From the NCBI GenBank assembly GCA_976551045.1, contig CDPCPM010000028.1, positions 13,764,001 to 13,828,000 on the forward strand: a stretch of DNA of 64,000 bases. Direction: 5' to 3'. The translations under genes were made by a program, and so were the position numbers. The notes beneath the pieces were generated by a model. It saw only the letters and a list, made by a program, of their open reading frames with translations. It ran no database searches and was not told the origin of the DNA. This DNA is from Glaucostegus cemiculus (Eukaryota). Of this stretch, positions 1-64,000 are shown piece by piece; positions within the stretch are counted from its first letter, which is position 1; each line of letters starts with the position of its first letter.

Positions 1-279
1 AGAATACTGTTCTTTTGAGCACAGTATCTACAGTCAGTATGACCTGAAACTTATCCAGTCTTTCATAAGATTCATGTGATCTTAAACTGAGTGTTGAACT
101 TCAGACCTGATACCCATGCCACCAGCAAAACCATTTATTTTCTTCTCCTGATATGCTTCATTCTGGCTTGGTCTCAGCCTGTATGCAGAACCCTGCAGGT
201 ATTGCTTTGCTCTTGCTGGTTTTGATCTTTCCACACATGCCTGTGTGACCTCAAATTCTCTATTCTGTGAACCCAAGAT

Positions 280-450
280 TATCCAAAACTCTGCTCTCTG
301 TGTCACACCATGCCCCGTTTGCTTTCCATCTTCATGTTTGTCCATGTACTGCGGCTTGTAGTTAAGGAATGGCTTGGTGTTAAAATTCTTATCATCGTTT
401 TCAAATCCATCCACATCACACCCTCCCTATCTCTGTAATCTCCTATCCCC
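280..450 (+). mobile_element. old L2-like LINE 3' remnant
   Basis: Degenerate IQNSA...KILIIVFKSIH...PPYLCNLL motif typical of the L2 ORF2 C-terminus. Confidence 0.5.
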
Positions 451-755
451 GTAATTTTGTTTAAATCTAATGGTTTGCTTGTGCAGAGCTCAATAGAAAC
501 AAAGAAAAAATAAAGAAATTCACTGAGACTGATTTGTTGCAGTTGATCCTATCTTTGAAAACATTTGGTCATTTGTCAAACGAATCTAGGGTATACAAAT
601 AAGAATCTTTGAAGGATACACATTGTCATCAGGAAGAACCTCATGTTTTATACCAATGTTTTAGGCCGGATGCAAACACTCCCTTTTAAGAAGCACCTTT
701 TTGGGAAACAGTGAGAAGTTGCAGAAAAGGTCATCAAATCAAAGATTAGACCTAC

Positions 756-836
756 CTGGAATACTTTGTCTTCGGACTGCCAAAGTGCCTTCTGCGGCTT
801 TTGATTGGTTTGTAGATTTGGCATATGGTCCTTCAT
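756..836 (-). CDS. GRIP1: GRIP1 coding exon 2 (81 nt, phase 1-1)
   Basis: Acceptor ...ctttctccttTcttttactcatctgattttgttttacag|, donor CAG|GTAGGT. Joined to exon 1 it reads [27 protein letters not shown](E), versus mammalian [28 protein letters not shown] just before PDZ1. Confidence 0.95.
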
Positions 837-944
837 CTGTAAAACAAAATCAGATGAGTAAAAGAAAGGAGAAAGTACATTTTTGTTTAGAAAAAGAGAT
901 CAATTTATTTTGTTGATGACGATGCATTAGGCCAACATTATAAT

Positions 945-1247
945 GCGGGCACAGTAGTGTAGTGGTTAGTGTAGCGCTTTACAGCGCCAGCAATCTGGGT
1001 TCAATTCCAGCTGCTGTCTGTAAGGAATTTGTACGTTCTCCCCATGTCTGCGTGGGTTTCCTCCAAGCACTCCGATTTCCTTCCACGTTCCAAAGACATA
1101 TGGGTTAGGAAGTTGTGGGCATGCTATGTTGGCGCCGGAAGTGTGGTGACACTTGCGGGCTACCCCCAGAACATTCGAAGCAAAAGATGCTTTTCATTGT
1201 GTGTTTTGATGTACATGTGACTAGTAGGGCTATCTTATCTTATCTTA
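945..1247 (+). mobile_element. tRNA-derived V-SINE-like element with Rex1-like tail
   Basis: A-box TAGTGTAGTGG, B-box GGTTCAATTCC, core GTCTGCGTGGGTTTCCTCC, tail ...GATGTACATGTGACT...(ATCTT)n. Confidence 0.85.
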
Positions 1248-1525
1248 ATTGCCTCACAGATAAGCTTCACAGATAGAAACAACGGTCACAAATTTTTGCT
1301 AACAATTGCTAAAAACATGAAGATACAGTTGGATTCACAAGACTGTAAAATAATAAAGGGAAAATTTTACCTAATGGTAAAAGCAAACAGTAACACTGCT
1401 CCTAATAGGAGACATTTGGGATAATATTAATTAGATAGAAATCAGTTTTGTGCACAATGCCAGCATTACATTCCACAACTGTGCAGAAATTCACAGCTCT
1501 CATACAAACGCAGAAGCCTTAACTT

Positions 1526-2815
1526 CCACACAGGTCAGCTGCTGTCAAGTCCACTGTGTCCATCCCTCGCAGACATATACAAAGACCATTGTGTGAGGAA
1601 GACCAAAAGCATAATGGCCGACCCTTCTCACCCCTCCCACCACCTCTTCACAATTTTGCCATCAGGGAGGAGGCTTAAATGCATCAGGGCAAGAACGACC
1701 AGGCTGAACAATAGCTTCTTTCCGCAAGCCATCAGAACTGCAAACTCTCTCATCCCTCCATCTTCCTTTGTTAACACTAAGAGATGCTAGGTGCACAGAA
1801 ATGCACCAGCACTTTAAATGCCCAACACCAGCCCGTTCACTTTAATAACCATTTATTTATTTTCCGGCCATTTTTAATTTAATCTGCATATTAATTTCAT
1901 GACACCAATTGTCATGAAATGCTTTGAGAGGCTAGTTATGAAGCACATTAGAGCCATCCTCCCCCCATCCTTGGATCCTCATCAGTATGCTTATCGGGCA
2001 AACAGGTCCACCGATGATGCAGTCTCCTCTGCCATGCACTCTGCACTATATCACTTAGAGAAGAAGGATTCATACTGCCGACTGCTATTCATCGACTTCA
2101 GCTCCGCTTTCAATACCATCATCCCGCAACAGCTAATCAGGAAGCTGAGCGCTCTGGGCATTAACTCTCCTCTCTGCAACTGGATACTGGATTTTCTAAC
2201 TTGCAGGCCGCAGTCAGTCAAAATTGGTGAAAACACCTCAAGCACCATCACACTGAGCACTGGCTCCCCACAGGGTTGTGTGCTCAGTCCGCTCCTGTTC
2301 ACCTTGTTGACTCACCACTGTGAGGCCAGATCCAGCTCCAACCGCATTGTTAAATTTGCCGATGACACGACAGTGGTGGGTCTTGTCACGAATGACGATG
2401 AGTCGGCTTAAATGTATCAGGGCAAGAATGACCAGGCTGAACAATAGCTTCTTTCCGCAAGCCATCAGAACTGCAAACTCTCTCATCCCTCCATCTTCCT
2501 TTGTTAACACCAAGAGATGCTAGGTGCACAGAAATGCACCAGCACTTTAAATGCCCGACACCAGCCCGTTCACTTTAATAACTATTTATTTATTTACCAG
2601 CCATTTTTAATTTTAATCTGCGTACTAATTTAATTTTAACTTCCATAGCTTTTAATGTTTAATGTTTTTTAATGTTTATTCTGTCAAGTGTGCATGTGTG
2701 TCTCTGTTGGTTGTTATGTTATTTTATGGGACGAGCACCTGAGGAGGACGGTATCTCGCTCCTATGCATACTATGTATGTATATGGTTGTGACAATAAAA
2801 CAGATTCTGATTCTG
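1526..2815 (+). mobile_element. rearranged Rex1/Babar LINE: 3' end + RT fragment + second 3' end
   Basis: RT motifs [32 protein letters not shown] (1899-2410); C-terminal DPSHPSHHLF..LPSGRR..SFFPQAIR; AATAAA then (GATTCT)n tail. Confidence 0.88.
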
Positions 2816-2936
2816 AACTTGTTGCATTAACACAACTTTCAAAGAACTTCCTTGGAATTGCTGACCAACAAGGCTTGCAGCACCACAACTTCCCACCGTC
2901 TTAACCTATGCTCAATCCTCAGTGAAATCAAACAGC

Positions 2937-3372
2937 AGGCACAGTAGTGTAGTGGTTAGTGTAACGCTTTACAGTGTCAGCAACCCAGGTTCAATTCTGG
3001 CTGCTGTCTGTAAGGAGTTTGTACGTTCTCCCCGTGTCTGCGTGGGTTTCCTCCGGGTGCTCCGGTTTCCTCCCACATTCCAAAGATGTACAGGTTAGGA
3101 AGTTGTGGGCATGCTATGTTGACGCTGGAAGTGTGGTAAAACTTACGGGCTGCCCCCAGAACACTCTACACAAAAGATACATTTCACTGTGGTTTGTGGT
3201 TCCAATGTTGTTAATGTCTTTCTGTCTTTGTGTCTCTCATCTTTTTTTTTAATGTGACCAGCACCTTGATCTGTGAAGTACGGTATTTCGCTCCCATGCA
3301 TGCCGAATGTGTATATGGAAGTGACAATAGAACTGATTCTGATTCAATGTACGTGTGACTAATAATGATATA
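2937..3372 (+). mobile_element. V-SINE-like element interrupted in its tail by a Rex1 3'UTR fragment (~3190-3345)
   Basis: Same head and core as 945-1247. The insert resembles the 3'UTR of the Rex1 copy at 24895-25050 and ends in GATTCTGATTC. Confidence 0.8.
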
Positions 3373-4299
3373 TATTAAAAAAAACTTAATGGTTATTCAC
3401 TTCAGTGCTCAAGATGGATTTTACTTGTACAAAGTGGCAGTAGTATTTGCTCCCAACAGTTGCATACAACATTGTTTAAAAAAATTCACATAGTCATTCC
3501 TTGGCTTTGAAATGATTTGCAACTTTGAGGGAATGTATGTGACAAAATCCCTTGCATTTAGAGAGCGTATTTCACAGATCTCTGCACTGTCAGAAGCAGG
3601 CTAAAATCACTCAGGTGCAGCAATGGGGCATTAACACAAGTGACAACAATTTGGTCAAAGAGTTATTTGGGAAGGATGATCTTAAAAAGCAGAAGTAAAG
3701 AGATAATAGGGAATACACAAGAAGTCAGGGTTGGGGGAACACAGGCCCTGAGAACTGGAAGGCAGAGAAAGTCAGAGTTAAGGAGGATCAGGGCTGAAAA
3801 CATAAGCATGGGAATTTTAAATTGCAGCTGATAGTTGGCAGAGAATCAAAGCAGACCACTGAGGTAAATGAGGCTTGGTATGATGCATGATAGAGACTGC
3901 AGAATTTTGAATGAGTTTCAACTCGTGACGATGAAAGCACTTGGGAATCTAATTAATTATTTTATTAACATCAAGTTAATAAGCATGACTGGGGAGTGGG
4001 GGTGAAGTTTCAACAACAAATATGTTCCTTTTGCATGAGACCAGCTGGTCAGGCAAGGTTACCGTTTCATTCCAAGTATTTACTGACATTGGGGAAAAAA
4101 AATACCATCTTCCAAGATCTTATGCAGTGAGATTTTCTGATGGTTCTCAAGGGAGCTAGAAATTCACACATCTCTCAACGGCTGCATTTGAAAAATGTAT
4201 TATGAAAATGATATTTGATTTGCATTAACAAATATTTAGAATGACCGTGATTTGACTGAATAAAGTGATTGCAAGTTTAGATCTCTTATCAGGAGCACT

Positions 4300-4480
4300 T
4301 AGGAAATGCTGCAAACATTCAGGGAGAATTTGTGGAAGGAGAAACAGTTAATGTTTCAGATATAGGAACTAGATCCCAGATCTGAAACATTAACTGCTTC
4401 TCCTTCCATAGATGCTGCCCAACCTGTTGAATGTTTCCGTCATTTGTTGTTCTTATTTCAGATTTCTAGCACGTGCAGTT
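4300..4480. repeat. Penelope-terminus-derived palindromic repeat
   Basis: Inverted arms GAGAAACAGTTAATGTTTCAGAT / ATCTGAAACATTAACTGCTTCTC and the motif AGATGCTGCC..ACCTG shared with the Penelope end at 21400. Confidence 0.6.
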
Positions 4481-4524
4481 TTAAAAATTTTCTTTTGACG
4501 TTCATTTCTACTTGAGCTTCGGTT

Positions 4525-4765
4525 AGGGCGGCACGATAGCATAGTGGTTAGCGCGACGCTGTTACAGCGATCAGGGTTCAATTCCCGTCGCTGACTGTAA
4601 GGAGTTTGTACGTTCTCCCGTGTCTGCGTGGGTTTCCTCCGGGTGCTCCGGTTTCCTCCCACATCCTGAAAAGACGTATGGGTAGGTGAATTTGGGGGTT
4701 TAAAATGGGCAGCGCGGACTCATTAGGCCAAAAGGGCCTGTTACCACGCTGTAAATAAAAAAAAT
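4525..4765 (+). mobile_element. V-SINE-like element with CR1-like tail
   Basis: GGGCGGCACG head, GGTTCAATTCC B-box, V-like core, tail AAGGGCCTGTTACCACGCTGTAAATAAAA. Confidence 0.85.
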
Positions 4766-4904
4766 ATATTCTTAGCCAAATACATTAGAATCAAATTGGA
4801 ACCGTGGTATCGGAGTTTGCTCCCCATATTTGAACGAGATATATTTTCGAATGAATTTGGGGTGCTAACCCAGAGCCAAGGTAATCCATTTTCTTCCTTC
4901 ATGA

Positions 4905-5087
4905 CAGTGGTCAAGGCAGGTACCATTGCAACATTTAAGATGCATTTGTATAGGTACGTGGAGGAGAGGGGGTTGGAGGGTTATAGGGCGAACGTGGGCA
5001 GCTGGGACCTGCAGGAAGGATGCTGTGGTATGCACGGACCAGTTGGGCTGAAGGGCCTGTTTCCGTGCTCTATTACTGTATGTATGA
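4905..5087 (+). mobile_element. CR1 LINE 3' end
   Basis: VVKAGTIATFKMHLYRY C-terminus followed by the GGGCTGAAGGGCCTGTTTCCGTGCT tail. Confidence 0.75.
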
Positions 5088-5259
5088 CAGTTGGCAAGGT
5101 GAATGCCAGGATTTCTCACGTAACCAGTTTACAAGAATGAAAGAGTTCATAATAGCATTCCACCGAGTTGGGGAGCTCTGAAGAGAGGTGAGTCTCCGTG
5201 CGTGTGCTTGTGAGTTTCACCTTGCAAGGGTCTGCAAGAGGCACATTTGCAAACTGTTC

Positions 5260-8200
5260 ATAGTTGATTGGCTAATTAACAGTAACGAATAAAAGGAAGG
5301 TAGGTATAAGCAGAGCGGCCATTGTGTGAGTGGACGAGGTTTAGAATGGGGGACCAAGGATTTGGCTCAAGAGGCTTTGGCAAGAGGAGGCGGAGGTTAA
5401 GGTAAGTCTCTGGTAAGTTTCTTTATTTCTTTGCTCTTCCCTCTAGCGCCAGGCCAGAGTAGTTAGAATGGCTCCAGGGTCAGTGGTGTGTTCATCCAGT
5501 CTCCCTGATAACTACATCTGCACAAGGTGCATCCAGCTGCAGCTCCTTACAGATCACATTAGGGAACTGGTGCTGCAGCCGGATGACCTTCGGCTCCTAC
5601 AGAAGAACGAGGAGTTCATAGGTAACAGCTACAGGGAGGCAGTCACCCCTCAGCTGCAGGAGCCAGGTGGCTGGGTGACTGTCAGGAGAAGGACAGAGAA
5701 TAGGCAGGCAGTGCAGAGTACCCCTGTGGCCGTTCCCCTCAATAACAGGTATACCGCTTTGGATACCGTTGTGGGGGGAGGGATGGGGGCGACTTACCAG
5801 GGGAAAGCCGCAGTGACCAGGTCTTTGACACTGAGCCTGTTGTCGTGTGGCACAGATGGGGGAGAAGAGGAGAACAGTAGTGATAGGGGGTTCCATGGTA
5901 AGGGGGGCAGACAGGAGATACTATGGATGTGAAAGAGACTCCCGGATGGTATGTTGCCTCCTGGGTGCCAGGATCAGGGATGCCTTGGATCGGGTCCACA
6001 GCATTCTGAACAGGGGAGGGTGAAAAGCCAGAGGTCTTGGTACATATTAGTAGGTAGGAAAAGAGATGAGGTTCTGAAGAGGGAATATAGGGAGCTAGGT
6101 AGGAAGCTGAAAAGCAGGATCTCAAGAGTAGTAACCTCTGGGTGGCTGCCTGTGCTACACACCAGGGTGGGTAAGAATAGGATGATTTGGCAGATGAATG
6201 CGTGGCTGCGGAGTTGGTGTAGAGTTTCAGGTTTGTTGATCATTGGGATCTTTTCTGGGGAAGGTACGACTTGTACAAAAGGGCCAGGTTACACCTGAAG
6301 TGGAGGGGCTCAATATTCTTGCGGGCAGGTTTGCTGGAACTGTTGGGGAGACTTTAAACTAGTTTGGCAGGGGGATGGGAACCACAGTGATCGGTCAGAG
6401 GTTGGTGCATTTAGTGTACAAGTAGATACAGAGTGTAGAAAGACTGTGAGGAAGGATAGGCAGTTGAAAGGGCAAAATTGCAGTCAGTTGGATGGGCTAT
6501 AGTATGTCTAATTCAATGCAATAAGTATCAGGAACAAGGGTGATGAAATTAGAGCATGGATAAGTACGTGGAACTATGGCATTGTGGCCATTACAGAGAC
6601 TTGGCTGTCACAAGGGCAGGAATGGCTGCTGAATATTCTGGGGTTTAGATGTTTCGAAAGGGACAGAGGTAAGAAAGGTAGAGGAGTGGCTTTGCTGATC
6701 AGGGACAGCGTCACTGCTGTAGAAAGCTGCAGAGGGATTGTCCACTGTGTCAGTGTGGGTGGAAGTCAGAAACAGGAAGGCAGCAATCACTCTATTGAGA
6801 GTATTCTACAGAACCCCCCCACCCCCCAACAGCAGCAGAGATACTGAGGAGCAAATCAGGAGGCAGATTTTGGAGAGGCGCAACAACAACAGGGTTTTTG
6901 TCATGGGTGATTTCAACTTCTCTAATACTGAGTGGCACCTCCTTAGTGTAAAGGGGATGGATGGGGCAGAGGTTGTTAGGTGTGTCTAGGAAGGATTCCT
7001 GACACAGTATGTGGGCAGGCCGGCTTGAGGAGAGGCCACGCACTGGACCTGGTACCAGGCAATGAACCTGATCAGGTTTCAGATCTCTCAGTGGGAGAGC
7101 ATTCTGGAGACAGTGACCATAACTCCTTGACCCTTACCATAGCCTTGGAGAGAGATAGGAGCAGACGATATGGGAAAGAATAATGATGCTATTGGGCAGG
7201 AACTTGGGAACATAAATTGGGAATAGATATTGTTGGAGAAGTGCACAATGGAAATGTGGAGGTTGCTTAGGGAGTACTTGCATAGGCTTCTGGATAGGTT
7301 TGTCCCATTAAGGCAGAGTAAGGAAGGTAGAGTAAAGGAACCGTGATTGACAAGAGACATAGAATATCTTGTCAAGTGAAAGAAAGAAACTTACCTGAGG
7401 TTTAGAAAGCAAGGATCAGACAGGGCTCTGGATAGTTACAAGGTAGCCAGAAGGGAGCTTAAGAATGGACTTAGGAGAGTTAGAAAGGGGCATGAGAAGG
7501 CCTTGACATGCAGGATTAAGGAAAACCCCAAGGCATTCTACACGTATGTGAAGAATAGGAGGATGACTAGAGTGAGGGTGGGACCGATCAGGGATAAAAG
7601 AGGAAACTTGTAGCTGGAGTCTGAAGGGGTAGGAGAAGTCCTTAATGAAAACTTCACTTCAATATTCACCAGTGAGAGAGACCTTGATGTTTGTGAGGAT
7701 GGTGTACAACAGGCTGATACTCTAGGGCATGTTTATGTGAGGAAAGAGGATGTGCCGGAATTCTTGAAAAACATTAGGATAGATAAGTCACTGGGGCTGG
7801 ACGGTATATATCCAAGGTTATTACAGGAAGTGAGGGAAGAGATTGCTGTGCCCTCTTATATAGAGAGCTTAGTGGAATGGTGTCATGACAACAACCTTTC
7901 CCTCAATGTCAACAAAACAAAAGAGCTGGTCATTGACTTCAAGAAAGGGGGTGGTGTACATGCACCTGTCTACATCAATGGTGCTGAGGTCAGGAGGGTT
8001 GAGAGCTTCAAGTTCCTGGGAGTGAACATCACCAACTGCCTGTCCTGGTCAAATCATGTAGATGCCACGGAAAAGAAAGCTCAACAGTGCCTTTACTTCC
8101 TCAGCAGGCTAAAGAAATTTGGTTTGTCCCCTTTGAGTCTCACCAACTTTTACCGATGCACCATAGAAAGCATGCTATCTGGATAGATCAAGGCTTGCTA

Positions 8201-9058
8201 CGGCAACTGCAATGCCCAGGACCGCAAGAAACTGCACAGAGTTGTGGACACGGCCCAGCACATTACAGACACCAGCCTCCCCTCCTTGGACTGTCTATAC
8301 CTCTTACTGTCTTGGTGAAGCAGCCAGCATAATCAAAGACTCCACCCACCCAGGACGTTCTCTCTTTGTACCACCAGACTTAAGGACAGCTTCTACCCCA
8401 CTGTGATAAGACTATTGAACAGTTCCTTTTTACAATGAGATGGACTATGACCTCACGATCTACCTTGTTGTGACCTTGCACATTATTGCACTGCACTTTC
8501 TCTGTAGCTGTGACACTTTACTCTGTACTGTTATTGTTTTTACCTGTACTACATCAATGCACTCTGTACTAATTAATGTAACTGCACTGTGTAATGAATT
8601 GACCTGTACGATCGGTATGCAAGACAAGTTTTTCACCGTACCTTGGTACAAGTGACAATAATAAAGCAATACCAATACTTTAGCGATGATCTTTGCATCC
8701 TCACTGATCACAGGAGTAGGGCCAGATAATTGGAGGGTTGCAAATGCAATCTTTTTTCTAAAGAAAGGGAGTAGGGATAACCCTGTGACTTACAGGCCAG
8801 TGAGTCTTACTTCAGTGTTGGGCCAATTACTGGAGATGATTCTTAGAGATAGGATTTATGGGCATTTGGAAAAGCATAGGCTGATTAGGGACAGTCAGCA
8901 TGGCTTTGAGGGGCAGGTCGTGCCTCATGAGCCTGACTGAATTCTTTGAGGATGTGATAGAGAAATGGAGGACTATGCGGGAGGGAAGGGTGAGACAGAT
9001 CTTCAGCACAACATCGTGGGCTGAAGGGCCTGTACTGCGCTGTAATTTTCTATGTTCA
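5260..9058 (+). mobile_element. degenerate CR1 LINE with 5'UTR, ORF1 (Zn-finger + SGNH esterase), ORF2 APE endonuclease and RT start; most of RT deleted before the 3' tail
   Basis: ORF1 CTRCIQLQLL..IREL and VIGGSMVRG..CCLLGAR; ORF2 [32 protein letters not shown]. Many stops and frameshifts. Jumps to the CR1 tail at ~8962. Confidence 0.88.
7853..8678 (+). mobile_element. Rex1/Babar LINE 3' part nested inside the CR1 ORF2
   Basis: WCHDNNLSLNVNKTKELVIDF, FKFLGVNI, FYRCTIES; ends AATAAAGCAATACCAATAC. The CR1 frame EEIAVP|LAMIFASS resumes after it. Confidence 0.88.
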
Positions 9059-10456
9059 ACAGCTAGCTCAGCACCGGGTTGAAACCAATGATTATTTTGT
9101 ACAATTTCTTCAGGCAAATACCAACTTAGCCAAACAAGCCAGTGGGGAACTGACTGAACCAGTTTTTAAAAAAAAGATCAAAGTGTTGTACAGTTCTCCA
9201 CTTGAATAAAGCTAAATCGTTTGTGGCATTAATTAACGAATCCCATCATTACAATCTGCTGCTGTACCCAATTACACAAATCCTTGTATCCTTACAAATA
9301 CATGGAACCACACACTCACTAGGTCAGCTGTGTATCACTGGGAGTACTAGTACAGACAGCATATTTCTTCTGAGCCTTCTCCTATGTCCTGTGATGTATC
9401 TCATTTGCCATGAGATGGATTGCATCTGATGTCTTGTTCTAGAAAGCTGTGAAATATCAATGGTTGGTATGTAGCTGGAGCCAGGGTCAGGAACGTGGGC
9501 AGGTTTGCAATCACCAGAGTTTATGTCTGTTTTGACAAGCTGAAACTTAATTGGAAGTTGTTATATCCACAAAGGGGTTGACCACAGTACGACATTGCAG
9601 TCCGAGTGCCAAAACCAGTGGCCTGTTTCATTATCAGTAGGAAGTACTCCATCCCTCACAAATAATGAGGATTCAGTATACACAGTGAAATACAAGTGGT
9701 CATTGAAGGGTTAACGGTGGATCAGAAGCTACTGAACAGAGGCAGACATTTGAACGCCCAGTTATTCAATTGATCATTTGAAGTGCAGTACATAATGAGT
9801 ATATTTAATCATTTAACATGTTTGAAGTTTTGTGTACATGTCTCTGGCAAAGGACAAGGTAAAATATTACAAACTGGTCTGATTTATTGCTTGTCAATAT
9901 TACAGTGGTCTGAAGCAGCCTTTTGCTGAACTGTTTCTCCTCATCAATCTTCACGTCCGACTGAGAATGAATAGCTCACCAACACAGTTCTGCTGGGTAG
10001 AACTAGGCATTCAAAGAGGAAACTTTGCTCCAGGTATCATTAATCCTTCACATTAATGATCCCTGGAGTAAAGTTAATGTCAATTTAGACTAAGCGCTAT
10101 AGAAGCAGGGCTAAAGCAGACATGGGTAAAAATTAACATATAATACATCCATATGACAAATTAAAATCTGGAGCCAAATGTTCCAATTTAGTGGCGAGGG
10201 TGTCTGTGGTCAATATTGTTCACAAAAGTAAATGCACAAAGTCCATGTTCTAATCAAGATGAAAATTAGGAACCAACTACAAATGTGCTTCATTGATTTG
10301 CTCAGTTATCATGATATGAAGTGGCCATTTAAATCAAAGGTTCACACTGGCTCCGAACACAGCAATCCCAACAGTCTCACTTTCCCCTTCACAGTTCCCA
10401 TGGTTCTGAAACTTATTTTTCCCCATGGGTTCATTAGGTCCTCTTTAATTCTCTGC

Positions 10457-10771
10457 CAGCGCCTCTTTCCCAGAGCGCAGATGCACAAGACGAGAGGGCA
10501 CGGCTTTAAGATATTGGGTGGGAAGTTTAGGGGAGATGTCAGAGGGAAGTTTTTCACCCAGAGAGTGGTTGGCGCACGGAATGCGCTGCCTGGGGCGGTG
10601 GTAGAGGCAGATACGATGGACAGGTTCAAGAGATTGTTGGGTAGGCACATGGAAGAATGTGGAATAGTGGGATATGTGGGAGGAAAGAGTTAGATCGTGA
10701 GACGTTTGAAGGACGGCACAACTTGGTGGGCCGAAGGGCCTGTTTTGTGCTGTATTGTTCTATGGTTCATT
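10457..10771 (+). mobile_element. young CR1 3' end (subfamily with (TTCTATGG)n tail), TSD GGTTCATT
   Basis: [25 protein letters not shown]; near-identical to 16570-16856 and 52972-53737. TSD at 10428-10435 and 10764-10771. Confidence 0.88.
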
Positions 10772-10804
10772 TATCTACTCTAATATACAGTAGCCGAGTA
10801 GCCT

Positions 10805-10928
10805 AGAGTACCCGGAGGAAGCTCAGGGTGACCCTGTAAACTCCGCAGGGCGCATGAGATCAGGATCAAACCCAAGTCCCTGAAGCTATGAATCAGCAGA
10901 GTTAACTGCTGAGCCACGGCACCACCCC
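10805..10928 (-). mobile_element. old tRNA-SINE remnant
   Basis: Reverse strand GGTGCCGTGGCTCAGCAGTTA..GGGTTTGATCCTGATCTC A/B boxes. Confidence 0.55.
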
Positions 10929-11591
10929 TTCCAGAAGATGCATCATGGCCGCAGCCATTGCTGTTCTCTTGACGGGTGCTCAGACCAGAGCCCCACTTTC
11001 CACTGAACCTTTGCTCCTTCACTTCACGTATTCCCTCGGTAATGAAAACAATAATTGACAGACAACAGCACAAAATGAGGCCCATCAGCTCGTCACCAGT
11101 TTCTTCAAGAGTAGTTCATTCAATCTTATTCCCCTGATCTTTGTCCAAAGCCACTTAAACTTTCCTTCAAGTGCCTGTCAAATTCCCATTCAAAAGGCAA
11201 TTCATATTGTAACCACTTTGCATCTGCTTATCCTCAAATTCCCCTTGCAGCTTTTGCCTATCATTGTGAATCCATATCCCCTGAACCTTTAACCATTTGG
11301 TATTCTGAACCTCTACTTAGCCCCAACCCGTCATCATCTGTACACCTGCAACAAATATCCTATCATCCTAGTGGACCTCAAATAAAAAGGCTTCTGGATA
11401 TCAATCCATTTTGTTGTCTGTATCTGAACTGTCCACTGTCCAAGGAGCCTCAAGTTCACAGTTCTGTTCATTAAAGCACTTATCTGCTAAGGTGCATATC
11501 ACACAATTGATTAGCCAAGCCACTCTCTGCAACTGCACTTGCGCACACAATCCTTCACATAATGCCATCTACATTTAAAAAAGTAAAGAGA

Positions 11592-11890
11592 TAATGGCAC
11601 AGCCGGTGGATCTGCTGCGTCACAGCCTCAGTGACCGAGAGTTTATCCCGCTCTCTGGCACTGTCCATGTGAAGTTTGCACACTCTCCTTGTGACTGCGT
11701 GGGTTCCCCCCTGTGCTCTGGTCTCTGCCCATATTCTGAAGACATGTGGGTCGGTGGATTAATTGGCTGCGCTTAACTATTGCAGGAATTGATGGGAATG
11801 TGGGGAGAATGGGATTTGCAGATAGGTGCTTGAAGGTCATTGCTGACTCAGTGGGCTAAAGGGCCTGTTTCTATGCTGAATGACTCTTAA
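11592..11890 (+). mobile_element. older V-SINE/HE1-like element with CR1 tail
   Basis: GGCACAG head, GTGACTGCGTGGGTTCCCC core, GGGCTAAAGGGCCTGTTTCTATGCTG tail. Confidence 0.7.
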
Positions 11891-13009
11891 GATCATGAGA
11901 ATCACTCTTTGATGATAAGCTGCGATGTAAACTGGGCAGCACAATGAAGCTGAGTGATCTTGTTAATAAAGCTAGACAGTATGCTGGATACAAGGAGTTC
12001 TTTGATTCCTTACAGGTCTGTATTGCTGGAAAACTTTGTTAAGCAAAATTTTACAAATTAAAAAGGCTGGGCAAAATACATAGATTATTTTGGTATGGTG
12101 TATTTCAATACATAAGCAGCGTGAAGGCTATGCATTATAGTGAAAAATAGCTCGAAGATACATACCCCATAAAACAATGGCATTATAGCAAACATTTAAA
12201 AATTGAACGGTTGTAAATCAAAGAATTACAATATATATCTGGAAAGATACAAATCTTGCAAATTGATTCTCTCACGCCGCTATGTTTATGGGCTGGATCT
12301 ACTACCAGCAAGTAATGGTTTTCAGATATTTTCCACTTAAAAATGTAGATCTTCCAACATTGTACAAATATTTTAATCATAAATACCAATTACCAGTTCT
12401 TCAAACATTAAGTTTCCACTTTATGTGTCAACTGACAATCCGTGAAAAAGCAATGCCCAAAACTGCACCAGTTTTTTTCCTGTCCAAACTATTTTGCATG
12501 TCAATGAGTGCAAACTACAATTTAATAATGCAGTCGCGTAGCACTCTACAGCATAATTTCCTTAAGTGGCTTGCTTTTAAATATCAAGGACTATATTCAG
12601 TGTTAAACTGAAGATTAATTAACCGATGAAAACAGCTTGAACACAACAAAAAAAAAACATTTAATAAGAGTCGAAACCAGCACCTGACAAAAAATAATTT
12701 TAAATAACTGAAAATGACTTTTAAATAACTATGTAGAATGATTTGCTAATTAGTGTAGTCATTTTCAATAAAATCAAAAGCTATGTTCAAAAGCTTTTAA
12801 AACACTGGCATTGGTACTTCAAATCAAGCTTAATTTAAGAGCCTCCTCAAAAACGTGCAAACACTGAACTGGCAGCAAGTTGTAGTCGTGCCTAATTTGT
12901 TTTGGGAATGTGGCCAAATTCTAACATGATTTTTTTTTAAAAAGTATTAACAAAATTGACAAACACAAGTTTCATCAAATGCAATTCAAATAACCTGCAG
13001 TTTACTCTG

Positions 13010-13192
13010 TCAGAGGTGGCATAGGAGTCGGATACAACTACTACATTCAAGAGACATTTAGACAGACACTTAAATAGGCAAAGCAGGGAAAGATATGGAT
13101 CTAATATGCGAGCAGTAGATGAGCAAAAAGGCTGGGCTGGACGCAAGGGGCTGAAAGGCTCATTTCTGTGCTATCCAACCCATGACTCTATA
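13010..13192 (+). mobile_element. old CR1 3' end
   Basis: TTFKRHLDRHL C-terminus and GGGCTGAAAGGC..TTCTGTGCT tail. Confidence 0.65.
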
Positions 13193-13804
13193 GCACGGGT
13201 TTGCTTTATTGTGGGACAAAGAGCAGAAGAAAACAGAGCAACACAACGGAAGATCCAAATGAAGCTGTTCCAAGTCAGTTGATACCTTGCTGGGCTTAAT
13301 GAAGCTGCCAGAGGCCAGCTCTTCAAAAGGGGAACCACCAGTGCTCAACCCCACGACCAGTCTTGCACAGACCTGCTCCAAGTCCATTTGTGTTCAGTGA
13401 CAGATACTGCACATCTGGATCTCCACTCCATCACCAGTCCACACACAGAGTCCATCAGCCTAGACTCAATCAGTTGGGATCCTCACCATCATGTGGGGAT
13501 CGGTCTGTCCAATACAGCAACAATCAGTCCTGGTGTTCACTAAACTAAATTGGGATTCTCAGCATCAAAGAGTCGATGGGAAATGTTCAATTATTGCGGA
13601 TTTTTAAATATTTTCCCCATAGTAATTTTAATTTCAATTAAATTTTAAATTAAAAGATTAAGGCAATTTGAAGTATTTTCAAATACGAAGATACAAGAGA
13701 AAGGCTTAGGAGGGATTTTGTCACACATGGACAAGCTGGGGAATCAAAGGATACCACACACAGGCTGATGTGTGGTTTAAAGTGACAAAGTCAGCTCAGA
13801 CATT

Positions 13805-14240
13805 GAATCAGAATCAGATTTATTATCACTGACTTATATGACGTGAAATTTATTGTTTTGTGGCAGCAGACATAGAATTACTATAAATTACAAAAATAAA
13901 TAAATAGTGTAAAACAGATAAATAGTATAGAGGAGATGTCAGGGGTAAGTTTTTTACTCAGAGAGTGGTGAGTGCGTGGAATGGGCTGCCGGAATCAGTG
14001 GTGGAGGCGGATACGATAGGGTCTTTCAAGAGACTGTTAGATAGATACATGGAGCTAGTAAAATAGAGGGCTTTGGGAATGCCCAGTAATTTCTAGTGTA
14101 GGGACATGTTCAGCACAGCTTTGTGGGCCAAAGGGCCTGAATTGTGCTGTAGTTTTTCTATGTTCTAAAAAGGAATAATAAGGTAGTGTTCGTGGGTTCA
14201 CTGGACCAAAGGGCCCATTCCTGTGCTGTACTGTCCTATG
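13805..14240. mobile_element. Rex1 3'UTR (-) interrupted by a CR1 3' end (+, ~13927-14167)
   Basis: GAATCAGAATCAGATTTATT Rex1 tail; CR1 [25 protein letters not shown]; Rex1 UTR resumes at AAAAGGAATAATAAGGTAGTGTTC. Confidence 0.8.
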
Positions 14241-15809
14241 TCCAAATGTTCCAGAAAATCAGATATAAAACTGTAGGCCGAACTCCACCCTCCTCAGGGC
14301 TGGAGCCTCAGCAGTACATCACCCGAAGCCTACTTTCCACAGTGGCCTCATTTTAACCTTGCCAAGAGCCTCCTGGAGTCTGTGCGTGGCTGGTTCAAAT
14401 CTGTTCAACCGACCACACCAACCCGGGTTGGGTGATCAGCTAACACCAGCCCAATTTGGCTCAGTATTGCATTGCAGACTGCAGCGCTAATTACAAAAAA
14501 CACACCTTAAATTCAAATCGGACAGGGACCATTTCACCCAGCCCAAAAATAATGTCAGTACTTAAGTGGTTTTAGGAGAAATGACAGAATAACGCTTGTG
14601 GCAATCACTCATTTGCAACAGTCAGGTAAGTGCAGAACCAGCTTGGATGTGGGTTTTACTCAAATGTTAGAGCAATTGAGAGTAATATCCCTTTCCAATG
14701 TTGCCAGGTATTTTTATTTCAATCATGGTGATCATGTTTAAAATGTTATTTTCACAAGAGATCAGAATCTGAGAAACCAAGAGAATAAAACTGGAATGGA
14801 AGTGTTTGTTTCATCTCACTTACCAAAGTCACTGTTAAGATCATGACCAATTCCACATAACAAATCCATGATTTCCCAGAAAGAACTTGAACAAGATGTC
14901 TGGCTTGTCCAGCCTTGCTCCACAGCTTGTTAAAAGCCAGTTACCGTGGCAGATTTCACTCCTCACTACTGACATGTAACCTCAGTGTGCCACCAGACTC
15001 CAGTCTGTTAGCTGGATAATCAAGCACAGCAGCCAGCAGATGCATTGTCATTCCTTTGTCAGAGGACAAGCAGAAGTCTGGAAGCTCTTGCTGGAATTAC
15101 CATTGAGACTCCGCTGTCTTAGTTGAGTGAGCCTACACTGGTTTCAGACTCAAGCGTCAGAAAGCAGTTTAATTTAGATCTGGTGCTCAGCGGGCAGCTA
15201 TTTGGCAGTGCAACAGATTTCGGTGGCTGAATTTATCCACATAGCTTCTCTGACTGCAATGTCAAAGGTTATTTATGTCCAGATTTATCCAAGGCCAACA
15301 AGTACTGTACTGCATTGCACAACAGTTGACAATCGTCATGACAAGCATTTAAGACATGACACTATAGTCCACTTAACTATGGAGCATTTCTAAGCTTCTT
15401 TTTCACAAAAGCAGAGGAAAATGCTTACATTACAGGAGGAGCTCACTCAGTCCAAAGTCTTACTGTCAGTTATTCACCCAAAACCAGCCCTAATGCCTGA
15501 CCTTTCCCCACCCTTCTTCATTTGCCAAATACTGTGGTAATAAAGTGTTTTCTAGTCTGTGGAAAACTTGCACTGTTCTTCAGCTCCCTATGTGAAGAAT
15601 CTTCTATCAACCTCTCTGCTCGCTCACTAACCATTTTCAAATGATCCTGCTCCTCATCACTGAGTCCGTCCAAGAAAATTGCCCCTTTCTCATCTCGTCA
15701 GATTTTAAACTATTAAATCAGTGCATCAACATAGCTACTGCCCTGATGAAACTACCCCAAAAACCCTCAATGGTTTAAGGCCCTTTCTGAAACACATTAA
15801 TTCTTGTCT

Positions 15810-15930
15810 GATTAATGCACTCTGTACTACCTCAATGCACTGTGTAATGAATTAATCTGTACGAATAGTATGCAAGACAAGTTTTTCACTGTACCTCGGT
15901 ACAAGTGACAATAATAAACCAATACCAATT
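15810..15930 (+). mobile_element. Rex1 3'UTR end
   Basis: Matches 8555-8678 (GCACTGTGTAATGAATT..GTGACAATAATAAACCAATACCAAT). Confidence 0.8.
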
Positions 15931-16567
15931 TATCATTCAGAACCAAAACACAGCAGATGCTAGAGGTGTGAAACATTAACCTGTGCCTCTCTACACAGAT
16001 GTTGCCAAGACTGCTGATTAAAAATGTGAAAATCTGGAATGTATTCATTTATTACCCATTTGTTTCTATATTCTATCCCACTACTTATGTCCAAGATTAA
16101 GTCAGCAAACTAACTGAACTGTGTAGCTGCAATCCTATTCACCTTCACCCCTGCTCCTAATCCTTTTACAATCTCATACTTCAAATACAGCACTAGCATT
16201 TTCATACCACTTTCCATGGTCTGCAATTGTCTCAAAACAGTTTATAAGCAATTAAATTCTTTTGAAACACTCACTGTTCTAATCAAGGAAGTGCAATAAG
16301 CATTGTGCATAGGCTTCAAATAAAAAACATGATGATGGCAATGCATTATATCTTTGTGGTGTTGATTGAGAACTAAATATTGTCCAGAATACCGGATCTC
16401 CAAATCCTGAAGTAGGGCTTGAATGAACAATTTTCTGCCTCAGGCAAGACTGACACCATTCCCATCAGATTGAAATATTCCCTTGAAACTGTATTTATTA
16501 TCTGTCCACTTATTCCACTGACCTGTTTATGCTCTCCCAAAGCATGTTCCAATCTGCCACGCTGTTT

Positions 16568-16856
16568 GAACCATGGAACCATAGAACAATACAGCACAAA
16601 ACAGGCCCTTCGGCCCACCAAGTTGTGCCGTCCTTCAAACGTCTCACAATCTAACTCTTTCCTCCCACATATCCCACTATTCCACATTCTTCCATGTGCC
16701 TATCTAACAATCTCTTGAACCTGTCCAACGTATCTGCCTCTACTACCACCCCAGGCAGCGCATTCCACTCTCTGGGTGAAAAACTTCCCTCTGACATCTC
16801 CCCTGAACTTTCCACCCAATATCTTAAAGCCATGCCCTCTCGTCTTGAGCATCTGT
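16568..16856 (-). mobile_element. young CR1 3' end
   Basis: Reverse complement of 10457-10771 with a short internal deletion. Confidence 0.85.
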
Positions 16857-19800
16857 AAAGATCCTCCTGTCAGGTTGCAGAGGTCAAGGCCATATATTTA
16901 AGAAAGAGGTAGACAGATTTCAAGTCACAAAAGGCATCAGGTGGTATGGAGAGTGAGTATATACTACTGAGATAGAGGATTGGCCACGATCATATTAAAT
17001 GGAAGAGCTGGTGTGAAGGAATGAAACACCCGACTCCTGCTCCTATTTTTCAATGTTTCCTTTCAACATATACAAAAGTGTTCCATGAAGGATTCTGAAC
17101 TAAACTCGGTTGAGTAGGTCAGGGATCCAGAACTGAAGGACATACACATCAAAAGTTTACGGGTATCTGTGCAAGTGTCCAGTGAAAGCAAAGAAAGTTG
17201 AAAGATGAATGGCGAAGGTAAAACAAAAAAAAAATGTTAGTGTGTCATACCAGGGCCCTAGTTTATTATTTTTAAAAGTGGCCTTCTATTAAGGCTCACC
17301 CATATAATAGATGATACAGTCATGTTGGACAAGGTCAGAAGGACTATAACACTAATAATTAGTCGAAAAGCCCTTAGTATCTAAACAGAGTTGGAGAGCC
17401 GAGAATTTATACATTAGACATAGAAGCAGAATCTTTACAGCACAGGAGATGGCCCCCAAGCCAAGAATCTGTGTTTGTACAATAACCTTGTCTATTGCAG
17501 TCCCACAGCTAAACTTTTACCTTCAAATACTTAGGTAATTCCCACATTAAATTAATCTGTATGTATTGTGCTTTCAGACAGTACAATATGGATCAAAACT
17601 GGTCCCCATATAAATATATCAAATAAAGATGTATATATTTCAGAAGAGTCTATTTAATATGATGGAGAGATGACTAGAATTCATATTAAAGAGCATTTGA
17701 AATCAATAGGTGAAGTGAAATAAACAAAAACATGCAGTTTCCCCATCACGGACCCAGGTTAGATGTCTATAAATTTTTCCTTCCATTCAAGTTTATTAAA
17801 TTTTGGAACAAGTTGGTGCAGATATGGATTCACTGACAGCACCCAGGGAACCAGGATTGTTCCTGGAGGAGGTTCACTTCCCTACATGGTAAAGGAAGGT
17901 CAGCTATTGTGTAATGTGTTATGTGTCTGCATGTACTCTTGCAATTCATCTTGAACAACTTCATAACAGGACTGAGCAATTTCCTGCAGCCAATTTATCT
18001 GAATTGATCTGGGATTTGCAAAAAATCATTTTTGCCTTGCCAGCAGATTACACAGCAGCTGATGGTGAGTGGAGCCACTGGGAATAAGATGTTTTGTTGC
18101 AATATGATGTTGCAGGAGAGACTCAATGTGCCAGCTGGTTTTTTAAGATACAGTTGTGTTTGTTCACATACCATGAGAAAATTGAATTCTCAAGTTGTAG
18201 ACTTAGATGCTTGCTTTGGAGAGTGTTAAACATGGTGATTTGCCACCATGAGTGTAAACCAAATAAAACAAAATTCCAGCTCCCCCACATTACCACTGCA
18301 TTCCCTCCCCTCTCCCTCCTTGTCCAACTCAACCCGAATCTTTTGGTACATCTTTCAACATGTATGACTTTAAATTCACCCTTCCAATGTAAGGTCGTCA
18401 ACTTGAAAGTGATAACCTTTTCTTTCCTGGCAGACAATACCTGATCTGTTGAGTGCTTCTAATACGTTATACATTTATGATGGCAACAGTCAGGAATGAA
18501 TGAAAATGTGGCAGGCAGAAGTGATTAAAATCAGAAGCCCCGTGAGAGCTGTTCCATTTAGTGTGGTTGTACTGCAAAACATCAGACAGCTGGTAATATC
18601 CAGGTTGTGCTTACATTCTAGTCAACTCCTATACACCAAACAATGGAAGGAAATCAAGCTTCAAAACACTTAAATGAACAGGTACAGAACCAATTCTGCT
18701 GTGCACCTTAAAAGTTTGATTTTCATTTCTTTATCCATTTTTATGCTAAATAGGATTCCTTGAAAATGGAATACATTAGAATATCTTCAACAAGCAGCCA
18801 CATTCTGTAAGTGTCTTCATGTCATGTTCAGAATTACTTATTGTGATTTTATTTTAGGGTGACATGTTAAATTTAAGAGGCGAGGATGAATTCACTAAGT
18901 TTGATTTACATTTTTGCCTTGGGCACACTGAGCAGCAACAGGATTGGCACGGTGGGTATAGGTGAGGAGCTCATTGTTTCAACAAATCACATCTGCCCTC
19001 TGCAAATAGCTTCTAAGTGTTTGCTATTTCTTTGTTCGCCCTGATTAAATGAGTCAGAAAATTCTGGAAACTTGTAATCTTCCTTTGAGGTCAGAGTTCA
19101 CAAACCTTGATTTTCTTAATACATTTTGAATAATTGCCTCCCATTCACGTTCTCCGTTCCTAGTTATAAAACTGATTTCAATCAGCCCCCCCATAACTCT
19201 GCCACTACTCCAGCCTTCAAATATTTATATACTTTCAAAGCTCTTTTACGGCTTTCATTTTCACAAATGGATGTATCTGCTTCCAACTTTAAACCCGAAA
19301 TCTATCTCTGAATCATCGACAAGAAACTCCAACCAGCACTTCACCCCTTCCTGCTCAGAGTTGGTCTTCCTCCCTCAGTGCAGGATTTTCCACAATAGAT
19401 GCACAAGACTATTGTAGCTAAATTATAATTCTTCTCAAATAAATATTAAATGTCAGTGTGCACAAGAGGATTGACCACTTAGTACTTAAGGCCTGTCAGA
19501 GCTTGTGAACACTTCACTGCAGTTGCGAGACTCATCTTTATTAAGGGACGTCTGTGTAGCCTGTTTACTGTCCATGTATCTACTACATTCTCAATTGGAA
19601 CAGGTTGATTAGTGGTACTTTGTGTAATCCATGGGATGCAAGTCCACTTAGCTTGATCTACCACATGCAGGACTTGGTACTTAGTCCTCAGTTGTCTCTT
19701 ACTTAAAGCTTCCAGTTAGCACCTCCCTTTAATTTATTCCCTCTGCAGCTCCAAAACCACCCTATCACTTTCTCTATTGAATCTAGTATTGACTCTTTAG

Positions 19801-20094
19801 CTTGTTGCTAGGAGTACGTCAAGCCTGATAATGAAGAATGGAGATCAGGGTAAACTGTTCTACTTTTGCTGATAGGTTTCTTAATATGGCTATTTTGGGT
19901 CTGCAAGATTTGTCCTTGGACCTGCATAATGGAATATGTACAACAATGAATCTGTACAGTGGCATTCTTACCACTCATGGATGCTTTTGCAATAGTAATA
20001 TTGTGTGGGGAGACCAAGCAGGATGTTATCTTCTGTTGGTTCTCTCATTACTAGTAGCACGGCCAGGCTTACAATCATTTGGCCAAGGACTCAC

Positions 20095-21450
20095 ATAAGT
20101 GAGTCTAATACAAACCCACCGACTCCCACAGTTACCTTGACTACACCTCTTCCACCCCTGTCACTTGCAAGGATGCTATTCCCTTGTCTCAGTTCCTCCT
20201 TCCCTGCTGCACCTGTTCTCATGATGAGGCTTTCCATTCCAGGACATCCGAGGTGTCTTCTTTTTTTTTCCCAGCAAACGGGGCTTCCCCTCCACTGCTA
20301 TCAATGCAGCCCTCAGCTACATCTCCTTCATTTCCCACATGCCTGCCCTCACCCCATTCCCCACCCTGACATAACAGGGATAGGGTTCCCCTTGTCCTCA
20401 GCTACCATCCCATGAGCCTCCACATCCAACACAGCATTCTCCAAAACCTCCATCATTTCCAACAGGAACCCACCACCAGGCACATCTTCCCCTCCCATTC
20501 CAACTTTCCACAAGGATCGCTCTCTCTGCAACTCCCTTGCCTGTTTGTCCCTCCCCATCGATCCCCCTCCAGGCACATGCCTGCAACCATGCTAAGTGTT
20601 ACACCTGCCCCTACACCTCCTCCCACACCACTGTTCTGGGCCCTAAACAGTCCTTCCAGGAGAGGCAGTGTCCACATGTGAATCCATCAGCGTCACTTAT
20701 TACACCCTGTGCTCCCAGTGAAGCCTCTACATTGGTGACACCTGACGCAGACTGGGTGCTCGCTTTGTAGAGCACCTTCGCTCCATCCGCCATAACAGCC
20801 AGGACCTCCCAGTGGCCGGCCATTTTAATGCCACTTCCCATTCCCACACTCACAGGAGTCTACGGCCTCCTCTCCTGCCAAGTTGAGGCTAGATGCAGAT
20901 TAGAGGAACAACACCTCATATTCCACTTTGGTAGTCTCCAACCTAACGGCATCAACATTGATTTCTCTAACTTCCAGTAACTACTCCCCCCCATTTCTCC
21001 CCCTCCTTTTGGTTTTCCCTTATACTTCTGGCCCCATTACCCCTTCAGTTTCCCCTCCCCTACCCTCACGACCTGCCCATCAACCACACTTTCCTCCCTC
21101 TGGTCCCCCATCTCCTTCCCTTTATTCCATGGTCTACTGTCCTCTCACATCAGATTCATCTTCTTCAGCCCTTGGCCTCTTCCACCTGTCACCTCCCAGC
21201 TTCCCACATCATTCCCACTTCCGCCTACACCACACACCCCCACCCGACCTACCCATCTTACCCCCTCACCTGGATTCACCTATCACCCGCCAGCTCCTGC
21301 TCCTCCCCCTCTCCCCACCCTTTTATTCTGGCTTCCGCCCTCTTTCTTTCCAGTCCTAATGAAGGGTCTCGGCCCAAAATGCCGACTGTTCATTTCCCTC
21401 CACAGATGCTGCCTGACCTGCAGAGTTCCTCCAGCATTTTGCGTGTGTCG
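20095..21450 (+). mobile_element. Penelope-like element, 3' half (RT thumb, GIY-YIG endonuclease, pseudo-LTR)
   Basis: KPTDSHSYLDYTS, CKDAIPLSQF, DEAFHSRTSE; GIY-YIG-like VTYY..C..LYIGDT.RRLGARFVEHL and VAGHFN; pyrimidine-rich pLTR ending in CACAGATGCTGCCTGACCTG. Confidence 0.85.
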
Positions 21451-24400
21451 CTCACACAAGCCACTCAAGCAACAATCCATCCACCAGTGATTCCAGCAAG
21501 AGTACGGAGGATGCTGGTAAGTATTAAATCAACAATTTGTTTAGCCTCACTTGTGGCATTAGGATTCCCAGCACAGTGCGTATCTCATCTCTGCCTCTTT
21601 GTCCCGGTTCCTGTCAATTGGATAGGACATACTCAAGAATAGTGTTAGAGGAACATTAAAAGTGGATTGAGCCCAAGCAACAGCCACTTAAACATCTTTT
21701 CCTTGGTTAAATTTGACATCAAATTGAATGTAATGTTTTTTTCAAAACAAACACTTAATTAAGAATTTTAAAAAGCATTTCAAGTGGCTGCATTGTTGAA
21801 CCAGCGATCTACAGGACATAATCTCAAATCCTAGCATGATGAAATGTAAAATTTATTTGCAATAAAATTCTTCATTGGGTAGTAACAATAATAATCATGA
21901 AAACTGTCAGTTGTCAAAACCCCGAATGTTTTCAAGTTGGTAAAGCAAAACACAGGAGGTTGGATGTTATGCAGAATAATCAAGACAGTGTTGCAATACT
22001 GAGGTGCTGCATCTTTCTGCAGAAATCCCAAGTTACTTTGTCTGATTACAAACAACTAGCATCATTATTTTCAGCTGTAAGAAATCAATGGACAAAATTA
22101 AGTCTGCATAAAAGATTACATATACATCAAGGAAACAAATCTGAATTGTTACAACTTCATACGACCTAAGTTAAGGCTTAATTTAGCTCAATTTGAAATA
22201 CATTTTGCTTATTCAATTTTGGTCTTATTATCTTCTTCCCCAGGACCACCTTTACATCAGTTCAAGAATCCATTTGCCTGTAATTAATTAAAACCAATGC
22301 TGTAACATTTACTACTGCAGATATCAACAAATATATCCATCAATTGATCAGTACAGATGGTGGTAATCGATAAGAACATTTAACTTTAATAGGCTGTGAT
22401 GAAAAGCAATGTAAGAAGAGTTATTTTCCTGGCATAATGAATGGAGACCTCTTTTTGCTATTCTTAATTTGAATTTTATAAAATTTCAGTTAGTGGAGTT
22501 TTTTTTCTCCCCCCCACCCCCCTCCATCTTAATGCTCCAAAAATTGCTGCAAGTGGCAATGGGAACTACGTTCATCCGCTACACTGGCAGCTGCCCATAA
22601 AGTTTTCTCGTGGTTTGAACATAACTTGACCTGCTTTATAAAGACATAAGAGAGACTGCAGATTCCTCCAGCATTTTGTGTGTTGCTGCAGCTTTACTAA
22701 GAGATCTTCGATTTTTGCGTAGCACAAGAAACTCTGTGGTTCATTTAAAACCAAATAAAAGAATCTTCACAGCAACAGAATCTAAACAACAATGAAACAT
22801 ACATGAAATCAGACTTTAATCAGATAAGTAAATATTGCAAATCATAGATGAGAGAAAGATAAATAATAAACCAACACTTTTACCTTTTGAAGGAATAAAA
22901 CATCAACTTGAGATGGTATATGAAGTGAGAATTCACTTGCCTAATTTATTTAAATTTTTACTTAGAATTCATTTCAACAGACCCAATAATACAGCTTTCA
23001 AAGGAGTACCGATGGACAAGTACCTCAAATTCATTGTATTGCATAGAGTTCATTTCAGATTCTTAAAGTAGACACTGGTATCTAACACCTAGAGAAAAAG
23101 TGAGATTTCCCTTACAAAAACTTCTGATATTTCACATTTGAACTGGTCATGTATAGCTGTCAGAGTTCCTGTCCAATTTATTCCATTGTGTCAGGTGACT
23201 ATTAAAAGCCTAAGGCTTACTCCCATCATAAAATCCTAGCCATTATCTCCGAAACATGTGGTAGCTACATTACATTTAACTAGGGAATAGATGCTCAAAG
23301 ATTTAATTGACTTCAAGAATACAACAGCTGAAAGAGTGCTGCATACCCAAGGGCAACTGAACCAAGTTCTCTTTATAAGGCTCATCATAAAATAGATGCG
23401 CGCTTTGTGAGAGCATGGTGCTGGTGCCTGATTTTAATCCCAAAGCATTGTACTCATAGTTTTGCTTTTAGAGAGTAGGGATTTGTAGGAATAAAATAAA
23501 AGGCCATTTGGAATCTCTAGGTGGTTCCAGAATTTAAAAAGAAAACAAGACTATTCCTTTCAACAGATCTTCTCAAGCGTCTGGCAGACAACCACTTGAA
23601 ATTATTGCTGCTATCTGGCTTGATCGCCTTGCTGAACACTTCTTTCCAAATACTCTGCATGCTTCTACAACAGTACGTATTGCTGTTCAGTCGATTCACT
23701 TTCCCTCTTCTGAAATTAACTGACACCTGATCAATGAGCAAGTGATCAGAACACTTCTAAAGATCATGGCAGTTATTCGGCTGATACTATAAAGTACAAT
23801 GCTGCTGTAAATCTCCCTAAAAGATGGCAGGATCCTCATACTAATTATTTTGCTCCCAAACTCCAATATGCTTTCCTCTCACTTGACATTCCCTTCACGC
23901 GTTGTAGTTTTCCAAACAATGGGTACATTCCTGCGATACCTTCAAGTACCTCTAGTCCATTACTAACAAAACAGTAAGGAAATACAATATTCCTTGAAAA
24001 TGGAATGAAATACACGTTTAACATTTCACCAAGGGAAAAATAATCTATAAAATTTGTTTAATAGACTTAAGTTCCTTTCCATGTGAAGTAATAGCTTAAG
24101 ACAATTGAGGCAAATATTTAACAATTTCCTAGCTTTCATGTGACAAAGCAAGAATACTGAAGGAAAATTTCATTTATTAATTTAGGCTTTCAGAAGCTGT
24201 AACAAGATTCAAGAAACAAATTTGGATAATGCCCTATCATCATAATAATTTCTTCCATCTCATCCATTGGTAAAGGGCAGTTTTTATTAATGTACTAAAT
24301 TTAGTGTTACGCTCATGGGCACAATCTACTTATAATTATATATTTTTTCCCTGCATTTGAGGCTTTCATTATGGATAGAACAAGAAGTGAACCATTTAGT

Positions 24401-24894
24401 CCTTCAAGCTCATTCTGCCTTTCAATGAAGTCATAACTGATCTGAAACAGAAATCCACATGCTCACCTTTGACCTATACAGAGGCCCCCTTGTATACAAA
24501 GGAAACCCAACTTAAAATTCTCCCATATATTTCCAAAGTATTTTTCAAGTTTGTAATAATAACAAATGTTTCATGGTATGCATTAATGATTAAAAAGTTG
24601 CAGGGGTTGGAAATCTTTGAAAGGTTATTAACCCAAAATGTTAAATGTTTCTCTTTTTACAGATGCAACTTAAGTTGCAAAGTATTTTCAGCATTAACTG
24701 CTTTTATTCAACAGGGTTAATTATTTACTACAACTGTATCAAGTCCTGATTAGATCTCGTCGGGACGATTGAGGGTGAATCTGCACCACATGGGCACATA
24801 GCCAAAAAACGTGATCCTAATTTTTTTTGAAATGATATTTGGAAATACTTCCATGAGCAGTTGCTGAACATAGCTTTGAACCCACATCTACAAA

Positions 24895-25398
24895 TGAATC
24901 AGAATCAGTTTTATTGTCACTACTATATACATATTCAGTATGCATAGGAGTGAAATACCGTACTGCACAGATCAAGGCGCTCGTCACATTAAAAAAATAT
25001 GGGAGGCACAAAGACATAAAGACATTAACAATATTGGAACCACAAAATTAAATAGCGACTCGAATAAACAATCTTAGAGTGAGCGTACTGACGCAACAGA
25101 CAACGGACATTTAAAGTGCTGGTGCATTTCCGTACGCCTAGCATCCTTTGGTGTTGGCGGGAGGGATGGAGGGATGAGGGAGTTCATGGTTCTGATAGCT
25201 TGTGGGAAGAAGCTATTGCACAGTCTCGTTGTCCTTGCCCGGATGCACTGGAGCCTTCTTCCAGATGGCAAGAGTGTAAAGAGGTGGTAGGAGGGGTGAG
25301 AAGGTTCCGACATTATGTTTGTGATCGTTCTGACGCATCGGTCCTTATATATATCTGCAATAGAGGGTAGTGAGACACCTATGATCTTCCCTGGTGGT
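24895..25398 (-). mobile_element. Rex1/Babar LINE 3' end
   Basis: EPSHPSYHLFTLLPSGRR..SFFPQAIR; (GATTCT)n tail. Confidence 0.85.
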
Positions 25399-26194
25399 TA
25401 ATGTATTATATAGACAGCCTCCCCACCCCTCCCCTTCCCGTGTTATGGCAGTTTGGGTGACAGAAACTCCCCCTGATGGACTTCACAAGTCATTACCCAA
25501 AAAAATCTGGGATATGGAATAAAAATTCACTTTCATGAAATTTATGTGAAAAAGTAAATAAATAAACATTTTTGAAAAAACATCACATTACCTGATGCGT
25601 GCACAGATGACGTGGCTTCACCTAACAGAAAAGTGTGATGCAGACCATCTTCTAGGAATGTAACCATGTAACCACCCCCCACAATGCAAAGGGTTTGGCC
25701 GGTATTCTGTTGGTTTCATTACGAGTAGCGTTAGGGTGATTGTTCAATGAAATGAAAGAATTATGCAAGTTTATGTAGAGCAATACAATATGGATAGCTA
25801 CAGAAAAGAGGTTCCTGACTTATGACGAAGTTAGCTTGTAGACTGTTCTCAGGAACAGAACACTTATGTCACCCAGGGACCGCCTATATTCGTAACATGC
25901 TTGGCTAACAAAAATTCATCAGTTTCTGAATTGAAATTGATTACTTTAGCATTAACTGTCATTTGAGAAGTATGTTCAAAGCTAATTTCAGCAACTATGC
26001 ATGCAAGTATTTCCAAATGTCATTTTGATCTCATTTTTTGGCTTTGTCCCCGGTGGCAGATTTGCCAAAAAGCAGAAATAGTTTCTCTTTCTACAACAGT
26101 AAATTCCACTTAATGTTATGAAAACATGGGTCAGATTATTTTACAGGAACCTTACAGAAATGTTTGAAATTATGAGAGGCATGGATAAGGTAGA

Positions 26195-27150
26195 ACATAA
26201 AACATAGATACCTACAGCACAATTCAGGCCCTTCGGCCCACAAAGCTGTGCCAAACATGTCCCCACACTATTAGGCTTACCCATAACCTTCTATCTTATT
26301 TACCTCCATGTACCTATCCAACAGTCTCTTGAAAGACCCTATTGTATCTGCCTCCACCACCATTTCCGGCAGCCCATTCCACGCACTCACCACTCTCTGA
26401 GTAAAAAACTTACCCCTAACATCTCCCCTATATCTTCCCCCCAGCACCTTAAACCTATGTCCTCTTGTGGCCACCATTTCAGCCCTGGGGAAAAGCCTCT
26501 GACTATCTACCCTATCCATACCTCTCAACATCTTATACACCTCAATCAGGTCCCCCCTCATCCTCCTCCTCTCCAAGGAGAAAAGGCCGAGTTCCCGTAG
26601 CCTGCTCTCATAAGGCATGCTCCTCATTCCAGGCAGCATCCTCGTAAACCTCCTCTGTACCCTCTCTATAGCTTCCACATCCTTCCTGTAGTGAGGCGAC
26701 CAGAACTGAACACAATACTCCAGGTGGGGTCTGACCAGGGACCTATACAACTGAAGCATTACCTCCCTACTCCTAAATTCAATCCCTTGACGGATGAAGG
26801 ACAATACACCATACGCCTTCCTAACCACAGAGTCAACCTGCGCAGCCGCCTTGAGCGTCCTATGGACTCGGACCCCAAGATCCCTCTGATCCTCCACACT
26901 GCCAAGAGTCTTACCATTAATTCTATATTCCGCCAACCTATTTGACCTACCAAAATGAACCACTTCACATTTATCCGGGTTGAACTGCATCTGCCATTTC
27001 TCAGCCCAACTCTGCATCCTATCTATGTCCCTCTGTAGCCTCTGACAACCCTCCAAACTATCCACAACTCCCCCAACCTTCGTGTCGTCAGCAAACTTAC
27101 TAACCCACCCCTCCACTTCCTCATCCAGGTCATTTATAAAGATGACAAAT
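26195..27150 (-). mobile_element. young 5'-truncated CR1 with an intact RT C-terminal ORF, nested in an older + CR1 (26150-27480), TSD GGTAGA
   Basis: 279-aa [33 protein letters not shown] at 26189-26194 and 27151-27156. Confidence 0.92.
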
Positions 27151-27557
27151 GGTAGATGGTAACGGTCTTTTCCCCAGGGTAGGGGAGTCTAAAACTATGG
27201 GGCATTCTAGAGAGGGGAAAGATTTAATAGGGACCAGAGGGGCAACGTTTTCACCCAGAGGGTGACAGATATATGGAATGAGCTGCCAGAGGAAGTGGGT
27301 GAGGGAGGTACAACAGTGTCATTTGAGAAGCACATGGATAGGTACATGGAGGGGCGGGGCTTGGAGGAATATGATCTGAACGCAGGAAATTGGGACTAGC
27401 TGGGTGTGCACCGTGGACAGCATGGACTGGTTGGGCCGAAGGGCCTGTATCCCTGCTGTATCGCTCTAGGACTCTAACTCTCAATTCAACCTGACTGCAT
27501 TATATCTCCTTTTAATATAACTCTCGGACTTGCAAGAACCTGATAATCCACAATGGA

Positions 27558-27682
27558 GGCACAACAGGCTACAGATGATGGAATCTGAAGCAAAAAAACA
27601 AACTGCTGGAGGAATCCAGTGGGTCAGGCAGCATCTGTGGAAGCAACTGAACAGCCGACATTTCAGGTCAGGACCCTTCATT
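27558..27682 (-). repeat. Penelope-terminus-derived repeat
   Basis: Reverse strand ATGAAGGGTCCTGACCTGAAATGTCGGCTG..CACAGATGCTGCCTGACCC. Confidence 0.65.
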
Positions 27683-29039
27683 TACCATGCTGTCCTTCCA
27701 AATTTGACATACCCCTGTGTGTTGCCCACATCCACTCTCAATAGTCCCGACAAGGTCTTGTCAGGACCTGATATAGTTGTAGCACACAATTTACCCCATT
27801 GAATAAAAACAGTTAATGCTGGAAATATTTGCAAGTTCAACCATATCTGTAAAGGGAGTAACATTTAACATTTCAGGTTAATGACCTTTCAAAGATTTCC
27901 AACATCTGCAGTTTTTTTTGCTTTTCATTTATTCCCTTGAACTTCAGTCGTCTAGCTGAAAAAGCTTGCAAGCCATCTGTCTTTCTAATTAGTTTCTGTA
28001 CGCTGTCTGTGATGTCTTAAAATATGTCATAAATGATGTACACACTTGGACCCCTAAGTCTCTTTGTATCTCCAACATTTCCAGCCTACTGCCATTTAAA
28101 AAGATATTCTGCTCAATCCTTTTAATTATTAAGTTACAGTTGCTTACACTGAATCCATTTATCATCTTTTACTGAATCTATTTATAGCACTGAAATAGTT
28201 CCATCTACGCTGCGCATCTTTACTGTGTGAGTTAAAGGTAAAGTTGAATAAATGTGCTTCTATTGAATCATGTGAACTATAAATCAATAGTGAACAATTG
28301 CACACTCAACGCAAGCTTCTTGTAGAACACTTGTCACATCCTGCCACTTAGAAAACAAGACCTTCACCCTGACACTACCTCCAACCCTCAATAATTTGGC
28401 TTTCAATTCCAGGAAATGTAATGCTTAGAATCTTATTGGGGATTAATAACTTCCAGAAATTTATGTAAGCAACATTCCCGGGCATCCCTCCACTAACCTT
28501 AGATGTCTCTTCCAAAGATTCAAACAGGTTCAGCATATACTTTGAATTTCTTCAACTAAACACATTATTGACAACAGATGTTGAGCTAATTGGTCTGCAA
28601 GTCTCATTGCTACTGTTCACCTTTCCTAGAAAGCACAATAACATGCACAGACTTCCATTCGGAAGGAACAGTTCACAAATCTGTTCATTTAAAACCACTG
28701 GTGTAGAAACCATTCCACTGTGGTGATTTGTCACTGCTTGAAAAGCTCCTGATTATCCTTCTTTCCCTGATAAAACCAGAATACTGTATAAATTTACATA
28801 TCCTTAAAAGTTTACCTTCACCTTCTCTCATCTAGATTTCTTTATCACCTTTCCATTTGCATCTATCTAAACTCCAAAAGAAGTGCTTCTTTATACGTTT
28901 ATGTATTTTAATTTAGCTGTGTTGTCTGTAACCATTTTAGCCTCCCACAGTATTTTTGCAGTATCTAGTGATCCTGCCCAGTTTACTGTGGGTGTTTTGT
29001 TGAAAGATGATCGACCCAAATTGTTGAATCTTTTTCTCA

Positions 29040-29310
29040 CTCTCTCAAGATGCTGCCTAAGCATTTCCAGTCTTCTGCTTTTGTTTCCGATTTCAAGGAT
29101 CTGTTTCCAAACAAAAAAAACACAAACTGGTGGAGGAACTCAAGCTGGTTAAGCAGCAACCCCAGGGGGGAAAGGACAGTCAATGTTTCAGACTGAGACC
29201 CTGCATTGGGATACTGACACTACTTCACAGTTGCTGCTCGGCCCACTGCATTTCTTCAGCAGTTTGGTTTTTGCTCCAGATTCCAGCATCTGCAGTCTCA
29301 TGTCTCCAGT
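29040..29310. repeat. Penelope-terminus-derived palindromic repeats
   Basis: AAAACACAAACTGGTGGAGGAACTCA arm and the inverted CAGCAGTTTGGTTTTTGCTCCAGATTCCAGCATCTGCAG arm. Confidence 0.55.
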
Positions 29311-30324
29311 TTGCTGCTTTCAACATTTTAATTACTATGAACAGTTTCCTCCTTATTACACCAAAACCTAAGTTCTCAGATCCACTTTTAAATACAGTGT
29401 TGTACTCTTACAATTGTTCTTGGACAAACATTTACATAAGCAATGAGGCATGAACAAAATTTCCTTCAAGACTTCATCAAACATGGCCTGTCTGATTGCT
29501 GGTTATATATTGTTGCAAATCAAAACTATCATGAACTCTGAAGAAACTTATTGCATTTCTGACATAATTTGGACTCCTTTTCCCAATTTCTTTGCATATT
29601 AAAATCCATCATCAACACCGTGCTTCTACTGTATGTCTAATATCTGCAACTAGAAATCTTACCACTTCAGCAGCATGGCAATATATTCCCAATAGAGCCA
29701 TTATTTGTTTCCTATTTCTTAATTTTATCCATAAAGTCTCCACTGCCTGCTTGCCTCTTATATATTTTCCTCACTCAAGTGATTTCATCACAATTCAGTC
29801 CTTATGTCCCCCCCACCAGATTCTCCATCTTTCCTGTGGACCTTATAATTTGATATATTCAGTTCTCAATCCCAACAGCCTTGCAGCTATGTTTCAGAAA
29901 TAATTACCACGATGTGCCTGCAGTTCACTTAATTTGTTTCTTCTACTCTGTGGTTCCACAAAATCATTCACAATGCTGGAACCATTTTTGGACACAATTT
30001 AATTTAAAATAACGTTCGGCATAGGTTATATGCTTTTTCTGAGGCTGTTCAACTCTTGGCGTAAAGCCTATTTTGATATCTAATATGAGCACTGACAAAA
30101 GGGTCATGGAATACATTTTATAACTCCCCTTTCTCTTTCTTCCCTGCATCCACCATCCCCTCAGGAAGTTTATTTGTCCTCATATAACTACTTGAAGTCC
30201 TCAAGTTTCTACTCAAGGTATGGAAATTGTCAATACGTCAATGCGTAGGTACAACCACTCTACACATTAGACACTTCAGATACTCTGGTATATAACATTT
30301 CAGACAAAACAGTTTTCCCACAGC

Positions 30325-31620
30325 AATCTTGCAGAAAACACAAAGACTGGTTGCATTGTGAATTGCGCAGAAGATTGCCAAAGGGGACAGCGAGATAGAG
30401 ATAAGCTGCAGTTATGGGCGGAGAAGTGGCAGATGGAGTTTAATCCTGGCAAGTGCAACGTGCCGCACTGTGGGAGACCCAACGTGAAAGGACACAGTTA
30501 ATGGCAGGATTCTCAATAGCATTGATGAACAGAGGGACCTTGCGGTCCAGGTACATGGTTCCCTAAAAGTGGCCGCACAGGTCGATAGGGTGGTAAAGGC
30601 GGCTTATGGCAATGCTTGCCTTCATTAACCGAGACATTGAGTTCAAGAGTCAGGATGTTACAGCTTTGTAAAACTCTGCTTAGGCCACATCTGGAGTATT
30701 GCATTCAGTTCCAGTCACCTCATTATAGGAAGGATGTGGAGACCTTGGAGAGGGCACAGAAGAGGTTCACCAGGAAGCTCCCTGGTTTGGAGGATGAATG
30801 CTATGAGGAGAGGTTGGAAAAGCCGGGGGCTGTTTTCTCTAGAGCGGCGGAGGCTGAGGGGAGATTTGGTAGAAGTTTATAAAATTATGCAAGGCATAGA
30901 GAGAGTAGACTGAAAGTATCTTTTCCCCAGGATTGAGATGTCTAGTACTACCATATGATAGGGTCTTTCAAGAGAGTGTTAGATAGGTACATGGAGCTAA
31001 GTAAAATAGAGAGCTATGGGTAAGCCTAGTAATTTCTAATGTAGGGACATGTAGGGCCACAAGAGGACATAGGTTTAAGGTGCTGGGGGGAAGATATAGG
31101 GGAGATGTTAGGGGTAAGTTTTTTACTCAGAGAGTGGTGAGTGCGTGGAATGGGCTGCCGGAGATGGTGGTGGAGGCGGATACGTTAGGGTCTTTCAAGA
31201 GACTGTTGGATAGGTACATGGAGGTAAATAAGATAGAAGGCTATGGGTAAGCCTAATAGTGTGGGGACATGTTCGGCACAGCTTTGTGGGCCGAAGGGCC
31301 TGAATTGTGCTGTAGATTTTCTATGTTCTATGTTCTAGAGGGCATGTATTTAAGGTGAGAGGTGAAAAGTACAATGGAAATGTGCAAGGCACTTTTTTTT
31401 GAAAACACAGAGTGGTGGGGACTGGGATGCACTGCCAGGGGTGGTGGTAGAGGCAGATAACATGGGAGTGTTTAAGAGACTCTTGGATAGGCAAATGAAT
31501 TTGTAGAGAAGGGAGGGATATTGTCACTGTGCAGGTAAAAGGGATTAGATTAATTAGGAGTAATTAGTTTAATACAACACTGTAAGATGAAGGGCCTGTC
31601 CGATGCCACATTATGTTCCA
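30325..31620 (+). mobile_element. older CR1 3' half with two tandem young CR1 tails inserted (~30951-31337)
   Basis: RPHLEYCIQF..RKDVETLERAQKRFTR; the host sequence TCTAGTACTA|GAGGGCAT is split by the insert. Confidence 0.85.
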
Positions 31621-32146
31621 GAATTCCATAATAATTTATCAGTTCAGGAGGAAGCACAGCTGTAATTTTCTCTAGCAATTTCAACTATATTCATTTAGCT
31701 TCTGAAGCCAGTTTCTGGACTTAGCTTACATCTGTGTAACGTAGCTAGAATACAGTTCCACTCTGATTTCAAGACAGTTATTAAAACTGACTCTCTGTAG
31801 TATGAAGAATAGTGACTGCAAATATTCATTTGTGCAGGAGAGAGTTTTCTGTGTGCTGTTAACTTATTTATTAGGATTGCCTCTGGGTTAAGTTAAAAGA
31901 AAATAGCAGCCAAATTTCTTTGAGGGAAGTAGGAAGTTGTATCCCCAGGGACTACTGATCTTTGTTTTATATTAATGACCTGGACTTGAATGTTAAGGAT
32001 GTCATTTCAAAGTTTGCAGATGACAAGGCTCCAATGTAGCAAGCAATGTGAAGGACTGTAAAGGACATCAGGAGGACACAGAGAGTGGAGAAACTTTGTG
32101 CAAAATTTAAAGGGTACAGTTTAATTGATGAATGAGGAAAGGCAAT

Positions 32147-32458
32147 CCTCATTCATCAACTTGCCAGGATTAAACTCCATCTGCCACTTCTCCGCCCATA
32201 ATTGCAGCTGATCTCTATCTCGCTGTCCCCTTTGGCAAGCTTCTGTGCAATTCACAACGCAACCAGTCTTTGTGTTTTCTGCAAGATTGCTGTGGGAAAA
32301 CCAGCAACCCAGAGCAGTTTGTTTATCCTATGCACCTCACTATTAAGTATGCTTAAACCAGAGTATCTGAAGTGCCTAATGTATAGTGGTTGGCACATGT
32401 TTGGCACAGTTTTGTGGGCCGAAGGGCCTGAATTGTGCTGTAGGTATCTATGTTCTAT
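32147..32458 (+). mobile_element. composite CR1-tailed insertion made of locally templated fragments, TSD GCAAT, inside an old + CR1 (~31965-32640)
   Basis: See top finding. CR1 tail at 32393-32458. Confidence 0.8.
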
Positions 32459-32642
32459 GCAATAGCAACTAAATATTACAACTTCTGAAGTGAGTGTAGA
32501 AACAGAGTTCTGCAGGAGTTGATGTACACAAACCCTGGCAGGTGGGAGGGCAAATTGATAAAACAGGTTTTTAAAGAAGTGTACAAAGGTGCTGGGTTTT
32601 ATTATTAGAAGAGTACAAGGAGCATTTGACAAGCCCAAGCTA

Positions 32643-33420
32643 TAAGAACATGAGACAGGAGCAGGTATGGACCATATTGCCCTACAAGTCTGCTCTGCCA
32701 TTCAACAAGATCATGGCAGAACTTTAAGAATAGTTATTTTCCAACACCACCTCCATGTCCCTGGATTCCCTTAGTACCTAAAAACCTCAGTTTCAAATGA
32801 AGACAATGACCGAGTCCCCAGAACCCTCCAGTGTAGTGAATTCCAAAGGTTCAGCACTCTGAGTGAAGATATTTCTCCTCATTACAGTCCAAAATGGCTT
32901 ACCCCTTATTCTCGAGCCGTGCTCTTGGCTGGTCAGTCAGGGGAAACATCCTCCCTTGTATCTAGTCTGTCAAGCCCTTTAACCATTTTCAGAGTTTCAT
33001 TGAAATCTCCTCTCATTCCTCTAAGCTCCGAAGAATCTACTCAAACTCTCCTTGTAAGACAAACCTGCCAACCCTGAAAACAGAGACTAGTAAGTCTTCA
33101 CTGACTCCCTTTTGGCAAGTATGGCTATTCTAAGGTAAGGAGACCAAAACTGTACACAGTACTCCCGATGTGGTCTCATCAATGCTCGATATAACTGCAA
33201 TAAGATCTCATAACTCCTGTAAACAAGTACACGCATAATAAAGACTAAGATACAACTTTTTTCCTGATTGCTTGCTGCATTTGCACATCGCTTTGAACAT
33301 CAATGCCGTTGAATTGCTCACCATTCCACAGATATTCTATCTTACTGTTATGTGCACAAATTGGATGACTCACATTTTTCCTTATATATGCAATGTTCTC
33401 ACCCAGCTTGACTATCTCCT
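32643..33420 (-). mobile_element. old CR1 3' part
   Basis: AAGAACAT..GGAGCAGG tail and reverse-strand HREYCVQFWSPYLR at ~33130-33175. Confidence 0.65.
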
Positions 33421-33499
33421 TGAAACCTCTTTACATTTCCTCTGTGCTCACTACCTCACCTTTAGTAAACCAGTTAGGCACAGAGCATTGTGACCCAGA

Positions 33500-33912
33500 C
33501 TGTACATCTCAATCTCAAGGTTGCAGAGCAGAAGAGATTTATTTGATTGGGAGCAGAAATGAGATACTTTGGTTATAATGGGCCAAACCATTTTCCTCCT
33601 TAGAGCAGAAAAAATAAAGAGATGTGATAAATGTGTTCAAAATCACGAATAGTTGGGTAAATACAGAAATTCCCAGTTAAAGAGGACACATAAAGGTGAT
33701 TTACAACAGAATTAGAGAAGACATGAGGGAACTTCAGCAATGAGATGTTGAGATCTGAAAGATATGCTCAGAATGGATGGTGGAAGCATACTTAATAGTG
33801 AGGTGCATAGGATAAACAAACTGCTGGGAAATAAATGGATGAATTAAAATGTTCAACCAAAGGGCTGCCATGGGCACAAGGGGCTGAATGGTCTCTCATG
33901 CTCTATTATGCT
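33500..33912 (+). mobile_element. old CR1 3' part
   Basis: TTTTCCTCCTTAGAGCAGA..AGAGGACAC..GGGCTGAATGG..TGCT tail. Confidence 0.55.
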
Positions 33913-36900
33913 TTTATTCTAGAATGTAAAATGAGTATTCTTATTTTAAAACTTCTAATTACTTAGTATCCAGAAAAAGCCAAATGGATGTACAGTTCTT
34001 TAGGGCTGTTAAGCACTTCCAGCACAAGTCCAGCTGCAGTAAGATGTACTGGACAGATATTTCATAGAGTATTGATTCAGAACAAATCTGATCAGTTTTA
34101 AAAATTATTTGCACTTCACAAAAACTGTCATCCCAAATAGATCTAAATTAACTATAATTCATAAACTGTGCAAATGATGTGGAATAGAAATCGACAAGTC
34201 TCTCCTCTGCTCGCACAGGGAGCCTCATGCCAAGTTCAGAATTGTCATCCTTGCCTGTCTTAACATAGATCAAAAGGCATAAATCAGGATGGGAGTACAG
34301 ACCCAGGATTAATTTGCCTCAGTACCACGGTGAATGCTGCGGTTTTCCATGTAGCTACAGGAATTGTCCATCATTTGTCATGGCATGCTGCTGGGAAAAA
34401 GGTGACCTTACAGAGAAACCATTCAAATAACTATTGTATTTCGTTAGCTGTTATTACAATTCTTACTCTGTTAGCAGTGATGAAGATTTCTAGTTCAGCT
34501 ACTCTTACCACAAGGGTCACATTGCTGGTGCCTTGGCATCCCTGCAGAAGCCCAAGCAGATCAAAAGATGGACGAAGGAAGATAGATCTTAGTTATGGTG
34601 TTTTTGCACACCATCAGGTACATCCATCTTGCTTCAGAGCTGGTTTTCAGATGTTTTTTTTTTACAGATTAAGCAAACAGAATGTGTGTTAAGCAAGACC
34701 CCAAAAATAAAAGAAGGTTCATCTGCCCAATATCATTTGAAGGTCGCTGATGTAATTCAGGGAATGTGAGGACCTTCACCCACTGTGCTCGAAGGCATCG
34801 GCTTCGAATGAAACATCACTCCCTTAAAACTGAGCTGACTTGTCAGCCTTCATTACAGCTCAAGTCTCATGTCATTTTGGTTAAAAGATGCACCAGTGAC
34901 AGTTCACACGACATCTGAGAAGACATTCTCTTCAAATCGTGAGCAACATGTTTCCAGAAGGTACACTAAATGCCAAGAATCCAATGCTAAGAATATTACT
35001 GGATTTTTCTCCTGGGCATCATCACTGCCAGACATTGGTTTGGAAAACATCCCGACCTCAAGTTCCAACTCTGATCTACTTTCTTTGGTTGGGATTAAAT
35101 GTACACACTCCCAGCAGTAGCCTGTCACTACATTGTTGTAAAATCAGTTGATGGTAGTGCAATCAACCCACAAAAGGGCAAGAGGACACATTTTAAGAAG
35201 ACCCACGAGTAGGCAGAGTGCAAATAATTGATGCCTTCATAAATGCACTGAGGCAGAACACAACTTCCTTAAATGTTGAAAGCTACAGACTGAGTGTTCT
35301 GGTCATTGTTATACTGCAACAAAGTCAACATACCATACAACCTTCCTCCACAACGTGATCACAGATAGGCGACAATCGAGGATGAGAATCCATAATAGCT
35401 GCTCTGAAGAAATAGGGAAGGGAAATGTGGCCAGGACCAAGTCCTCTCTCTGTTGCTTCAGCTTCAGTAGGTCCTCTGAGTGCTGCTCTATCCATATTAC
35501 CATCCCATCATTCACTTGCTTGTGTTCACTGGTACCACTGTGGAAAGGGCAGATACTGGACAATTTCCCAAGCTCAAACTCCACCAACGTCATTTGCACG
35601 CATAACAAAATAGTCAAGCAGATGGGCTGTTAAAATCCTTAGCGTGTAACAAGAGGAGTCACAGAAAAACATTCCAACTCTGGATTTAAGGGCAAGGCCT
35701 TGGACCTTTATGCTGCACTGCCACCAACTTAGAGTAATACACGACACAACACTGAAGCCCAATATCTATATTGGTTAAGAAAAAAAAAGCTAAAAATCAA
35801 ATGTTGCAAGAAAGTCACCTTACTTCAGTTATCACTTTGAAACTTAATATATATAAAATCCTATCCTCTGGCTTGACCTTTCATGTTAATTAGCCCAAAC
35901 AAATTTGACTGGTGCCTTCTTTAATCTTTCCAATAATCATTTTCATTTGGAGAAGGTGAATTCTCTCCGTGATTTTTCATTACACTATTTCCCAAGCTAC
36001 AATCTTACAGCTCTGACAATATGCTTCAAAGTCAATTTCAGTGAAAAGATCCCCATTTGAAGCAACAACATCTATCCTTTGGGTAAAATAAAAGCCTTTA
36101 AGTGAGATTAACTGATTACCGATGCGCTGTGGGTAGTTCTGTGCAACAGGCAGAGCTTGTTAGGGAACTGAAGCGAGGGCCTTTTCCCTCGGTGCTCATG
36201 ATCACCACTTGAGAAACAATCCCATCAGCTTGCTGGATCCAAACCCAGCAATTAAAGGCTTCAGGCCTGTGCTGACATGTGTCAAGGGACTTAATGCAAG
36301 GCATTCGTCAAGTAATACTGAAGGAATTAAGGCTGAATGAAACTGATAGAGCTTCAAATATTTAAATTATTAACTAATATCATTTAATGGAATCATACCA
36401 TATGAATATAAACATGAAAACGTTTGCGGCTCAATTTGCATGCAGCTTACAACTCTTACAGTGATCAGGCCAAATGTAGAACCTTCCCATTTCAACCTAT
36501 TCTAAGTGGAAAGTGATATTGGTCAGGTTCTTCCACTTAAAGGGACATGCTCTCTGACACCTGGAGCAGTTAAATCGATAAATTCTAAAGCTGTCTGCTT
36601 GTTTCTCAAAAAATGTAATGATTATCATGGTTACAAAATATAATCATTGAATATATTGTCATATTTTATATCACAATGTCAGGTTTAGGCTGCAGATGAT
36701 GTTTATGATATTGATAACATTATGCTGAATATGTTCATAAATTGCCACGTGTCATACTTATTGTTATTTGGGTCACCATAACCTCGTAACCTGCTCAAGT
36801 ACCACCTTATCTAGATAGAGTTCAGTTCTGGGGAAAGAGGGAACCGTTCGCTTGTGACAGGCATCACTTGAATCAGGCTGGGACCAGAGTACTAACAAAT

Positions 36901-37369
36901 TGAAATAACAGGGCAGTAGGTAAGGCTAGTGGGGGTGAAGGTCAGACAGTAGTTACGGGTGAGGAGGTGTGGGGAAGGTTCTTGTGAGGGCAAATTTAGG
37001 AAGTTAAAGAGCAAAGATAAAGTGATGGCACAGGGAAGCAAAACAAATCATGACAACTAGAGTCCATCAGGAAGGAACAGTGTTTCCAGGCATAAAAGTG
37101 TACCTTCAATTAGAATCAATGGTAAAAAGATAAAATTGAAGTCAATGCAAAACAAGGGAGACAAATGGCAGAACACAAACAAAAATAAATGGGTCTGATT
37201 ATTTGAAAACCATGGTTGCAAAGAGACCAAGATTGGAACACTTTAATACTTTATATGTACCAAATACTTTAAGTGAGAGGCAAATGGAAAAGGAGGCAGG
37301 AAGCAGATCATTTCTCATATCAGAGCAATGGAGAGAAGGACCTTACTTTGGAAAATCCAGTAGAAAAAA

Positions 37370-38060
37370 AATCACAGGAAATGCCAGAAATACTCAGCGG
37401 GTCAGGCCAGTCTCGTCCACAGATGCTGCCCAACTTGCTGAGTATTTCTGACTCTTTCTGTTTTTGTTTCAGATTTCCAGCACCTGTGGTATTTTGCTTC
37501 AAACAGAAGAACCAGTGTGGGTGAAGCGAAGAGCATGGGGCAGAAAACATAAATGAGAGTTGTGTAGGGCACCAAACAGTATGGCAATGCAGGGCAGAGT
37601 ATAAAAATCAGGAAGTCAGAGGTGCAAGTTAACAAGAGGAATACAATAATCATGGGAGATTTCAATCTACATATAGAGTGAGCAAATCAAATTAGAAGCA
37701 ATAGTGTAGTGGATGAGGTCTTAGAGTGATTTATTGAATCAGGATGTTAAAGACCAGAGATTTTTTTATATCCAGCATTGTGTAATGAAAGAGTTAGTTG
37801 GTATTCTGGGAGATAAAGGGCCTTAAGGGAATAGCAGCCACAAAAAGACAAAATAGAAGGAAAATAGTGCCGAGATAAATGGTCAGCTGTGATCTTAATG
37901 CATGCTGGAGCAGGCACGAGGGGCGGAATGGCCTACTCCTGCTTCTATTTATTGTCTAAAAATAATGAGAGAAAAATCACAGTATTAAAGCTAATATTCA
38001 GCAGACCAAAAGGAATAAGAGAGGAAGTGATGGGAACTGTACAACAGAAAAATAACGGCA
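37370..38060. mobile_element. Penelope-derived repeat followed by an old CR1 endonuclease fragment
   Basis: AAATGCCAGAAATACTCAGCGGGTCAGGC / CACAGATGCTGCC arms; VV.G..IIMGDFNLHI at ~37560-37675. Confidence 0.55.
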
Positions 38061-38984
38061 ACACATCCTAACAATTCATTCAAGTTAGACAAATTTAATT
38101 AGCTGGAAGGAACACGAGACACTCATGATTCAGGAGCAGAGGTGATCAGATTTACAAGAATCTTTCTCCTTCAGAAAAAGCACGCAACTTTCTAATTAAC
38201 AACTAAATTGAGCTTTAAACTAGCTTTAGGGGAGGAACAGGGACAAAACAGCAATTAACGCAGTATTGATGAAAACACGCGTGGACTTTGCTGCAAGTCA
38301 CTGCTGACTTTCTTGACAGCTTAGGTCAGACATTCACACTTTCAATTTCACATCAATTGGTGAACAGTTCTAAAAATGACTTGTATTACTTTTCAATATC
38401 AAACAGCCTCAGCATCTTTCAAAGTACAACTGTCACCACGTAGCATTTGCATTAAAAAGGGAAGTAAACTTTTTAAACTGAAACAGCTTCTCCCAATGTT
38501 CAAATATAATTTTGGATTTCATGATTGCAAAGTGCATTAGTGCTGCATGAAATTCTGGACTGCCATTGCTAGAAGTTTTAATTTGGATGGAAATTTATGA
38601 CTATGTACCATCATCATATCACCATTTTCCAACGGACTTCAATGGGAAATATGAATTGTTTTAAGATGTGATTTATCTAACAAGGTCTTAGGAGCACACA
38701 ATATCCCCATTGAAATCCTATAGCTCAGCAGTGAAGAGCTTCAGTAGCAAATCCACAATCTTGTGCTCACACTCAGAAGCAGCAATTATATTGGGCGATG
38801 TTAAGATGCTGCAACAATGCTCATGAAGAAAGGAGACAGGTCCAACTCCAGAGGGGTCTCCCTGTTATCTGCCACAAGGAAAGTCAAAGTCAGGCCTCCT
38901 CCCATTAGCCAAGCAGCTGCTCCTCAAATCACAGTGTGGATTCTGTCTGTCTAAAGGCACAATGACCATAATAGTCACCAAACA

Positions 38985-39960
38985 ATGAAAAGTGCAGACC
39001 GCAGCACCCGACACTATACATGGACTTTCTCATCCTCAACAAAGCCTCATAATCAATGAGGATTTTGGAACAAGAAATCTGTCTACATCTTACATTGGCT
39101 CTATGATACCATGATACTAACCAACAGATCCATAACAGAGCTATTCTCAGTGAAAACAGGTGTTAGGTAAGACTGTGACACTGCCCCAACACTTTTCTCA
39201 ATCCTACTCAAGGCAATGTTGTACTTCATCTCCATCAAGCTTCCTACAGCAGTGAAGTTAACCTTCAGAACTAATGGTAAACTGTTTAACCTACGATGAC
39301 TACACTCCAAACCAAGGCAACTCACAGAAGTTGCATTTATACACAATTTGAGATTGAATTCCATGCCATCACCAACACCGCACTCAATATCTGCATGACA
39401 GAAGTCCTCTACCAACCCTTCTCCTGTACACTGCCTCTAGCGATCAAGGCTCAGGGTCAGACCTTGGAAAGGGTCTGCCAATTTTCACATCTCAGTGAAG
39501 ACAGACATTGTTGACAAAATTAACTGCCTTCAATGTGCCAGCACAGCCTTTGGTCAATACAAAAAAAGAATATTTGAAGATCAATGCCTCAGACCGACAT
39601 AAAATGCATGGTCCACCTGTAACAGTGATCCCTTTCCTCCTGTATACTTCTGAAAATTCTGGACTATCTACACCAGACACCTCAAAGCATTGGGAAAATA
39701 CTACCAATACTGTCTATACAAAAGTCTCCAAATTCACTGGACAGATAAAGTCAGTGTCCTCTCCCAGTCTAACATCCTGAGCAGGGAGGCCTTAGCTACA
39801 CTCAATACACTATGCTGGGCAGAGCCCATCAACTTCACACCCCACACCAGACCAAAACAGCTCTTGGGATGATATTGACAACCTTGGGGCCGTTCATCAG
39901 GAGCACACAGAAGCTTTGTGCAAGCAACAGGAGTAATGTGGCACCTCAAAAATGACATGT
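38985..39960 (+). mobile_element. degenerate RTE (BovB-like) LINE RT fragment
   Basis: LYD..ILTN..FSVKTGVR..APTLFSI, FRTNGKLFNLR.L, HTRPKQLL. Confidence 0.65.
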
Positions 39961-40261
39961 CCACTCATCCTGTTCAAAGATCAAAGTTACCTGGCAGGGC
40001 AGATGAGCTTCCTCCAGACTGGACCAAGTTCAATGTCATCACCAGGCTAATGTTGCCCAGTATTACAAAACCCAAGATGAATCAGGCAAGACAGGAAAAT
40101 AGCAACGTTATCTATAAAGGTGAATCAATTTGGATCATTGTGTCCACCAGCATTGATAGCAAACTACTTTGCAAAATGTGATAATATTTTGCAGTATTTA
40201 TTATGATACTTGGTCCAATTTTTGATGAATATTGATGGTACAACTCTGAGTCTGCTGTCAT

Positions 40262-40345
40262 TATTGGTATTAGTTTATTATTGTCTCTTGTACTGAGGTA
40301 CAGTGAAAAACTCGTCTTGCATAACCAATCGTTCAGGTCAATTCC
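40262..40345 (-). mobile_element. Rex1 3'UTR tip
   Basis: ATTGGTATT.GTTTATTATTGTC..GTACAGTGAAAAACT, as at 60353 and 15870. Confidence 0.7.
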
Positions 40346-41039
40346 TACACTGAAATTGAAAGCAACTTCAGGATTTCTGTGCATTCACTGCTTAATGCAG
40401 AAATCCCACAGTGGCTGTCAGAGATTAAAAACACCTCCCACAGACTGCTGGGTTGCAGCCCTCTCCATTGGATTGGTGGATTAAGACAAATGCTTTAAAT
40501 TAATGTATTTAGGAATAGTCTGACTGTAAAATACAACGAAAATCATACACTTTGTTGCACAATGTTCAAGTCCATTTATAAAGTGTGCCAAGAAATTATT
40601 ACTGCTCAGTAAACTCTGAGCCCAAGACAGAATCAAATTTTATGTAGACTGTGATTACTGCAAATATTGAACAGACTGAAGTAATATTACATTAACCATT
40701 AGTATATTCTCCAGTTTAAGAAAAAACTATTACTTGGTAAATTGAGCAAGAATTGCATTTTCTCCTTCTGGTTTGCTGCCCAAGAATTCCTCACTGTCAC
40801 TGGCTTCGCCACCCTCTGGATGCAACTGCTGCTGGAATTCAGAGACTCAGTGGAATTCATTGTAATCTCAGGATAAAGGGGTCAGCCGCTGAAGATCAAG
40901 ATAGAGAGAAACTTCTTCAACACTGTGAACCTTAACAATTCTCCACCCTAGAGAGGCCTGAGTAACAGCCATCTTCAAAGTAGAGTTAATTAATTTTCAG
41001 ATAATATGGAAATCAGACGTTAAGGTGTCAGAGTGATAG

Positions 41040-41610
41040 AGACATGGCATGAAAATAGCCCCTTCAACCTACTGAGTCCACACCAACCATCAAACGCCCA
41101 TTTACATTAATCCTGCTTTAGCTCTTTTTTTTTAAATTCTCCCTACATTCTCAACAATTATCCCCATATTCCACGATTCACCTACATACTAAGGGCCATT
41201 TACAGTGGCCAATTCACCAAACAACCTGCACATATTTGGGATGTGGGAGGAAAACATGTGGTCACAGGGAGAACATGCAAGTTCCACACAAACACCCAAG
41301 GTGAGGATAGAATAATTTTTTTTTATTTACAGCGGGGTAACGGGCCCTTTCGGCCCTCAGAGTCCGTGCCGCCCATTTTTAACCCCCAAATTAACCTACC
41401 CGTACAACTTTCAGAATGTGGGAGGAAACTGGAGCACCCGGGGGAAACCCACGCAGACACGGGAGAACGTACAAACTCCTTACAGACAGCGACGGGAATC
41501 GAACCCCGATCGCTGGTGCTGTAACAGCGTCGCGCTAACCACTACACTATCGTGCCGCCCTGGGTCTTTGGTGCTACGAGGCAGCAGCTTTACTTGCTGT
41601 GCCATTGTGG
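41040..41610 (-). mobile_element. old SINE with a young CR1-tailed V-SINE-like element (41311-41560) inserted in its B-box
   Basis: Host GGATAGAA|..CCTGGGTC is split; the insert matches 4525-4765 and 59530-59768. Confidence 0.8.
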
Positions 41611-41949
41611 AGAAGATATGGACAGAAGGTGCAAATGAGGTCAAACTTCACAAAAGCTATGATTTTAATCAACAACAGAATAGGGTTAAGTAATCACATA
41701 GGCAACAATTGATCTCGTTTCTCTTCTTTGATCCCATACCCGACATCAACACATTAAGAAAGGAATGTCATTCCACAGAAATGCATGAATCTTTATGAGG
41801 AGCCTTCAAGATCAGCTGCAGTATCATTGCTTTGTTCTTGACCTGACTTCATATTCAGTAGTAACAACATACATTCAGGTACTGCTATAACAGACCTGCG
41901 GAGATCTTGACAGGTTAGATGTGGGATGGGCACAGGACCGTGATAGATC

Positions 41950-42245
41950 TTTTTTCCCCCCTCTCTCTCCTTACCTGTGACCCACCCCCCGGTGGATCTG
42001 CTCTCCCCTCCTCCCCCACACCTGCCCATCACTGTTTCTTACCTGCATCTACCTATCCCCACCCTGTGCCCACCCCACCTCCCCTCGTGTCCACCTATCA
42101 CTGCTCTGCTTTTCCCTCCTATATACTGGGCTTCCCCTTTTCCTATCTTCAGTTCTGAAGAAGGGTCCTGACCTAAGACATTGACCGTCTGCTTTTCCCC
42201 ACGGATGCTGCCTGGCCTGCTGAGTTCCTCCAGCATCATCGTGTC
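41950..42245 (+). repeat. Penelope pseudo-LTR-derived element
   Basis: C-rich tract, CAGTTCTGAAGAAGGGTCCTGACC, CACGGATGCTGCCTGGCCTGCTGAGTTCCTCCAGCA; homologous to 21050-21450. Confidence 0.7.
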
Positions 42246-45200
42246 TCCTCTCTCTCCCTCTCCCCCCAAACCCCTCTCTCCCCTTCCCTCTCCGTACTAT
42301 TCATGACTATCGGATCCCTCACAACCTCCTGTTGCAGGGAGAACAACCCAAGCTTTACTGTAGAAAACACCGGCTCATTGTGTTTCCTCACAGCATAGGG
42401 GTATCTCCCATGGAAATTTGTCATAATCCAATATGATCAGCCCAAATCCTTAGCTGACATAATCAAGAATACACTTTATGTTAATTACAAATATAACACT
42501 ATCAACTGTTGATTCAAACATTCAAAAGTTGGACCTACAGCAAATCACTGGGTCAGCATCTCCACTGAAATGATAAAGGACAACTTTTCCAAACATTGTT
42601 TCAACACAAGTGCAGCTCCTGTACTTTGAGCCTCAGACCAAGGTCTTCTTGGCAATCCATTCACAGAGGCCAGCGTTTCTTGTCTATCATTGCCAATTGG
42701 AATGAGGTGGATTGAAGATAATTCAGGAGCTTGTTACGCATCTAGCTCATTGGTCCCTCCAGAGCCAGGTACAACCTGGACCAGATATGGGAGGCAGTTT
42801 TTCTTCCTGCAAGGTCATTAGTGAACTAGATGGGTTCTATTAATGACCATCCTGCAATTTCATGATCACTTTTGCTGCTGACAGCTTCCTGTTCCAAATT
42901 CTCTTCAATTAATTGAATTTAAATTCCCTAGATGGCACTGGCAGGAGGTTCAAATGAGTGTGTTCAATAATCCACTCATTCTGTTACCATTAAAAAAATA
43001 CTCTTGCCTTATTTACAAAGAATGACAGGGACATTTCTGACAATCAGTTTATTGCTGAAAGAAGCAAACTATATTGATGGGAATATGACTAATTACAATT
43101 TCAATCATTTTTATAAATGCTCTTAAAAAATTAGATCCATATGTCTGAGTGCATTTGCCATAGAATTGCATTTTAAAAACTTGATACAAATCTATTTGTA
43201 CAACATTAAGAATTACAACTATAATAACCATACAGCTCAGGCAGATAAAACAAATTTTGTGCATGCAATACTTGGTTTAATTGAGATAAATTAAATGTAA
43301 ATATCATGCAAGATCCCAACTTATAATTATTATGGAAAATACTTGGTCGCAAGTCCTTTGGTTTGCTGCTGTTAGTACGCTACACTGAAAATTTGACCTA
43401 AGAAATATATTTCTGTTCCTGAAGGTTTTGCATTAAGAAAACTACAGCTGTGATAATTTAAAAGTCTTCCTTTAATTGGGGTACAAAAATTGCAAGTCAA
43501 GCAATGTTACATCCAGTCAGATGTGGAATTCTGAATTTTAATTAAACATGCTGACCCAGAATAATTCTGGTGCAGTGTCAAACCTTCTTCAGTCAAAATG
43601 TCTCCGTTCATGATACAAATGCCTTCTTAGCATCAAGAGTTTGAGTGTTTGCAGTGCTGGAGCAGGTGGTCAGTGTTTCAACAGGTTTTGTAGCAAAATA
43701 ATATGCAATCAATCAAAATTTGTTTAGCCAGAGGAATTAGTATCAGCCTTAAAGTACTACCTTAAAAAATACTGATCCAATCCAGCTGGCCAGTCTTCTC
43801 ACCTTGATCTTGATTTGCTTCTTAACAAATTGGTCTGTTTGTGTGTCAATTCCAAGGGATGAAAGACCAGCATAAATTTGGTGGGAATAAGCGGTTAAAA
43901 ATTTCACGTGAAATTAAAATTGTTGGGTTGCCTTCTCTCAAAGTAACATACAGACATCTGGGGTATATAGGACACTGACACCAATCTCTCTGGAAGCTCA
44001 TGAGTACCTATTGTCATTAAAAAAAGAACTCTTGCCTTACTTACAAAGGGTGACAGGGTTATTTCTGATAATCAATTTATTGCTTAAAGGAACAAACTAT
44101 ACTGATTGAAATTGTAATTAGACATCTAAGTATAACCATAAGAAAATCAAATAGTCAATGATTGTCTGGCTATAGAGTTGTTGGGACAATATGCAAAATT
44201 CAATGCACTTTACCAGAATTGATTAACTGGATTAACTAAATAAACCTGCCTAGAGAGATTTTCATGATTCATGAGGATCAGAGAATAGTTTAACCAAGTT
44301 TTATCTTGTTTACTCACTTCTCAGTGGATCAAGTAAATTGAGTATTCCATGAAAATGCAAGCTGAAGTGGGCTGCCTGAAAGATTTAAATCAGTGTGCTT
44401 TTTTTTTAAAACTCCACACATTATGTGCACACAATGTTATTCTTTGGCAATGTTTGACATTGACTTGAAGGACAAAGAATAATAAGCAATCCTAGCAAAA
44501 GTGTTATCAGATTGATAAAAACCTTGGTTAAAGTGGCTGAAAATAATTGAACTGTTTTTCTCCATTATATGCATAGCTTGCAAACCTCGATGAATACTAT
44601 TCTTAATAATATTGTTTCCTTCCAGTACTTGGCATATTTTAACAATTACAGTAATAGACCCAATTACAGAATTTATCATTCTGAAAGTAATACTTTAATT
44701 TTTTTTCATTTCATTTTTTAAATTTGAAAGCACCGGTTCTCAAAGTAATAGAAATATTCTATATTAAGGCCCATGTTCCTATTACATTGTACTTAATTTG
44801 TTCCAGCAGAGCCAATGTACTTTTTTTAACCATTAAAGACTTTGTATAAATTTAGCCAACTTTACCTTAGGACCACCAGCTGATAATAGAGTAATCATAC
44901 GTGAATTAACTTCATCTACTTGGTTTCATATGCAATGGGCATGCCCAGTTGTACATCTAATTAAAAAAGCTGTACTCTATCAAAAAGCTGCATTTTTCTC
45001 AACTTCCTTCTTATTTTATCCATGAGCTTGTTCTGCAGATATATCTAAGTGTGTATGGATTCAGAAGTCCCTGAAAGCACTAATAAATATGGCGAGAACA
45101 GATGGTCACAAATCTCACATGGAATCAATACTGCTGTGCAGCTATTTCTCTAAGTCACGGTACAGATGTCCAAGGTATATGGGTTGCTGACGCTAAGCTC

Positions 45201-45479
45201 TCAGGAAACTGACCAAGTTCTTAAACCTCCCACCACTATTAAAAAGACAGTATATACTTCATCTATTTACCCTTAAAGGAGCAAATCACATTGATTCACA
45301 AATTCTCTTCCAAAATTTCCACAGCCCTCCAAACAGATCTCTGATACTCGAAACACAGAATTAGCCATGATCTTTGCAAATGGCAAGTCAGGGTCAGGGG
45401 GCTGATTCTATCTTAGACTTTGATGCCCAGGGTTTTTTTTTTACAGTGATCTTGTGCGGCAGTCAGTTAAGGGGAAGTC

Positions 45480-46085
45480 GGGAGAACACACACCAGTCCT
45501 CACCAAGGAGTCAGCGGTGGAGAGGGTGAGCAACTTCAAGTTCCTGGGTATCAACATCTCAGAGGATCCATCCCGGGCCCAACACTGACGCAATCACGAA
45601 GGCAGCACGCCAATGGCTCTACTTTGTTAGGAGCTTGAGGAGATTTGGTATGTCACCAAAGACTCTTGCAAATTTCTACAGATGTACGGTGGAGAGCATC
45701 CCAAATGATTGCGTCACAGCCTGCTACAGAGCCTCCAATGCACAGGATTGCAGGAGGCTGCCGAGGGTTGTAGACTCAGCCAGCTCTATCAGGGGCACAA
45801 CCCTCCCCACCATCGAGGACATCTTCAAGAGGCCGTGCCTCAAGAAGGCAACATCCATCATTAAGGACCCTCACCATCCAGGACATGCCCTCTTCTTGTT
45901 ACTAACATCAGGGAGGAGGTACATTGCCATCAGATTTCTGTATGATCCATGAACACTATCTCATTATTCTTTTCTTTGGACTATTTACTTACTGTTATAA
46001 TTTTTAGATTTTACGTCTTTGCACTGCACTGCTGCCACAAAACAACAAATTTCATGTCATATGTCAGTGATAAAAAATCTAATTC
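45480..46085 (+). mobile_element. Rex1/Babar LINE 3' part
   Basis: VERVSNFKFLG, FYRCTVES, IIKDPHHPGHALF..SGRRY. Confidence 0.85.
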
Positions 46086-46749
46086 TAGGTAGTTTTGAAC
46101 TGGAATTAAATCCATTGTCAGTTTCTCGTTCACAGCACAGGCTTCCAAGTGAATTCTAACAGTGTTGAGTAAATTAAGCACGGTTCAGAGAGCTGGACCT
46201 TATCTGTTTGCAAGCAAAGTACCAGAGCATGTGGGGCCACCAGAAGCCCTTAGGTCAAGTTGTAACTCAGTGTTGTTGTCTTAAGTCACTTGAAATAAAT
46301 AAGCACGGTGCATGCACAGCCAAGCCAACGGTTATGTACAAACCAACACTAAGAACATATGCTTCTCTGCTGAGTAAATTTTGTTTCCTACCTACTCCCC
46401 ACAGCCTTTCAATGTATTTTGCTATTTCATTCATTGTTCCCACCTATACAGGAAAGTACCCTGAAGTCACATGGTCTGGTACTTACCTTTTACACCGTTC
46501 CTTTAGTGCCACCCATTATACTGCCTGGGAGATCTGGCAATGGAAAAAGGCAGCAGCTAGAAAGAATCTTGGTTAACACAGATGGCATGATCTTTCAATT
46601 CTTATCCCCCTCTTGCTAGGGTTAGATCAAATGATAGATTAGTTCTTCCATTCCATTTTTTCATTGATAAAGTCTTCTGCCGGTTAATTGACTGGAAACA
46701 ACTTAACCAATTGGAAGCAAAAGGCCAAGCCCCTCAACTTGGAGAAACA

Positions 46750-48471
46750 TAGAAACATAGAAAAACTACAGCTCAATTCAGGCCCTTCGGCCCACAAAGC
46801 TGTGCTGAGCGCATCTCTACACTAGAAATGACTCAGCTTACCCGTAGCCCTCTATGCCAGGTTGCTGTGGGAGGTGAGGGAGGAGATTGCGGAGCCTCTG
46901 ACGATGATCTTTGCGTCGTCGATGGAGACGGGAGAGGTTCCAGTAGATTGGAGGGTTGCGGATGTTGTGCCATTATTCAAGAAGGGGAATAGGGATAGCC
47001 CGGGGAATTACAGACCGGTGAGTCTTACCTCGGTGGTGGGTAAGCTGCTGGAGAGGATCCTGAGAGGCAGGATTTATGACCACTTGGAGAAGTATGGCAT
47101 GATTAGAAATAGTCAGCATGGTTTTGTCAAGGGCAGGTCCTGTCTGATGAGTCTTATAGAATTTTTTGAAGAAGTGACCAAGCATGTCGATGAAGGGAGA
47201 TTGGTAGATGTAGTGTATATGGATTTTAGCAAGGCTTTTGATAAGATGCCCCATGCGAGGCTTATGGAGAAGGTGAGGAGACACGGGATCCAGGGGGGGC
47301 ATTGTGGTGTGGATTCAGAATTGGCTGCCCACAGAAGGCAAAGAGTGGTTGTGGAAGGGTCATATTCTGAGTGGAGGTCGGTGACCTCTGGTGTACCTCA
47401 GGGATCTGTGCTGGGACCCTTGCTGTTTGTCATCTTTATAAATGACCTGGATGAGGAAGTGGAGGGGTGGGTTAGTAAGTTTGCTGATGACACGAAGGTT
47501 GGGGGAGTTGTGGATAGTTTGGAGGGCTGTCAGAGGTTACAGAGGGACATAGATAGGATGCAGAGTTGGGCTGAGAGATGACAGATGCAGTTCAACCCAG
47601 ATAAATGTGAAGTGGTTCATTTTGGTAGGTCGAATAGGTTGGCAGAATATAGAATTAATGGTAAGACTCTTGGCAGTGTGGAGGATCAGAGGGATCTTGG
47701 GGTCCGAGTCCATAGGACGCTCAAGGCAGCTGTGCAGGTTGACTCTGTGGTTAGGAAGGCGGAAGGTGTATTGCCCTTCATCGGTCGAGGGATTGAATTT
47801 AGGAGTAGGGAGGTAATGCTTCAGTTGTATAGGTCCCTGGTCAGACCCCACCTGGAGTATTGTGTTCAGTTCTGGTCGCCTCACTACAGGAAGGACGTGG
47901 AAGCTATAGAAAGGGTGCAGAGGAGGTTTACGAGGATGCTGCCTGGAATGAGGAGCATGCCTTATGAAAGCAGGTTGCGGGAACTCGGCCTTTTCTCTTT
48001 GGAGAGAAGGAGGATGAGGGGGGACCTGATTGAGGCGTATAAGATGTTGAGAGGTATGGATAGGGTAGATAGTCAGAGGCTTTTCCCCAGGGCTGAAATG
48101 GTGGCCACAAGAGGACATAGGTTTAAGGTGCTGGGGGGGAAGATATAGGGGAGATGTCAGGGGTAAGTGTTTTACTCAGAGAGGGGTGAGTGTGTGGAAT
48201 GGGCTGCCGGAGATGGTGGTGGAGGCGGATACGTTAGGGTCTTTCAAGAGGCTGTTGGATAGGTACATGGAGGTAAATAAGATAGAAGGTTATGGGTAAG
48301 CCCAATAGTGTGGGGACATGTTCGGCACAGCTTTGTGGGCCGAAGGGCCTGAATTGTGCTGTAGGTATCTATATTCTATTTTACTCAGCTCCATGTACCT
48401 ATCTAACAGCCTCTTGAAAGACCCCATCGTATCTGCCTCCACCACTGTTTCTGGCAGCCCATTCCACGCAC
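46750..48471. mobile_element. young + CR1 (46856-48378, RT with few lesions) nested inside a short - CR1 3' end with TSD GAGAAACA
   Basis: [37 protein letters not shown]. The host tail GCCCTCTA|TTTTACTCAGC is split. TSD at 46742-46749 and 48472-48479. Confidence 0.92.
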
Positions 48472-50479
48472 GAGAAACAAACTTTGCACACTGATTTCTA
48501 CAGGGAGGTATATTGTAACTGTCATACTGTATGATCATCCTGGTTAAAAAATGCATGTTCTTTTTTTCTTGCCTGCTCTGCATTTTATTTGATTTGTATT
48601 GCACTTATCCTTTCTGTTTCACAAGTCTGGAACACAAACATCGAGTGGCAGCAAGGGATTTCTCCAATGCTGCCTTCATACTATGCCTATATCTCTGGGG
48701 TAAGAAGTGCAATATAATGCTTGCAGCAGTGAACAGTGATTTTGATGTAATTTATCAATGGCTGCCTTGCCCATCATCTTGATTGTTTCATAAAGACTTA
48801 TTCTTAAAGAGCTAAATCTCTGCCATTTTATTTTTAGCAAGTGGAAAGAGCCGGCTTGAGTCAGCTCATTCCAGACTGAAAGAATCTCATCAGCAGGGAG
48901 GTTGTTGAAATCTGTGCCCTACTTTCAACCTGTTTCAATTGCCCATATAACCTTTTCACCCCAAATCAAAGTACTGTTCTAACCAAGAAAACACAAACCA
49001 CAGTACGAGCTGCATGAAACGCTTTGGTTTTGTGCCTTCCTCCGAAAGATTCAGAGGGCATCTGATGGCTCAATAATCATTAGTCCTTGTAATCTGATCC
49101 CAAGTCTTTGCCAAGTTAGGCAATCTTAACCTGGATTGTGGTTAAATCAATAAAGTCAATCTTGTTGTTAAACGGGTGAAAAGACTGCTATTCTTCGTCG
49201 CTGCAATTCTCGTTGGAAGTGCACACCTCTGGTTAACAGAGTAGTGAAATGGAACCAGCTAGAATGAGCTTACGACAGAAAATTGCTGCAAACACCAAGA
49301 CACTAAAGACAACTTGGATTTGTACACTATCTGAAGGCAATAAGGTAAAAAGGAAAAAAAAAATTGCAAAAACAATGACAAAATAACAATGGCTAGTATG
49401 GCAAAAAGCAATATTGGGCTAAGATTCAACTTAAGACACAGTGACTGTTTACACTTGAAATCTCAGCAGATGAAAAGGCAGTGCTGTAAACTTCAACCTT
49501 GTGTGTCAAAGCAAAGAGACGAAGATTACACAAAAGCAAAAGTTGAAAAAAAGGACAATTACTACTAGCCGTATTGGTCTAAAGGGTTCAGTAACAATTT
49601 CCATTTGTATAGCACCTTCAACATGGCTTCAAGCTGCTTCATACTGCAAGGTCCAGTGACAAAACACTTGGTTAAACAGGTCAAGTTAAAGGCTCACTTT
49701 AAAGGATGAGAAAAGTATCAAGGTGGAAGATTTTTATGTTTATATACTCTAAGACAGAGATAGAATAAGCTAAAAATATATTGTTGGATTGTTGCTTTGC
49801 AATGTTTCTTGCAAACCAAAATGTCCCATGCTTGGGAAGCTCTTGATCCATTTTACTTAAAAATTTAAGAAACAACAAAGGAAAGACAGAAGCAAGTAGG
49901 ATTCTTTGTTTTAAAAAACAGGAGCTGTCAGTCTGGTCCAGCAAGGGCAATAACAAGGCCAGAATGCAGGTTATTAGCTTCAAAATATGTTGTACTATCA
50001 AGGAAAACAAGCTATTGATGCTAATAGCCAGGATGCTTTCATTACTCGTTCTTACATGTGGAGAAAATTGAAATGCATTGGTCAAGCCAGAAGCAAATCC
50101 TCATTGTATTTTCATATACACTACTCCTGCCTAGTATCTGAAAATTTCCTAGTGCAATATGCTCAGGCAGTTAATGTTAAATAAGATGCAAGCCAGTAAA
50201 ATAAGGTACAAGCCTAAAGTTCTAAGTTGTTTTGACTGCAGTCTTCACATTAAAGCCAGTTAGAGACCAGTTGTTTCTGTGCACATACTCAAAATAATTT
50301 TCAATTCCATTTTACAATTCATACCATCTTATTTTAATTATTTTTAATAATCTTTTGAGTATTCTGCATCCAAGGCTATGAAATCCTTGTCACAACATAA
50401 AACTCAATGGACCATGAAAATTTAATATAAAAGTCAGAGGCCAATTAAAAGTCAGTGGGTTATATTATGAAACAGGGGT

Positions 50480-50622
50480 AACAACTCAAGTCAAAGATGC
50501 AGTTCTAAGAAAGAGCCTTCGATGTGAAATAGTAACCTGGCTTCTCTTTCCACAGATGCTGCCTGACTTGCTGAGTTTTTCCAATATTTTCTGGTTTTGT
50601 TCCAGTTTTCCAGCATCTGCAG
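50480..50622 (+). repeat. Penelope-terminus-derived repeat
   Basis: CCACAGATGCTGCCTGACTTGCTGAG..TTCCAGCATCTGCAG. Confidence 0.6.
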
Positions 50623-51049
50623 TTATCGTTAATAAGGATTACTGTAACATTGAGTGGCCTGGAGAAGGTAGAACACAAATCATGCTATCATTAATTACAT
50701 ATATTCAACTTATTCCCTCTGACAGTTCAGTGTTGAAAGTGGAACTGAGTTACATAGATCAGAAAGATTCTAGGTTTCTACTCATCTGAGCTGGATTAGC
50801 AAATCCCTGACATTGAAGAGGAATATGTACTATTACTTATTTCTGTGCAGCTACACAGAAGAAAGAAAGATCAGCTGGAGTTTGCTTTTGCATTTCGTTT
50901 TAGCCTTGTCATAAGTTCACTGGTTTTGGCAGAACAGACCTCTGCTGAGATGTTTCCCATCATTAAACAACCAAGCAACAACCTCAACCAGAACAGAGGA
51001 CATAATCACAAATAACAGACAGGCTGGGGCTCCTCTCCAAGAAGACACA

Positions 51050-51420
51050 CTTGCTTTAGTATCACATCTGGCATGCCCCAAAGCTCTTCACAGCCAATTA
51101 TGTACTTTAGACGAGCAGTATTGTTGAAATGTGCCAGCAACTTTGGTACAGCAGAATCCCAGGAACAGCAATATGATAATGACCGATTACTTTTAAAATG
51201 TTCACTGTGGCAGTGACTGGGGTAGTGACGCTGGGAATAACGATCTACTGTTCTTCAAAACACAATCACAGACTTTTATGTCCATCTGGTGGAAACATAA
51301 GACATTTTAATCACAGCTGAAAATAGCACCTCTGACTGTGTAACGCTCCTGTTGTGGTGCGATAAAACAGGGGCTTGAATTTTTGAGTTCAAATCTGCAG
51401 CAACTTGAACCTAGCAAGTT
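51050..51420 (-). mobile_element. ancient DeuSINE (SacSINE1/AmnSINE1-like)
   Basis: CCCAAAGC..ACAGCCAAT, AACAGCAATATGATAATGACC, CTTTTATGTCCATCTG, GCACCTCTGACTGTG, ACTTGAACC blocks in the order I recall for the consensus. Confidence 0.6.
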
Positions 51421-52053
51421 AGGAATCTGAACTGAAGTTGCTTCAGTAGAGAAGCTGAAAGATAACCTCATTAAGATTTTTAATTTTCATTGGAGTGATC
51501 TAGAAAACATTCAGGGAATGTTTCAATTTGTGAGAATTTCAAAAGCATAGGGGCCACGTGAATGAGAGTGTCACTAAAAAAAAATTAAGAAACAGCTGAG
51601 GTAAATAGATGCATTAGGGAGAAGGCAGATAAGTATGAGGGAATAAAGGCACAGTAATGGATTTCTAGATACAGTTATATAAGAAACTGGCACACATTAT
51701 TACCTAATCAGCAGAATAACTAACCAAATTCCCAAGAGCCAGAATTGTTGTACATGAAAGATTAGCAAAATTTGGAAGGATTAATGGCTGAATCCATCAT
51801 TAGTACTTACTTAGGTTCATCGTATGTAATGTAATGGGAACTCAAAAGAATTTAAGTGTAAATTAACTCTCACATGCTGATGAAAGAAAAACAGTTCTAA
51901 TCTTTCATGAGCCTGGAACCAGGCACACAGTCCAAGAATCAGAAAAGCAGATTTGTTTGAAACAAGGACAACAGTAATGTTACACAAGCAATTTGAACAA
52001 ATTTCAGCGTGAGCCCTACATTTTTTTTTCCTACCAAGATGGGATATTTTGCA

Positions 52054-52199
52054 ATATTACATCCGTACAGAAGCTGAGCTAACAATGATTAAACTCAGTC
52101 AATTTAGAGTTATGCAGCAAGGTAACAGGCCTTTATAACAGGCCTATATTACATCCGTACAGAAGCTGAGCTAACAATGATTAAACTCAGTCAATTTAG
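52054..52199. repeat. perfect 54-bp direct repeat flanking a 38-nt CR1/SINE tail fragment
   Basis: 52054-52107 is identical to 52146-52199. Confidence 0.9.
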
Positions 52200-52904
52200 G
52201 CAAAGCTGCATCTTATCTGAGGGAAAAGCTGTACAAGTTCATAAAAAAAATGAAAATATGAAACAGAGATTGCCATGCAAATATGGCATGAAGAGCACAT
52301 CCATAAAAGAAAATAAAATGCTCCAAAATATTAACAGAGTTTCTCTCCACCGATGCCATATACTTTTTTTTATATTCCCTCTTCAAATGTGGGCATATCT
52401 AGCATTAATTGTCAAGACACAAATGCCCCTTGAAAAGATAAGCTCGCTGTGCTATTTCAGGTAGCAATGAAAAGCCAATCAAATTGCTTTTGCTCTTTTA
52501 ACCAGACATAAACTAGAATAAGTAAGGACAGTTTTCCTTGCCAAGGGACACTCATGATCACCTTCCAAAAGAAATATTGATGGCAGTCCAGACGTCTCAA
52601 CCTTTTTGTCTCTGGATTATCAATCCAATTTATGGATCATAGATCTTTAACTTAATCATTGTGCAACTGTTTAGCATTGTCAATGGTGTTTATTTCAGAC
52701 TTCCTGCTAAGTGAAGTTCTCTATGAAGAGTTCATGAAAAGCTTCTTTGACAATTCATTCCCTTAGCAGATGGGCATTCACATTCCAGCAAGTCTTCAAA
52801 AGCAGCAATTATGGGCCGCATCAACATGAAATGAAAAACACAACACCTGGCAATGGGTGCAAGGAACACATCATAATATAACTTTTATTTGCGACTGAAC
52901 TTAG

Positions 52905-54015
52905 AGATTACACAGCGGTGCAACAGTTAGTGCTGCTGTCTCAAGGGACCCGAGATCAATCCTGCACTACCATAGAACCATAGAACAATACAGCACAAAA
53001 CAGGCCCTTCGGCCCACCAAGTTGCGCCATCCTTCAAACATCTCACAATTTAACTCCTTCCTCCCACATACCCTACTATTCCACATTCTTCCATGTGCCT
53101 ATCTAACAATCTCTTGAACCTGTCCATCGTATCTGCCTCTACTACCACCCCAGGCAGCGCATTCCATGCACCAACCACTCTCTGGGTGAAAAACTTCCCT
53201 CTGACATCTCCCCTCAACTTTCCACCCAATATCTTAAAGCCATGCCCTCTTGTCTTGTGCATCTGTGCTCTGGGAAAGAGGCGCTGGCTGTCAACTCTAT
53301 CTGTTCCTCTCAATATCTTATACACCTCTATCAAGTCTCCTCTCATCCTCCTCCTCTCCAACGAGTAGAGCCCTAGCACCTTAAGCCTCTCCTCATATTC
53401 CATACCCTCTAATCCAGGCATCATCCTGGCAAATCACCTCTGCACCCTCTCCAACGCCTCCACATCCTTCCTATAATGCGGCGACCAGAACTGAACACAA
53501 TATTCTAAGTGCGGCCTAACTAGAGTTTTGTAAAGCAGCATCATCACCTCTCTGCTCTTGAACTCAATCCCACGATTTATAAAAGTTAACATCCCATAAG
53601 CCTTCTTAACTGCCCTAGCCACCTGCGAGGCAACTTTGAGTGAGCTGTGGATATGAACCCCCAGATCCCTCTGCTCCTCTACACTGTCAAGAACCTTGCC
53701 ATTTACCTCATACTCTGCCCTGGAGTTCGTCCTCCCAACTACCCTGCTGGAGTTTGCACTTTGCCCCTGTGACATTGTAGATTCCTGCTCCAGACACTCC
53801 GGTTTCCTCCCACATCCCAAAGACGTACTGGTAGCTTAACTGGTTGCTCTTTAATGTAAAGTGGCAAAGGAATCCGAGAGAAGTTGATGAGCATGAGAGT
53901 GAGAATTGATTGTAGGATTAGGTGGAGAGAGAGGGGAAAGGAAATTGATGGGATTGCTGTGCTGGGAGCTAGCATAGATCTGATGGGTCCAATAGCCTCC
54001 TCCGTCGGTGCAATA
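52905..54015. mobile_element. old + SINE with a young - CR1 (52972-53737) inserted, TSD ACTACC
   Basis: CR1 RPHLEYCVQFWSPHYRKDV..FFTQRVV; TSD at 52966-52971 and 53738-53743; the SINE core resumes at CTCCGGTTTCCTCCCACATCCCAAAGAC. Confidence 0.88.
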
Positions 54016-54124
54016 AAATTCTTAAGGAACAGGTTAGCTCTTAGGGTAATGTGAACAAGTACTATGTCTCACAGTCATGCAGTGTTGGAGCTGATCCTAT
54101 CCTCAGCTGAACACATGCGCAGAA

Positions 54125-54865
54125 AGAACATAAAAAGGAGAAGGCCCCCGCGCCTGCTCCATCATTCACAGATTTCCCTCCATAGATGCTGCCTGACCTG
54201 CTGAGTTCCTCCAGCACTTTTTGTGTGTGTTGCACAGATCATGGCTGATCTTTTATCTCAATGCCACTTTCCTAGACCAATCTCTTAATATCTAAAAGCC
54301 TATCAATCTGTCTTGACTTCACTCAGCATACGAGCCCTCACAGATCCCTTGGATGAGCATTCTAAGGATTCACCACTCTCTGGGTGAAGAGATTTCCCCT
54401 CAGTCATGTCAAGAACAGCTGAGACTGGAGAAACACCTTCTCCACTTCTACCCTGTCCAGCCTCTTAGACATTTTGTATATTTCAATGAGATCATTAAAA
54501 CTTGAGGGCATAGGCTTGGTGTGCTAGCGGTCAGCGTTACACTATTACAGCGCCAGCGACCCAGGTTCAATTCCTGCTGCTGTCTGTAAGGAGTCTGTAC
54601 GTTCTCACTGTGTCTGAGTGGGTTTCCTCCAGTTTCCTCCCACATTCCAAAGACGTAGGGGTTAGGAAGTTGCGGACATGCTACGTTGGCACTGGAAGCG
54701 TGGCAATACTTGCGGGCTACCCCAGAACACTCTATGCAAAAAGATGCATTTCACTATGCATTTCGATGTATATAGGACGAATAAAGATACCTTATAATCT
54801 CTCTTTATCTGACAAGCCCACCATCCCAGGAATTGATCTGATGAACCTTTACTACACGCCCTCTA
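54125..54865. mobile_element. old - CR1 tail with a Penelope-derived piece (54168-54235) and a + V-SINE-like element (54512-54800) nested in it
   Basis: AAGAACATAA..GATCATGGCTGATCT tail; SINE B-box GGTTCAATTCC and Rex1-like tail. Confidence 0.7.
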
Positions 54866-56199
54866 TTACAAAACAAAGCCCCAAAGAAACTGCCAAACTG
54901 ACTCCTGTTCACATTATGCTGAAAACCCTGTGCTTTTGTTTCACCAGCTGAGAATGAGAAACTATTTCCTAACGTGGGGGTGGGAGAGGGTGGTGAGAAA
55001 TAATAGGTTGCGCTGAAGCCCATCAGCCTACACTGAGGAGCAAATTGTCATCTCAGTGGGAACTAAAACAAAAGTACTCTGAATGCAGAATTGCTTGCAA
55101 TCTTAAGTAGCTCCCATTTATTAGGCCAAGGGATCAAAGGTCCTGGAGTAACGAATAGAAAATGAAGTCAAAGTACAAATAAACCATAATCTATTTCAAT
55201 GATAGGGCAGGTTCCCCCTACTGTTGACACCTGTAAAACACATAAACCCGTGCATCTCTCTTTATGTGTATTTATCCAAACCAACCCAGCCCAAGACTAA
55301 AAGCCCAAGACATGCTTGCACGGTGATCAGTGTTCCGGGCTAATGCATCTGCGGGTGGTGAAGAGTCAGAAGGGTGGGGAATGGAGGAAATCAGTGTACA
55401 TTCCTGCATCTGATCAATGGGCTTTGGCAAGTAGAGGTGTGGGGTTAAGCAAGATAATCAACAGTTTTCTACTTGGGCTAACACTTGAACTTGGGGGGGG
55501 GTGGAGGGTAAGTCCCGGGATGCTGCAATATCAATGAGCACTTTCAGGAGAGGAAGGCTACAAATCAGGTGATGCTCAACGAAATGGGGAATCATAATGT
55601 AGGACGACTGTTCTAATCGTAAAATCTATTTATTACATAGAACAAGAAAGTGATAAAGGTATCAGGTACACCTCACGGCAGTATTTCTATGATCAGAGCT
55701 CAGATTTTCAGGCACATTACAGTTATGTGTTGACGTGTTTTTCCACGTAAATAATGCAGCACACCAAAAGTTCCATGAATTAGGCTTGAGCTACGCTGCA
55801 TCCCCTTGAATACCTCGTGTCCAATACATCCCTCAAGTGTTTAACCGACTGTCCTCCAGTACATCACATGCACATGGACAAGGCGCTTGGAATTTTACTA
55901 CAAGAAGCATTCATTGTACTATCAGTGGTATTAGCGATTAATCGGAGAAATCTGACCTGCAAAACCAAAGAGCTCCCATTAAAGTATTTATAGACTTTTT
56001 ACAGGCTGCACTTATACTTTGAGTGCTGACTATATCCTCTAATGTATCTAAGGACAGATCTCCCCCACCCCCCCGGCACTGCAAGCCTAAATGTGCAAAT
56101 GCTGCATCCATGAATTGCTGCGCTTTTTCCTGTGTTTATAAAGCCTTGAAATCAATTAGGCAAATAAGTCTCCTGCAATTCATCACACTGACTGAACCA

Positions 56200-57650
56200 G
56201 ACCCAGGTGCGCAGTGAGCGGCCGCTGCCCCCTCTCCACACCTCAAACCGAAAAAGGCAGGGAGATGCAAAAGGTCGGGACGCAGCTTCCAGGGGGCAAG
56301 TGACAACTCAAAAGCTGACAAACGCAGAACCCGCAAGCTGCATTTAAAACAGAACCACGGGTTTAAGAGGCACCGTTTGCATCCCGTAACTCCCTCCAAA
56401 GGTTTGAGAATTTCCACACTGAAACAGCGTCTCATTCCAATTGTTTGAAGCCGCTGCTGCTGCTCCGGCGTCCGGCCGTTCGCCTCATCCCCAGCAGATG
56501 CAGCAGAACATTTTAATGCCAAACACAGTGAGCACAAACTCAAGCGCCGAGTGATCAAGGGGGAGAGAGAAAAATTATTGATGGGAAGTCCTTCAAATGA
56601 ACGACAAAGCACCGTACCTTTTGGAGCTCTCCGCAGGATCTGACAGCGGCACTTAAAGGAGACAGCTATCATTCTTCCCCCTCAGTCCTCTAGCAGCGGC
56701 CGAGTGCGTTCAAAGCGGTGCTCTGAAGGAATGCAGCAGGAGCCGCTGTGCTCCCGGGGGCAGCCTGCTCCCCGGGGGTGGGACGCCGGGACGGCCGCTC
56801 CAGCGCACACTGAACGCCGGAGAAATCACTGCCCCCCGACGTGCCAAATCCCAATGACAACCGTGACCTGGACGTAACAATGGTGATTCTACATTTCAAA
56901 CGTTTGCCTGTAACATCACGTCCACCAGCAGCCAAGCCTGCGCGGTAATTACCAGATGTTAGTATCTGCTGCCAAGAAGCCGCAATAAATAACTGACCCT
57001 TGTAACTCAAAGGGGTTTTTTTTTGGGGGGGGGGAATGGTCCTCAAATGTTCACATCAGCTGCGAGTCTCCATCGCTGTTCCACTCTCAGCGGCCGGCTT
57101 TGCCAAGGTATCCTAAATGCCTGCAAGGGAAATCTGCATAGCTCATCAGCATACAATCCCGTCAATATTTACTGAGCAGCTTCCGCCCCCTCCGCCGGCT
57201 GATTCCTCCACCGACTTGCCCCGGACCCGTCAGACGCCGCAAGTCCGAGCAGGATTGCAGGAGATTCCCCACCAACGTCCACACCCCATCCCATCCCTGG
57301 GAACAAGTCCCGGAGAAATATTACTAACTCGTTACGCACCAGGTAAGCAAATCGAAATCAAAGCTGCAGGCAGCACGAATGGGAATGAGCCCCCACCCGC
57401 TTCAAGGCGACAGTTTCAGATTTCATTCAGTGCACCGGTGGAGATCCCGTCGCCACTGTGAACATCTGCACAACGTCCGTGGAGTGAGTGTGCCCCAGCG
57501 GCGCACACCCCGGCTGCCCTCCCCACTGTTGCACAGCCCGCAGCTCCTGGGTTTGCGTTAAAAAGGACGGGTTGGTCTTTCAGCGGGCTGATCCGACCTG
57601 ACATTCCACCCTCCTGTCCCCGGTACACCGCCCCCGTAGTGACCCAGCCT
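56200..57650. promoter_or_regulatory. CpG-rich island, 5'UTR and probable promoter of GRIP1 exon 1
   Basis: Sharp rise in GC and CpG (gcggccgc, ccgggacggccgc, ccgccccctccgccgg) in an otherwise CpG-poor window. Repeat-free and surrounds the start codon. GC-box-like CCGCCCC near 57183 and 57628. Confidence 0.75.
56618..56672 (-). CDS. GRIP1: GRIP1 coding exon 1 (GRIP1a-type N-terminus, 55 nt, phase-1 end)
   Basis: Translates MIAVSFKCRCQILRRAPK+G, versus mammalian GRIP1 MIAVSFKCRCQILRRLTKD. In-frame TGA 12 nt upstream of the ATG, A at -3, donor AAG|GTACGG. The rest of ORF 56136-56672 is intron read-through. Confidence 0.95.
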
Positions 57651-57904
57651 GCCACAGAAATAATGTCAGGAAGTCTGCACAGCTCAGTGTGGAGAGGCCG
57701 CAGTGAAAGACTGTACTTTGCTCTCAAAAAAAATCAACTCACAACCTGCCGTTCAATCCCCAGCCACCGAAAGGAACTGGTGGTATTGTATTAAGTGCTC
57801 TCTTGCACAGGTGTGGATCTTAAGAAATTCAGAAATTCTTTAAAAACAGTCAAACGAGGTGGAGGAAACAAATTCAATATCTTAAAATATATAGTCAAGG
57901 AATT

Positions 57905-58520
57905 AAACAACGCGGAAACAGGCCCTTCGGCCCCACTGGTCCTACATTTGCCTGCGTGGGACCCACATCCCTCTAAACCTTCCCTAGCCATCACCTGTCT
58001 AAATGTCTCTCAGACGTTGTAGTTGTAGCCACCTGGTTCCATACACCCATCATCCTGTGTGGAAAAGTTGTCCCTCGGGTCTCATTTAAATCTTGCCTCT
58101 CTCACCCGGAACCTATGCCCTCTAATTTTAGACCCCACTACCACGGGAGAAGACTGACCATTTACCTTGTCTAAGCCCTTCACCATTTTATATACCTCTA
58201 AGGTCACCTCAGTCTCCTACTCTCCAGGGAAAACAGCCCCGATCTATCCAGTCGCTCATAACTCAAGCCATCCAGTCCTGACACACATTCTTTTGTATGG
58301 TTTCTGCACCTTTCCAGCTTAATGACATCCTTCCTATAGCTGGGGGACCAGAACTGCACACAATGCTTGGAGGACAGTCTCACCAACATCTGGTACGAGA
58401 CACGGGAACCCTTGTACTCAATGCCCCTGCTGGTGTGGGTATCATCTTCACCACCCCTATCAACCACTTTCAGGGAACTATGTACTTGTGTCCCGAAGTC
58501 CCTCTATTCCTCAAACACTC
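57905..58520 (-). mobile_element. older CR1 3' part
   Basis: HCVQFWSPSYRKDVIKLER; GGAAACAGGCCCTTCGGCCC tail. Confidence 0.75.
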
Positions 58521-58683
58521 TCCAGGGACCTGCTATTTACTATGTAAAATATGAGGGAACTACAAATGGATTAAACTTGTTCCAGACCAATTATTTACCT
58601 CGAGAAAGCTAATGTACCCTAAATTGATGGAAAGGTGAAGTGAGCATGACCTTGGGGAAGCACAGATGGGGCCGGACAAGTTT

Positions 58684-59003
58684 AACATAGAACATAGATA
58701 CCTACAGCACAATTCAGGCCCTTCGGCCCACAAAGCTGTGCCAAACATGTCCCTACATTATTAGGCTTACCAATAGCCTTCTATCTTATTTACCTCCATG
58801 TACCTATCCAACAGTCTCTTGAAAGACCCTAACGTATCCGCCTCCACCACCATCTCCGGCAGCCCATTCCACGCACTCACCACTCTCTGAGTAAAAAAAC
58901 TTACCCCTGACATCTTGTCTGTACCTACTCCCCAGCACCTTAAACCTATGTCCTCTTGTGGCCACCATTTCAGCCCTGGGGAAAAGCCTCCGACTATCTA
59001 CCC
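58684..59003 (-). mobile_element. young CR1 3' end
   Basis: Near-identical to 26195-26515. Confidence 0.88.
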
Positions 59004-59529
59004 TCTTCAGCTGGGCATCCAGGCACTTTCTAAATGTGGTTCTGTCTCTTACAGGCAGCAACTTCCAGATCCCTAAACCCATCTGGGTAAAAACAAAATC
59101 CTCCTCTCTTCTACCAACTCTGAATCCATTCCCCCTGGTTCTCGACCCCTTGCTACTTTATCTCTGTTTCTCAACATCATGCCACTGAATTAATTCTCCC
59201 CTCTGTCTTCAGTTCCAAAGAAATCAGTCAGAGGCAAACATTTCCAGTCCTGGCAACATCCTATCAAATATCCTCTTCACTCTCTCCAGTGTAACCACAT
59301 TTTTCCTATAAAAGTTACAGCCAGAACTGTACACAGTCTTCAAGCAGTGGCCAAAGAGGTGTTATATACAATTCTAGCATAACTTTCCTGTTCTCAGATT
59401 CTGCATCCTGACTAATAAATGAAAACATCCCATCAAAAATGTGAATCCTTTTGGCTAATTTGGTGTAAATAATTCCATGTGCTTCTCATCCCATTCTCTG
59501 TGTTGTTCAAGATTAATAAATTAAATAAA

Positions 59530-59768
59530 TTTTATTTACAGCATGGTAACAGGCCCTTTCGGCCCGATGAGTCTGCGCCGCCCATTTTAAACCCCCAAAT
59601 TAACCTACCCATAAGTCTTTGGAATGTGGGAGGAAACCGGAGCCCCCAGAGGAAACCCACACAGACACGGGCGAATGTACAATCTCCTTACAGTCAGTGA
59701 CAGGAATCGAACCCTGATTGCTCACGCTGTAACAGCGTCGCGCTAACTGCTACGCTATCGTGCCGCCC
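59530..59768 (-). mobile_element. V-SINE-like element with CR1-like tail
   Basis: Same family as 4525-4765. Confidence 0.85.
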
Positions 59769-60352
59769 TTAAGATTAAATTAATAACTCTGGATCAGTCA
59801 TAGGAACCATATATCTGCTAGTTAAACATTATAATTCTAGATTGACTGCAGGAGTTGTAAAGGAATTGTTAAATGTTGCAACAGTGAATACTAAAAACAT
59901 GGAACGAGAAAAAGCAGCAAAAGCATTGGGTCAAAGTGATGATCACAGGATTAAAAGCTGTTGAGACTATGCAAACTTTAATCTAACTTGAGATGCAAGA
60001 AAATGATGCAATTGCTTGAACCAATATAGTTTTAAACTGCTGGGATTTAATTTTTCCAGTGATAATAATAAGGTAATATTGGATGGGACATTGCAAACCT
60101 GCAGCATCCATTCAGAGAACAACTTAAATTGCAATTACCAGAAGATCACGCATTTCATGAGAAAAATGATAAACTGTAGAAAGTCAGCTTTCCCTCATTC
60201 AGCATAAAGAATATTCATTGGATTTAGTACCATCTTGAAATGTATTAAGAGCCTGTGGGGTCCCATGATGAGCAATCCAAACAAAGGTTTATTCATTTCA
60301 AACCTGCAATAAAATGTCCCAAAGCAGTTCAAAGATTCATTACAAAACAGAA

Positions 60353-61465
60353 ATTGGTATTGGTTTATTATTGTCACTTGTACAGAGGTACAATGAAAAG
60401 CTTGTTTTACAAACTGATCGTACAGGCTAATTCATTACACAGTGCAGTTACATCGTGTTAGTACAGAGTGCATTGAGGTAGTACAGGTAAAAACAGTAAC
60501 AGTAGAGTGAAGTATCACAGCTACAGAGAAAGTGCAGTACAATAAGGTGCAAGGTCACAACAAGATAGATCGTGAGGTCATAGTCCATCTCATTGTATAA
60601 GGGAACCATTCAATAGTCTTATCACAGTGGGGAAGAAGCTGTCCTTGAGCCTGGTGGTACGTGCCCTCAGGCTCCTGCATCTTCTACCCGACGGAAGAGG
60701 AGAGAAGAGAGAATGTCCCGGATGAGTGGGGTCTTTGATTATGCTGGCTGCTTCACCAAGACAGTGAGAGGTATAGACAGAGTCCAAGGAGGGGAGGCTG
60801 GTGTCTGTAATGTGCTGGGCTGTGCCCACAACTCTCTGCAGTTTCTTGTGGTCCTGGGCAGAGCAGTTGCCATACCAAACCGTGATACATCCAGATAGGA
60901 TGCCTTCTACGGTGCATCTGTAAAAGTTGGTGAGAGTCAAAGGGGACAAACGAAATTTTTTTAGCCTCCTGAGGAAGTAGAGGCATGGTTGAGCTTTCTT
61001 GGCTGTGGCTTCTACGTGATTTGACCAGGACAGGCTGTTGGTGATGTTCACTCTGAAGAACATTAAGCTCTCAACCCTCTCGACCTCAGCACCATTGATG
61101 TAGACAGGTGCATGTACACTGCCCCCTTTCCTGAAGTCAATGACCAGCTCTTTTGTTTTGTTGACATTAGGGGAAGGCTGTTGTCATGACACCATTCCAC
61201 TAAGCTCTCTATCTCCTTCCTGTACTCCAACTCATCGCTGTTTGAGATACAGCCTACAAATGGCGGTTTGCAAACTTGGAGTTAGAGCAGAATCTGGCCA
61301 CACAGTCATGAGTGTATAGGGAGTAGAGCAGAGGGCTGAGGATGCAGCTTTGTGGGGCACCAGTGTTGAGAATAATCGTGCCGGAGGTATTGTTGCCTAT
61401 CCTCACTGATTGCGGTCTGTTTGTTAGAAAGTCAAGGATCTGGTTACAGAGGGAGGTGTTGACAC
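60353..61465 (-). mobile_element. Rex1/Babar LINE 3' part (RT to tail)
   Basis: [49 protein letters not shown]; same family as 7853-8678. Confidence 0.9.
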
Positions 61466-61924
61466 CAAGCCAAAAGGCAGAAATATCAGCCCAGAAGTTG
61501 TTAACAGGAATCATGACCTTACAACTTACAGACTGGGTGTGCAAAAAAAAAATACTGCATCAATTTGAGGTGAAAAAGACTCATGATTCACCTTAAATTT
61601 CTGGCCGATTTGTCATTAGCTTTGCTTAAACTGGGAAAACCTCTCACCATGAGTCTCTCCATTATGCACCGTGAAATTGCTCACTAATTAATGTCCCTGC
61701 AGCCATTTCATGCTGATAATTCCCATTGTATAGACAACATTAGTGAGGTGATTTATAGTCCAGATATGCCACACAATCCTGAAGTTGGACACCACCCTCA
61801 AACATTCGGAATCCAACTGCTGAGCTATTAGTGATACTGGACTTAATACTTCACTCCTATTTATATTGCACTTTTCCTCTATTTCCATTTCTTTCTAACC
61901 ACCCTATTTCTTTCTGTTGACAAC

Positions 61925-62175
61925 TTGATAAGATATCTTTATTAGTCACATGCACATTGAAACACACAGCGAAATGCGTCTTTTGTGTAGGGTGTTCTGG
62001 GGGCAGTCCGCATGTGTCGCCACGCTTCCAGCACCTATATTTTTACTGGAGCACCTAGAGGAAACCCACGCAGTCACAGGGAGAATACAAAAACTCCTTA
62101 AAATCAGCTGCTGGAATTGAACCCAGGTCTCTGGCACTGTAATAGCGTTATGCTAACCGCTACACTATTGTTCCT
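61925..62175 (-). mobile_element. V-SINE-like element with Rex1-like tail (internally deleted)
   Basis: Reverse complement of the 945-1247 family. Confidence 0.8.
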
Positions 62176-62309
62176 GCCCAGCAGTGCACTATGAAACCAC
62201 TGGCTGAAGGTAAGCACTATCAAGTCCATTATCATTTTATATTTTTGACAATAAATGCAGTAAAAATATAGGACCGAAGAGCCAGACAAACAATCCAGTT
62301 CAGGACCTG

Positions 62310-62485
62310 ATAGAGATATATAAAATTATAAGAGGCATAGATGGGCTAGATAGTCAAAATATTTTCCCAAGGTAGGAATATCAAAAACGAGAAGGCATGG
62401 TTTTAAGGTGACAGGAAGGAGCTTTAAAGGGGATCTGATGGGTAAGTTTTTACATGGAGAGTGGTTGGTATCTGGAACACACTGC
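62310..62485 (+). mobile_element. CR1 fragment
   Basis: DLIEIYKIIRGID..RRHGFKV..RVVGIWNTL. Confidence 0.7.
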
Positions 62486-63499
62486 AATCAAGCCATTGAG
62501 GCCCTTGTCCTGACACTCAACGAAACCATAGCTGCCTGTGATCTAATGTTATATGCCTGCATTTAGCTCTCCTCCCTCTAGTGTCTTAGGTGCATAAAAT
62601 TCATGATAAGTGAACCATCCGCCAGCATCTATTGGTAATTCTGGGACGGAGTCCCAAATTTCCACCACCCTCCTTTATGTACAAGTCCATGCGCAATTGC
62701 TAAGAGCTGATCTCAACACAAATTGCCTTCACAACTTGAATCAAATAATTTCTCATCCTTCGGACTATCAGAGAACTCATTCCTGGTTTGCGTAATCCTT
62801 TTTCCCTTTAATCCCCCAACTATCTTTCTATTAAATCTACATTGCACTCAAGGCCAATAAATTCTTCCTCAAGCATGGTACTACAACTGCTCAGTTGACA
62901 TAATCTCAGGTTATTCTGACATAATCTCAGGTTTCATACATGTGCAGCACACCTCTACCGCCTCATAATGAAGTCCTCCAGTATTCATTCTGCTTCCATA
63001 TGTTTTGTACCCTATCCATGTGATGAATATGATTCATGTATGTGGAGCCCCCTTGTCGGCAGATTTTCACCATTCTGAAAGCATGGCATTCTTTTCAAAG
63101 GACAAAGTGGACAACCTCATCATCTTTCACTGAAAACCAATTCACTGTCGTTTTGCTCATGAACTCATTTTATGAATAACTTGGAAGAATGAATCCATCT
63201 ACTCTCTTCCAAAAATTCCAATTATCTTTGTTTCATTGGCAAACATTAATATGCCCTTCTATTCCCATCATTCAAGTCATTAGTACAGTGAATAATTGTA
63301 GCCCCAAACTGGATCCGAGCAGGATACCATTTGTCACATCCTGCCAATTTGAGCACCAACTCAATATCTCTAATCTGTCATCCACCAGCCAGTCATTTTC
63401 CTAGCTGGGTCAATTAAATGCTTTCCGTTCCATGAGCTGAGCTTCAGCAAAGTCCCCCCGAGAGATTTCATGAAATACTTCTGTAAATTCACATGCATT

Positions 63500-63785
63500 T
63501 AAGAGATCTTTATTAGTCACATGTACATCAAAACACACAGTGAAACACATCTTTTGCATTGTGATTTTGGGGGGCAGCCTGCAAGTGTCGCCACGCTTCC
63601 GGTGCCAACATAACATTCCCATAACTTCTTAACCTGTACATCTTTGGAATGTGGGAGGAAACCAGAGCACCCGAAGGAAACCCACAGACATGGGGAGAAC
63701 ATACAAACTCCTTACAGACAGTGGCCGTGATTTGAACCCGGGTCACTGGCGCTGTAAAGCGTTGTGCTAACCACTATGCTACCAT
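63500..63785 (-). mobile_element. V-SINE-like element with Rex1-like tail
   Basis: Reverse complement of the 945-1247 family. Confidence 0.85.
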
Positions 63786-64000
63786 TCCTTACGGACTACT
63801 TTTGCAATCTTCTCAAAAACTCACGATGTCTCCACAACCCCCCCCACACTGCACGATCCTCACTTTACAAATACATCCTGACTCCCTGATTAATTAAAAT
63901 TTGGTGCTGCCTGTTCAATCCAAAATGACTAATTCCCTGACTCTCAATATTGGGCTAAATGACTGAAAAACTCCCTTATTTACCCATCATGTTTTACATA

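What the first reader, a model, noticed from the sequence alone, without database searches (positions are those of the whole stretch)
32142..32463. Patchwork retro-insertion: a CR1 tail fused to four locally templated fragments, all in host-transcript sense
Seen: between two copies of GCAAT (32142-32146 and 32459-32463, splitting an old CR1) lie (i) 32146-32159, reverse complement of the adjacent 32125-32138 (14/14); (ii) 32159-32301, reverse complement of 30312-30454 (5 mismatches in 143 by eye, including non-CR1 flank); (iii) 32308-32354, reverse complement of 33784-33828 (2-nt extra, with a CCAGCA stutter before it); (iv) 32357-32392, reverse complement of 30252-30289; and (v) a ~65-nt CR1 3' tail. 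Donors lie on both sides within 2 kb and are out of order. Every piece is inverted, so it reads in GRIP1 pre-mRNA sense colinear with the CR1 tail. Established: LINE RTs template-switch during TPRT (e.g. U6-L1 chimeras). Inference: a single TPRT event in which CR1 RT hopped repeatedly onto nascent host intronic RNA or local minus-strand DNA. Pol theta/MMBIR-type repair of the 5' junction is the alternative.
Basis: partly seen in the sequence, partly recalled or inferred. Interest (0 to 1): 0.72.

Follow-up and report, generated by a model that had tools for sequence, protein, structure and literature searches.

The report
CR1 insertion with patchwork repair filler
A stub of a jumping gene landed in an intron and was joined to the chromosome through four short backwards copies of neighbouring DNA; related species lack the whole patch, so the event is real, but it is likely a DNA-repair by-product of a kind already described for human jumping genes and shows no sign of function.

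Summary
A 317-bp insert between two GCAAT copies consists of four inverted local copies plus a 65-nt CR1 tail. Three related organisms each have one contig crossing the empty site, with a single GCAAT and no deletion. Piece ii matches its local donor best genome-wide (97% versus 86% or less). Piece iv carries two relatives' alleles that the donor later lost. This supports one target-primed insertion. A GRIP1-like gene lies on the minus strand. The RNA-template reading is not excluded but has no support beyond orientation. In 1.86 Mb of intragenic DNA of known strand, such pieces were not enriched at retroelement 5' ends (9/1179 versus 9/2358 random). Of 8 other candidates, 4 fit the RNA rule, 3 broke it and 1 was uninformative. 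DNA-templated 5'-junction repair is the likeliest mechanism. Nearly the same architecture is published for human L1 (PMC11702581 Fig. S10B), and the scan noted similar scars on other DNA before.

The parts
32142..32146 (+). left copy of the 5-bp target-site duplication
   Evidence: sequence; single copy at the empty site in 3 relatives
32146..32159 (-). piece i: fold-back copy of 32125-32138, 7-nt loop, 1-nt overlap with the target duplication
   Evidence: 14/14; background 10 of 265,721
32159..32301 (-). piece ii: inverted copy of 30312-30454 (old CR1 fragment plus its flank)
   Evidence: 138/143; best genome-wide non-self hit
32301..32312 (-). stutter: repeated short copies of 33822-33828 with one unassigned base and a 2-nt duplication
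   Evidence: read from the alignment
32313..32354 (-). piece iii core: inverted copy of 33784-33825
   Evidence: 42/42
32354..32392 (-). piece iv: inverted copy of 30252-30292; its last ~20 nt also resemble the CR1 sequence just 5' of the retained tail
32395..32459 (+). piece v: 3' tail of a young CR1 family
   Evidence: 64/64 to 5 other copies; 3957 exact copies of its last 44 nt in the genome
32459..32463 (+). right copy of the target-site duplication; first base shared with the tail
32125..32138 (+). donor of piece i
30312..30454 (+). donor of piece ii
   Evidence: present in relatives up to 30358
30252..30292 (+). donor of piece iv, 19 nt from the donor of ii
   Evidence: present in 3 relatives
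33784..33828 (+). donor of piece iii
   Evidence: region covered by contigs of 3 relatives
31949..32600 (+). old, decayed CR1 fragment split by the insertion (ends approximate)
56618..56672 (-). first coding exon of a GRIP1-like gene (name recalled from its N-terminal peptide); places the insertion in a minus-strand intron
   Evidence: PDZ-like exons continue on the minus strand about 20 kb left of the window

Best explanation
This is a single, heavily 5'-truncated CR1 insertion whose 5' junction was likely filled by repeated short rounds of DNA-templated synthesis from nearby single-stranded DNA before the ends were joined. Shown: 5-bp target duplication, empty site in relatives, local donors, no target loss. 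Inferred steps: (1) the CR1 endonuclease made a 5-nt staggered cut and reverse transcription from the right end produced about 65-85 nt of cDNA; (2) the free left 3' end folded back on itself (piece i); (3) it then primed with about one base pair on DNA opened 1.3-1.9 kb to either side, probably at resection or unwinding fronts, copying ii, detouring to iii with a stutter, and returning 19 nt further on for iv; (4) synthesis stopped when iv gave enough patchy likeness to the cDNA to anneal. The enzyme would be a host repair polymerase of the polymerase-theta/SDSA/MMBIR type, or the CR1 protein acting on DNA; the sequence cannot tell these apart, nor prove the direction of synthesis. The product is a neutral intronic scar.
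For: One event: all pieces and the tail are absent together in 3 of 3 relatives laid, with one GCAAT, and piece i starts on the last base of the target duplication. True donors; mismatches in ii fall on both copies, 2 insert-side, 2 donor-side, 1 unresolved, polarised with 8 dispersed copies. Four of four joints left of the tail show a 1-nt overlap, one of them only with the relatives' allele, and there is a stutter. A 5' fold-back occurs in a young gene-sense CR1 (C643 region 87686), where pre-mRNA copying would give a direct copy (n=1). A Rex/Babar-like LINE in a minus-strand gene has a 189-bp direct local copy abutting its 5' end, with two further pieces in mixed orientation. A mixed-orientation local duplicate with no annotated retroelement lies in the same intron, 42988-43107. 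The iv/tail zone keeps donor sequence, including the window's allele at 30255, yet shares 7 nt with CR1; 135 of 8000 random windows score as well. Published L1 cases with this anatomy are attributed to processing of the reciprocal DNA end (PMC11702581), and zebrafish LINE 5' extra nucleotides are flank-templated (PMC4760211).
Against: All four pieces are in pre-mRNA sense, and the only other clear CR1 case found (C104 region 16031-16213) is too. Simple resection exposes opposite strands left and right of a break, so one piece must come from a strand not plainly exposed; a single RNA template needs no such extra step. Polymerase-theta-type templated insertions are usually a few to 35 bp and close to the break (PMC11724301 passages), not 143 bp at 1.7 kb. 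The counter-examples are few: the Rex case has no confirmed target duplication or empty site, and the iv/tail likeness was noticed after the fact. Fold-backs at 5' junctions were not significantly enriched (4/204 versus 37/4000, p=0.14).
Confidence: 0.6

Rival explanations
1. The CR1 reverse transcriptase jumped four times from its own RNA onto nascent GRIP1 pre-mRNA (or onto the displaced sense strand of a transcription bubble), copying iv, iii, ii and i in that order.
For: All 4 pieces are in transcript sense and colinear with the tail; all donors fit on one 3.6-kb stretch of one transcript. The C104 case agrees. L1 ORF2p template-jumps in vitro (PMC10830420 passages), and one L1 co-insertion of nearby precursor mRNA is reported (PMC10191854 passage). 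One-base overlaps also fit template jumping.
Against: Orientation carries about two independent draws. Among 8 other raw 5' candidates, 4 fit, 3 break the rule and 1 is a copy of the element itself (several are doubtful as events). None of the insert-specific changes is an A-to-G in transcript sense, and no splice junction is copied. No RNA run was available to test expression.
Confidence: 0.25
2. Pre-existing single-stranded fragments (cleaved flaps from resection of both ends) were captured and ligated into the junction rather than synthesised in sequence.
For: Proposed for some L1 cases in the Fig. S10A legend of PMC11702581; donors lie at similar distances on both sides.
Against: The donors are intact, piece i is a fold-back, the stutter implies re-priming, and a uniform orientation is not expected.
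Confidence: 0.1
3. Two events: an ordinary CR1 insertion, then a later break inside it repaired by a proximal repair-mediated duplication.
For: Locally unique duplications at least 100 bp apart are common here: 39 clusters in 1.864 Mb, most not at a CR1 5' end. They are not enriched at 5' ends.
Against: The patch begins exactly at the last base of the left target copy and folds back on the adjacent flank; relatives lack both parts.
Confidence: 0.05

Closest known systems
L1-driven insertions with templated genomic pieces, PMC11702581 Fig. S9C and S10B (read: passages, section 7, supplement legends; figures not seen)
   Same: S10B is a retrocopy plus four short sequences mapping near the site, at breakpoints 4 bp apart; S9C is an inverted duplication beside L1. 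The authors attribute both to processing of the reciprocal DNA end.
   Different: Cultured human cells with induced L1; here a CR1, in the germ line, aged about 3.5% between copies, with every piece inverted.
L1 'templated insertions', bioRxiv 10.1101/2024.08.27.596794 (read: passages)
   Same: 22 chimeric L1s duplicating genomic DNA, templates under 250 bp, SDSA-like model.
   Different: Templates typically within 15 bp of the site; here three pieces come from 1.3-1.9 kb away on both sides.
Fold-back inversions and pre-mRNA co-insertion at somatic L1 sites, PMC10191854 (read: passages)
   Same: Fold-back 5' of the target (n=3, plus 1 with an internal inversion), ascribed to DNA polymerases; one co-insertion of nearby precursor mRNA by strand switching.
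   Different: Single extra pieces; the RNA case is one example.
5' extra nucleotides of zebrafish LINEs ZfL2-1 and ZfL2-2, PMC4245944 (parts 2-3 of 5) and PMC4760211 (passages)
   Same: About 5-bp target duplications; extra 5' bases templated by flanking DNA during annealing-type end joining.
   Different: Donor distance and number of pieces were not given in the passages read; the primary paper (Kajikawa 2012) was not read.
Repair-mediated duplications, PMC2671141 (read: passages)
   Same: Donors within 5 kb (mean 1.2 kb), mean length 162 bp, 20 chimeric cases, found in fish as well.
   Different: None of the 39 proximal cases inspected had a polyA/T tract; chimeras had two donors.

Membership tests
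CR1 target-primed insertion | intact family 3' tail at the 3' junction | tested here: met
   64/64 to 5 other copies
CR1 target-primed insertion | short target-site duplication confirmed by an empty site | tested here: met
   5 bp, 3 of 3 relatives; candidate 4-6 bp duplications in 17 of 40 young copies, rough automatic calls
LINE insertion with locally templated 5' pieces | extra 5' sequence matches local DNA better than dispersed copies | tested here: met
LINE insertion with locally templated 5' pieces | extra pieces arrived with the element | tested here: met
   absent together in relatives, inside one target duplication; no intermediate allele could be sought
RNA template-switch chimera (U6-L1 type, or pre-mRNA co-insertion) | pieces colinear with the element in RNA sense | tested here: met
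   4 of 4 in minus-strand gene sense
RNA template-switch chimera (U6-L1 type, or pre-mRNA co-insertion) | RNA-only mark (splice junction, editing, mature RNA end) | tested here: not met
   intronic donors only; no insert-specific A-to-G change; such marks need not be present in short intronic pieces
RNA template-switch chimera (U6-L1 type, or pre-mRNA co-insertion) | orientation follows host transcription across many events | tested here: inconclusive
   4 fit, 3 break, 1 uninformative among 8 other raw candidates
Polymerase-theta / SD-MMEJ templated insertion | fold-back, 1-2 nt priming, iterative synthesis | tested here: met
   piece i, four 1-nt overlaps, stutter; these features are recalled, and template jumping can give them too
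Polymerase-theta / SD-MMEJ templated insertion | short templates close to the break, usually with a deletion | tested here: not met
   donors 1.3-1.9 kb away, up to 143 bp, no target deletion
Polymerase-theta / SD-MMEJ templated insertion | genetic dependence on POLQ | not testable with these tools
   needs a cell assay
Proximal repair-mediated duplication | donor within 5 kb, length under about 600 bp | tested here: met
Proximal repair-mediated duplication | no retrotransposition marks | tested here: not met
   CR1 tail and target duplication are present

The most novel reading that the evidence does not exclude
A CR1 reverse transcriptase hopped four times along the nascent transcript of the gene it was inserting into, leaving and re-entering the same RNA 19 nt apart, in the germ line: a fossil record of transcription-coupled serial template jumping that could be read genome-wide as a map of germline transcription.
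Probability: 0.22. Interest if true: 0.55.

Novelty: new member of a known kind. Interest (0 to 1): 0.26.

Why it matters
As a single scar it matters little: it is intronic and shows no sign of function. It is an unusually clean germline example, with a proven empty site and allele-level dating, that LINE 5'-end joining can pull in several kilobase-distant pieces without losing target DNA, in a clade and animal group for which one aimed search listed no such report. With about 4000 exact-tail copies in this genome, a genome-wide orientation test of RNA versus DNA templating is feasible; that test, not this locus, would be the result of interest.

Tried and rejected
Assembly artefact: rejected; the copies differ from their donors by 3.5%, carry alleles seen in relatives, and two joints are spanned by own-species contigs. 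Dispersed-repeat origin of ii: rejected. Pfam scans of 300 of 431 open frames of the window found no PDZ exon, and the genome-wide PDZ search listed no match at this locus, with 150 of 309 candidates scored; the gene was placed by motif search instead. No RNA holder was listed. Run X2 laid nothing on the donor stretch. Enrichment of local pieces at 5' junctions was not found by three screens: ungapped 8/618 at 5', 5/618 at 3', 22/3090 random; gapped 9/1179, 7/1179, 9/2358; short matches in 204 of 271 tailed elements after dropping those with poorly supported ends. The ungapped screen missed the C104 and C12b cases, so counts are lower bounds. Among 50 young family copies fetched, 10 had their 5' end outside the locus; none of the other 39 besides this one showed a distant local piece of 20 nt or more attributable to the insertion, within flanks of only 0.6-1.7 kb, and some loci are repeats of each other. 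Candidates set aside on inspection: a minisatellite around a Rex copy, an AT microsatellite, a piece internal to a SINE, probable long target duplications and low-copy repeats. PMC12016303 had none of the terms sought.

Full report
Observation. Piece i matches 14/14, piece ii 138/143, the core of iii 42/42, and iv has two substitutions and a 2-nt gap. The tail is identical over 64 nt to five other copies. Piece ii matches its local donor better than any of the other 38 scored matches in the genome. The split host is an old CR1 fragment that reads through across the site.

Host gene. A coding exon whose peptide I recall as the GRIP1 N-terminus lies on the minus strand at 56618-56672, and PDZ-like exons follow on the same strand about 20 kb left of the window. 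The name is recalled; the strand is shown. The animal is probably a shark or ray; this label comes from recall of the repeats and from earlier unchecked notes on the same genome.

One real event. Contigs of three related organisms cross the site with a single GCAAT, lacking all 317 bp and losing no target DNA. Both left donors and the right donor region exist in these relatives. At 30271 and 30290 the copy has the relatives' base and the donor differs, so the donor changed after copying. At 30255 and 30287 copy and donor agree against all three relatives. The five mismatches in ii fall on both copies. Copy and donor differ by 3.5%, and window and organism B by about 6% (21/359, 37/568, 45/778), so the event is roughly half as old as that split; this is a rough estimate.

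Joints. Target/i, i/ii, ii/iii and iii/iv each overlap by one base, the last only with the relatives' allele. Before iii the same few donor bases are copied repeatedly. The donors of iv and ii are 19 nt apart, so iii is a detour to the other side of the site. The iv/tail zone keeps donor sequence but shares seven bases with the CR1 sequence just 5' of the retained tail, and the two insert-specific changes in iv move it towards CR1. Random windows score as well in 135 of 8000 cases. This is a weak, after-the-fact hint that the final annealing was between a donor-derived top strand and the cDNA.

RNA or DNA template. Because the element is antisense to the gene, transcript sense and inverted are the same thing here. 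I fetched 1.8 Mb of DNA between same-strand PDZ or laminin-G exons and, with the window, surveyed 1.864 Mb. Locally unique pieces abutted 9 of 1179 retroelement 5' ends, 7 of 1179 3' ends and 9 of 2358 random points (p=0.14). Leaving out this locus, 4 of 8 raw 5' candidates fit the RNA rule, 3 break it and 1 copies the element itself; several are doubtful. The clearest other CR1 case (contig C104, a 183-bp inverted copy of DNA 200-400 bp downstream, candidate 5-bp target duplication) is also antisense and inverted, so it fits both readings. Against a general RNA rule stand a fold-back at a young gene-sense CR1, a Rex/Babar-like LINE with a direct 189-bp piece and two further pieces in mixed orientation (no target duplication confirmed), and a mixed-orientation duplicate without an annotated retroelement in this same intron. 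The survey is too small to settle the question. It does show that the architecture is rare: no further case among 39 other young copies with short flanks.

Mechanism. I commit to DNA-templated filling of the 5' junction of a target-primed CR1 insertion (0.6), ahead of serial jumping on pre-mRNA (0.25), capture of cleaved fragments (0.1) and two separate events (0.05). The insertion, target duplication and donors are shown. Template type, enzyme and direction of synthesis are inferred. The DNA model has a cost: resection exposes opposite strands on the two sides, so one piece must have used a flap, bubble or sister strand.

Known kinds. PMC11702581 reports three L1 insertions with nearby templated DNA (section 7), and the legend of its Fig. 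S10B describes a retrocopy with four short pieces from near the site (figure not seen). bioRxiv 10.1101/2024.08.27.596794 reports 22 templated insertions (passage; supplements not seen). PMC10191854 reports fold-backs and one pre-mRNA co-insertion (passage). Flank-templated 5' extra bases are described for zebrafish LINEs (PMC4245944 parts 2-3; PMC4760211 passages), snap-back junctions for R2 (PMC11371274 passages), and proximal repair-mediated duplications for vertebrates (PMC2671141 passages). PMC10830420 shows that L1 ORF2p jumps templates and copies DNA and RNA about equally (passages). I also saw passages of PMC11724301 and PMC2718515 and the abstract of PMC13174262. Eight searches were run; only aimed at CR1 in sharks, and none of its 6 listings was on this topic by title or abstract start. 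Earlier notes of this scan describe similar scars in this and other genomes; I did not check them.

Verdict. Real, well dated and ordinary in kind: a new member of a known class, interest 0.26.

Noticed in passing
window 42988-43107: Local duplicate without an annotated retroelement: 91 bp direct copy of 44015-44106 (86%) followed by 23 bp inverted copy of 44103-44125.
   Followed up: partly
window 24592-24897: Older inverted likeness to 27733-27917 (82%) and 25959-26051 (84%), abutting the 3' end of a Rex/Babar-like element at 24896-25386; possibly an old patch or low-copy repeats.
   Followed up: partly
G000:C104:447031-447463 (L113): Second CR1 insertion with a 183-bp inverted copy of DNA 200-400 bp downstream at its 5' end and a candidate 5-bp target duplication.
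   Followed up: partly
G000:C12:2589888-2590539 (L111): Rex/Babar-like LINE stub preceded by three local pieces (direct, inverted, direct) from both sides; no target duplication confirmed.
   Followed up: partly
G000:C643:803686 (L168): Young gene-sense CR1 with a 12-bp fold-back of the flank at its 5' junction.
   Followed up: partly
L239, L216, L248: Young CR1 copies with, respectively, an apparently inverted CR1 segment at the 5' end, a short snap-back on the element's own 5' end, and an iterated direct repeat of the target.
   Followed up: no
L231, L232, L233: Three CR1 copies share both flanks, so one insertion was multiplied inside a larger repeat.
   Followed up: no
G000:C76:17432865-17434414 (L083): Long inverted repeats (93-97%) that look like the ends of a DNA transposon; the class is recalled.
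   Followed up: no
window 30312-32301: Piece ii and its donor could pair as a 143-bp stem in the GRIP1-like pre-mRNA; no evidence on editing or splicing.
   Followed up: no
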